From Malacoraja senta (Eukaryota): 64,000 bases of DNA. Made by a program: the position numbers and the translations under genes. Every line of letters starts with the position of its first letter. The first letter of the stretch is position 1. The DNA is taken from assembly GCA_038087875.1 (NCBI GenBank), contig CM075995.1, positions 1,366,001-1,430,000 on the forward strand. Reading direction: 5' to 3'. The notes under the pieces were generated by a model. The model did not search any database. It saw only the letters and a list, made by a program, of their open reading frames with translations, and was not told the DNA's origin. This document shows positions 1 to 64,000 of this stretch, in pieces.

Positions 1-837
1 GTTACCCACAGAAAAAGACACAGTGCTGAAGTAACTCAGTGGGTTACGCAGCATCTCTGGAGAACATGGATGGGTGATGTTTCGGTTTGAGAGTCTGAAG
101 AAGAGTCTTGACTCGGAACATTGTCTATCCGTATACTCCCGAGATGCTGCCGTATCTGCTGAATTACTCCGGTACTTTGTGTCTAATTTTGTAAACCAGC
201 TCTGCAGTTCCTTGTTTCCCCATTCACCAATTTACTTTAGTTTGGAGATACAGCGTGGAAACAGGGCCTTGGGCCCTCAGAGTTTGCACCCACCAATGAT
301 CACTGGTGCTGGCTCGAAGGGCCGAATGGCCTACTCCTGCACCTATTGTCTATTGTCACCCCGTACACTAGTTGTATGTTATCCCAGTTACGCATGCTAC
401 ACACTAGGGGCAATTTACAGAAGCCAATTAACCTACAAACCTGCGTGACTTTGGAATATGGGAGGAAACCGGAGCACCCGGAAAAACCCATGCGGTCATG
501 GGGAGAATGTGCAAACTGCACACAGACGGTACCCGTGGTCAGGATTGAACGTCAGTCTCTGGCGCTGTAAGGCAGCGATTCTACCGCTCCGCCACCATGC
601 CGACTTAATCCATGTTTGACCCATATCTAATATCGAACCTTTCCTAGCATGTACTTGCCCAAATCTCTCTTAAATGTTCTTATGGTACGTACCTCAACTA
701 CATCCTCCTACCTCTCTGCGAAAAAAAAAATGATCTGAAATATCTCCACGGGTGCTCAGAAATTCCCTTGGCTCAGCTGAAGGGTCTCGTGCCTTTGGTA
801 CGTCTGACTGCATTGGATACATACAGTAATAAGTACT

Positions 838-1044
838 CACGGAATGCTGGAGTTACTCAGCGGGACAGGCGGCGTCTCTGGAGAGAAGGAACGAGTGACG
901 TTTTGGGTCGAGACTGAAGAAGGCTCTCGATCTGAAACGTCACCCGTTCCTTCTCTCCAGAGATGCTCCCTGTCCAGCTGAGCTGCTCCAGCATTTTGTG
1001 TCTACCGTCGGTGTAAACCAGCATCTGCAGTTCCTTCCTCCACA
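838..1044. mobile_element. Inverted pair of Penelope pseudo-LTR tails
   Basis: Minus copy joined at the hammerhead motif to a plus copy, forming a long imperfect palindrome. Confidence 0.75.
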
Positions 1045-2019
1045 GTGTAGTACGTAGTCGTCCCTGATGGAATTAAGCAACTCTCAGCCCGCCATGTTTG
1101 TCAAATAAGCACTTCAAGGTAAATAGGAAGAAAAGTAAATTGCATGCCCCACTGATCTTTGACACCTCTGGAGATGGTAGAGAGTAAATTGTTGTAGGCA
1201 TAAGTTCTTGTTCACATGTAAAATGTTCATGGGGTAAAATGTCCTTTCACACACATGACCAAGCAACTTCCTGTCATGTGACAACCCCTTATGGTCATAA
1301 AGTCATAAGGTCATAAGTGATAGGTGCAGAATTAGGCCATTCGGCCCATCAAGTCTACTCTGCCATTCAATCTCACCCCCAATCTCACCCCCATTCTCCT
1401 GTCTTAGAAACATAGACATAGAAACATAGAAAATAGGTGCAGGAGTAGGCCATTCGGCCCTTCGAGCCTGCACCGCCATTCAATATGATCATGGCTGATC
1501 ATCCAACTCAGTATCCTGTACCTGCCTTCTCTCCATACCCCCTGATCCCTTTAGCCACAAGGGCCACATCTAACTCCCTCTTAAATATAGCCAATGAACT
1601 GGCCTCATTGGCTATATTCAGGTCTTCTCCCCATAACCCCTGAAACCCGTACTGATCAAGAATCTATCAATCTCCTCCACAGCCTTCTGTGGCAATGAAT
1701 TCCACAGATTCAATACCCTCTGACTAAAGACATTTCTCATCTACTTTCTATAGATTCATTTCACTTGCACTTTATAATAACTTGACTTGACCATATGTCA
1801 AGTTATTATAAAGGCTATGACATCTGGTCCTAGACCCTCCAGCCAGTGGACACTTCCTCTCCACATCCACTCTATCTATCCAGTCCTTTCACTATTCGGT
1901 AAGCTTGAACGAGGTCCACCCTCATCCTTCTAAACTCCAGCGAGTACAGGCCCAGTCTGTACAGACCATTCCGGGGTGACGGACAATTGTGGCGGATTTG
2001 ATTCCTAATCATTAAATTA

Positions 2020-2340
2020 GGGGCATTACGGTGGCACAGCGGTAAAGTTGCTGCCTTACAGCGCTTACAGTGCCAGAGAACCGGGTTCAATCCTGGCTAC
2101 GGGTGCCATCTGCATGGAGTTTGTACGTTCTCCCCGTGACCTGCGTGGGTTTTATATGTGATCTTCGGTTTCCTCCCACACTCCAAAGACACGCAGATTT
2201 GTCGGCTAATTAGCCTGGTAAAATTGTGAATTGTCCCTAGTGTGTGTAGGGTGGTGTTAATGTGCGGGGATCGCTGGTTGGGGCGGAGTCAGGGGGCCGA
2301 AGGGCCTGTTTCTGTGCTGTTCTTCTACACTAAACTAAAC
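2020..2340 (+). mobile_element. V-SINE (HE1-like)
   Basis: A/B boxes, core, (CTAAA)n tail. Confidence 0.88.
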
Positions 2341-2379
2341 AAGTGGCGCTTTATTTATTAAAGCTAATAAGTTCTAATG

Positions 2380-2908
2380 CCCTAATTTGAGGAAGGACAT
2401 TCTTGCTATTGAGGGAGTGCAGCGTAGGTTTACAAGGTTAATTCCCGAGACTGTCATATGCTGAGAGAATGGAGCAGCTGAGCTTGTACACTCTGGAGTT
2501 TAGATGGATGAGAGGGGATCTCATTGAAACATATAAGATTGTTAAGGGTTTGGACACGCTAGAGGCAGGAAACATGTTCCCGATGTTGGGGGAGTCCAGA
2601 ACCAGGGGCAACAGTTTAAGAATAAGGAGTAAGCCATTTAGAACGGAGACGAGGAAACACTTTTTCTCACAGAGAGTGGTGAGTCTGTGGAATTCTCTGC
2701 CTCAGAGGGCGGTGGAGGCAGGTTCTCTGGATGCTTTCAAGAGAGAGCTAGATAAGGCTCTTAAAAATAGCGGAGTCAGGGGATATGGGGAGAAGGCAGG
2801 AACGGGGTACTGATTGGGGATAATCAGCCATGATCACATTGAATGGTGGTGCTGGCTCAAAGGGCCGAATGGCCTACTCCTGCACCTATTGTCTATTGTC
2901 TATTGTCT
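2380..2908 (+). mobile_element. CR1/HER1-type LINE 3' fragment
   Basis: RGDLIETYKI...RTRG..L...FFSQRVVSLWNSLP; tail (CTATTGT)n. Confidence 0.9.
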
Positions 2909-4004
2909 AAGTTCGGATGTCAGAGGTTATGGGGAGAAGGCAGGAGAATGGGGTTAGGAGGGAGGGATAGATCAGCCATGATTGAATAGCAGAGTTGACT
3001 TGATGGGCCGAAGGGCCGAATTCTACTCTTATCACTTATGACATGGCCTTGTGACCTAATGGTTTGAAAGGCTGCCCTCTTAAACAAAGGGTAATTTGTA
3101 AAGTGGATAAATGCTCTAAAGTGATTTCTGCCTTGATAGCAATTAACAAAATGTACTCAGGGATAGAGCTTTGAGATTGTTAGGTTCAGGTATTGATTGG
3201 AGGTCCTATATTGGATGGAGGAGTCTCAGCTGGGAAGCTAACCCGAGAGTATTTACCAATCAAGGTAAACTCATCGGGAGGAATGATAATTTCCAAACTC
3301 ATTAGGGAGTTGAGAGCTTGGCCCGGAATGAGGAAAGAACAATTAGAAGCTAATTGGAACTAATTTAGGCCAACGATGGTGCAATTAATTCTGTGTACAG
3401 TTCTGAGAGCAAATAAGGCCAGTTATGAAGCTGTGGCACTCTGTAAATCTCAGCTCGATGAAGCTTCAAGATGGAAGGTAGGCACAGTAATTCAGCTAGA
3501 AGAGTGGTGCCTCAATAGGTTCGGTGACGAAGAACATAGCACAGGAGCAGGCCCTTCGGCCCACAATGTCTGTGCTGAACATGATGCCAAGTTAGACTAA
3601 TCTCCTCTGCCTGCACGTCATCCATATCCCTCCATTCCTTGCATATCCATGTGCCTATCTAGAAGCCTCTTTAACATAAGCCCTTCCATTATAAGGGCGG
3701 CACGGTGGCACAGCGGTGGAGCGCCAGAGACCCGGATTCGACACTGACTACAGGTGCTGTCTGTATGGAGTTTGTACGCTCTCCCCGAGACCTGCGTGGG
3801 TTTTCTCCGTGTGCTCCGGTTCCTTCCCACACTCCAAAGAGGTGCAGGGTTGTAGGCTGTCTGGCTCGGTAAAATTGTAAATTGTCCCCAGTGTGTGTAG
3901 GATAGTGTTAGTGTGCGGGGATCGCTGGACTCCGTGGGCCGAAGGGCCTGTTTCCGCGCAGGATCTCTGAACTACACTGTCCAATCTCTCCTTACAGCTA
4001 GTAG

Positions 4005-4440
4005 TTGGCCCCCTTCGGTCATGACTGACCATGGGAGATGCATCCTAGTTTGCAGGTGATGTGCGGTCGGATGCAAGCCTGGGCGATGTCATATGGAGGA
4101 CAGGCTGTTGCCCATGCTGCACGTCCCCCCCTCTCCACGTCGCTGATCGATCCAAAGGAACAGCAGGGCCGTTACAGTTTGGCACCAGCGCCGTCGCAGG
4201 AGCGAGGTTGTGGACAACGGCGAACTGCCTTAGGGGCTCCGACTCCGGATTTTCTTGAGGTGTACTCCTGGAGCCTTTTCCATGACTGGATATGGCCACA
4301 AGGCAGTGGAGGTTTTAAATCAGAGTTTTCACTCTCCTAGATGGACCGCCTTCCCAGGCTGACGAGCCCCATCTGCCCGAGACACGTGGGGGCGGGAGCG
4401 TCTACCTTCCCGTGCCGGTCTATAGCACCTGCCCACTGCC
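4005..4440 (-). mobile_element. RTE-related non-autonomous element (5' UTR-like sequence)
   Basis: Minus strand ...CTAGGAGAGTGAAAACTCTGATTTAAAACC resembles the conserved RTE 5' UTR motif as recalled; no RT frame. Confidence 0.5.
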
Positions 4441-4793
4441 TGTAATAAAGCTAATAAATACCCTGTAATACAGGCAGCAGTCTGATAAACCTCTGATAAT
4501 TTATTCAGTTTTGACCTGCCTGTTGGCAGCTCGCAGAGCCTCCCTGTATTAGAGTCACAGAGTGATACAGCACGGAAACAGTCCCTTCAGCCCAACTTGC
4601 CCACACCGACCAAGATGCCCCATCTACACTAGTGCCTCCTTTCCATGTTTGGCCCATATACCTCTGAACCTTTTCCTAACTCTGTGCCTGTCCAAATGTA
4701 TTTTAAATGTTGTGCTCGTAGGTCAGGTCGGGGGGAGTTCCAGGTCCCAGTATCCAGGTCAGGTCGGGGGGAGTTGACCTGACCTGACCATAA

Positions 4794-5569
4794 AGCAGAC
4801 TATTATCTAAATGGTGGCCGACTAGGAAAAGGGGAGATGCAGCGAGACCTGGGTGTCATGGTCCACCAGTCATTATAAGTAGGCATGCAGGTGCAGCAGG
4901 CAGTGAAGAAAGCAAATGGTATGATAGCTTTCATAGCAAAAGGATTTGAGTATAGGAGCAGGGAGGTTCTACTGCAGTTGTACAGGGTCTTGGTGAGACC
5001 ACACCTGGAGTATTGCGTACAGTTTGGTCTCCAAATCTGAGGAAGGACATTATTGCCATAGAGGGGAGTGCAGAGAAGGTTCACCAGACTGATTCCTGGA
5101 TGTCAGGACTGTCTTATGAAGAAAGACTGGATAGACTTGGTTTATACTCTCTAGAATTTAGGAGATTGAGAGGGGATCTTATAGAAACGTACAAAATTCT
5201 TATGGGGTTGGGACAGGCTAGATGCAGGAAGATTGCTCCCGATGTTGGGGAAGTCCAGGACAAGGGGTCACAGCTTAAGGATAAGGGGAAATCCTTTAAA
5301 CCGAGATGAGAATAACTTTTTTCACACAGAGAGTGGTGAATCTCTGGAACTCTCTGCCACAGAGGGTAGTTGAGGCCAGTTCATTGGCTATATTTAAGAG
5401 GGAGTTAGATGTGGCCCTTGTGGCTAAAGGGATCAGAGGGTATGGAGAGAAGGCAGGTACGGGATACTGAGTTGGATGATCAGCCATGATCATATTGAAT
5501 GGCGGTGCAGGCTCGAAGGGCCGAATGGCCTACTCCTGCACCTAATTTCTATGTTTCTATGTTTCTATG
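4794..5569 (+). mobile_element. CR1/HER1-type LINE 3' fragment, frameshifted
   Basis: RDLGV, LVRPHLEYC and RGDLIETYKI motifs; tail (TTTCTATG)n. Confidence 0.9.
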
Positions 5570-7611
5570 AGTTCCCCCCGCCACGGGTACCATGTAATCC
5601 CGTGCTACCTGTTCCATGGTCGGATAGTCGGCGACTAAACCGTCTCCCCCCAACTTGGTTTGCCAGGTGAGGAGGGAGTTGTGGACCCCCAGCAGGAGCA
5701 AAAACAAGAGCTCCTAGCGAGCCAACGGCCAACCACACTTCAGTAGAAGTTGCGGATCACTGCCGTACATAGCATTGTGAGGCACCGTAGCCGGTTGATG
5801 GGTTAATCGGTCGCTGTAAGTTGCCCCCCAGTGTGTAGGTGACTGGTGAAACTTTTTCGACGTTTTTTAGAGATACAGCACAGAAACATGCTTTTCGGCC
5901 CTTATTTATGATTAAGGAGTAAGCCATTTAGAACGGAGACGAGGAAACACTTTTTCTCACAGAGAGTGGTGAGTCTGTGGAATTCTCTGCCACAAAGGGC
6001 GGTGGAGGCAGGTTCTCTGGATGCTTTCAAGAGAGAGCTAGATAGGGCTCTTAAAAATAGCGGAGTCAGGGGATATGGGGAGAAGGCAGGAACGGGGTAC
6101 TGATTGGGGATGATCAGCCATGATCACATTGAATGGCGGTGCTGGCTCGAAGGGCCAAATGACCTGCTCCTGCACCTATTGTCTATTGTCTATTGAGTCC
6201 TCTCCAACCAGCGATCACTCCGTACACTAGCCTGCTGGGGACAATTTTACAACTTACCGAAGCCAATTAACTTACAAACCTGCACGTCTTTGGAGTGTGG
6301 GAAGGGATCGGAGCTTCCCGGAGGGAAAGGCACTCTGGTCATGGGGAGAACGTACAAACTCCATACGGACAGCACCCGAGGCTGGGATCGAACCCGGGTC
6401 TCTCTGGCCCGGTGAGGCAGCGGCTCTACCAGCTGTACCACCATGCCGCCCCTAATCCCAGGGGATGTTGCTGGGAATATGAGGAATCAAATGGGACCGG
6501 TGTAAGATTTGATGGGAAGGGGGCTCGGGTGTCAGGCGAGGCATCCCACAAGGAGCAAGTGGCTCCAATTGATCTCCACGGTCTTGTCCCTGCTGCACGT
6601 CAACCCGTAAGTTGGCGGTTTGCAGCCAGTCATTAATCCCCGCAGATATTCCCCATAATCTTCAAATTCTTAACTCTCATTCTTGTTAGAAATTATCCTT
6701 GCAGTATTCATATCAGGAGGAATATTGGCTGCTCCGTCAGCGAAGTACAAATGATGGCACAGTGGCACAGATGGTACGCCCACTACCTCCAGAGACCCGG
6801 GTTCGATCCCGAGTGCATCTCATCTGTGTGGAGTTTCATAAGGTCTAAAGTGATAGGAGTAGAAATAGGCCATTCGGCCCATCTAGTCTACTCCACCATT
6901 TTTTCTCTATACCTTAGTACACCTAACAATCATAAACCTAAACCTTAACCGAAACACAGCAATATTTACAGCAATATAAAGAGCTAAGTGATAGGAGCAG
7001 AATTAGACCATTCTACCCATCAAATCTACTCTGCCTTTCAATCATGGCTGATCATAGGGGAGTCCAGAACCAGGGGCCACAGTTTAAGAATAAGGAGTAA
7101 GCCATTTAGAACGGAGACGAGGAAACACTTTTTCTCACAGAGAGTGGTGAGTCTGTGGAATTCTCTGCCACAGAGGGTGATGGAGGCAGGTTCTCTGGAT
7201 GCTTTCAAGAGAGAGCTAGATAGGGCTCTTAAAGATAGCGGAGTCAGGGGATATGGGGAGAAGGCAGGAACGGGGTACTGATTGGGGATGATCAGCCGTG
7301 ATCACATTGAATGGTGGTGCTAGCTCGGAGGGCCGAATAGCCTACTCCTGCACCTATTGTCTATTGTCTGCTGTCTATTGTCTATCTCTCCCTCCGAACC
7401 CCATTCTCCTGCCTTCTCCCCATAACTTCCAACACCCGTACTAATCAAGAATCTATCTATCTCTGCCTTAAAAATATCCACTGACTTGGCCTCTACAGCC
7501 TTTCGTGACAAAGAATTCCACAGCTTCACCACCTTCTGACTAATGAAATTCCTCCTCATCTCTTTCCGAAAAGAACGTCCTTTAATTCTGAGGCTATGCA
7601 TATGAGGCATA

Positions 7612-8489
7612 TGAGAATGCAGGGTGACTTGGACAGGTTGGGGGAGTGGGCAGATGCATGGCAGATGAAGTTTAATGCAGATAAATGTGAGGTTATCCAC
7701 TTTGGTAGCAAAAACAGGAAGGCAGATTACTATCTAAATGGCGTCAAGTTGGGAAAAGGAGAAGTACAACGGGATTTGGGGGTCCTTGTACATCAGTCTA
7801 TGAAAGTAAGCATGCAGGTACAGCAGGCAGTGAAGAAAGCGAATGGCATGTTGGCCTTTATAACAAGAGGAATCGAATATAGGAGCAAAGAGGCCCTTCT
7901 GCAGTTGTACAGAGCCCTGGTGAGACCACACCTGGAGTATTGTATGCAGTTTTGGTCCCCTAATTTGAGGAAGGACATTCTTGCTATTGAGGGAGTGCAG
8001 TGTAGGTTTACAAGGTTAATTCCCGGGATGGCGGGACTGTCATATGCTGAGAGAATGGAGCAGCTGGGCTTGTACACTCTGGAGTTTAGAAGGATGAGAG
8101 GTGATCTCATTGAAATATGTAAGATTGTTAAGGGCTTGGACACACTAGAGGCAGGAAACATGTTCCCGATGTTGGGGGAGTCCAGAACCAGGGGCCACAG
8201 TTTAAGAATAAGGAGTAAACCTTTTTGAACAGAGACGAGGAAACACTTTTTCTCACAGAGAGTTGTGAGTCTGTGGAATTCTCTGCCTCAGAGGGCGGTG
8301 GAGGCAGGTTCTCTGGATGCTTTCAAGAGAGAGCTAGATAGGGCTCTTAAAAATAGCGGAGTCAGGGGATATGGGGAGAAGGCAGGAACGGGGTACTGAT
8401 TGGGGATGATCAGCCATGATCACATTGAATGGCAGAGCTGGCTCGAAGGGCCGAATGGCCTACTCCTGCACCTATTGTCTGTTGTCTAT
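7612..8489 (+). mobile_element. CR1/HER1-type LINE 3' fragment
   Basis: QGDLDRL.EWA..WQM.FN..KC...LVRPHLEYC; premature TGA at 8226; (CTATTGT)n tail. Confidence 0.92.
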
Positions 8490-9060
8490 CACCTCTAGTC
8501 CTTGACTCTCCCACTAGTGGAAACATCCTCTCCACATCCACTCTATCCAAGCCTTTCACTATTCATTACTCTTCAATGAGGCCCCCCCCCTCATTCTTCT
8601 AAACTCCAGCGAATACAGGCCCAGTGCCATCAAACCGAGTGCTCCTGTTTCCTCCCTCACTCCAAAGACGTACTGGTTTGTACGTTAATTGGCTTTGTAA
8701 AGATGATAAATTGTCGATCGTGTGCGTGTAGATTAGTTTTGGTGTGCGGGGATCACTGGTCGGCACAGTCTCAGTGGGCCAAAGGGCCTGTTTCCAGGCT
8801 GTATCTCTAAACTAACCAAAGAATACATTTTGTACTCATATTATTTGTTTTGTTTTGATAGAAGGGAATACGTTTTGATGAAGCTAGTGTGGTATTTGAG
8901 CTGGGAAAGTAAGAAGGTAGATCATGTCCTGGGGGAGAACAAGTCATCAAAATGTGCAGCAGAACTGGATTCCCTTCTGTTCTGTCAAAGGGGCTGGTGA
9001 GTGTCTGAACATTGGGGGAAATCTAAACTACAGAATGTAAGCTAGAGTTTAGATTCATAC

Positions 9061-9583
9061 AGTTTATTGTCACGTGTACCGAGGTACAGTGAAAAGCTTC
9101 TGTTGCGTGCTAACCAGTCAGCGTAAAGTATAGATGATTACAATCGAGCCATTCGCAGTGTACAGATACATGATAAAGGGAACAACATTTAGTGTTAATA
9201 AAGTCCGTGGGTCTCCAATGAGGTAGATCATAGTTCAGCACTGCTTTCTGGTTGTGGTAGGATGGTTCAGTTGCCTGATAACAGCTGGGAAGAAACTGTC
9301 CCTGAATCTGGAGGTGTGCGTTTTCACACTTCTATACCTTTTGCCCGATGGGAGAGGGGAGAAGAGGGAGTGGCCAGGGTGCGATTCGTCCTTGATTACG
9401 CTGCTGGCCTTGCCGAGGCAGCGTGAGGTGTAGATGGAGTCAATGGAAGGGAGGTTGGTTTGTGTGATGGTCTGGGCTGCGTCCACAATTCGCTGAAATT
9501 TCTTGCGGTCTTGGACGGAGCTGTTCCCAAACCAAGCTGGGATGCGTCCTAATGAAATGCTTTCTGTGGTGCATCTGTAGAAG
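9061..9583 (-). mobile_element. Rex1/Babar LINE 3' fragment
   Basis: HPGHSLFSPLPSGKRYRS...RFRDSFFPAVIRQLN. Confidence 0.88.
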
Positions 9584-9679
9584 AGGGTACAGAATGATAA
9601 TCACCGCATTCTCCACCTTATTGGAGACATGATTCGGTCGCAAGAAAAATTGTACCTCTATCCACAACACCACCGAGGA

Positions 9680-10135
9680 AGATTGGGTTAACGTACGATG
9701 AGCGTTTGATGGCTCTGGGTGTGTAGTCGCTGGAGTTTAGAAGGATGAGGGGGAATCTCATTGGAAGTTACCAAATAATAAAAGGCCTGGATAGAGTGGA
9801 TGTGGAGAGGATGTTTCCACCAGTAGGAGATTCGAGGGCCAGAGAGAGGGCACAGCCTTAGAATAAAAGGACGTACCTTTAGAAAGGAGACGAGGAGGAA
9901 TTTCTTTAGTCAGAGTGTGGTGAATCTGTGGAATTCATCGCCACTGAAGGGCTGTGGAGGCCATCAATGGATATTTTTAAGGTGGAGATTGATAGATTAT
10001 TGATTAGTACAGGTGTCGGGGGCTATGGGAAGAGGGCAGGAGAATGGGGTTGAGAGGGAGAGATAGATCAGCCATGATGGAATGGCAGAGTAGACACGAT
10101 GGGCCGAATGGACTAATTCTGCTCTTATATCTCAC
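9680..10135 (+). mobile_element. Degenerate CR1-type LINE 3' fragment
   Basis: Same family as 60385-61455. Confidence 0.8.
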
Positions 10136-11997
10136 TGTGGTTGTGAGATATAGGAGCATATACCGAGATATACAGTGTGTTAAAAGGCCCTTCGGCCCAA
10201 CTTGCCCACACCGGCCAACATGTCCCAGCTACACTAGTCCCACCTGCCTGCGCTTGGTCCATATGCCTCCAAACCTGTCCTATCCATGTACCCGTCTAAC
10301 CTTTTCTTAAACATTGGGATAGTCCCAGCCTCAACGACCTCCTCTGGCAGCTTGTTCCATACACCCACCACCGTTTGTGTGAAAAAGTTACCCCTCAGAT
10401 TCCTATTAGATCCATTCCACTTCACCTTGAACCTACGTCCCCTGGTCCTCACTTCACCTACTCTGGGCAAGATACTCTGTGCATCTATTCACAAGTTCAC
10501 GTTATAGTAGGCCATTCAGCCCATCGAGTCTACTCCGCTGTTCAATCATGGCTGATCTCTGCCTCCTAATCCCATTTTCCTGCCTTCTCCCCATAATAGT
10601 CGACACCCGTTCTAATCAAGAATCTGTCTATCTCTGCCTTAAGAATATCCACTGACCTGCCCTCAATAGCCCTCCCATGGCAATGAGTTCCACAGATGAA
10701 CCACCCTCTGACTAAAGAAGTTCCTCCTCACCTCCTTTCTAAAAGAGCGCCCTTTAATTCCGAAGCAATGACCTCTGGTCTAGACTCTCCAACCAACTCC
10801 CATCTATTCCTCTCATGATCTTATACACCTCTATAAGATCACCCCTCATCCTCCTGCGCTCTAATGGCATGGTGGCGCAGAGGTGGAGTTGCTGCCTTAC
10901 AGAGTTTGAGGCGGCGGAGCCCCGGGTTCGATCCCGACTACGGGCGCTGTCTGCACGGGAGTTTGTACGTTCTCCCCGTGACTTGCGTGGGTTTTCCCGG
11001 GGATCGGTTTCCTCCTACGCTCCAAAGACCCTCCATGTATGTGGGTAGACACAAAATGCTGGAGTAACTCAGCGGGTGAGGCAGCATCTCTGGGGAGAAG
11101 GAATGGGCGACGTTTCAGGTCGAGACCCTTCTTCAGTCGATTTAAACCAGCATCTGCAGTTCGTTCTTATACATGTGTGTCGGTAAATTGGCTTGGTATA
11201 AATGTAAAAATTGTCCCTTGTGTGTGTAGGATAGTGTTAATATGCGGGGATCGCTGGTCGGCGCGGACCCGGTGGACGGAAGAGCCTGTATCCGCGCTAT
11301 ATCTCTAAACTAAACAGCTGATTTGACTAATGCCGATCCTGTAAAGATGGCGTGTGTGTGTGTTTGTAGTCCACGGTGAATTATGCGCGTCATTCCATTG
11401 CGCCACAGCGCTAACTCCAAGTGACCTGAGATCCTCGCTGTCAACTGAGGGACATACGATTTCTCTTTATTACACTCATGTAAGAACATAAATCACACAA
11501 CAAATAATAGTGCTCGTGATTTATGTCCGCTCGCGAATCTAATGGGACAATTTTTTTACGCGGTCAAGACTTCTATGGGGCTTTTGCTGTTGATCTCTTT
11601 CATAAAGAAGCACGGCAGAAGATGATGAAAGCATTTATTTTTCACAACCACTTGGAGTATAAACAGAACTATTCCGGGTGGGCCCTCATGTGCTGTGATA
11701 TCCCAATGATCTGGTTTCCATCAGCAAGAGAAATAAATATTCTGTCACGTAATACTCTGCCTCTTCTCCTCCACATGTCTAAAGATATTAATGATTCTTA
11801 TAACCCGGCCACTCTGCGCCAAAAATTAAAAGTACACACAAAGTTGACTCGGGTGCCTCTGTGGAATTAATCTCAGTTTACTAGTCGAAAGGTGGAGGCT
11901 GGGGTAGGCGCAGAAAGGCAAAGCGCAATAGGAATTCAGGGACAGTTTCTTCCCAGTTGTTATCAGGCAACAGAACCCCATCCTACTGCACCCAGAG

Positions 11998-13287
11998 AGC
12001 AGGAACAGCACGCCATATTTCGCTTGGGCAGCTTACACCCCCCAGCGGTATGAATATTGACTACTTTAACTTTTAGTATCCGCTGTTTCAGGTGCGGACT
12101 CCGATATATTTCGGCGAGACCAAGCGCAGGCTCGACGATCGTCTCGCTGAACACCTCCGCTCAGTCCTCCTAAACCTACCTGATCTCCCGGTTGCTAAGC
12201 ACTTTAACTCCTCCCTCCCATTCCCACACTGACCTTTCTGTCCTGGGCCTCCTCCATTGTCAGAGCGAGGCCCAGCGCAAATTGGAGGAACAGTACCTCA
12301 TATTTCACTTGGGTAGCTTACACCCCAGCGGTATGAACATTGACTTCTCTAACTTCAAGTAACCCTTGCTTTCCCTCTCTCTCCATCCCTCCCCCTTCCC
12401 AGTTCTCCGACCAGTCTGATTGACCCCGATTACATTTTACCTCTGTTTGCTTTGTTGTCACCTTCTCCGAGCTAACAATGATTTATTCTACATCTCTTTT
12501 GGCATCTTGTCTCCACAATCATTACCCCCCCCCCCCTTATCTCTGTGTCTCCCTCTCCTCTGACTCTTAAGGCTCTTTCTTACGGTGTTTGCGGTCATCG
12601 GCGGTGAAGCGCGGCTTCGCCTGTAGAGTGGATCGCACGGCAACGGCGAGAGCGGCGAGCCTATCCACGGGAGCGCCGCACGGATGCTGCGCGGGGGCCG
12701 AGTGATTCAAATACGGCGGGTCCCACGTGCTTGCGGTAAGTTAAAAAAAGGGCAGGCCGACTGCGATGACGTCGGCCCGCCGCACGTGACTCACTAGCGG
12801 CGGCTGTGGCGGCGGCCGTCCTGATCGCGGCGCTGTAGCGGTGGCTGTGCCGCACACGTGCCTCACTGGCGGAGGCTGTGGCGGTGCAAGTTCGACGCAC
12901 GGCGCTCGAGCCACACTGGCGGCGGCCCGTGCGGGCGGCCGTGCCGCACTCGTGCATCACTGGTGGAGGTTGTGCGGTAGGAAAATATTTTTCAACAGTG
13001 TAGGTTTTATTTTAGCACCGTGCGGTGTTGGGAACAACGCCGCACGGCCCCGGAATGGTGCGTTCTCACGAGTGCGCGGTCTATGGCGGCCCAGGAGCGG
13101 TAGATTCTTCCCGTTTTGCCGCCAATGACCGCAGACTCGTGAGACAGGCCTTTTAGTCTGAAGAAGGGTCTCGACCCAAAACATCACCCATTCCTTCTAT
13201 CCAGAGATGCTGCCTGACCCGCTGAGTTACTCCAGCATTTTGTGTCTATCTTCAGAGTAAACCAGCATCAGAAGTTCCTTCCTACAC
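11998..13287 (+). mobile_element. Penelope-like element 3' part (GIY-YIG endonuclease remnant plus pseudo-LTR), interrupted by a MITE
   Basis: About 12080-12362 translates, with frameshifts, to RC..CGL.YIGETKRRL.DR.AEH...VAKHFN...LEEQYLIFHLGSLHPSGMNIDF*. 11998-12075 duplicates the C-terminal part. Tail resumes at 13156 with GTCTGAAGAAGGGTCTCGACCC. Confidence 0.85.
12570..13152. mobile_element. GC/CpG-rich non-autonomous DNA transposon (PIF/Harbinger-like)
   Basis: Imperfect TIRs of about 35 bp (aggctctttcttacggtgtttgcggtcatcggcgg / gccgccaatgaccgcagactcgtgagacaggcct); TTA on both flanks; interrupts a Penelope tail. Confidence 0.7.
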
Positions 13288-14029
13288 AGTCCCGAACTAC
13301 TGTCTACCTCATTGGAGACCCTCGGACTATCTTTGATCGGACTTTACTGGCTTTACCCTGCATTAAACGTTGTTCCTTTTTATATCTGTACACTGTAAAT
13401 GGCTCGATTGTAATCATGTATTGTCTTTCCGCTGACTGGTTAGTACGCAACAAAAGCTCTTCACTGTACCTCGGTACATGTGACAATAAACTAAACTGAA
13501 CTGAACTTAATGCAGTGATCACACAGATCACATTGGTGCAAATATCACTGACCTCGCCATGATTATAAACTGCGGTCTTGTAATAATATCCAAAAGGGGA
13601 TCATAAAATAGCATATATAAACTCAACCACTTGATAGCTCACCGGTAACTGGAGTCATGGTCATACAGAATGGGAACAGGCCCTTCAGCCCAACTTGCCC
13701 ATGCAGACCAAAATGCACCATCTACTTAAGTCCCACCTGCCTGTGTTTGGCCCATATCCCTCTAACCCTTTCCTATCAATGTACCTTTCCATTGAAACTA
13801 AATAAAAATCCAACAATTGGACACAAAGTGCTGGAGTAACTCAGCAGGTCAGGCAGCATCTTCGGAGAACATAGATAGGTGACATTTTCTATCCATGTTC
13901 TCCTGCGATGCTGCTTGACCTGTTGAGTTACTCCAGCACCTTGCCTCTTTTTGTGTATTAACCGGCATCTGCAGTTCTTTGTTTCTCTAAAGCAGTAATT
14001 GTTCCCGATCACTTTTTTTAGAGGGAGAC

Positions 14030-14332
14030 TTTTAGAGACTTTGGATAGAGAGTGGAAACAGGCCCTTCGGCCCACCGAGTCCATGCTGACCAGCAATGGC
14101 CCCATACACTAGCACTATCCTACACACCAGGAACAATTTACAATTCACAGAAGCCAATTAACCTGAAAAACGGTACGTCTTTGTGGTGTGGCTGGAAACC
14201 GGAGCACCCGTTGAAAACCTATAGAGATCACAGGGAGAACGTACAAACTCCGTACAGACAGCACCCGTAGTCAGGATCGAACCCGGGTCTCTGGTGCTGT
14301 AAGGCAGCAACTCTACCGCTGCGTCACCGTGT
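14030..14332 (-). mobile_element. V-SINE (HE1-like)
   Basis: Reverse complement of the same consensus. Confidence 0.88.
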
Positions 14333-14612
14333 TTTCATAATCTGTAAGTTGTATAACAACAACAACAAATAATTGTGTAGCTAGGAATTGCAAATGCTGG
14401 TTTTACACCAAAGATAGACACTGAATGCTGGAGTAACTCAGCGGGCTTGGCAGCATCCCTGGAGAGGTTTCAGTTTAGTTTATTGTCATGTGTACCGAGG
14501 TACAGTGAAAAGCTTTTTGTCGCGCGCTAACCAGTCAGCAGAAAGACAATACATGATGATTACTATCGATCCATTTACAGTGTATCCATTTTACAGCGTA
14601 TAAAAGGAATAG

Positions 14613-14644
14613 GTGACGTTTCGGGCGAAACCCTTCATCAGACT
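14613..14644 (-). ncRNA. Minimal type-I hammerhead ribozyme motif in a Penelope tail (intact core)
   Basis: AGU-CUGAUGA-A-GGGUUUCGCCC-GAAAC-GUC-AC; palindromic ACGU replaces stem III. Confidence 0.65.
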
Positions 14645-14733
14645 CAAAATAAAATTGCTCTGCCTTGAATCAGTAGTGTGCGTGCGTAGTAGTGTGACAG
14701 GCTTCAGTGACAATACAAAATGGTCACCAGTAA

Positions 14734-14971
14734 AGGGCCTGTCCCACTTTCACAACCTAATTCATGACCTTATTTACCCGTGGATATTTTTCATCAGGCT
14801 AGAAAAAACGGCCCGACCTACTTGATGCCACGAGTACCTACGACTAGCATCACGACCTGCTGCGACCTACCTACGGCCTCCTACGACCTGGTGACGACCA
14901 TGCTGCGAGTATGAGTCAAGGGCAAACTCGGCAGAGGTCGTGAATTAGTTTGTCAAAGTGGGACAGGCCCT
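14734..14971. mobile_element. PIF/Harbinger-type MITE
   Basis: TIRs AGGGCCTGTCCCACTTT...AAAGTGGGACAGGCCCT extending about 36 bp; TAA TSD. Confidence 0.9.
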
Positions 14972-16718
14972 TAACTCAGTGGGGCAGGCGAGTCACTCCG
15001 GCATTTTGTGTATTCCTTCAGACTGTTCGCTGTGGCAGGTTAACAGTTCCAATGGCGGATCTGCAGATACATTTGAATAAATTGGCAGCAAACAGGATGC
15101 CTGCTTTGCGGAGGATGTATGGATATTTGGCACTGGAGCCGGAACACTGACACCAGGGAGTGGCTTGCTCGGGTGGATGTAATGGTGCCTCGTTAGACTG
15201 GTTTATACATGTCTTTACGCCGCTGTTTAACTGCGGGACGCTGCTATGCACATTGGAAATGCATCTGCTCAACTGTTTGAGTTATATGTTCACTGTTTGA
15301 TTTGGCAGCGCTTTGTAAAAAGATAAAGACGAACCATTATTCATATTCATGATTCCAACTGTTCAAGCCAACAAGCCAACTGCCTTTGCTAATTTTAGTG
15401 GTGGGGTAAAAGTGCATGAAATGCGTCAGGATGCCAAGGAGGAGCAGCAATGGGGTAGCTGTGTGGCTTCCCTCTGCTGTTTATGGGGCAGCTGCGTGGC
15501 TTCCCCCTTTTGCCTCGGGGGAGCACCTTAGCGGAGACTGAGATAGACACGGAATGATGGAGTAACTCAGCGGGTCAGGCAGCATCCCTGGAGAACACGG
15601 GTAGGTGACGTTTCGGTTCGAGACCCTTCTTCAGACTGAGGGTCCTTCTCGTTGAGTTACTCCAGCACTTTGTGTCTTTTTTTTATTGTAAACCAGCGAC
15701 TGCAGATTAGATTAGTTTGGAGATACGGCGCGGAAGCAGGCCCTTCGGCCCACCGGGTCCGCACCGACCAGCAATCCCCGCACATTAACACCACCCAACA
15801 CACACTAAGGGGCAATTTTACATTTATACCAAGCCAATTAACCTACAAACCAGTTCGTCTTTGGAGTGTGGGAGGAAACCAAACATCTCGGAGAAAACCC
15901 AGGCAGGTCACGGGGAGAACGTACAAATTCTGTACAGATAAGCACCCGTAGTCAGGATCGAACCTGGGTCTCTGGTGCCGTGAGGCAGTAGCTATACCGC
16001 TATGCTACCTATGTATCCAGCTATTTTAGTCAGCTATAGAAGACAGACAGAAGAAGGGTCTCCGCCCGAAACGTCACATATTCCTTTTCTCCAGAGATGC
16101 TGCCTGACCCACTGGGTTACTCCACCAATTTGTGTCTGTCTTCAGTGTAAACCACCATCTGCAGGTCCTTCCTTAGGAAAAATTAGGACCTAATGCTGGA
16201 TAGGAGAGTGCGTGGAAAGGAGATGAGGAGGAAGTTCTGTAGTCGGAGGATGGTGAGTTTGTGCAATTCATTGACACAAAAAGCTGTGGAGGCCAAGTCA
16301 ATGGCAGAGATAGATAGATTCTTGATTAGTACGGGTGTCAGAGGTTATGGGGAGAAGGCAGGAGAATGGGGTTGGGAGGGAGAGATAAATCAGCCATGGT
16401 TGAATGGCGGAGTAGATTTGATGGGCCGAATGGCCTAATTCTGCTCCGAGAACCTATGAACATATGGTACAAATGCATTTAGACAGGTACATGGATAGGA
16501 GAGGTTTTAGGAGGGATATGGGCCAAGTGTGGGCAATTGGGACTAGTGCGGATGGGACATGTTGGTCGGCGTGGGCAAGTTGGGCCGAAGGGCCTGTTTT
16601 TCCACGCTGTATGACACTATGACTCCACGACTGTGCTCATAAAGGGCTTTACAGTCACTGGTGAGCAACCAGTGCTGTTCCAGCAGCTAACTATATGGTC
16701 AAACTATATGTCGGCATG

Positions 16719-17074
16719 TTTTTTTTGGGTTTTCTTTTTTAATCAAAAAATTTATTCAATTATTAAAAAATAATAATTACACTACAATAAAACCAGAACC
16801 CACCACCATACTACAATACAAACATATATCCATAATAACCTACTATACAACTATGATACAATCCTTATTGAGGATACATTCAACACCCTGCGGAACCCAG
16901 CGGTCCTGGAACTCCCCCAGGGTGCCTGTGGACAGGGCGTATTCCCTTTCTAACTGCACCCGGGCACGGACGTATCGCCGGAAAAGGGGCAGGCAGCCGG
17001 CTCGGGTAGAGCCCTCCACCGCCTGGCGCCTTGACTCGCGGATGGCTAGCTTGGCCAGGCCCAGGAGCAACCCA
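16719..17074 (-). mobile_element. 5'-truncated Tx1/L1-clade LINE with A-rich tail
   Basis: ORF2 C-terminus LLGLAKLAIRESRR...EFQDRW; 14-bp TSD TATATGTCGGCA(T/C)G at 16705-16718 and 17075-17088. Confidence 0.82.
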
Positions 17075-17081
17075 TATATGT

Positions 17082-17390
17082 CGGCACGGTGGCGCAGCGG
17101 TAGAGTTGCTGCCTTACAGCGAATGCAGTGCCGGAGACCCGGGTTCGATCCCGACTACCGGTGCTGCCTGTACGGAGTTTGTACGTTCTCCCCGTGACCT
17201 GCGTGGGTTTTCTCCGAGATCTCCGGTTTCCTCCCACACTCCAAAGACGTACAGGTTTGTAGGTTAATTGGCTTGGTAAATGTAAAAATTGTCCCTAGTG
17301 GATATAGGATAGTGTTAATGTACGGGGATCGCTGGTCGGCGCTGACCCGGCGGGCCGAAAGGGCCTCTTTCCGCGCTGTATCTCTAAAAA
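17082..17390 (+). mobile_element. tRNA-derived V-SINE (HE1-like), representative of more than 25 full or partial copies in the window
   Basis: A box TGGCGCAGCGG; B box GGTTCGATCC; core GTTCTCCCCGTGACCTGCGTGGGTTTTCTCCG...TTCCTCCCACACTCCAAAGAC; tail GGGCCGAA.GGCC...CTGTATCTCTAAA. Confidence 0.9.
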
Positions 17391-17962
17391 ATTAAGAACT
17401 GAGCTTAGCTAAGGGGTGGTGAGTGCATGCAACGCACAGCCGGAGGTGGTGGCTGAAGCAGATATGTTGGTGGCATTTAATAGACTTTGCATAGGCATAT
17501 GGATATGCAGGGAATGGAGGGCTAAGAGTTACGTGCATCAGTTTAGTTTAATGTCACGTGTACCGAGGTACAGTGAAAAGCTTTTGTTGCGTGTTAACCA
17601 GTCAACGGAAAGACAATACATGATTACAATTGGGCGGTCCACAGTGTATCTGTACGACTAAAGACTTAAGAGTGTGGAGCTGTAATGTGTGATAGCAGAT
17701 CTGCCTCTGTGGCTAGCACGCAAATAGTCGCCTGGGTCAGGCGCCATCTTGGAAGCAACATTCCAGGTGGATGTAATAGCATCGTGTTTGGCAAAGACAT
17801 TGTGGGCTGAAGGGCCTGTTCTTGTACTGCACTGTGTAGGAAGGAACTGCAGATGCTGGGTTAAACCGAAGATAGACACAAAAAGCTGGAGTAACTCAGC
17901 GGGACAGGGAGCATCCTTGGAGAGAAGGAATGGGTGACGTTTCAGGTCGAGATGCCACACAT

Positions 17963-18386
17963 TCATAGAAACATAGAAACATAGAAAATAGGTGCAGGAG
18001 TAGGCCGTTCGGCCCTTCGAGCCTGCACCGCCATTCAATATGATCATGGCTGATCATCCAACTCAGTATCCGGTGCCTGCCTTCTCTCCATACCCCCTGA
18101 TCCCTTTAGCCACAAGGGCCACGTCTAACTCCCTCTTAAATAGAGTCAATGAACTGGCCTCAACTACCTTCTGTGGCAGAGAGTTCCAGAGATTCACCAC
18201 TCTCTGTGTGAAAAATGTTTTTCTCATCTCGGTCCTAAAAGACTTCCCCCTTATCCTTAAACTGTGACCCCTTGTTCTGGACTTCCCCAACATCGGGAAC
18301 ATTCTTCCTGCATCTAGCCTGTCCAACCCCTCAAGAATGTTGTAAGTTTCTATAAGATCCCCCCTCAATCTTCTAAATTCTAGCGA
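17963..18386 (-). mobile_element. CR1/HER1-type LINE 3' fragment
   Basis: LEFRRLRGDLIETYNIL; (CATAGAAA)n on the plus strand. Confidence 0.85.
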
Positions 18387-20938
18387 ATCTAGAGATTCCT
18401 TCTCTCCAGAGATGCTGCCTGACCCTCTGAGGTACTCCAGCTTTTTGTGTCTATCTTCTCGCACTGTACTGTTCTATACTCTATGTTAGACTATAAGACC
18501 ATAAGACGTGGAAGCAGAATTAGGCCATTCGGCCGATCGAATCTACTCCACCATTCAATCATGGCTGATCTATTATTTCCCTCTCAACCCCATTCTCCTG
18601 CCTTCTCCCCATAACCATTGATGTCCTTCCTAATCAAGAACCTATCAATCTCTGCTTTAAAAATACCCAACGACTTGGCCTCCACAGCCATCCGGTGGCA
18701 ATGTGTTTCACCACCCTCTGGTGAAAGAAATTCCTCCTTATCTCCATTCTAAAGGTGGGTCCTTTTATTCTGCTGTGCCCTCTGGTCCTAGACTCTCCCA
18801 CTAGTGGAAACATCATTTCCGCATCCATTGTATACCAGCCTTCCACTATCCAGTAGGTTTCAATGAGATCTCCCCTCATCCTTTTAAGCTCCATCGAGTA
18901 CAGGCCCAGAGCCTTCAAATGCTCTAATGGGGGATAATATGTTCTAATATCGGAATAACCAAAAGTGGCAGCTATACTTTAGGAGGAGACAAAATGTGTG
19001 GGAAGGAACTGCAGATGCTGGTTTATACCGAAGACAGACACAAAATGCTGGAGTAATTCAGCGGGTCAGGCAGCATCTCTGGAGAGAAGGAATGGGTGGC
19101 GTTTCGGGTCAAGGCCATTCTTCAGGCTGAAGACTGTGTCTATCTCCAGTTTCAGAGTTGTTTGGGGATTTTTGGGGCAATGTGCGTGAAAAGAGGACGT
19201 GAGAAAGCAGAACTGTGCGTGCCAGTGAGGAGATTTGAAGTTGGGAGGTCATGTTGCAGTTGTACAAGACGTTGATGAGAGCGCATTTAGAATATTGCGT
19301 TCAGTTCTGGCACCATGTTATGGGAAAGATATTGTCAAGCTTGAAAGGGTTCAGAGAAGGTGGGACGAGTGTAGCTGGGACATAGAAACATAGAAACATA
19401 GAAAATAGGTGCAGGAGTAGGCCATTCGGCCCTTCGAGCCTGCACCGCCATTCAATATGATCATGGCTGATCATCCAACTCAGTATCCTGTACCTGCCTT
19501 CTCTCCATACCCCCCTGATCCCTTTAACCACAAGGGCCACATCTAACCCTTTTAAATATAGCCAATGAACTGGCCTCAATACTACATTCTGTGGCAGAGA
19601 ATTCCACAGATTCACCACTCTCTGTGTGAATTTTTTTTTCTCATCTCGGTCCTAAAAGACTTCCCCCTTATCCTTAAACTGTGACATGTTGGGTAATGTG
19701 GGCAAGTTGGGCCGAAGGGCCTGTTTGCACACTACCACTCTATGACTCCATTAGCCGTGGCTTTGGAGGGCAACGAATCATAGAGTCATTCAGCACAGAA
19801 ACAGGCCCTTCGGCCCGGCTTGCCCATGCCGACCAAGGTTTCCCATTTACACTTGTACCACAAGCCTGTGTTTGCCCCATTTCCCTCAAAATCTTTCCTA
19901 TCCACATACCCATCCAAATGTATTTTAAATGATGCTTTAGTTTCCGCCTCAACGACCTTCTCTGACAGCTCATTCCAGAAGCATTAGTTTATATTATTGT
20001 CATGTATGTAGTGAAACGCTTTTTTGTCGCGTGCTATCCAGTCAGCGGAAAGACAACACACGATTGCAATCGAACCATCCACAGTGCACAGATACAGGTT
20101 AAAGGGAATAATGCTTAGTGCAAGATAAAGTCCAGTGATGTTCGATTTAAAGATAGTCCGACCGTCTCCAATGAGGTAGATGGGAGGTCAGGACCACTCT
20201 CTAGTTGGCGAAAGGATGGTTCACTTGCCTGACAACAGCTGGGAAGAAACTGTCCCTGAATCTGGAGGTGTGCGTTTTCACACTTCTGTACTTCCAGCCT
20301 GATTGAAGAGGGGCGAAGAGGATGTGACCAGGGTGAGAATTGTTCTTGATTATGCTGGGGGCCTTGCCAGGTCAGTGTGGTGTGTGGATGAAGTCAATGG
20401 AAGGGAGGTTGGTTTGCATGATAGTCTGGGCTGCGTCCACATCTATCTCCACATCCCCCCAGATCGCCTGTTAAATCTTTCCCCTCTCACCTTATGGCCG
20501 GCATGGAAGAGTTGGGCCGAAGAGCCTGTTTCTGTGCTGACGTCTCTATGACTCTTTAACCTTCCCCCCTATACAGCAAAAGAAGGGGATGAGGGGGAAT
20601 GTCTTCAGTCAGGGGATGGCGAATCTGTGGAATTCATGGCCACAGACGCTGTGGAGGCCAAGTCAATGGATATTTATAAGGCAGAGATAGATAGATTCTT
20701 GATTAGTATGGGTGTCGGGGGTTATGGGCAGAAGGCGGGAGAATGGGGTTGAGAGGGAGAGTTAGATCAGCCACGATTGAATGGCGGAGTAGACTTGATG
20801 GGCCGAATGGCCTAATTCTGCTCCTATCACTTATGAACTTATGAAATCTTTCCCCTCTCAACTTATGGATGCGTTGGGCCGGAGTGTCTGTTTCCAATGT
20901 CTCTATGAGTCTACAAGTGTCCCCCTTTTACAGCATAA

Positions 20939-21442
20939 AGGGCCTGTCCCACCAGCATGCGGTAGCATGCGTCTAGCGCGACCAAACGTGGTCGCTTGAG
21001 GCGTACGGCCCCGCGGGGCCGGTCCCACTTCGATCGGCGTAGGCGTACAGAGTTGTGCGGGGTTGGTCCCGACATCGCGCGGGGCTCCAAAAATCTTGCA
21101 CTGTCCGAAAATCCCGCGCGACAACGGCCTGTCGGCCCGCAGGCGCATTGAAGCCGTACGCAACGTCTCGTCGGGCGTACGCAGCGTCTTGACGTCGTAC
21201 GCAGCGTCTTGACGGCGTACGCCTAGCTCGTGCCGTTGCGCGATGACGTCACCGCCCGACGCCGTGCGACGTCCAAATTCAGTCGACCCGCCTCCTGCCC
21301 AACTGATTGGTGAGTATGATGTCGGGACCAGCCCCGCACAACTCCATACGTCTCCGCGGTTGGAAGTGGGACCGGCCCCGCGAGGCCGTACGCCTCAAGC
21401 GACCACGTTTGGTCGCAATCGCATGCTGGTGGGACAGGCCCT
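20939..21442. mobile_element. PIF/Harbinger-type MITE with long inverted arms
   Basis: TIR AGGGCCTGTCCCACCAGCATGCG; imperfect inverted arms of about 130 bp; TAA TSD; CpG-rich. Confidence 0.9.
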
Positions 21443-21679
21443 TAAGTCTGCTCCGCACAGTAAAAGTGGCGATGATGTGGCCACTTGCACCGTAGATTGT
21501 CCGATGTGCTGCATCCAGTTGAAAGTATCCAATTGCATGAATCCAATTAGCACTGGAAGACCTAGTTTTTTTCACTGTACCTTGGTGCACGCGACAATAA
21601 ACTAAACTAAACTAATCTTGGCCTAACTGTTGTCCGAGAATTACCTGACGCCAGGTGGTGCAAAGAAACCTCACCCACA

Positions 21680-21945
21680 AGGAACTGCAGATGCTGGTTT
21701 ACACCGAAGATAGACACAAAATGCTGGAGTAACTCAGCGGGACAGGCAGCATCTCCGGAGAGAAGGAATGGGTGACGTTTCAGATCGAGACCCCTTCTTC
21801 AGACTGAGCCAATGGGTCATGTTTCGGGATGAGGACCTTCTTCAGACTGAGCCTCCGTCTGATGAAGGGCCTCGACCCATTCCTTCTCTCCAGAGATGCT
21901 GCCTGCCCCGCTGAGTTACTCCAGCATTTTGCGTCTATCTTCATA
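21680..21945. mobile_element. Penelope tail cluster: two tandem minus-strand hammerhead motifs plus an inverted copy
   Basis: ...CTTCTTCAGACTGAGCC occurs twice, then GTCTGATGAAGGGCCTCGACCC and a plus-strand tail. Confidence 0.7.
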
Positions 21946-22487
21946 CACAACCGACCTTGTGCTGAGCTCTGTAAATGCAAATTGTAGAACAGTGATGGGT
22001 GTAGACATAATGCCCCGGGCGTCTTGAAAACAAATTAATACAGTGGCGTTATTAAAAAGAGATTTTTTTTGCATGCTTTGTACTTCAGGGAGAACCCTGG
22101 GACATTATGTAAAATTTTCAAAGTTTGTTCAGAGTTTAGTTTAGAGATACAGCGGCACCCAGCACCTGTGGTCAGGATCGAACCCACGTCTCTGGCGCTG
22201 TAAGGCAGCAACTCTACCGCTACTCCACCGTGCCACACCTTCATCAATTTAAAAGCATCTACAGATGTCTTTTGGCATCTCGTAGACCCTTCAGCCCACC
22301 GAGTCCACGCCGACCATCGATCACCCGTACACTAGTTCTATGTCATGCCATCTTCGCATCCTACACCCTAGGGGCGATTTTCAGAAGCCATTCATTAACC
22401 TACAAATCTGCGGATCTTTGGAAAGTGGGAGGAAACCGGAGTATTTATACTTAGTTGTCACATTAAATCATCCTGAAATCTGTGTTC

Positions 22488-22795
22488 AGTTTAGTTTAGA
22501 GATACAGCGCACAAACAGGCCCTTCGGCCCTCTGAGTTCACGCAGACCAGCAATCCCTGCACAGTAACACTATCCAACACACACTAGGGACAATTTACAG
22601 CTTTGACCGAAGCCAATCAACCTACAAACATGTACGTCTTTGGAGTGTGGGAGGAAACCGGAGCACCCGGAGAAAACCCACGCAGTCACGGGGAGAACGT
22701 ACAAACTCAGTACAGGCAGCACCCGTAGTCAGGATCGAACCCAGGTCTCTGGCGCTGTTAGGCAGCAACTTTACCGCAGCTCCACCGTGCCGCCC
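22488..22795 (-). mobile_element. V-SINE (HE1-like)
   Basis: Reverse complement of the same consensus. Confidence 0.88.
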
Positions 22796-23223
22796 CTTCT
22801 GAGGAAGGGTCTCGACTCTAAACGACACCCATTCCTTCTCTCCGGAGATGCTGCCTGACCTGCTGAGTCGCTCCAGCATTTTGTGTCTACCTTCGATTTA
22901 AACCAGCATCTGCAGTTCTTTCCTGCACATAAAAACATCTGGGGGTTGTATTGTGGCATCCCGTGGATTTACTTACCTTGCCTTCCTTAGTTTCCAAACG
23001 AGATAATCTCCATCACTTTATATTGAGATCTCTAAATGGTAATAGCCACCAGGAATAATGAAGAAAGAAGAAAGGAAGATCTAACATAACAAAAAAAGAC
23101 ACAAAGTGCTGGAGTAACTCAGCGTGTCAGGCAGCATCTCTGGAGGATTAGAAAAGAGGTGAGGAGGAACTGTTACACCTCTATTGTGCAACATGACAAT
23201 CTGGTTAGAAACTGTTGCGAACC

Positions 23224-23748
23224 TAGGGTTGCCAACTGCCCCGTATTAGCCGGGACATCCCGTATATTGGGCTAAATTGGTTTGTCCCATACGGGACCGC
23301 CCTTGCCCCGTATTTGACTGCTACTACTCAGGTCGAGGAGACTGTCGGGTCGGAGCGTCGCGTCCAACCCCGCCTCACCCGACGTAGTGCAGCCCATGGA
23401 GTGCAGCAGCAGCTCCTCGCCCGTGGCCCCGTCGGTCGGCAGCCCGGCCACCTGTCCGACCTTCGGACCTTCGCTTACCGCCGGCACCACCACCTCTCCT
23501 TTTTCATGGCCGATCATCGGTTCGTGAGTTGGACGGGGTGCCGGACTTTGTGCGTGCGACGTCGCTCGGCCCGGGCCGAAACTCCTCAGCTGGCCCGCCG
23601 GCTGGGCTTTGTGTGCAGTCCAGCACCCGGGCCAACTCATCATTCACCCAGCCACGGCCTAGACGGTCAACGAATTGCCGTTGGGAATTTGTCCCGTATT
23701 TTTTTACCTTTTGTCCCTTATTTGGGAGTGAGAAAGTTGGCGACCCTA
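23224..23748. mobile_element. Non-autonomous hAT transposon
   Basis: TIRs TAGGGTTGCCAACT / AGTTGGCGACCCTA; 8-bp TSD TGCGAACC/TGTGAACC; subterminal (t/c)CCCGTATT repeats. Confidence 0.9.
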
Positions 23749-25649
23749 TGTGAACCGTTGACAAGGCCCTGAAGCTGGACGTAAATGGAAATCATTTTGG
23801 CTGATGCCAGCTATATAGATATCCATGTCAAATTAAACAGTGTTTAGCATTAAAAGCAAATGCCTTGGAACATTCAGTTTCTGACACTATAGTCATTAGT
23901 AATCCCTTTCACACTTTGCTTACAACACTTTGTGAGGTGTGCGACAACATAGGTGTATAAAATCAGCAGAGCAATAGATCGGGTAGACGCACAGAGTCTC
24001 TTGCCCAGAGTAGGGGAATCGAGAACTAGAGGACATAGGTTTAAGGTGAGGGGTGGGGTGGGGGAGATATTATAGGAATCTGAGGAGTAATTTTTTTCAC
24101 ACAAAGGGTGGTGAGAGTATGGAACGAGCTGCCAGAGGAGGTAGTTGAGGCAGGGACATTCACAACGTTTAAGCAGCATTTAGACAGGTACAAGGATAGG
24201 ACAGGTGTAGAGGGATATGGGCCAAACGTGGACAAGTGGGACCGGTGTAAATGGGACATGTTGGCCGGTGTGGGCAAGTTGGGCCGAAGGGCCTGTTTCC
24301 ACGCTGTATGACTCAATGACTCTACGACAATGAGTACTCTGCATTCCTCCATTTCGAATGAATGAATGAATGAATGAATAATGAATGAATGAATGGATGA
24401 ATGAATAAATTTATTGGCCAAGTATTCACATACAAGGAATTTGCCTCGATGCTCCACCCGCAACATGACATACAGTGACAGTTAGGAATGACACATAAAA
24501 CATTAAACATTAATAATAAAACATTATTGATTAAACATGTGAATTAAATAAAATTCCGGAGCAAAAGGAGGCTACAGATTTTTGGTTAGAAACATAGAAA
24601 ATAGGTGCAGGAGGAGGCCATTCGGCCCTTCGAGCCAGCACCGCCATTCATTGCGATCATGGTTGATTGCCCCAATCAATAACCCGTGCCTGCCTTCTCC
24701 CCATATCCCTTGACTCCACTAGCCCCTAGAGCTCTATCTAACTCTCTCTTAAATCCATCCAGTGACTTGGCCTCCACTGCCCTCTGTGGCAGGGAATTCC
24801 ACAAATTCACAACTCTCTGGGTGAAAAATATGTTTTCTCACCTCAGTCTTAAATGGCCTCCCCTTTATTCTAAGAATGGGGCCCTGGTTTGGGAGTAGTC
24901 AATCGTTTCTGGTCAATTATTGCATTATTGATCGCAGGTCACCAAACCTTCTGCTCCCTTCTAGACTCTTATCTCTGAAATATTATCCTTAAGTTCCTTT
25001 TGCATCCTTTAAGACTATATTTAAAGAGGATTAAAGCTAACTGAACACAAATTATCCCTGGTGTGTAGGTGAGTGGTGAAATCTTGTGGTAGTTGTGGAG
25101 ATAGTGGGGAAAATCAAAGGTGATTTGTGTGGGATTAGTGTAGATGGATGCTGAATGGTGGCTTGCTGGGCTAAAAGGCCTGCTTTTTTGCTATAAATCT
25201 TTGTTCTACATTCTACATTGCACCATATGTTAGTCCAGATCCTCTCATGGGCGTAAATCTTAAATGCCGCCCCTTAAGAATGGGCAGCACAGAGGCGCAG
25301 CGGTGGAGTTGCTGCCTTACAGCGCCAGAGACCCGGGTTCGATCCTAACTACGGGTGCTGTCTGTACATAGTTTGTACATTCTCCCTGTGACCCTGTGTG
25401 TAGGATAGTGCTGGTGTATTTGATGATTGCTGGTCAGTGTGGCCTGGATATGCTGAAGGGCCTGTTTCCACGCTGTATGTCTAAAGTCTAAAGATTGGAT
25501 GGGGGAGTAGACATGATGGGCTGAATGGCACTAATGCCTTCTGCTTTTATGGATACGAGAGGCTGCAACAAACTGGGGTCGTCAAAGAGGAACTGTGACA
25601 CTAGCTATCTTGGAGTGACAAAATGACTATTGCAATCATATGCACAATG

Positions 25650-25997
25650 ATAATGGGAGGAATAGATCGGGTAGACGCACAGAGTCTCTTACCCAGAGTA
25701 GGGGAATTGATGATCAGAGGACATAGGTTTAAGGTGAGGGGGGAAAGATTTAATAGAAATCTGAGGGCTAACATTCTCACACAAAGGGTGATGGGTGTAT
25801 GGAACAAGCTGCCAGAGGAGGCAGTTGAGGCAGGGACTAACCCAACGCTTAGGAAGCATTTAGACAGGTACATGGATAGGACAGTTTTGGAGGGATATGG
25901 ACCAAACGAATGCAGGTGGGACTCGTGTAGCTGGGGCATATTGGGTAGTGTGGGCAAGTTGGGACGAAGATCCTGTTACCACGTTGTATCACTCTAT
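25650..25997 (+). mobile_element. HER1-like LINE 3' fragment whose tail is shared with the V-SINE
   Basis: GIDRVDAQSLLP...RGH.FKV.G.RF...WNKLP; same family at 10150-10485, 23955-24322 and 32688-32930. Confidence 0.8.
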
Positions 25998-26512
25998 AGG
26001 GACGGCATGGTGGCGCAGCGGTAGAGTTGCTGCCTTACAGCGCTTGCACTGCCAAAGAACCAGGTTCGATCCTGACTACAGGTGCTGCCCGCACGGAGTT
26101 TGTACGTTCTCCCCGTGACCGTGTGGGTTTTCTCCGAGATCTTCGGTTTCCTCCCACACACCAAAGACGTACAGGCTTGTAGGTTAATTGGCTTGGTGTA
26201 TGCGTAAATTGGGAGATAATAATAATAATAAATACTTTATTGATCCCCTCAGGGAAATTCAGATGTCCAGAAGCCAACAACCAACAAACCCACACATTCA
26301 GAACGAAACCATGACAAAACATACATAAAATATAATATGGACAATACCTGAAAGCAATAAATACTTAAAAAGACCCAATAATTAACTATTAAAAATGCAA
26401 AGCATCCCCATACAGCCTAGCGGTCAGTATTATAAAATCTAATGGCTGCAGGAGTGAAAGCTCTCCTGAACCGCTCCGTTCTACAGCGCAGGGAGAGGAG
26501 CCGGTTGTTGTT

Positions 26513-26645
26513 CCTTCATGTGGTCCACCCTGTTTCGACTAATGCAATCAACCTGACGTGCACAAACAAATAGATGTCGTTTTTCATGCCACTTGAACTA
26601 GAACTTTAGGCTGTGCACGCCATACGCAAGAAGAAGAAGAAGAAG
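26513..26645 (+). mobile_element. 5'-truncated copy of the HDV-ribozyme short retroposon family
   Basis: CCTTCATGTGGTCCACCCTGTTTCGACTAATGCAATC matches the 3' two-thirds of the ribozyme at 55358-55411; ends ...CCATACGC(AAG)n. Confidence 0.72.
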
Positions 26646-27648
26646 TCCCTAGTGTGTGCAGGATAGTGTTAGCGTGCGGGGATCGCAGGTCGGTGCGGAC
26701 CTGGTGGGCCGAAGGGCCTGTTTCCGCGCAGTATCTCCAGACTAAACTAAAGACTAAAGACTCTATGAGAAGTCCCTCGCTCCAGCAATAAACATTTCAA
26801 TAGAAGTAATCCTTGAGATATTAGCTGTTAGATGTGTAGAAGCGTTTTACACAGGGTTTCAGCTGTGGCAGTGTCACAGTCTGAAGATCGCATCTCGCTC
26901 TATCCAAACTGGTGGAACTGACATGCAAGCTAATTACTGGGCGGCAGAATAAATCATCGCCATCTACTGCAGCACCGTGAAGGTACCTCTTTATTCTAAG
27001 GGGCACCTCGTAAAAGCATGTAAAATGGGATAGTTTTTACAAATCCCTGTAAACTGATCAGGGAGGTGGGTGCTTCAAATGTTACAAATACTGTAGGAGC
27101 CATTCATGCTTAGGCTAGTTACTGTTAGCATATTTTATTTTTATGTCTGGATATTTCTTGCAGTATTATTTTGTACGCTTGGGGGTGAGCTTTTGATGCG
27201 TAGATGAACGTTACATATATCTACTGGCGAGGGAGTGGCCAGATCAGACTGGGCATGGGAGAGAGGATACAGTTTTTACCAGAAGAGAGAGAGAAAATGG
27301 CAAGGTGCAGCTTGTATGAGAATAAGGAACACCTGGTTTGAATCATCTCTTTGTTTGTACAACTACTTCTATAAAGAAACAATTAAACTGGAAATAACAA
27401 CTGGAGGATCCGTTTTCTTTATCGTTTGTGTAGGTTCCACTCCTCCCTGCCTGTGTAGTGATGGCAAGGGAAAGTTGGACATTGGAAAAGTTTGAAATTG
27501 CCATTACAAATAGTTTGGCAAAGTTTATCTCCAAACCTTTGATGGAGTGAAATCATCAAACGATACTTTCCTCTTTTAGCCTTTCCCATTTCAATTATTT
27601 TTTATTCTCTCTTCTTCCTCGCCATTGCAGATGTTTTAGTTGAGGTGA

Positions 27649-28672
27649 GTTTATTGTCACATGTACCGAGGTACAGTGAAAAGCTTTTTGTTGTGTGTTA
27701 TCCAGTCCGCAGAAAAACAATCGATCCATGTACAGTGTACAGATACATGATATGGGAATAACATTTAGTGCAAGGTAAAGCCAGCAAAGTCCGATCAAGG
27801 ATAGTCCGAGGGACACCAGAGGTAGATAGTAGTTCAGCACTGCTCTCTGGTTGTGGTAGGATGATTCAGTTGCCTGATAACAGCTGGCAAGAAACTGTCC
27901 CTGAATCTGGAGGTGTGCGTTTTCACACTTTTATACCTTTTGCCCGGTGGGAGATGGGAGAAGAGGGAGTGGCCAGGGTGCGACTCGTCCTTGATTATGC
28001 TGCTGGCCTTGCCGAGGCAGCGTGAGGTATAAATGGAGTCAATGGAAGGGAGGTTGGTTTGTGTGATGGTCTGGGCTGCGTTGACAATTCGCTGCAATTT
28101 CTTGCGGTCTTGGATGGAGCTGTTCCCAAACCAAGCTGTGATGCATCCTGATAAAATGCTTTCTATGTTGCATCTGTAGAAGTTGGTGAGAGTTGTAGGG
28201 GACATGCCAAACTTGCTAAGCCTTCTAAGGAGGTAGAGGCGTTGGTGGGCTTTCTTGGTGGTTGCTTCAATATGGGTGATCCAGGGGAAGTTGTTGGTGA
28301 TAATGACCACTAGGAATTTGAAGATTTCAACCATCTTTACTTCGGCACCGTCAATGCAAACTAGGGTGTGTGTAGCACTTCACTTCCTGAAGTCGATCAC
28401 TATCTCCTTAGTCTTGCTGACGTTGAGAGAAAGGTTGTTGTCTCGACACCAGGACACAAGGTTCTCGATCTCCTTCCTGTACTCTGTCTCATCAGTATTT
28501 GATATCCGGCCCACAATGGCGGTGGCATCTGCGAATTTGAAAATTGAATTAGATTTGTACATGGCTGCTTGTCGTGGGTGAACAAGGAGTAAAGAAGGGG
28601 GCTGAGAACGCAGCCTTGCGGAGCACCAGTCTTACGGATTATCGTGGAGGATGATTTGTCCCCTATCCTCAC
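27649..28672 (-). mobile_element. Rex1/Babar LINE 3' fragment
   Basis: GAPQGCVLSPLLYSL, KFADA, NVSKTKE...DFRK, ESILSGCITAWFG, RFRDSF.PAVIRQLN; tail GACAATAAAC. Confidence 0.9.
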
Positions 28673-31600
28673 AGGATTATATACATTGCATCTAATGATA
28701 CAAACTAGAATCAGTCTTCTGCCTCCGTGCTGCCCAAGTGTATGGGTGATCGATGGTTGGCATGGACTCGGTGGGCCGAATGGCCTGTTTCCACGCTGTA
28801 TCTCTAAATCTAAAACAATCGGCATGTATCAAAAGTATTTCATTGACTGTCAGCATTTTCTGAGTTCAGCACTTTCTTTCTCCGTCCCTTGCGATTCAGA
28901 ACCATATTTAAACCCCAGATCGTCGGGTGGCACGTTAGCGCAGCGGTTGAGCTGCTGTCTAACATTAGTTGATTAATACGGGCGTCAGGGGTTATGGGGA
29001 GAAGGCAGGAGAATAGGGTTAGGAGGGAAAGATAGATCAGCCATGATTGAATAGTGGAGTAGACATGATCGGCTGAATGGCCTAATTCTGCTCCTATCAC
29101 TTGTGAACTTCTGGCACCAGAGACCCGGGTTCGATCCTGACTACAGGTGCTTGCCTGTATGGAGTTTGTACCTTCTCCCCGTGACTGCGTGGGTTTTCTC
29201 CGAGATCTTTGGTTTCCTCCCACGCTCCAAAGACGTACAGGTTTGTAAGCAAATTGGCTTGGTTTGATTGTAAAGTGTCCCTAGTGTGTGCAGGATGGCA
29301 TGAGCGTGCGGGGATCGCTGGTCAGCACGGAGTCAGTGGGCCGAAGGGCCTGCTTCCGCGCTGTATCTCTAAACTAAACTAAACTAAAAAATATATTCCC
29401 GTGCAGCAAAGTTGCAATTAAGTGATTTGCGCTGAATTTAATTGAACCTGCCTGTATTTTGTTTTACATTACAGTTCTGCGTTAAACAGCACAAAGTTCC
29501 CACTCTCAAGAGACTATTTCCGTGCTGGATATGCATGCATCACTAAGAATCAATTAAAAAAGCTTACAGACGAGAAATAACCAATTTGAACATATCACAG
29601 GCTCAAATTACATTTTTCACAAGTAACAAAGAGCAGGTGAATTTGATATGCTCATGCAAATTCAAAGCATATATTCTTTTTCAGGTTATTGATGACAATA
29701 CCAATGCAATTCACAGACTCTTCTGGCTTTGTTTGATAGTTTTATGAATTGCCAACCCCCTTGTCTCCAGTGTCAACGGATCACCTGAACTTGAGGCAGG
29801 GACTGTCGCAACATTTAAGAAATATTTAGACAGTTATGCGATAGTGTAGGAAGGAAGTGCAGATGCTGGTTTAAACCGAAGAGAGACACAAAATGCTGGA
29901 ATAACTCAGTGGGACAGGCAGCATCTCTGGAGAGAAGGAATGGGTGACGTTTCGGGTCGAGACCTTTCTTCAGACTGAGGTTTAGAGGGATATGGGCCAA
30001 GCGCAGGCAGGTGGGACTAGCGTAGCATGTTGGGCCGAAGGGCCTGTTTCCATGCTGGATCACTCCGTGACTATGACTCTCAGAGCAGTATTTAGGGCAG
30101 CACAGTGGCGCAGCAATAAAGCTGTTGCCTTACAGCGCCAGACCAACATGTCCCATCTACACTAGTCCCACCTGCCTGCATTTGGCCCATGTCCCTCGAA
30201 ACCTGTCCTATCCATGTACCTGTCTAATTGTTTCTTAAATGAAAGTTCCTCCTCTGGCAGCTCGTTACATACAACTACCACCCTTTGTTCAGTTTCAATT
30301 TAGTTTATTGTCACGTGTACCGAGGTACAGTGAAAAGACAAACACACCCTTTGTGTTCTTCGGATGTAGGACTGGGGCCAATTCATAATAATTTAGAACC
30401 TGTCTTTCCTAGGTAGCCATTCGTCCCCCCGCCCCACCGCTCCCCACTTTATAATACAGGAACCAATCATCAGTCCATTTTAGCTTACTTTCGTTTAGAG
30501 ATACAGCATGGAAACAGGCCCTTCAGCCCACCAAGCGATCCTGTACACTAGCACTATCCTACAAACTAGGGACACTTTATAATTCTTAATTTTTAACTAA
30601 GCCAAATAAACAGACAAGCCAGCACGTCTTCGGAGTGTGGGAGGAAACCGGAGTACCAGAGGAAAACCCACGCGGTAACGGGAGAACGTACAAACTCTGT
30701 ACAGACAGCACCCCTGGTCAGGATCAAACCTGGGTGTCTGGCACTGTAAGGCAGGAACTCTACCGCTGCGCCACCATGACGTCCTTTTTTATACCTTGCG
30801 TGACATTGCTAGTTAGCCACCTCATCGCCCCCTCCACCCCACCTCATCATACAGGAACCAATCATCAGGCTTGGATTGAGTGGATGTGGAGAGGATGTTT
30901 CCACTAGTGGGAGTCTAGAACCAGAGGAAGGAGATGAGGATGAGATGGAATGAGGAGATGAGGGGGTGGTGAATCTGTGGAATTCTTTGCCACATAAGGC
31001 TGTGGAGGCCAAGTCAATTAATATTTTTAATGCAGAGATAGATGGATTCTTGATTAATATGGGTGTCAAGGGTTATGGGAAGAAGGCAGGAGCATGGGGT
31101 TAGGAGGGAGAGATAGATCAGTCATGATTGAATGGCAGAGTAGACTTGATGGGTTGAATGGTCTAATTCTGCTCCTATCACTTATGCCCTTATATTGCTG
31201 TGAATATTGCTGTGTTTCGGTTAAGGTTTAGGTCTATGATTGTTAAGAGTATTAATCTATAGAGAAAAACTTCGTTTTGCATGCGATCCCAATCTGACTA
31301 GATTAAAGACTGAGGCGGCATGGTGGCGCAGCGGCAGAGTGGCTGCCACACAGCGCCGGAGACCCGGGTTCGATCCTGACTACGGGTGCGGTCTGTACGG
31401 AATTTGTACGTTCTCCCCGTGACCTGCGTGGGTTTTCCCCGGGTGCTCCGGTTTATTCCCACACTCCAGAGATGTACAGGCTTGTCTACGATAAAGATTG
31501 TAAATTGTCCCTAGTGTGTGTGTACGGGGTGATCGCTGGTCAGCACGGACTCGGTGGGCTGAAGGGCCTGTTCCGTGCTGTATCTCTAAACTATACTGAT

Positions 31601-31930
31601 TAGAATTCGATTTGCTCTTGAATTTAACTGAAGAGAATGCCACTTGAGTCCACGAAATGGTGTTAAAAACATTAGCCATTATTATGGGCAACTATACAAG
31701 CAGTTAAATAATGCGTGGTATCTGTAAGCATTGTTAATTGGTACCTATAGTTACTGAACTGCCCCTTCATTATTTAGCATCATTTATATTTGTCTTAATT
31801 GTCTTAAGTCTTTTCACATGACAATAATCTAAACTAAGCTAATAATTATAGTAAACTGCTAACACCTTTACCTCAGTTGCTTTTTCATTTGGTTTGGCTA
31901 ATAGAATCATCGAGTGATACCTTGTGGAAA

Positions 31931-32683
31931 TGTAAATAGCTCGTTTCTAAGCTTCCCCCCAGTCTAGTTTCAGTAAAAACACTGAATCAAGCCCTTGAAA
32001 CAACTAATCTTTATTTTAACAAAAGCGCAATTACAATTCAACTACTGTACCTATCCCACCGCGGGTTCGATCCTCGTATCTGCCTGATCAAGCCCTCTCG
32101 GCCTCGCTCAAACAGAGACGTTCCAGAAGTTCACGCAGTCCCAAGTGCTCTCCCAGAAGATCGACGCTGGACCTCGTGGTAGTGGACTTTTATATGTCCC
32201 GGGACCTCGAGAGGCCGAACCACATGGGGGTGGTCTCTTAATAACCCAATTACAGATATCGATTAACCCTATACATAACAGATATTTCCCTAACGTAATA
32301 ATACAGCAGCTCAATACATTGTATTCAAACAGGACTTCGCAAGGAAGCCAACTTAGAAACATTTACCCTGATCTGCAAGACACCCAGACGAGGCTCAACA
32401 CCTCATCCAATCAAGTGGAACTCTGCAACATTATTTACAAGGTGTATGTCTGGTTTGCAGCCATCCAATCCATTCTATGCATTTTGCACCTAATTGACAG
32501 GGTCTGCAGATGTTCTTATTCTTTTGTTGCAATTTGTATCTAGGCTCTAGGCACACTGGCACCACTCCGCATCTTGTCCCAGCTCTGCAGAGAGCAATTC
32601 CAAATTGACCAAATCTCCCAGCAGCCCTGAAGCTTTTACCCCATTTTAAAGTCCTGGCCTCTCCTATCTGGCCAGGATTAACA
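31931..32683 (-). mobile_element. Probable solo LTR (ERV or Gypsy family unassigned)
   Basis: 753-bp insert with TGTAAAT...ATTAACA ends interrupting a LINE tail (gtggaaa|caggcccttcggcc); 4-bp TSD GAAA/GAAG; minus-strand ATATAAAAG at 32187-32195 followed downstream by AATAAA at 32010-32015. Confidence 0.75.
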
Positions 32684-35600
32684 GAAGCAGGCCCTTCGGC
32701 CCAACTTGCCCACACTGCCCAACATGTTCCAGCTACACTTGTCCCACCTGCCCGCGTTTGGTCCAAATCCCTCTAAACCTGCCCTATCCATGTACCTGTC
32801 TAACTGTTTCTAAAACTATGGGGTAGTCCCAGCCTCAACTCCTCCATTGGCGGCTTGTCCCATACACCCGCCACCCATTGTGTGAAAAAGTTACCCCTCA
32901 GATTTCTATTAAATCTTTCCCCCTTCACCTTAAATTGGTCTTAGTTGGAACAATGAGCGATATTTTGTCACCTGTCTAGAACACGCAAACCAGAATGATA
33001 GCAACTGACACTAAACATCTCTTATGTTTCTTGGATAATCCTGCAGAAAGCTTCTTTGAACCTGTGTTTGTCAGTTACTTGCCTATGTGGGAGTGATGTG
33101 AGGTTGTTATTCTCGGCATGTAACGAACTATGGGAGGGTTTGGCAGTCCAGGAAGATCCATTGGCCAGGCTCAGACTTTGGTTTAGTTTAGAGATACAGC
33201 GCGGAAACTGGCCGTTCAGCCCACTGAGTCCGTGCCGACCAGCGATCCCCGCACAATACCACTATCCTACTCACACTCGGGACTGTTTACAATTATACCA
33301 AGCTCAGTCAGTCATCTGCAACTCTGTACGTCTTTGGGAGGAAACCGAAGATCTCCAAGGCAACCCACGCAGTTACAGGCAGAACATACAAACTCTGTAC
33401 AGACAACACCTGTACTCGGAGTCGAACCCGGGTCCCTGGCGCTGCAAGCGCTGTAAGGCAGCACCTCTACAACTGCGCCACAGTACCGCCCTTCAGTCGC
33501 TTTAAATGGAAACGGATTGAGTGATGGAATGATACAGCACGGAAACAGGCCCTTCAGGTCAACTCGGGGTGGCACAGGGGTAGAGTTGATTGTTCAGGTC
33601 AAAAACGCTCTCAGGCAGGTCAGTTGCTGCCTGGCCTGCTGAATGTTTCCAGCATTTTTCTGTTTAATTGGAGGTTTACAAAATATTCAGCTCGTTGAGA
33701 TTGTGAGTGATCTTGTAATTGAGATAAGGCAGATTAAATGCACTGCTTTATCGCCCAGCTATTATCAGGCAACTGAATCATCCTACCACAGCTCAATTGC
33801 AGTCCTGAACTACTATCTACCTCGTTGGTGACCCTCGGACTATCCTTTGCTGGCTTTACCTTGTACTAAACGTTATTCCCTTATCATGGGAGAATGCAGG
33901 AAAATGGGGTTAGGAGGGAGATAGATAGATCAGCCATGATTGAATGATGGGGTAGACTAGATGGGCCGAACGGCCTAATTTTTCTCCTATCACAGTAGAT
34001 CATATGACCTTATGTACACTGTGAATGGCTCGATTGTAATCATGCATTGTCTTTCCGCTGACTGGTTAGCACGCGACAACAACTTTTGACTGTACCTCGG
34101 TACACGTGACAATAAACTAAACTGAACTGAACTGAATTTACAGCTTGGAATTTTATGTAAGTTGCTGAGGATAGGAATGTTGAGGTGTTGGCCGGTGTGG
34201 GCAAGTTGGGCTGAAGGGCCTGTTTCCATGCTAAATCACTATGACTCTATGACAATCGCTTCACTTTGAAATTGCAACCATTATTCCATGTGGAAATCTG
34301 TCTGTATTTGGGCAGCACGGTGGCACAGCAGTAGAGTTGCTGCCTTACAGCACCAGAGACCCAGGATTGATCCTGACTATGTCCCTCGTGTGTGTAGGAT
34401 AGTGTTAGGGATCGCTGGTTGTTTGGGCTCGGTGTGGGGGCCTGTTTATTTGCACTTTATCTGCTTATTTATTGATGTGTGTATATATTTATATAATGGT
34501 ACATGGACACACTGAGATGTTCTGTATTCATGCCTACTATATTCTGTTGTGCTGAAGCAAAGCAAGAATTTCATTGTCCTATCTGGGACACATGACAATA
34601 AACTCTCTTGACTTGACCAGTCCAGTTTACTGTCCAGGTACACTCCAAGGTACTTGTACGTCCACACCATTGATGGAGACAGGGGACAGGGGTGTTCCTC
34701 GCCTCCTGAAGTCCACCACTAACTCCTTAGTCGTGTCGATGTTGAGCTGCAGGTGATTCAGCCCACACCACTCGACAAAGACGTTGACTTCACCTCTGTA
34801 TTCGGCTTCCCTCCCCTCACTGATGCAGCCCACAATTCCATCCAAAGTCATCCGAAAACTTCTGCAGGTGGCAGAAGTCTACCTCGGTACACGTGACAAT
34901 AAACTGAACCCATAGAAGCACTCGGATGCAAACAGCAAAGATTTAACAACGATGTCCCTTATGTAAAAGATGGGGGCAGGGCCGGTGGGAGGGGGAGAGA
35001 GGGCAGAGAGAAACAATTAATGAGAGACCTGGGACAGATTATGTCAAGTGGTGATATTAAATTGATAAAAACCATCTCCAGCCAACAGATCTACTTCCAG
35101 GCTCCAATTACTGCCACCAGCAGTGTTTGTTTTAATAGAGACATTTACACCTAACTACCAGTTGGCAGGTGTTAACACTCCAGCTCTCAGCATTGCCACA
35201 TGCTGACGATTCTGGGATGGCTGCCAAGCTCTCTGGCCTGTATCCTTCCCCAGTTGCTCAACGACGAAACTGGGCAGCTACAAGCTTTTCTGTCACTAGC
35301 TCTGACCTCCCCCACTCCCCCTCCATAAGATCATAAGGGATTGAGTAGAATTAGGCCATTTGGCCCATCAAGACTACTCCACCATTCAATCATGGCTGGT
35401 CTATCTCTCCCTGCTAACCCCATTCTCCAGCCTTCTCCCCATAACCTCTGACACCCGTTCTAATCAAGAATCTATCTATCTCTGCCTTAAAAAATATCCA
35501 CTGACTTGGCCGCCACAATAGACAATAGACAATAGGTGCAGGAGAAGGCCATTCGGCCCTTCGAGCCAGCACCGCCATTCAATGTGATAATGGCTGATCA

Positions 35601-37791
35601 TCCCCAATCAGTACCCCGTTCCTGCCTTTTCCCCATATCCCCTGACTCCGCTATCTTTAAGAGCCCTATCCAGCTCTCTCTTGAAAGCTGGCAGTGGCAA
35701 ATAATACCACAGATTCACCACCTTCTGACCAAAGAAATGTCTCCTCATCTCCTTTCTAAAAGCACGTCCTTTAATTCTGAGGCTATCAACTCCGGTCCTA
35801 GACTCTCCCACTAGTGGAAACATCCTCTCCACATCCACTCTATCCAAGCCTTTCACTATTCTGTACGTTTCAATGAGGTCCCCCCCTCATTCTTCTAAAC
35901 TCCAGCGAGTACAGGCCCAGTGCCGACAAACACTCATCATAGGTTAACCTACTCATTCCTGGTAGACAAAAATGCTGGAAAAAAGCAGCGGGTGAGGCAG
36001 CATCTCTGGAGCGAAGGAAATAGGCAACGTGTCGGGTCGAGACCTTTCCTGGGATCATTCTTGTAAATAATCAGACGTTTCCTTCCAGCCGTCGCTTCAA
36101 TCCGTGCGTATCTACAACAATGAAAGGCCTGGATAGAGTGGATGTGGAGAGTCTAGGACCAGAGATCACAGCCTCAGAATTAAAGGACGTTCCTTTAGGA
36201 AGGAGATGAGGAAGATTTTTTTCAGTCAGCGGGTGGTGAATCTGTGGCAGTGGAGGGCCAAGTCATACGGTCCAAGGCAGTGGAGGGCCAAGTCATACGG
36301 TCACGTAATAAGTGATAGCAGCAGAATTAGGCCATTCGGCCCATCAAGCCTACTTCACCATTCAATCATGGCTGATCTATATCTCCCTCTCAACACCATT
36401 CTCCTGCCTTCTCCCCATAAACCCTGCCACCTGTACAAGTCAGTGGATATTTTTAAGGCAGAGATAGATAGATTCTTGATTAGCTCAGGTGTCAGGGGTT
36501 ACGGGGAGAAGGCAGGAGAATGGGGTTAAGAGGGAGAGATAGGTCAGCCATGATTGAATGGCGGTGTAGACTTGATGGGCCGAATGGCCTAATTCTGCCC
36601 CAAATCACTGATGAACTTATGAAAAGCAGATTCCTTTCGTATGAACCATAAAAAATAAATATGTCTCGCTCGGTGAGCGATGTCACAGCTTGTATGAGTA
36701 ACCTTCGAAGCTGTTTGAACTGCAGATAATTGCTGGTGTGAACAATGCAGAGATTCTTTCATCAGGGCCAGGAGACTATATTTAACTGTGGTTAAGCTGC
36801 TGCTCCTCTGCCAAATGTTTACCGGTGCAGAAACGGAACTATCTCACAGCAACAAAGGGAAGAGCTAGTACCAACCGCGCAAGACTGAACTTAGAGATTA
36901 GTATGAAATACTAGTGGGGTTACGGCATAGTTTTGATGAAACGATGACAAATCAGTATATTACCAGCCTTTTTTAAAATTTTCTCTTAAGTCTGCTTTGG
37001 TGCAGAAGTACAGCTTCTCCATTCGGAAGGAGATTTCTTTAGTCAGAGGGTGATGAATCTGTGGAATTCATCACCACAGAAGGCTGTGGAGGTCAAGTCA
37101 ATGGATATTTTTAAGGCAGAGATGGATAGATTCTTGCTTAGTACGGGTGTCGGGGGTTATGGGGAGAAGGCAGGAGAATGGGGTTCGGAGGGAGAGATAG
37201 ATCAGCCAATATTGAATGGCGGAGTTGACTTGATGGACCAAATGGCTTAATTCTGCTCCTATCACTTATGACCTTAGTAAACAGGCTCTTTGGCCCACTG
37301 AGTCCACGATGACCATCGATCACCTGTTTGCAATTTTTCATGTTATCTCACTTTTTCATCTACTACCGATACACTCGGGGCCAATTCACCTACAAACTTG
37401 CATGTTTTGGGATTTAGACTTTAGACTTTACTTTCGCGATATAGCATGCAAACAGACCCTTCGGCCCACCGTGTTGATGCTGGCCAGCGACCACCCCGTA
37501 CACTAACACTATCCTACACACCAAGGACAATTTGCAATTTATAGAAGCCAATTAACCTACAAACCTGCACGTCTTTGGAGTGGGTGAGGAAACCGGAGCA
37601 CCCGGGGAAAACCTGTGGTCAGGGTCAAACCCGTGCCCCTGGCACTGTAAGGCAGCAACCCTACTGCTGCGCCACACAGCTCGATATTCCAGCATCTCCT
37701 GCACCTCGTGTCTACACTAAGTGTCCGTTTGTAGGTCCGCAGGTTTCTGTAAATTGCCCCCTAGTGTGCAGGATGTGAAACTGGGATAGAA

Positions 37792-38529
37792 AATAGACAA
37801 TAGACAATAGACAATAAGTGCAGGAGTAGGCCATTTGGCCCTTCGAGCTAGCACCGCCATTCAATGTGATCATGGCTGATCATCCCCAATCAGTACCCCG
37901 TTCCTGCCTTCTCCCCATATCCCCTGACTCCGCTATTTTTAAGAGCCCTATCTAGCTCTCTCTTGAAAGCATCCAGAAAACCCGCCTCCACTGCCCTCCA
38001 CAGACTCACCACTCTCTGTGAGAAAAAGTGTTTCCTCGTCTCCGTTCTAAATGGCTTACTCCTTATTCTTAAACTGTGGCCCCTGGTTCTGGACTCCCCC
38101 AACATCGGGAACATGTTCCCTGCCTCTAGCGTGTCCAATCCCTTAACAATCTTATATGTTTCAATGAGATGCCCTCTCATCCTTCTAAACTCCAGAGTGT
38201 ACAAGCCTAGCTGCTCCATTCTCTCAGCATATGACAGCCCCGCCATCCCGGGAATTAACCTTGTAAACCTGCGCTGCACTCCCTCAATAGCAAGAATGTC
38301 CTTCCTCAAATTAGGGGACCGAAACTGCACACAATACTCCAGGTGTGGTCTCACTAGGGCTCTGTACAACTGCAGAAGGACATCTTTGCTCCTATATTCG
38401 ATTCCTCTTGTTATGAAGGCCAACATGCCATTCGCTTTCTTCACTGCCTGCTGTGCCTGCATGCTTACTTTCATAGACTGATGTACAAGGACCCACAGAT
38501 CCCGTTGTACTTCCCCTTTTCCCAACTTG
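37792..38529 (-). mobile_element. CR1/HER1-type LINE 3' fragment
   Basis: Same family as 7612-8489, reverse strand. Confidence 0.92.
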
Positions 38530-38656
38530 GGATAACATGAAACTTGTGTGAACAGATGATCGGTGGTCGGCATGGACTCGGTGGGCCAAAGGAGCCTGTT
38601 TCTACGCTGTATCTCCAAAATTAAAGAAACTAAAAACGAATCCCAAAACTGCTGGT

Positions 38657-39375
38657 GTGTTCTTGGTTCTTGGTTTCTTGGTCCTCCAAAATATTCCAAA
38701 TGGAATTTAAACTGGAGGTGGTGGAGGGAGGACTTAAGCCAGAAAGGGTTTTTGGGAAGAAAGAGCTACCTTAAATTTAGTTGCATCTGGTTGGGTAACT
38801 ATGGTAGGGTGAAGATTATTCCATGCTTTAATTGTGTGGGGGAAGAATGAATTGCTGTACACATATGTCTTGGTAGCTGGAATCTCAAATTGGATCGAAT
38901 GTCCTCGTCTGCTCCTAATTGGTTTGAGGTTGGTGTAGGTCTTGTAATCTATGTTGAGCTGACCATTTAACATTTTGTAAAAACAGGTCAAACGGTGAGC
39001 TTCACGTCTGTCTTGGAGAGGGTTCCACCCCAGAGAATTCAGAAGTTTGGTAACACTCACTTCTCTCTCATAGGTGTTAGTAACAAATCGAGCTGCCTGT
39101 CTTTGGACACGTTCGATGGAAGAAATGTTTTTATTTGTGTATGGGTCCCATGCTGCAACTGCGTAGTCCAAATGAGGTCTAACAAGGGTGAAGTATAGCT
39201 TCTCCTTGACAGAAGTTGAACAATGATGAAAGTTGCGCCTCAGAAAATTTAGGACACCTGTTGCTCTCACTGTTGCATGATGAGTCTGACCATTCCAGCG
39301 CAGATCATTCTGCAATTTGATGCCAAGATACTTGGTTTGTTTGGATTCTTCAAGGATGGTACCAAGTATATTGTA
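38657..39375 (-). mobile_element. CR1-group LINE 3' fragment of a family distinct from HER1, uninterrupted frame
   Basis: KYLGI...W...LNFLRRN...YFTLVRPHLDYAVAAWDP...IERVQRQAARFV...NSFFPHTIKAWNNL; tail (CCAAGAA)n. Confidence 0.85.
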
Positions 39376-39419
39376 CGATGAGTGATAGAGGGGAGTTGAA
39401 CTGAATATGAGGAGAATGA

Positions 39420-39619
39420 AGGGCCTGTCCCACTTGGGCATCATTTGCGCGTCACGCAGGTGGCGCGCGAGGATTTTGAGAATCCCAAAATCCTGGGGTG
39501 CCGCACTCTACCGCGCGTCAGTGCCTACGCCACCACGTCTCACCACGCGCCGTGCGTCGTGACGCGTAAATGATGTCGCGTAACTGACGCCCAAATAACA
39601 CCTAAGTGGGACAGGCCCT
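39420..39619. mobile_element. PIF/Harbinger-type MITE
   Basis: AGGGCCTGTCCCACTT...AAGTGGGACAGGCCCT; flanks TGA/TAA. Confidence 0.85.
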
Positions 39620-40194
39620 TAAAGGATGGGATTAATGTAGGATGAGCGTAAAATGGGCAATTGATAGTCGGCACAGGATCAGTCATGTGAAGGGCCTGTT
39701 GCTGTCCTGTATGACCTGTCATGTCAGATAGAGTCATAGACTCATATGGCATAGAATCAGGCCCTTCGGCCCAACTTGCCTATGACAAGCAAGATGTCCC
39801 ATGCACGCTAGTCCCGTCTTCCCTCATTTGGCCCATAATAACCCTCTGAACCTTTTCTATCTACGTCCCTATTCAAATGCTTTTTAAATGTTGTTTTTGT
39901 GCCTGCCTCATACATACTTTGGCCAATAATCTTGAATTAAATTGTTGGCCTTCAGCCAGCCAAAGCAAAGTTAGTCTTTAGACTTTAGACTTTAGAGATA
40001 CAATGGGAAAACAGGCCAACCCTGTACACCAGCACTATCCTACACACTAGGGACAGTTTTCTATTTTACCATATCCAATTAACCTACAAACCTGCACGTC
40101 TTTGAGAGGAAACTGAAGCACCTGGAGAAAACCCACGTGGTCACGGGGAGAACGTATGAAGCCCCTCGGACTCTGGGTCTCTGGCACAGGTTTA

Positions 40195-40678
40195 ATTTAG
40201 TTTAGTTTAGAGATACAGCGTGGAAAGAGGCCCTTCGGCCTGCCGGGTCCGCGCCGACCAGCGATCCCCGCACATTAACACTATCCTACACCCACTAGGG
40301 ACAATTGTTTATATTTACCAAGCCAATTAACCTACAAACCTGCACGTCTTTGGAGTGTGGGAGGATACCGAAGATCTCGGAGAAAACCCACGCAGATCAC
40401 AGGGAGAACGTACAAAATCCGTACAGACAGCACCTGTAGTTGGGATCGAACCCGGGTCTCCGGCGCTGCATTCGCTGTGAGGCAGCAACTCTACCGCTGC
40501 GCCACCGTTTCCTCCCACACTTCAAAGACGTACGGGCTTGTAGGTTAATTGGCTTTGGTAAAAGTGTAAATTGTCCCAAATGTGTAGGATAGTGGTAGTG
40601 TACATCGGTGGTCGTCGTGGACCCAATGGGCCGAAGGGCCTGTTTCCGTGCTATATCTCTAAAGTAAACTAAAGTAAA
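40195..40678. mobile_element. Full minus-strand V-SINE fused to a plus-strand 3' half
   Basis: Junction ...GCCACCGTTTCCTCCCACAC at about 40507. Confidence 0.85.
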
Positions 40679-42697
40679 GGTCCCCTGGAGGAGCTGGTGA
40701 GGATATCCTGGTCCATTATCTGCTCAACGTCTCTTTGTTGATCTGTTTTGTGCAACTTGGCTACTGTATAACCTACAACTCTAACTGCACTGAAAAAACA
40801 CTTCAAAGGCAATGAAGTGCCACTGTCTCCTGAGCTCCTGAAAGGCTCTTCCTTTCAACTTCATTTATTTGTCTTTGTTTCTTATCCTTTAACAACCTGC
40901 AGCTAGGTGTGAGTGGTGACTGCAGGAAGAAAGATACACAAGGTGTTGTTAAATAATGTGGTCCTAACTGGAAGGTAATTCTCTTGTTTATTATACATCT
41001 GCTTCAGCTGGAAGTCTTTCATGACATTTCGCACATTCATATTTATATAAATTGTGAGGCAAATTGTATATCAATAGTACATAGAAGATAGTTCCTAAGT
41101 TGGAGGAGCAGAATTAGGCCATTCGGCCCATCTGGTGTACTCTGCCATTCAATCATGGCTGATCTTAAAGATAGTGGAGTCAGGGGATATGGGGCGAAGG
41201 CAGGAACGGGGTACTGATTGGGGATGATCAGCCATGATCACATTGAATGGCGGTGCTGGCTCGAAGGGCTGAATGGCCTACTCCTGCACCTATTGTCTAT
41301 TGTCTATTGTCTATTGTCTATCTTCCCCTCTCAACCCCATTCTCCTGCCTTCTCCCCGTAACCCCTGACACCCGTACTAATCAAGAATCTATCAATCTCC
41401 AGCTTAAAAATATCCATTCACTTGGCCTCCACAGCCTTCTGTGGCAATGAATTCCACATTCACCACCACCCTCTGACTAAAGAAATTCCTCCTCATCTCC
41501 TTTCTAAAGGTACGTCCTTTTATTCTGAGGCTGTGACCTCTGGTCCTAGACTCTCCCACTAGTGGAAACATCCTCTCCGCATCCCCACTGTCCAGGTCTG
41601 TGCAAGATAACTGTACCTCGGCCGGCAGAGTGGCACGGCTGGTAGTGCTGCTGCCTCACAAGGTCAGAGACCCTGGTTCGATCCTGACCTCGGGCCCTGT
41701 CTGTGTGGCGTTTGCGTGTTCTCCCTGTGACCACGGCTGCTTCCTTAGGGTGCTCCAGTTTCCTCCCACATCCCGGGTTTGTCAGCCATGTGGCCTGTGT
41801 AAATTTCCCCAAGTGTGTAGTGAGTGGGCGAGAAAGTGTGAACTGGTGATGGATGGTCAGCATGGACTAGGTGGGCCGAAGAGCCTGTTTCCACGCTGTA
41901 TTTTCAATCAAATTGCAGAATCTTGCACGCTAGGTGTCCTATGAAGTGGAAGACTCTTTGGTTTCAAAGAACAAAATTAAACTTTGTACCTAGTGTATCA
42001 AAACTGCAAAGATAGACACAAATTTCTGGAGTAACACAGCAGGTCAGGCGGCATCTCTGGAGAAAAGGAATGGGTGACGTTTCGGGTCGAGACCTTTCTT
42101 CAGACTGCAGACATATCAAAACTGCAATATGTGTAACTAACATTCGTTAAAATGCGCTGGCTTGATAATGGTTAATGTTTTAAACAGTTAATTCAAAGCA
42201 TGTTTGCCATGTTTGATTAGTACGGGTGTCAGGGGTTATGGGGAGAAGGCAGGAGAATGGGGTTAGGAGGGAGAGATAGATCAGCCACGATTGAATGGCG
42301 GAGTAGACTTGATGGGCCGAGTGGCCTAATTCTGCTCCTATCACTTATGACCTTATGACCATAAGGGGTTGTCACATGACAGGAAGTTGCTTGGTCAGAT
42401 GTGTGAAAGGAGAATTTACCATTGACAAAGGGAGCTTGTTGGACTGGAAGGAGAAGTTGTTCTCAGGATATTAACAAAACCAAAAACCACCACTGTAACA
42501 ACAACACCAACACTAACACCAATAAGTAATTTGTCCTTGCCAGGGATGTGGAGCAGCACAAGATATGTGAGTGCATTGTTCCGTTTTCTTTTGCAAACTA
42601 TTTATTTTCTGGATTAATAGGGTAGACTTTGCCTCAAACTACAGTCTTACCAGAGTGTTTTTATTGGACTTTTATTTGTTTTCGACTCACTCTATAC

Positions 42698-43608
42698 TCA
42701 TGACTGCGTAGCCGGACATAGTGCGAACTCCATCATCAAGTTCATCGATGACACCACTGTTGTGAGACGAATCACAGATGGTGATGAGTCAGAGTATAGA
42801 AGTGAGATCGAGCGATTGACCAAATGGTGCCAGCACAATAACCTGACTCTCAACACCAGCAAAACCAAGGAACTGATTGTGGACTTTGGAAGGGGTAGGA
42901 TAGGGACCCACAATCCCGTTTATATCAACAGGACGATGGTGGAAAGGGTCAATAACGTCAAATTCCTGGGAGTGCGTATTTCCGAATATCTTTCCTGGTC
43001 CCAGCACACTGATGCAATTATCAGGCGCCTCTACTTCCTGAGAAGATTACGGAGAGTCGGTTTGTCAAGGAGGACTCTCTCGAACTTCTACAGGTGCACA
43101 GTAGAGAGCATGCTGACTGGTTGCATCGTGGCTTGGTTCGGCAACTTGAACGTCCAGGAGCGGAAAATAATGCAGAAAGTTGTGACCACTGCCCAGTCCA
43201 TTTTCGGCTCTGACCTCCCCACCATCGAAGTGATCTATCGCAGTCGCTGCCTCAAAAAGGCAGCCCACATCATCAAAGACCCACCCCATCTTGGCCACAC
43301 ACTCATCTCTCCGCTACCATCGGGAAGAAGGTACAGGAGCCTGAAATCTGTAACATCCAGGTTCAGGAACAGCTACTTCCCCACAGCCATCAGGCTATTA
43401 AACATGACATCAAATAAGCTCTGAACAATAACAGTCTATTATTACTATTGCACTTTATCTGTTTATTTATCGTGTATATATGGTCTATGGTTTATAAACA
43501 CACTGAACTTTTATCTCCCGTTCTGTATTATGTTTACATATTCTGTTGTGCTGCAGCAAGTAAGAATTTCATTGTCCTATCTGGGACACATGACAATAAA
43601 CTCTCTTG
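42698..43608 (+). mobile_element. Rex1/Babar LINE 3' fragment
   Basis: KFIDDTTV, NTSKTKELIVDF, ESMLTGCIVAWFG, RFRNSYFPTAIRLLN; tail GACAATAAAC. Confidence 0.9.
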
Positions 43609-44112
43609 CGTCTTGGACTATGGACAGGCTTGGAGGGATATTGACCAAACGCAGGCAGGTGGGACTAGTGTAGATGGGACATGTTGGTCGGTGTGGGCAA
43701 GTTGGGCCGAAGGGCCTGATTTCAACTCTATGACCTTATGACTATGACTATTGAAGCTTCATACACCTTTTGACAGGAACCGCAATAATCTGACTGGGTA
43801 CTGTTTACTTCCATTTTGTACACAGTCTGTTGTTACCAAGTGTGTAATAAAACAACTTTCTTGCATATATAAATTTGATCAGCACCATATTGTAATAAAC
43901 CGATATTCTTATTCGTAACACTTGGATGATGCAATAGACAATAGACAATAGACAATAGACAATAAGTGCAGGAGTAGGCCATTTGGCCCTTCGAGCCAGC
44001 ACCGCCATTCAATGTGATCATGGCTGATCATCCCCAATCAGTACCCCGTTCCTGCCTTCTCCCCATATCCCCTGACCCCGGTATTTTTAAGAGCCCTATC
44101 TAGCTCTCTCTT

Positions 44113-44328
44113 TGTAGATGGTTTATGCATGCAACCAATAATATAGCTACCTCAGTACCACTAACCACGCCTTAGTTATCAAGTATAAGAACTCTATCTC
44201 CCGTGTGCTCCTCCCTTGGTTCCAGCATGATGATAGACTGGGTGCAGTCAGTGCTGGAAAGTGTTTAACCTGTCTTATTATTAAACGTTAAGTAAAGCTA
44301 CAAGTGAGTCAGACTCAGCTCCTTTACA
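44113..44328 (+). repeat. 5' LTR of Gypsy element
   Basis: TGTAGATG...CCTTTACA; TATAA at 44184; ATTAAA at about 44280; 213/216 identical to the 3' LTR. Confidence 0.97.
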
Positions 44329-44342
44329 TGGCGTTAGCAAGT
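44329..44342 (+). other. Putative primer-binding site (tRNA not assigned)
   Basis: TGGCGTTAGCAAGT directly after the 5' LTR terminal CA; TGG is complementary to the tRNA 3' CCA. Confidence 0.65.
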
Positions 44343-44420
44343 TTAAACGCGCGCCTCCTGTATATCGTGTTTTTTTTTCTTTACAAGTGTTGCTTTATCG
44401 GAGTTTTGTGACTTTTGGCC

Positions 44421-44935
44421 ATGGCATCCTCGTGCCGCAAACCCTCGCCCCTGGTCTTTGATGCTGACATAGCTGAACGCTGGGCGACTTTTGAAATGGA
44501 CTTCACTCATTACATCAATATCGTGCATCACAACGATCCCGATATTGTGAAAGCTTCTCTCCTACTGAACCTTGCGGGTCCAGATGCCATGAGGAGAGCG
44601 CGAGCCTTTGCCTATGATCCCGAGGTCCGGGATGGGAACGACCTGATTCAGGTACCTGCGGAGTCTGCAAACGACCCAGTATGTCTATTGCGAAAATTTG
44701 CCAAAATTTGCGACTTGCCCTCTAACCGTATTTTAGAGCGAGCAAAGTTTTTCACGAGAAAGCAACAGCCCGACGAACCTGTTGAATGCTTTATTGCAGA
44801 TCTGCGTTATCTCGCGCAGCGATGCCGCTTTGAAAACATGACCAGCTAACCAGGGACATTTTAGTGACAGGTATGCTGGATCAGAAACTGTGATCCGAGC
44901 TACTGAGGAGGCCGGATCTTACCCTGACAGACGCA
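44421..44935 (+). pseudogene. gag: Gag N-terminal (capsid-like) part of a disrupted gag-pol ORF
   Basis: ATG at 44421; motif ERAKFFTRKQQPDEPVECFIADLRYLAQRCRF. After a frameshift near 44842 the reading continues QLTRDILVTGMLDQKL*SELL in the pol frame, with TGA at 44891. Confidence 0.85.
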
Positions 44936-47900
44936 ATGCATGCATGCAGGTTGGCTGAAATCGTTGACCCGTTGTTCGGACAAAGGGGCACTGATGGCCG
45001 ATCGGTCAATTTAACTGGTCTCAACAGACCACGTCCCAAAATAGATAACGCTAGACCCGCGCCGCGGGCAGGTTATGGCCCCGGAGGACGGGTGGTTAAA
45101 AGGTGCCCTAATTGTAACTATATACATTCAATGCAATCGCAGTGTCCGGCTTATGGTAAATCATGCAATTTCTGCAAGAGATTGAATCACTTCTCGGCGG
45201 TTTGCCGTTCTCGTGGGAACCTGCCACCTGGTCCTAGACAAGTATTAAACAACCTAGCACAAGTTGATAGCGATTTTGGTTCCCAGTCCTCGCTCGACAC
45301 TGCCCACGACTCTGAGGCAATTAGTTCTCAAGGAGATGCTAGTATATTTACACTCCTACATGCACCTGCTCGCCTCCCCGATCCATTGGTCCTCGTTACC
45401 GTCAACAACTGTCCGTTCACAGCTAAACTCGACACGGGGGCGAAAGTCAATGTTATGTCAAGAAACCTGTTCCGAAAGATTAGACACAATGAACCACTGA
45501 CTTCAGACCGTTCGACCTTACGTGCCTATGGGGGCGAGGTACTGAAACCTGTGGGAAAGGCAACTTTTAAATGTGTGCTGCAGAAGTCATCGCGGCCCCT
45601 CGTGTTTTATGTTCTGGATTCTGATTGTGTGACTCTGTTGGGCAACCAGGCGTGCCAAGACCTGGGACTAGTGTCTTTCGATCGTACTGTCCACGAAATA
45701 CGTTTGCCAATGGATCCGTTATCCGAGTACCCGGACCTGTTTGATGATGAACTGGGCAAACTGCCCCTTGTCTACAAGATTGTCACCGACCCCAAAGTGG
45801 TGCCAGTGGTCTGTGCACCACACAGAGTATCCCTCGCTTTAAAGGATAGAGTGGAAGCGATGCTGAAGAGCATGGTTACAATGGGGGTGCTGGAAGCAGT
45901 GAGCGAGCCCACCGAGTGGGTCTCCACCATGGTTGCTACCCTGAAAAAGGACAAAAACGAGATACGGGTGTGTATCAACCCCAAAGACCTGAACCTCGCG
46001 ATCAGGCGGCCACACTACCCCATGAGAACCGTAGAGGACGTCGCAGCTCAGGTCGGCCAGGCTACGGTGTTTTCTGTCCTTGATGCAAAAAGCTCTTTCT
46101 GGCAAATACCACTCGATAAGCGCTCCTCCGACCTGACAACTTTTTCCACTCCTTATGGCAGATTTAAGTTTCTACGGATGCCATTCGGTATCAACTCTGC
46201 CAGTGAAGTGTTTCAGCGATCCATGGAACAGCTGTTCGCTGACATGCCTTGCGCCATCATCGTTGACGACATCCTAGTTTATGGGGAGAATGCCGCCGAA
46301 CACGATAAGAACCTCCGCAGAGTCCTGGACCGTGCCCGGCAGATCAACTTAAAACTGAACAAGAATAAATGCCGGTTCCGTGTCTCAGAGGTGCCGTACG
46401 TCGGGCACATCTTCACTTCCAATGGACTGAAACCTGACCCGCAAAAGACTATCGCTATATCCGAAATGCCAGCCCCAACTGACGTGCTTGGTCTACAACG
46501 ATTCCTGGGCATGGTCAACTACCTCGGGAAGTTTGTACCGAATCTCAGTGAGCTGAGCTCATCCCTGAGACAACTAACTAAGAAAGGCACCGCCTGGTCC
46601 TGGTTTCCACAACACCAGCAGGCTTTCGAATGTCTGAAGTCTAAGCTGATCAGCACCCCAACACTCAAATTCTTCGACCTGCGCCGTCCCATTGTTGTGA
46701 CCTGTGATGCCTCTCGTTTCGGACTGGGTGCTGCTTGCCTGCAGCTCTACGGCGACGGCTCCCTGCTACCGGTCTCGTATGCCTCTCGGACCATGACCGA
46801 CACGGAGCAACGATATGCTCAGATCGAGAAGGAGCTCCTGGCTGTGGTGTTTGCTTGTTCCAAATTCAAAGACTTTCTCTTTGGCTGTAGATTCACAGTC
46901 GAGACCGACCACCAGCCACTGGTAACCATTCTTAACAAACCCATACATGTTGCCCCTGCCAGATTACAATGTATGATGCTGCAGCTCCAGCGTTGTGATT
47001 TTGATATCACATACAAGAAGGGAACGGAGATGCATGTTGCTGACACACTTTCTCGTGCCCCACGGGCATCCTGTGACCGCCACCCTTACGAGCAGGAAAA
47101 CCTACTCGTACTTAATGTCACCTTTGTTCCAACCAAGCAGCTACAGAGCCTGATCGAGCACACCGCCGCGGACCCCGCACTGCAGCAGCTGGCTGCCATC
47201 ATCAGGCGTGGGTGGCCAGTCAAACGTACCAATTTACCATCGGGCGCACAACCGTTCTTCCTGGTCCGCGACGAGCTCGTGATCCAGGATGGGGTTATCG
47301 TCAAAGGCCACAAAGTTGTGGTCCCAGCCTCTCTCTACGATCTATACTACAATGCAGCCCACAGTGGTCATCCTGGAGTCGAGGCCACTGTTTCTCATGC
47401 CCAAGGACAGTTCTACTGGCCTGGCATGGCCAACTACATCAGGAACCGGGTGTCCTCCTGTGCCTCCTGCAACAACCATACCCCACACCAGCAGCGTCAA
47501 CCCCTTCTGCAGCAGCCGGCGCCTGCCATGCCTTGGTCATCGCTGGCTGCTGACATATTCGAATGGCGGGGTAAGCACTTTCTCGTGCTGGTGGACTCTT
47601 TCTCCAATTGGTTCGAGATTGACCTCCTTCCGTCCACCACCTCCGGGAGGGTCATCGCTAAGATGCGTCAGCACTTCGCCGCCCACGGCGTCCCTGTCCG
47701 CTTACAGACCGACAATGGACCGCAATTCACAAGTGCCGAGTTCAAAGCTTTCGCTGCAAGGTGGAACTTCCATCACTACACCAGCAGCCCGGAGTACCCT
47801 CAGAGAAACGGCCTGGCCGAACGGGCCGTGCGGAGTGCTAAGGGCCTGATGGAGCAGTCCCGCCTGTCAGACAGCGATTTTTACCTGGACTTACTTAACC

Positions 47901-48553
47901 TACGTAACGTTTCACGGGACCCGCTTATGGGCTCCCCTGCCCAACGTCTGATGTCCAGAGTGACAAGACCACCTATGCCAATCGCCCAGCAGTCCCTGCT
48001 ACCCAAAGTGTTCGATCCTGCCACTGTCCAACAGCGGATCGATCATAAACATGAAGTTCAACGGCGTTCCCACGACAGGTCCTGCCGCCCTCTGCTGCCT
48101 CTGCTACCCGGGCAGGTCGTTCGGATGCGGGCCACCACCGGCTATTCCCGCCTCGCGACGGTAACTGCCGTGGACGACTCTCCAAGATCTTACCTGGTGG
48201 ATTACGAAGGGACTACCTACCGACACAGCCGTCAGCACCTGTTGGCCGTGAACGAGCCAAAGCCTCCTCCTGCGGCTCCTTATGCTCCTCCGTTGTCGTT
48301 TCCACCTGCTGCCGCTGATCACCCTGCTGCCCCATTCCCCTCGCTTAGTGCGGTCTCCTGTTTTTCGTTGCCTCCTGGTCTTGGCCGGTCGCTTTCACCT
48401 CCTGCACGTCCTGCACGTCCTCCCCCTCCTATCTCTCCCGCTCCTGCTGCATCTCCCCCTCCCTTGACTTTCCTGCCTGCCTCCGTTACGGCTTCTCTTC
48501 CTTCTGAGGGGGGGGGAAGGTGCTGTACGTACGCGTTCGGGTCGCATTGTTAA
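44936..48553 (+). CDS. pol: Gypsy Gag C-terminus plus Pol: zinc knuckles, aspartic protease, RT, RNase H, integrase
   Basis: CNFCKRLNHFSAVC (CCHC knuckle); LDTGA protease; RMPFGI and IIVDDILVY RT motifs; CDASRFGLGA, EKELLA and TDHQPL RNase H motifs; HSGH...CASC and D-D-E (ADIF, TDNGPQF, AERAV) integrase motifs. Confidence 0.95.
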   Translation: MHACRLAEIVDPLFGQRGTDGRSVNLTGLNRPRPKIDNARPAPRAGYGPGGRVVKRCPNCNYIHSMQSQCPAYGKSCNFCKRLNHFSAVCRSRGNLPPGPRQVLNNLAQVDSDFGSQSSLDTAHDSEAISSQGDASIFTLLHAPARLPDPLVLVTVNNCPFTAKLDTGAKVNVMSRNLFRKIRHNEPLTSDRSTLRAYGGEVLKPVGKATFKCVLQKSSRPLVFYVLDSDCVTLLGNQACQDLGLVSFDRTVHEIRLPMDPLSEYPDLFDDELGKLPLVYKIVTDPKVVPVVCAPHRVSLALKDRVEAMLKSMVTMGVLEAVSEPTEWVSTMVATLKKDKNEIRVCINPKDLNLAIRRPHYPMRTVEDVAAQVGQATVFSVLDAKSSFWQIPLDKRSSDLTTFSTPYGRFKFLRMPFGINSASEVFQRSMEQLFADMPCAIIVDDILVYGENAAEHDKNLRRVLDRARQINLKLNKNKCRFRVSEVPYVGHIFTSNGLKPDPQKTIAISEMPAPTDVLGLQRFLGMVNYLGKFVPNLSELSSSLRQLTKKGTAWSWFPQHQQAFECLKSKLISTPTLKFFDLRRPIVVTCDASRFGLGAACLQLYGDGSLLPVSYASRTMTDTEQRYAQIEKELLAVVFACSKFKDFLFGCRFTVETDHQPLVTILNKPIHVAPARLQCMMLQLQRCDFDITYKKGTEMHVADTLSRAPRASCDRHPYEQENLLVLNVTFVPTKQLQSLIEHTAADPALQQLAAIIRRGWPVKRTNLPSGAQPFFLVRDELVIQDGVIVKGHKVVVPASLYDLYYNAAHSGHPGVEATVSHAQGQFYWPGMANYIRNRVSSCASCNNHTPHQQRQPLLQQPAPAMPWSSLAADIFEWRGKHFLVLVDSFSNWFEIDLLPSTTSGRVIAKMRQHFAAHGVPVRLQTDNGPQFTSAEFKAFAARWNFHHYTSSPEYPQRNGLAERAVRSAKGLMEQSRLSDSDFYLDLLNLRNVSRDPLMGSPAQRLMSRVTRPPMPIAQQSLLPKVFDPATVQQRIDHKHEVQRRSHDRSCRPLLPLLPGQVVRMRATTGYSRLATVTAVDDSPRSYLVDYEGTTYRHSRQHLLAVNEPKPPPAAPYAPPLSFPPAAADHPAAPFPSLSAVSCFSLPPGLGRSLSPPARPARPPPPISPAPAASPPPLTFLPASVTASLPSEGGGRCCTYAFGSHC

Positions 48554-48641
48554 GCCGCCTGTCCGTTACGGCGACTTTGTCTAACTTTGCACGGTTATTG
48601 TAATAACACTATCCTGATTGCCTCCATGTGCATTTGATTGT

Positions 48642-48652
48642 AAGGGGAAGGA
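48642..48652 (+). other. Polypurine tract
   Basis: AAGGGGAAGGA abutting the 3' LTR. Confidence 0.85.
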
Positions 48653-48868
48653 TGTAGATGGTTTATGCATGCAACCGATAATATAGCTACCTCAGTACCA
48701 CTAACCACGCCTTAGTTATCAAGTATAAGAACTCTATCTCCCGTGTGCTCCTCCCTTGGTTCCAGCATGATGACAGACTGGGTGCAGTCAGTGCTGGAAA
48801 GTGTTTAACCTGTCTTATTATTAAACGTTAAGTAAAGCTACAAGTGAGTCAGACTCAACTCCTTTACA
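48653..48868 (+). repeat. 3' LTR of Gypsy element
   Basis: Direct repeat of 44113-44328 with 3 transitions; immediately preceded by the purine tract AAGGGGAAGGA. Confidence 0.97.
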
Positions 48869-49937
48869 CTCTTGAAAGCAAGAGAATGCAAATAGATTAA
48901 GATATTCATTTGATCTTCCTCACAGACATACTGTATAGAGAGTCATAGAGTCTTACAGCATGGATCAGGCCCTTCAGCCCAACTTGCTCACTAGTGTAGA
49001 TGGGACATATTGCTCACACCAGCCGATATGTCCCATCTACACTAGTCCCATCTGCCTGCATTTGGCCCATATCCCTCTAAACCGGTCCTATCCATGTACC
49101 TGTCTAACTGTTTCTTAAACGTTGCAATAATCCATGCCTCAACTCCCTTCCCCGGCAGTTTGTTCTATACACTGACCATCTTTTCTGTCAAAAGCTTACC
49201 CCACATGTTCCTATTAAATCTTTCTGTCCTCACCTCATCTTCTCGACAGGTACATGGACAAACCGAAGGTGAGCTATTTACAAACATTACAGGAATCGTA
49301 GCCTTTAATCAACGGTAGCTGATGATGTGTTAACAACTTAACAATAGACACCACCACGTTAAGGGCAGCACGCTGCTCACAGCGCCAGGGACCCGGGTTC
49401 GATCCCGACTATGGGTGCTGTCTGTACGGAGTTTGTATATTCTCCCCATAACCCGCCTGGGTTTTCTCCGAGATCTTCTGTTTCCTCCCACACTCCAAAG
49501 ACGTGCAGGTTTTTAGGTTGGTGTCATTGTAAATTGTCCCTAGTGTGTGTAAGACGGTGTTAATGTGCGGGGAATCGCTGGTCGGCGCAGGCTCGTTGGG
49601 CCGAAGGGCCTGTTTCCACGCTGTATCTCTAAAACGAAACTAAAATGAAGCATATCAACTTAATGTATTTACACTGCCATCATTCTCTTAATTGAATTCC
49701 AGTGTTTTCAGACATCGAACGGGTCGGTTGGGGAATATGATTCAAGTGTGTTTCCATCTTGCAAGGTGCAAAATGTGCATCATTGTGTTGGGTAGGGATC
49801 GTGGGAGTCAGTGAGTAATAATCGCTGAATTGAAATGTCTGTTTGAAAAATGAAAGGATATGTAAGGTAAGAGGAGGTGATTCATCTACTGCGTGTGTGT
49901 CCACTGTTTGAAGTGAACACATTTTAAATTGTTTATT

Positions 49938-50277
49938 AACACAAAATGCTGGAGTAACTCAGCGGGACAGACAGCATCTCTGGAGGGAAGGAATGGGTAA
50001 CGTTTCGGGTCGAGCCCCTTCTTCAGACTGGTTTGGGATAAGGGAAACGAGAGATATAGATGGTGATGTAGAGAGATAAAGAACAATGAATGAAAGATAT
50101 GCAAAAAATGTAACGATGATAATAAGGAAACAGGCCATTTGTTAGCTGTTTGTTGGGTGAAAACGAGAAGCTAGTGCGACTGGGGTGGGGGGTTGGGATA
50201 GAGAGAGACAGGGGATGCCGGGGCTACCTGAAGTGAGATAAAAATCGATATTCATACCTCTGGGCTGTAAGCTGCCT
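49938..50277 (-). mobile_element. Penelope-like element 3' end with hammerhead motif
   Basis: Minus strand LGSLQPRGMNIDF at about 50240-50277, then 3' UTR and CTGAAGAAGGGGCTCGACCCGAAACGTTAC (49997-50029). Confidence 0.8.
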
Positions 50278-50711
50278 AAATGTTTTCTCTTTCATGGGAT
50301 CTTTGAGGACTTGCCACGTCAATCTCAAATTGACCGAACGACAGTGTCAAAATTAATACAACAGGGGGGCCATGTGGAGCCGAAGATAAACGCACGATGC
50401 TGGAGTAACTCAGCAGGTCAGGCAGCATTTCTGGAGAGAAGGAACAGGTGACGTTTCGGGTCAAGACCCTTGATCAGACTTCATCTGCCACCTGGACCGT
50501 GCAATGGACCCCAGCTTTACACCTGGACCAGGCAATGGATCCCAACTCCATTCTGCGACGGACCCACACATTCCTGGCGATAGAGGCGAAGTTTAAAGGG
50601 GAACTGCTGGGCAAGTGGGCTTGGATGGAGTGGAAGTGCAGAGGATGTTTCCACTGGTGGGAGAGTCTAGGTCCATAGGCCATAGTCCTCAGAATAAAAG
50701 GACGTCCCTTC

Positions 50712-51033
50712 AGGGCGGCACGGTGGCGCAGCGGTAGAGTTGCTGCCTTGCAGCGCTTACAGCGCCAGAGACCCCGGTTCGATCCTGACTACGGGTGTCT
50801 TGTCTGTACAGAGTTTGTACCCACTCCCTGTGACCGCGTGGGTTTAATCCGAGATCTTCGGTTTCCTCCCACACTCCAAAGACCTACAGGTTTGTAGATT
50901 AATTGGGTTAGGTATAAAATGTAAATTGTCCCTCGTGTAGGATAGTGTTAATATGCGGGGATCACTGGTTGGTGCGGATTCGGTGGGCCGAAGGGCCTGT
51001 TTCCATGCTGTATCTCTAAAGTTAACTAAACTA
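50712..51033 (+). mobile_element. V-SINE (HE1-like)
   Basis: A/B boxes, core, tail. Confidence 0.88.
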
Positions 51034-51619
51034 AGGCGATGAGGGTGGTGAATCTGAGGAATTCATTGCCACAGATGGATGTGGAGGCCGTTGACATATT
51101 TTTAAGGCAGAGATAGATAGATTCTTGATTGGTACGGGTGTCAGGGGTTATGGGGAGAAGGCAGGAGAGTGGGGTTAGGAGGGAGAAATAGATCAGCTGT
51201 GATTGAATGGCAGAGTAGACGATGGGCTGAATGGCCTGATTCTGCTCCTGTCACTTATGAACTCATTCAACAAATGCTTCCTTGCCTCGCCCAAGGATCA
51301 CAAGCTTGCTCTCTTCCAGCCCGGTCCCTCCACCAACTCTCCTCGCCCAGGGCTCCTCTGCTTGATTCGCCCGCCCCTAAAATGGACTCTCAGTCCGATG
51401 AAGGGTCTCGACCCGAGACGTCACCTATTCCTTTTTCTCCAGAGTTGCCGCCTGACCCGCTGAGTTACTCCAGCACTTTATGTAAGCTCACATAAACACC
51501 TCTATAAGATCATCCCTCATCCTCCTACGCTCCAAGGATTAGACTCTCAGCTTGCTCAACTTCTCCCTATAGCACAGGCCCTCGAGACCTGGCTACATCC
51601 TTGTAAACCTTCTCTGCAC

Positions 51620-52165
51620 TCGAGCGCCCAGGAGCGTAAAAGACTGCAAAAAGTTGTGACCACTACCCAGTCCATCATCGGCTCCGACCTCCCCACCATC
51701 GAGGGGATCTATCGCAGTCGCTGCCTCAAAAAGGCTGGCAGCATCATCAAAGACCCACACCATCCTGGCCACTCACTCATCTCTCCACTGCCTTCAGGTA
51801 GAAGGTACAGGAGCCTGAAATCTGCAACATCCAGGTTCAGGAATAGCTACTCCCCCACAGCCATCAGACTATTAAACTCAACTCAAACAAAAATCTGAAC
51901 TTTAATGCGCAATGCGATAGACGATATGACGCGCATGCGTGCTGGTGGGGTCTTCTCGTAGTCACTCACGTGACTCCGAAGTAAAATAACCAATTGCACT
52001 TTATCTGCTTATTTATGTGTGTATATATATATATTCATTGGTATATGGTCACACTGATCTGTTCTGTATTTATCTATGCCTACAATATTCTGTTGTGCTG
52101 AAGCAAAGCAAGAATTTCATTGTCTTATCTGGGACACATGACAATAAACAGTCTTGAATCTTGAA
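51620..52165 (+). mobile_element. Rex1/Babar LINE 3' fragment
   Basis: HPGHSLISPLPSGRRYRS...AIRLLN and 3' UTR. Confidence 0.85.
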
Positions 52166-53460
52166 TCCCCTCCTGCTTGACAACATCTTTCATCTAACAT
52201 GGTGCCCAGAACTGAACACAATACTCTAAATGCGGTCTCACCAATGTCTTGTACAACTGTAACCGGACCTCCCAACTTCTATACTCAATGTTCTGACTGA
52301 TGAAGGCCAATGTGCCAAAAGTATATTTGTCCACCCTATCTACCTGAGGCCACTTCCAACGAAGTATGTACCTGTACTCCTAGATCCCTCTGCTCTACAA
52401 CACTACCTCAGAACCCTGCCCTTTACTGTGTAGGTTCTGCCCATAATATTGCTCCCAACATCCATCAACCATTCCTCAGCCCACCAGCCCAACCGATCAA
52501 GATCCTGCTGCAACCTTTGACTTCACTATCTGCAATACCACCCACTTTCCTGTCATCTGTAGCTCTTTGTATTTCTATGGTATTAGCGGTGCCCTGTTTT
52601 ATGTGAGAGCTGCACGGTGGCGCAGCGGTAGAGTTGCTGCCATGCAGAGCGTGCAGTGCCGGAGACCCGGGTTCGATCCCGACTACGGACGCCGCCTGTG
52701 CGGAGTTTGTACGTTCTCCCCGTGACCTGCGTGGGTTTTCTCCGAGATCTTCGGTTCCCACCCACAACCCAAAGACGTACAGGTTTGTAGGGTAATAGGC
52801 TTGGTGTAATTGTAAATTGTCCCTTGTGTGTGTAGGATGGTGTTAATGTGCGGGGATCGTTCTTGCGAACCTCCTCTGCACCCTCTCCAGAGCCGGCACA
52901 TCCTTCCTCTGACATGGTGCCCAAAACTGCTCCCAACATTCCAATGTGGCCTGACCAGTGCCTTGTGGAGCCTCAGCATTACATCCCTGTTTTTGTATAC
53001 ATGCCCTCTTCAAATAAATGCTAGCATCGTGTTTACTTTCTGGAATGCTCTCTAGTTGGTTCTCTACTCAGTTTACTCTACTTCAGTTTACTCTGCTTTA
53101 GAGATACAACCTGGAAACAGGCCATTCAGCCCACCGAGTCCACGCTGACCTGCAATCACCCCGTACACTAGCACTTTCTTACACACTAGGAACAATGTAC
53201 AATTTTACCGAAGCAAATTAACTTACAAACCTGTACGTCTTTGGAGTTTGGGAGGAAACCGGAGCACCCGGAGAAAACCCACGCAGGTCACGGGGAGAAC
53301 GTACAAACTCCGTACAGACAGCACCCGTGGTCAGGATCGAACCTGGGTCTCTGGCGCTGGTTTACGACTAAATAAAAACCTTCTCCCCATAACCCTTAAC
53401 AGGATCAAACCCGGGTCTCTGGCGTTGTAAGGCAGCAACTCTACCGCTGCGCCACCGTAC

Positions 53461-54153
53461 TTCTTCTTTTTTTCGTGTCTTTGAAGCCGGTTGGCTATAT
53501 GACAGTTTCCCATTCCTTTACACAGTCCTTTGCGTTTTTATTGAACACTGCAAGATCCTTTAAGCTGCACTGGTTGGGTAGTAGGGGGCAGACAAGGCAG
53601 TGCTGCATTGTGTGGTCCTCTTCTCCACATTCACAGGTGGTTTGGCCAGTTTCATAGCCCCATCTGGCCATGGCATCTTTTGATCGCCCTGTTCCTGTTC
53701 TCAGGCGGTTGAGCGTCTTCCACTGGACCCATGGTGCTTCTGAGCCCGGAGGGAGGGCTTCAGAAGGAGGGATACCCATGTCAGTAGGAGGGGGGTCGTC
53801 CTCAAGCCTTTTTGTCCATAGTTGGAGTCTGGTTTCTTCCCGTGATGCTATTAGGGGTTGGACATGGCTGAGAAAGCTTCTCCTGGACTTCAGCCGTTGG
53901 GCCGGGGGTACACGTCCGTAGAGGAGGTGGCGTTCATCATTGGTGGCCTTGGTCATCTCTACTCGGCTGGCGACTTCCCGTCTCACATCAGCAGGGGCAA
54001 TGCCAGCGAGGAGGTGCAGGTTGTTTATGTTGGTGGGCTTCAAGCAGCCAGTGATTGAGCGGCAGGTGTTATTCAACGCTGGGTCTAGTTTCTTGGCATG
54101 GGATGATCTCTCCCAAACAGGACACGCATACTCCGCAGAGGAGTAGCGTACTG
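53461..54153 (-). mobile_element. 5'-truncated Vingi/Ingi-like LINE (ORF C-terminus plus tail)
   Basis: Open frame 53495-54076 with ITGCLKPT...LAGIAP...WKTLNRLRTG...CECG...HCLVC; tail ...GACACGAAAAAAAGAAGAA. Clade assignment is from motif recall. Confidence 0.7.
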
Positions 54154-55292
54154 CCGTACTGAGAGACTGTACATGGTAGGCCTGCTCTCTAGTTGGTGAT
54201 AGGATAGGTCAGTTGCATGATAACAGCTGGGAAGAATCTGGAGGTGTCCCTGAATGTGGAGGCGTGCATGTTTAGCAATGGACAAATGTTGGCACGGTGC
54301 CACAGCGGTAGAGTTGCTGCCTTACAGCGCCAGTGACACGGGTTCAATCCTGACTACGGGTGCTTGTCTGTGCAGAGTTTGTACATTTTCCCCGTGACCT
54401 GCGTGGGTTTTCTCCGAGATCTTCGGTTTCCTCCCACACTCCAAAGACATGCAGGTTTGTAGGTTAATTGGCTTGGTAAAATCGTAAAATTCTCCCAAGT
54501 GTGTGTGGGGTGGTGTTAATGTGTAGGAAGGAACTGCAGATGCTGATTTACACCGAAGGTAGACGCAAAATGCTGGAGTAACTCAGCGGTTCAGGAAGCA
54601 TCGCTGATCGGTGCGGACTCGGTGGGCCGAAGGGCCTGTTTCCACGCTGTATCTCTAAACTAAACTAAACTTAACTAAATAATGGCGTTTGATGTTAATA
54701 GGGCTGATAACTACAGAGCAAGTAACTGCGGATTGATTCAGTATGAGAGTGTTTTCTGGAAGAGTCAAAGTGACCTTAGAATTTAAACCAAGTTATTCTG
54801 GCACACAATCTATTCACCAACTGCTGCGGGAGAGATTTATTCTTTGCTGGGCATTGGCCTTAAAGGAAATTTGACCATGAGGCTATTATTGTGCAGGCTT
54901 GTTTTAAAGAAATTTGATTTGAACAAAAACACTTCAAAATGTCAACTACTTACATGGGGCAAATAATTGCTGTGAGCCTGATTTACAGCAAATGGTTTCA
55001 CATTTGCATTTTCTCTACTGTATATGCTTTTGAACTAGCTGTTAATTTAGTCAAACCGTTATGCATAACAGGCCAGTTGATTAAGAGAGTTCCAAAGGGG
55101 AACATTCCATAGCCTCATATTAAAAGGTGTAGCTTCTGGTAAAGGTAAATTGAAGAAACAAGGAACTTGGCTTTATAAGGCACTGGTCAGATCGCATTTA
55201 GAACGCATTTTATCAGGATGCATCACGGCTTGGTTTGGGAACAGCTCCATCAAAGATTGCAAGAAATTGCTAGAGTTTATATGGATGACCTT

Positions 55293-55411
55293 CTCCTTCT
55301 CCTTCTTCTTCTTGTAACTTGTTCTATTTGATCTTATTTGATTGTGCACGCCAGGGTGATTGCATTCGTTGAAACAGGGCGGACCACGTGAAGGTTGCAA
55401 TCTCCCACCCC
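55293..55411 (-). mobile_element. Short (AAG)n-tailed retroposon starting with a minimal HDV-like ribozyme
   Basis: About 120 bp; purine-rich AAG tail at 55293-55313; possible TSD ACCTT; same family as 26513-26645. Confidence 0.75.
55358..55411 (-). ncRNA. Minimal 54-nt HDV-like ribozyme fold, catalytic C retained
   Basis: GGGGUGG-GA-GAUUGCA-ACC-UUCACGU-GGU-CCGCCCU-GUUUCAA-CGAA-UGCAAUC: P1 7 bp with G·U at +1, P2 7 bp, P3 3 bp, 7-nt L3, vestigial P4, J4/2 CGAA. Confidence 0.78.
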
Positions 55412-55812
55412 ACCTTGGACCTAATTGAAACTTACCGAATAGTGAAAGGCCTGGATAGGGTGGATGTGGAGAGGATGTTTTCACTGTTGGGAGAGTCTAG
55501 GACTAGAGGTCGTAGCCTCAGAATTAAAGGATGTATCTTTAGGAAGATGAGGAGGAATTTCTTTAGTCAGAGGGAGGTGAAACTGTGGAATTCTTTGCCA
55601 CAGAAGGCTGTGGTTGCCTTCAATGGATATTTTTAAGGGTGAGATAGATTTTTGATTAGTATGGGTGTCAGGTTCACATGGGGAGATGGCAGGAGAATGG
55701 TAAGATAGGTAAGATAGATCAACAATGAAATAATGGCTTAATCCTGCTCCGATAATTTATTGAATCTATGAACATTGTGCTGGAATGTTCATAAACTTCT
55801 AACAACCCCCCC

Positions 55813-56362
<550 letters not shown>

Positions 56363-56534
56363 CTGGACTCACACAATTTGCAACTATTCAATCTTTCTCT
56401 ATCCAACCATCAGCCTATCAACACCTCCCCCCTCCCCACCCATACCTCCCCAATCTATTCCTCTCATGATTGTATACACCTCTATAAGATCACCCCTCAT
56501 CCTCCTGTGCTCTAAGGAATAGAGTACTAGCAAG

Positions 56535-57105
56535 CAATCAATCAATCAGATTTATTAATCACACACACAATAAAGTGCAGTGATATGAATTTGCCAGCAG
56601 CGGTACAATCAAAAAAGAACACACAATACACAATAAAAATTTAAACAAACATCCACCACAGCATTCTTCACTGTGGTGGCGTGGAAGGCACAAAGTACAG
56701 TCAGTCCTCCTCCATTGTTCCCCCGTGGTTGGGGCCATAAACCTCCACAGTCGCCGCTGCGGGCAGCCGGATGTACAGGCCCTCTCATCGGGACGGTAAG
56801 TCCAGAATCGGCGCTTCCCTACCGGAGACCGCGGCTTCAGGATGTTGTAGGCCGGCGGTCGAAGCTCTTCTCCGGGGATCCCCGGCGAGGGATCCCGCGC
56901 CGGATGGTAAGTCCACGCGCGCCCGCGGCTAGAAGCTTCGCAGACCGTGGCTTCAGGATGTTATCGGCCGCGGGGCGGTGGTCGGAGCTCTTCTCCGGCG
57001 ATCCCTAGCGAGGGGTCCCAGGCTCCGGACGCCGATGCCCGCGGCTAGAAGCTCCGCAGACCGCGGCTTCAGTTCTGTAACAGTCCGCGGGCCAGCGATC
57101 GGAGC
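56535..57105 (-). mobile_element. Non-autonomous retroelement with GC-rich tandem units and Rex1-like AATAAA/(GATT)n tail, inserted in a CR1 fragment
   Basis: About 115-bp units (gaccgcggcttcag at about 56827, 56943, 57059); host tagagtactagca|tgctcaacctc resumes. Confidence 0.6.
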
Positions 57106-57554
57106 ATGCTCAACCTCTCCCTGTAGCTCAGGCCCTTGAGTCCTGGCGACGTCCTCATAGATCTTCTCTGCAGCCTTTCCAGTTTGACAACTTCCTCCTA
57201 TGACATGGTGCCCAGAACTGAACACAATGCTGTAAACGCAGCCTCACATTATAACTTGTTTAAATGCAACATGATGTCCCTACGCGATGCTCTGATTCTC
57301 TGATTGATGAAGGCCAATGTGCCGAACGCCTCTTTGATGATCCTATCTACCTGTGATTCCACAGGTTAGGGATGGGAAGTGTACTGATGAAGTAAGAGGA
57401 TCAGTTGTAAAGGAATATTAGCATTATGGCTCTCACAATAACTCGTGCATTCCATGTTGACTGATACACTTTTAAAGTGGGTGTTCAAGGATGATAGGAG
57501 AGATTAACAACAAATGATCATTGTGGGCGGCACAGCGGTAGAGTTGCTGCCTTA

Positions 57555-57874
57555 AACCCTTGTCCCACGGTACGAGTTCATTCCAAGAGTTCTCCCGAGT
57601 TTGCCCTGATTCAAACGCGGAGATTTACGGTAATGGCCACTCGTCGGTACTCGGGGCTCTCGTGGACATTTTTCAACATGTTGAAAAATCTTCACGAGTC
57701 TTCCCGTGGTTACCTGCCGTTAACGAGTCTTCCCGAGTACCTACCGTTTGCGCTAAGAGACGTCCCCGAGCTCCGACGTACCCGCTACGTTCATTCTCCG
57801 TGCTTACCACGAGTTCGATTTTTTTTAAACTCGGGAGATCTCTTGGAATGAACTCGTACCGTGGGACAGGGCTT
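57555..57874. mobile_element. PIF/Harbinger-type MITE inserted in a V-SINE head
   Basis: TIRs of about 48 bp (tgtcccacggtacgagttcattccaagag); TTA TSD; host gttgctgcctta|cagtgccagag resumes. Confidence 0.9.
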
Positions 57875-58222
57875 TTACAGTGCCAGAGACCCAGGTTCGA
57901 TCCTGACCCCCAGGTACTGTCTGTCTGGAGTTTGTACGTTCTCCCCGTGACAGCGTGGGGTTTCTCCAGGTGCTTCAGTTTCCTCCCACACTATAAAGAC
58001 GTGCAGGTTTGTAGTTAATTGTTTTGGTATAATTTTAAATTGTCCCTATTGTGTGTTTATGTACAAGTTGATCGCTGGTCAGTGCGGATCCAGTGGGCCG
58101 AGCGGCCTGTTTCCACGCTGTATCTCTAAACTAACCAATAAAACTAAATAAAGCAAGTGAATCTCTGGGCTTTCTGGGTTGGAGGAAAACGATTCATAAG
58201 GGCAGGTAGTTGCAGAATCATG

Positions 58223-58408
58223 CATAGACACAAAATGCTGGAGTAACTCAGCGGGACAGGCAGCATCTCTGGAGAGAAGGAATGGGAGACGTTTCGGGTC
58301 GAGATCCTTCTTCAGACTTTCTCCAGAGATGCTGACTGCCCCGCTGAGTTACTCCAGCATTTTGTGTCTAAATTCGATTTAAACCAGCAACTGCAGTCCT
58401 TCCCTACA
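58223..58408. mobile_element. Inverted pair of Penelope tails with 10-bp flanking duplication
   Basis: CAGAATCATG at 58213-58222 and 58409-58418 flanks the palindromic unit. Confidence 0.75.
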
Positions 58409-58990
58409 CAGAATCATGTGCTTGGTTTCAACTGCTCTTCCTTGTAAACGAGTTATTAAAGATCAATCCAAGTAGGAAAGTGCAAAACACAGTAAAAGCC
58501 AAAAGTTAAAAGAGCCACAAGGTTGACAGGAATGGTTGAATTTTGTGAGCTTAAGCAAGGGGCAATTTTCACCAACCTACACAATCACATTATAGTGATT
58601 TATCTGTTAAAGTGGAAATTAATAGTTGACCTGCTGTAGAATCGGAGCCAAGTCCAGGTCATGTCTCAACTAGTCAAACAATTGCTTCCCTCCTCAAGTT
58701 CAATGACAAAGTGAACACTTGGCTGCTCTCCATGTGGTATTTCAACACTGAAAGCCAATCCAGGACAAAGCAAAACACCGGCTTATTCTCAGCTCAATCT
58801 TATTGAGCAACCAAAGAGCACGGTGGCGCAGCGGTAGAGTTGCTGCCTTGCAGCGCCGGAGACCCGGGTTCCATCCCGACTACGGGTGCTGTCTGCGCGG
58901 AGTTTGTACGCTCTCCCCGTGACCTGCGTGGGTTTACACCGAGATCCTCGGTTTCCTCCCGCATTTCAAAGACGTACATGTTTGTAGGTT

Positions 58991-59209
58991 CTTCTTCTTG
59001 CGTTTGAGGCAGCAGAAGCCTGCAGCAGGGTGATGCCATCCGGTTCGACGTCCGTAAGTGCCCGCCCTAAAAAGGGCGCATGATCCGGGTTGGCGCCGAG
59101 CTGCGGCGACTGAGGTTGCATTTCTGCTGCTGTCTCTGTTTGTTGTCGTTCCCCTGACCGAAGTCAGTTGACAGGGCTCACCACGGGGGAGGTCGACAAC
59201 ATGAGCCTC
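58991..59209 (-). mobile_element. Short non-autonomous Ingi/Vingi-like retroposon with 5' HDV-like ribozyme fold and (AAG)n tail, inserted in a V-SINE
   Basis: 10-bp TSD TTTGTAGGTT (58981-58990, 59210-59219); 3' end ...AAACGCAAGAAGAAG; short reading frame MQPQSPQLGANPDHAPFLGRALTDVEPDGITLL from ATG at 59121. Confidence 0.8.
59141..59209 (-). ncRNA. HDV-like ribozyme fold, probably inactive in this copy
   Basis: P1 GAGGCUC/GAGCCCU (G·U at +1, one A-C mismatch); P2 UGUUGUCG/CGACAACA; P3 ACC/GGU; L3 UCCCCCGU; P4 CUGAC-UUCG-GUCAG; J4/2 reads GGGAA, so the catalytic C is absent. Confidence 0.75.
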
Positions 59210-59689
59210 TTTGTAGGTTAATTGGCTTTGGTATCAATGTTAAAAAAAAAAAAAATCCCTAGAGGGTGAAGGATGGTGCTAATATGTGGGGATCGTTGGT
59301 CGGCGTGGACCCGGTGGGCCAAAGGGCCTGATTCCGCTCTGTATCTCTAAACTAAGCTAAACTAAACTAAATATGTTGTGCGGTTTCTGAGTTGTGTATT
59401 CTATCTGTCATCAGTGAGATCTGTTAATGACAGCCATACTTAACACTGAAGGGTCTCGACCCGAAACATCAACTCTTCCTTTTCTCCAGAGATGTTGCCT
59501 GTCCCGCTGTGTTCCTCCAGCTTCCAGAGTCTATATATTTGGTTTTAACCAGTTCTGCAGTTCCTTCCTACACTTAAGAACCACTATTAGATTAGCTTGT
59601 TACAATCGAGCTGGTATAAGATTGATGGACATTAATCGCAGAATTACACGGTACCTCATGGCTCCACTGACCCGGGTTTAAGGTTCAAT

Positions 59690-59996
59690 TTCAGTTTTAG
59701 TTTAGTTTAGAGATACAGCACGGAAACAGGCCCATCGGCCCATCAAGTCTGTGCCGAACAGCGATCCACACATCCTAGTCACACACTACGGACAATTTAC
59801 AATTATACCAAGCCAATTAGCCTACAAGCCTGTACGTCTTTGGAGCATGGGAGGAAACCGGAGCACCCGGAGAAAACCCACGCAGGTCACGAGGAGAACG
59901 TACAAATTTCTTACAGACAGCACCCGCAGTTAGGATTGAACCCGGGTCTCTGGTGCTGTAAGGCAGCAACTCTACCGCTGCGCCACCGTGCCACCC
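59690..59996 (-). mobile_element. V-SINE (HE1-like)
   Basis: Reverse complement of the same consensus. Confidence 0.88.
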
Positions 59997-60384
59997 TGTT
60001 TAGTTTAGTTTCATTTAGAGATACAGTGCAGAAACAGGCCCTTCGACCCACTGTGTCAGCACTGACCAGCGATCCCAGCTCACTAACATTACCTGAGTTT
60101 AGTTTAGCTTAGTTTAGTTTATTGTCACATGTACCGGAGTACAGTGAAAAGCTTTTGTTGCGTGCTAACCAGTCAGCGGAAAGACAATACATGATTACAA
60201 TCAAGCCATTCACAGTGTAGAGATACATGATAAGGGAATAACGTTTAGTGCAAGGTAAAGTCCGATCAAAGATAGTCCGAGGGCCCCCAATGAAGTAGAT
60301 AGTAGTCCTTGACACACACGAGAGACAATTTACAATTATTGGTACCAATTGGTACCAATTATACCAAAATTTCATCCCAAGGAT

Positions 60385-61455
60385 GGCAGAAGGCAAAGAG
60401 TGGCAATAAAGGGGGCTTTTTTGGGTTGGCTGCCAGTGACTAGTGGAGTTCCACAGGGCTCAATGCTGGGGCCACAACTCTTCACGTTGTATATTAATGA
60501 TTTGGACGAGGGGATTGAAGGCTTTGTGGCCATGTTTGTGGATGATACGAAAATAGGTGGAAGGGCAGGTCGTGTAGAGAAAGCAGGGACTCTGCAGAAG
60601 GATTTTGGACAGGTTGGGAGAGTGGGAAGAGTAGTGACAGGTGGAATATAATGTAGCAAAGCATGGAGTCATGCATTTTGGTTGTAGGAATAAAGGAGTA
60701 GACTGTTTTCTAAATGGGGTGAGAATCCAGAAATCGGAGGTGCAAAGGGACTTGGGAGTGCTGGTGCAGGATTCCCAAAAAAGTTAATCTGCAAGTCGAA
60801 TCTGTAGTAAAGAAAGCAAACTCAATGCTAGCATTTATTTCAAGATGGCTTACTGTATATACAAAAACAGGAATGTACTACTGAGGCTCTATAGGGCGCT
60901 GTTAAGGCCGTATTTGGAGTGTTTTGAGCAATTTTGGCCACCATATCTGAGCAAGGATGTGCTGGTTCTGGAGAGGGTCCAGAGGAGGTTTACAAGAATG
61001 ATCCCAAGAACGAGTGGGCTAACCTATGATGAGCGTTTGTCGGCACTGGGCCTGTACTCGCTGGCGTTTAGATGAATGACGGGGGATCTCATTGAAACAT
61101 ACATAATAGTGAAAGGCTTAGATAGGGTGGATGTGGAGAGGATGTTTACACTAGTGGGAGAGTTTTGGATCAGAGGTCACAGAATCAGAATTGAAGGACG
61201 TTCTTTTAGGAAGGAGTCGAGGAGAAATGTCTTTAGTCAGAGGGTGGTGAATCTGTGGAATTCATTGCCACAGAAGGCTGTGGAGGCCAAGTCAATTGAC
61301 ATTTTTAAGGCAGAGATGGATTGATTCTTGATTAGTAGGGGTGTCAGGGAGAAGGCAGGAGAATGGGGTTAGGAGGGAGAGATAGATCAGCCTTATTGTA
61401 CGTGATTACCACGAGTTAAATTTGGGCCGAATGGCCTAATTCTGCTCCTGTCACT
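60385..61455 (+). mobile_element. Degenerate CR1-type LINE (RT domain to 3' UTR)
   Basis: VTSGVPQGSMLGPQLFTLYINDL...FVDDTK RT motifs, with stops and frameshifts. Confidence 0.9.
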
Positions 61456-63092
61456 TTTTTTTTCTTTTTTTAAAAATATTTTTATTAGAAGCAGACATAT
61501 TATAAAGTATAGTTACATATTATAGTAAAAAAAAACGTTTCATATACATCAATCATACATTATTAAAATTTTCGATTATCGATTAATTCTGCTTCTAGTG
61601 TTTTTTTTATATAGATAGAAAGAGAGAGAAAGAGAGAAAAAAGAATTACAAATATCAAAAAAGAGAAAAGGTGGAATGAATTACTTATAATACGTCATTG
61701 GAGATAAGTTCGTAGATTATGAAGTATAATTTTTGATCTAATCCTGAGCAAGCTTCAGTTTGGTTTTCGTGCTGGGCCAATCTATCCCTTCAAATAGTTA
61801 ATGAATGGAGCCCATATTTTAACAAAAAGTTCTTGTTTGTCCATTAAGACAAGTCTAATTCTTTCTAGATGTAGGTCTCCGACATTTCCACAATCCACAT
61901 TTTAATTGTGGGGGTTATAGGGCCTTTCCAAAATTTTAATATTAATTTTTTCCCAGTTATTATACTGTAGTCGAGGAAGTTTCTTTGGCTTGTTGTGAGT
62001 GTTAAACTTTGTTCTGATATCCCAAGTATTATTAATTTTGAGTCTGGATCCAATTTAGTATTAACAACTTCAGAAATTATTTCAAAAATATCAGTCCAGA
62101 AATTTTTAATTTTTGTACAATTTGCAAAGGTATGTGTTAAATTGGCCTCTAGATGCAGACATTTATCACAAATAGGAGAAATATGTGGGAAGATTCTATT
62201 TAGTTTTATTTTGGAGTAATGTAATCTGTGTAAGACTTTAAATTGTATTAAAGCATGTCTGGCATTTAACGAGCATTGATGTATATGTTGTAAACTTTCG
62301 TCCCAAATATCTTTCGTTATAGGATAACCTAACTCATTTTCCCATGTGTATCTATATGGTTCCATCGGTGGTACCTCATTGTTTAAGAGGGTGTTATAAA
62401 TATAAGCTATTAATTTTTCTGTGTTAGGATGCTTATTCAAACATTCATCAAGAATTTCTGGTTCCCTAGTCCTATAAACTTGTGTATTAGATTTAACATA
62501 ATCTCTAATTTGTAGATATCTGAAGAAATTATTTGAGTGCAGTCCATGATTCTGTTGTAACTCTTGAAATGAAAGAAAGATGCCTTTCCTATAAAGATGT
62601 CCAATCTTTTTAATTCCATAATTTTTCCATTTTGTGAAACCTTTATCCAATATGGATGGTTTGAATAAAGGATTATTTACAATGGGAAGGCATAGTGGTA
62701 TATTATTCAGTTTTAAAGCTTTTTTAAATTATTTCCAAATTCGTATTCCACTATGTATTATAGGGTTTTTCTTATAGGTTTTTTTATGCAGTTTTGTGGG
62801 AGCAAATATAATCCAACCAATTTCAAAAGGTAAACATCCTTAACCAATCTGGTTGTTGATCCATTTCTTCCAGCCAGAAATTCATGTTTTTAATATGGAC
62901 TGCCCAGAAATAAAATAAGAAATTTGGCAAGGCCAAACCTCCATTGCTCTTTGACTTACATAAATGTTTTTTACTTATTCTATGATTCTTAAAATCCCAA
63001 ATAAAGCTTGTAACAATGGAATCGACTTTTTGAGAAAAAAAAATTGGGATATATATTGGAATTAATTGAAATAGGTACAGTAGTTGCAGTAA
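61456..63092 (-). mobile_element. 5'-truncated L1-clade LINE (ORF2 C-terminal part with frameshifts, 3' UTR, poly-A)
   Basis: QLLYLFQ..PI, SFIW, GGLALPNF, QFKVLHRLHY and CDKC...H...C zinc motif; T-rich tail at 61456-61490. Confidence 0.9.
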
Positions 63093-63398
63093 AACCCCTG
63101 TCTCACTGTGCAAGCTGACCCACGAGGTACCCCGAGTTTAAAACAAATTTAACTCATGGTAATCACGTACAATTAACGTAGCGGGAACGTCGGAACTCGT
63201 GGACGCAACTTAGCGACTCTTGGCGCTAACGGCAGGTACCCGTGAAACGTGTTAACTCGTGAAAAAGTTCAAACATGTTTAAACTTTTCCACGAGTAAAA
63301 TGTACTCTTGAGGTTAAAATTTGAAACATTTAAACTCGTTGTAAGAACGTAGTGGCCTGTGCGTTTACCTTTGTGACTCGTGAGTCTACCGTGGGAAC
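63093..63398. mobile_element. Truncated MITE related to 57555-57874, opposite orientation
   Basis: Starts aacccctgtctcac and aligns by eye with the reverse complement of the 57555 MITE; second TIR not found. Confidence 0.7.
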
Positions 63399-64000
63399 TC
63401 TTTTTAGAAACAATAATCAGGGACAGAAATATCAGTTACTTGGATAAGTATGGATCAGTTAAGAAACACCAACATAGACTTTTTAAAGACAAATTCTGCT
63501 TAACAAAGTTAAGCAAGTTATTGATAAGGTGACAGAGTGGGTTGAAAAGAAAAAAATGCTTGAAGTTTATATATTGATTTTGTGTATTTGGGACTGAGCT
63601 CACAACCTTAAGACAAACCAGTATTGAGGAACAGCGTGAGAACATTTTATGACACTTCATGGCAGCCTAATCTGAGGTTTGCCAGTCACGCCCAGAAGCC
63701 ATCTCTACCAGTGCTGTTGAAGAAGACAGGGTTGTGTTCACCTCTCCTGCACCCCTGTTCCGTAGGACAACACCAACTCTTTCATTATGCAGATGTTAAA
63801 GGCTGGGTTTTATTCTCAAGCCATGATGCCAGATTCCCGATCTCTTTACTGAACTTTACTGAATCAAAGGGTTCTATAGGAGGTGCTGCCTCAAAAAGGC
63901 AGCCAGCATTGTCATGGACCCACACTACCCTGGCCATGCTCTCATTTCATTCCTGCTTTCACCCCCCATCACCACTCAGTTATACAGAGCTGCAGCCTGC

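What the first reader, a model, noticed from the sequence alone, without database searches (positions are those of the whole stretch)
58981..59219. Second, different 219-bp retroposon with a 5' HDV-like fold, apparently an internally deleted Vingi/Ingi LINE
Seen: a 10-bp TSD defines the ends exactly, and the first base is G+1 of an HDV-like fold (P2 8/8 bp, P3 ACC/GGU, L3 UCCCCCGU, P4 with cUUCGg). Its stems differ entirely from those of the 55358 ribozyme, yet the topology and P3/L3 signature are the same. J4/2 reads GGGAA instead of GCGAA and P1 has one mismatch, so this copy is probably dead. An ATG frame follows (MQPQ...APFLGRALT-DVEPDGITLL) and runs into an ACGC(AAG)n tail. Inference: 5' UTR plus ORF start fused to the 3' end of an autonomous element, giving a second independent ribozyme-headed non-autonomous family.
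Basis: partly seen in the sequence, partly recalled or inferred. Interest (0 to 1): 0.72.

Follow-up and report, generated by a model that had tools for sequence, protein, structure and literature searches.

The report
Ribozyme-headed cut-down Vingi retroposon copy
This 219-base insert is one copy of a high-copy jumping element built from the two ends of a Vingi-type retrotransposon; most relatives keep an intact head predicted to cut the RNA free, while this copy has lost the key catalytic base and is likely dead, which makes it a new member of a known kind of element.

Summary
Observation confirmed. A 219-bp minus-strand insert (58991-59209) with a perfect 10-bp TSD interrupts a SINE and starts at G1 of an HDV-like fold. 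The UUCG loop and 8-nt L3 are not family traits. The 34-codon frame is the true start of a ~1010-aa APE+RT ORF without RNase H, cut inside the first endonuclease motif and joined to a ~29-bp 3' end. A full-length relative (L050) shares ribozyme, ORF start and the ACGC(AAG)n end type. The host's own full-length parent was not recovered; cleavage is untested. Verdict: new member of a known kind (NARTc, RIME, R2 SIDEs, Vingi-1_EE derivatives). The scan already holds 89 notes on Vingi-type ribozyme-headed elements in other genomes, those shown mostly the ~140-bp sister family; this 219-bp family was not found there.

The parts
58981..58990 (.). Target-site duplication, copy at the element's 3' side
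   Evidence: empty site in 18 of 21 other SINE matches
59210..59219 (.). Target-site duplication, copy at the element's 5' side
58991..59209 (-). Whole non-autonomous element, 219 bp; differs from the family majority of other runs at 9 single bases and one extra base
   Evidence: tables 3, 4, 7
59141..59209 (-). HDV-like ribozyme fold: P1 59209-59203/59179-59173, P2 59201-59194/59148-59141, P3 59193-59191/59182-59180, L3 59190-59183, P4 59167-59154, J4/2 59153-59149
   Evidence: sequence; descriptor versus shuffles; pair counts on 7 natural heads
59152..59152 (-). Position of the catalytic C (HDV C75 equivalent); G in this copy, C in the family majority and in 6 of 6 other heads aligned
59122..59140 (-). 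Short remaining 5' UTR linker; variable in the family
   Evidence: tables 5c, 7, 8
59020..59121 (-). First 34 codons of the parent's APE-RT ORF (Met1 to the Gln of endonuclease motif I); many family contigs lack 59109-59123 including the ATG
   Evidence: table 7
59019..59020 (-). Internal-deletion junction shared by the family; longer forms continue into the endonuclease motif here
   Evidence: loose ends before 59020; same junction in P0001
58991..59019 (-). Parent's 3' end: likely last base of the stop codon, 19-nt 3' UTR ending ACGC, then (AAG)3
   Evidence: table 5c; same end type in L050
58811..59360 (+). Older tRNA-head-type SINE that was the insertion target (approximate ends); not part of the element
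   Evidence: dozens of window matches, 72-87% identity for the long ones; resemblance to HE1 of sharks and rays is recalled, not tested; ARAGORN finds no tRNA gene

Best explanation
The insert is a mutated copy of a high-copy element made of the first ~190 and last ~29 bases of a Vingi-type LINE, whose intact relatives likely cut their RNA out of host transcripts with the HDV-like head and are likely re-inserted by the parent LINE's protein. Steps: (1) shown: ends, TSD, family copy number in the hundreds of distinct contigs per run, shared deletion junction, homology of head and ORF start to full-length APE-RT elements. (2) inferred from R2 and L1Tc: the element is transcribed from a host or internal promoter and the double-pseudoknot cleaves 5' of G1, giving the exact 5' end at which family copies begin. 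(3) inferred: the parent's APE-RT protein binds the short 3' end, nicks DNA and reverse-transcribes from the (AAG)n tail, leaving a ~10-bp TSD. (4) inferred: the 34-codon frame is a passenger, since many family contigs lack its ATG. (5) inferred: this copy lost the catalytic C (C to G) and a P1 pair, most likely after insertion, and is predicted not to cleave.
For: TSD and empty site. Family: 21 of 24 listed runs, 12 studies, 9 coded organisms hold part of it; 1161-1481 contigs laid per run with unrelated flanks at both ends, agreement 0.36-0.43; 570-841 contigs per run over the junction region, several spanning it whole; summed depth over single-contig depth about 3,300-7,500 (the tool warns this is no copy number). 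Majority restores C at 59152, GGGG start, 7-nt L3. Loose ends before 59020 in 4-11 contigs in 4 of the 6 runs laid begin with the same 17 bases, read by eye as LNAEGL, the continuation of the motif seen in P0133. ORF start matches P0132/P0133/P0134 at 50-58% from Met1 to Gln34, E 1e-6 to 3e-5 among 177 proteins; these are 1008-1015 aa with endonuclease and RT domains and no RNase H hit. One X1 contig keeps the ORF end, read by eye as LQRLEGVT-stop directly before the 19-nt UTR, matching the relatives' last residues such as WLQNLRDVA-stop. L050: ribozyme at base 1, same P1, P3, base of P4 and J4/2 as the family majority, 10-bp flanking repeat, ACGC(AAG)n end. Covariation over 7 heads: 91.7% paired, 16 of 23 pairs with two-sided changes, 0 of 500 shuffles, slid controls 37-53%.
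Against: No genome is held, so the host's full-length parent was not recovered; a search with the 43-aa start found no longer protein (32 candidates, 0 hits) and the full-library search found only another short copy and one bacterial-looking chance hit. L050's 3' UTR shares only the ACGC(AAG)n end, not the 19-nt sequence. No named Vingi reference was in the tree. Family statistics come from other runs, holding at most 56% of the words, so they may be other species. No cleavage or RNA data. The alignment for one search is small and the structure was written from this copy.
Confidence: 0.88

Rival explanations
1. Same bipartite element, but the head matters mainly as an internal promoter or protective/protein-binding structure (as Pr77 of L1Tc doubles as a promoter), and cleavage is dispensable; dead heads could then still propagate.
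For: Pr77 is both promoter and ribozyme (PMC3383444, abstract in search listing). C-to-U at the catalytic site reaches 19% and 32% of depth in two of four runs, which a spreading dead-head subfamily would give.
Against: Catalytic C is the majority in 4 of 4 runs and in 6 of 6 other heads; the site is a CpG, so decay after insertion explains U; family 5' ends cluster at G1 (table 7).
Confidence: 0.15
2. The parent belongs to Ingi proper (with RNase H) or to another ribozyme-bearing clade such as RTE, not Vingi.
For: The actual parent was not seen; Kojima 2018 lists Ingi and RTE, not Vingi, among clades with known 5' ribozymes (PMC5786205 passage). The lineage is deeply separated from the window's other Vingi-like fragment.
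Against: Closest full-length relatives are single ~1010-aa ORFs without an RNase H hit (4 of 4 scanned); L050 spans about 3.15 kb from G1 to tail; both lineages were gathered by one profile.
Confidence: 0.07
3. A one-off internal deletion (template jump during a single integration) rather than a propagating family.
For: Only one copy in the 64-kb window.
Against: Hundreds of contigs per run cross the junction without a break; P0001 has the same junction.
Confidence: 0.01
4. The frame encodes a functional micropeptide that the element needs.
For: Authentic ATG retained, frame open into the tail.
Against: Many family contigs lack 59109-59123 with the ATG (loose ends in 7-28 contigs per row, gaps of 12-17 in table 8); no stop inside the element; no Pfam or Atlas support.
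Confidence: 0.02

Closest known systems
Internally deleted non-autonomous derivatives of Vingi-1_EE (hedgehog; Kojima, Kapitonov, Jurka 2011, known here only through passages of PMC5786205; the 2011 paper was not held)
   Same: 5' and 3' ends of a Vingi-type LINE joined by internal deletion; several breakpoints from one parent.
   Different: Different host and sequence family; a ribozyme head is not stated for Vingi in the passages read; retains 34 codons of the ORF.
NARTc (from L1Tc) and RIME (from ingi), trypanosomes (PMC3185411 and PMC4035085, passages and abstract)
   Same: Short internally deleted element that keeps an HDV-like ribozyme at base 1; NARTc cleaves at +1 in vitro.
   Different: Parent clade Ingi, protist host, Pr77 promoter hallmark; here a vertebrate-type repeat landscape, RNase H-less parent lineage, (AAG)n tail, no assay.
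R2 SIDEs of Drosophila (PMC3414825, abstract)
   Same: 5' HDV-like ribozyme plus 3' end of the parent, mobilised in trans by TPRT.
   Different: R2 is site-specific in 28S rDNA with a restriction-like endonuclease; this family is dispersed (unrelated flanks) and APE-type.
Vingi-2_Gav 5' end / SINE2-1_AMi (PMC5786205 supplement passage)
   Same: Vingi 5' end that reads, by eye, as an HDV-type fold with the same compact layout and a GCGAA junction.
   Different: Different stems; that head resembles L017 and belongs, by inference, to the other lineage.

Membership tests
HDV-like ribozyme | Nested double-pseudoknot P1/P2/P3/P4 with G1-U or G1-C first pair | tested here: met
HDV-like ribozyme | Catalytic C in J4/2 (this copy) | tested here: not met
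   G at 59152; PMC4227795 passage: changing C75 to any base, especially U or G, inhibits cleavage
HDV-like ribozyme | Catalytic C in J4/2 (family majority) | tested here: met
   65.5-91.8% of depth in 4 of 4 runs
HDV-like ribozyme | L3 with U...G active-site pair and C available for P1.1 with G after P1 | tested here: met
   sequence; 7-nt L3 is the majority, 58-74% of depth; only one G-C pair is possible for P1.1
HDV-like ribozyme | Mg2+-dependent self-cleavage 5' of G1 | not testable with these tools
   needs an in vitro assay
HDV-like ribozyme | Match to a curated Rfam HDV model at gathering score | tested here: not met
   0 hits; 19.3 bits against 44; the intact 55411 head is missed too, so this test is insensitive
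Bipartite non-autonomous LINE (SIDE) | 5' part equals the 5' end of an autonomous LINE | tested here: met
   (sister-lineage elements)
Bipartite non-autonomous LINE (SIDE) | 3' part equals the 3' end of the same autonomous LINE | tested here: inconclusive
   ORF-end remnant plus stop directly before the UTR in one X1 contig; ACGC(AAG)n end type in L050; full-length host parent not seen
Bipartite non-autonomous LINE (SIDE) | Propagates as a unit: many copies, same junction, TSDs, dispersed flanks | tested here: met
   TSD checked for this copy only
Bipartite non-autonomous LINE (SIDE) | No tRNA/5S/7SL head and no coding capacity for RT | tested here: met
Vingi clade (parent) | Single ORF with APE endonuclease and RT | tested here: met
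   P0132-P0137; definition from PMC13708176 passage
Vingi clade (parent) | No RNase H (unlike Ingi) | tested here: met
   0 RNase H hits at E<=0.1 in 4 of 4 full-length relatives and 6 of 6 L050 frame pieces
Vingi clade (parent) | RT phylogeny with named Vingi references | not testable with these tools
   tree of 32 unnamed rows only, quick method
Canonical Pol III SINE | tRNA-, 5S- or 7SL-derived head with A/B boxes | tested here: not met
   head is the LINE 5' end; no tRNA

The most novel reading that the evidence does not exclude
These genomes carry thousands of self-cutting sites from at least two Vingi-derived families, and because this family's catalytic C lies in a CpG, methylation decay plus host selection preferentially kill that one base, above all in copies lying in sense within introns. 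The catalytic site is the most C-to-U-changed of 13 CpG-type rows in 3 of 4 runs (19, 32, 13% against at most 13, 10, 11%; in X1 it is 8% against 22%). If real, the family would give a genome-wide, single-base readout of selection against ribozyme activity in vertebrate pre-mRNAs.
Probability: 0.15. Interest if true: 0.62.

Novelty: new member of a known kind. Interest (0 to 1): 0.3.

Why it matters
It adds a vertebrate, dispersed, high-copy case to the short list of ribozyme-headed internally deleted LINEs and supports Vingi-type elements as a ribozyme-bearing clade, which the passage read in Kojima 2018 does not list. Several breakpoints from one parent bracket the minimal cis signals (about 70-nt head and 29-nt tail), useful because Vingi proteins are being developed as RNA-only gene-insertion tools (PMC13708176, passages). 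This particular copy is likely dead and has no sign of a host function.

Tried and rejected
No host genome held. Rfam at gathering score: 0 hits. Other copies in the window: none. No RNA holder listed (no evidence either way). Longer proteins with the 43-aa start: 0 of 32 candidates. Full-library protein search: P0001 (another short copy) and P0002 family (476-aa bacterial-type repeat protein, rejected as chance). ESM Atlas: best 0.80, below its meaningful range. 25-nt tail pattern in metagenome contigs: 0. The window's Vingi-like 3' fragment at 54208-53460 was rejected as the parent: different 3' UTR and other side of a 100-support branch. No loose end showing a LINE 3' body upstream of the tail appeared among the 24 rows shown (113 rows hidden; match only 30 bases), so autonomous 3' ends were neither shown nor excluded. 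HDV descriptor upstream of the ORF: hits in 6 of 22 loci with an N-terminal match (4 distinct elements; several of the rest have little upstream sequence or are decayed); the other 58 of 80 loci were not scanned this way. The careful tree did not finish; the quick tree was used. Literature: Vingi+ribozyme 6 papers, none describing this (listing; two read by passages); Vingi+shark nothing relevant among 20 of 32 listed; Vingi+CPEB3 0; HDV-like ribozymes+shark+SINE 0; Kojima 2011 and Ruminski 2011 not held. Repbase and Dfam could not be searched, so the family may already have a database name.

Full report
Observation. The insert lies on the minus strand at 59209-58991, between two exact copies of TTTGTAGGTT. 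It interrupts an abundant SINE: of 21 other places in the window that match the 25 bases to its left, 18 continue directly with the sequence found to its right, so the ends and the TSD are certain. A relaxed descriptor finds this fold and the one at 55411-55359 and nothing else in the window; 100 shuffles give a mean of 0.03. Energy folding (z -1.19) and Rfam do not support it on their own, but they also miss the intact 55411 head. The surrounding repeats look like those of a shark or ray; that is recalled, not tested.

Family. No genome is held, so copies came from public runs. 21 of 24 listed runs, from 12 studies and 9 coded organisms, hold part of the element, at most 56% of its words. Four runs laid on the whole element gave 1161-1481 contigs each, with unrelated flanks beyond both ends; four runs (two of them new) laid on the 3' 80 bases gave 570-841 each, several spanning it whole. 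Summed depth is about 3,300-7,500 times single-contig depth, suggesting thousands of copies, though the tool warns this is not a copy number. The P4 loop is CUCA in 97-99%, so the UUCG loop belongs to this copy or a small subfamily. Changing C75 to G or U inhibits the HDV ribozyme (PMC4227795, passage), so this copy is likely dead. P0001, a 56-aa product from an unrelated contig, shows the same ORF-to-tail junction.

Parent. Loose ends before 59020 (4 and 10 contigs; 11, 11 and 10; not among the rows shown for X1 and X2) start with the same 17 bases, read by eye as LNAEGL, then diverge. A Vingi-like fragment elsewhere in the window led to ~990-aa APE+RT proteins and 80 loci. One of these, L050, begins at its first base with an HDV-like fold sharing P1, P3, the base of P4 and J4/2 with our family majority, continues into an ORF whose start matches ours, and ends stop, 16 nt, ACGC(AAG)n, with a 10-base flanking repeat. 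The DNA match covers 3-190 of the element at 62%, E 8e-12; ribozyme and ORF parts each beat 500 of 500 shuffles. L050 in turn retrieved intact 1008-1015-aa ORFs that match our frame from Met1 to Gln34 at 50-58%, carry endonuclease and RT domains and give no RNase H hit, the stated mark of Vingi against Ingi (PMC13708176, passage). So the ATG is the real start and the deletion cuts the first endonuclease motif. A rarer form, one contig in each of 4 runs, joins 59120 to 59018; in X1 the 34 letters between read by eye as LQRLEGVT-stop, like the relatives' last residues, which places the 3' piece as the parent's 19-nt UTR and tail. Many contigs lack 59109-59123 including the ATG, so the peptide is not needed. 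These variants indicate several deletions from one parent (inference). The quick tree puts these relatives on a branch with support 99-100, apart from the window's own Vingi-like fragment (32 rows, four of them short, no named references), which is therefore not the parent. Across 7 natural heads 91.7% of cells pair and 16 of 23 pairs change on both sides (small alignment, structure taken from this copy). The host's full-length parent was not recovered.

Mechanism. By analogy with R2 and L1Tc (PMC6765202, PMC3185411, passages; PMC3414825, abstract), an intact copy is co-transcribed or self-transcribed, cleaves 5' of G1, and is reverse-transcribed at a nick by the parent's protein bound to its 3' end. 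Structure, family and parent lineage are shown; cleavage and mobilisation in trans are inferred.

Comparison. It works like NARTc/RIME and R2 SIDEs, and is filed with the internally deleted Vingi derivatives; Kojima 2018 names RTE, Ingi, Vingi and R2 as the only clades known to yield such elements and does not list Vingi among ribozyme-bearing clades (PMC5786205, passages, section 7 and one supplement search). It is independent of the 55411 element: no alignment between them beyond the AAG tail, shared P3 and layout only. Searches listed no description of this family; Repbase, Dfam, Kojima 2011 and Ruminski 2011 could not be seen. Earlier notes of this scan report the ~140-bp sister type many times (89 findings hold the words, 8 shown) but not this sequence.

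Open lead. The catalytic C sits in a CpG and is the most changed of 13 CpG-type rows in 3 of 4 runs, but not in X1. These are depth shares of contigs, and only rows reaching 5% in some run were listed, so this is a lead only.

Verdict. Real, well explained, new member of a known kind; interest 0.3.

Noticed in passing
window 55411-55300, minus strand: Sister element with an intact minimal HDV-like head (J4/2 ACGAA, almost no P4) and an (AAG)n tail; head matches L026 (79% over 38 bases).
   Followed up: partly
window 26513-26645, plus strand: 5'-damaged copy of the same sister family ending CATACGC(AAG)6, inserted in a SINE.
   Followed up: partly
window 54208-53460, minus strand: 5'-truncated Vingi-like LINE, 237-aa open C-terminal frame, 79% to P0010/P0011, whose clusters include members named from a teleost (Aldrovandia affinis); such high identity may hint at horizontal transfer if the host is a cartilaginous fish. 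Ends GACACG then (AAG)n.
   Followed up: partly
L017:3799-3869 (also L018, L020): Full-length Vingi-like element of the other lineage starts with a head very like the Vingi-2_Gav 5' end in the supplement of PMC5786205; the likeness of both to the mammalian CPEB3 ribozyme is recalled, not tested here; no paper holds Vingi and CPEB3; earlier scan notes make the same link.
   Followed up: partly
window 44412-48553, plus strand: Long open frame of 1219 aa plus an upstream 145-aa frame, looking by eye like gag-pol of a Ty3/Gypsy LTR retrotransposon.
   Followed up: no
window 58225-58382: Long inverted-repeat hairpin of about 110-150 bases giving sub-threshold Rfam hits; likely a MITE-like repeat common in the window.
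   Followed up: no
window 55800-56470: About 650 bases of CA-rich microsatellite.
   Followed up: no
window 59159-59162: Two loop changes turn the family's CUCA into a C(UUCG)G tetraloop in this copy; the window's letter has at most 1-3% of depth at each site in other runs. Chance or a host-specific subfamily; unexplained.
   Followed up: partly
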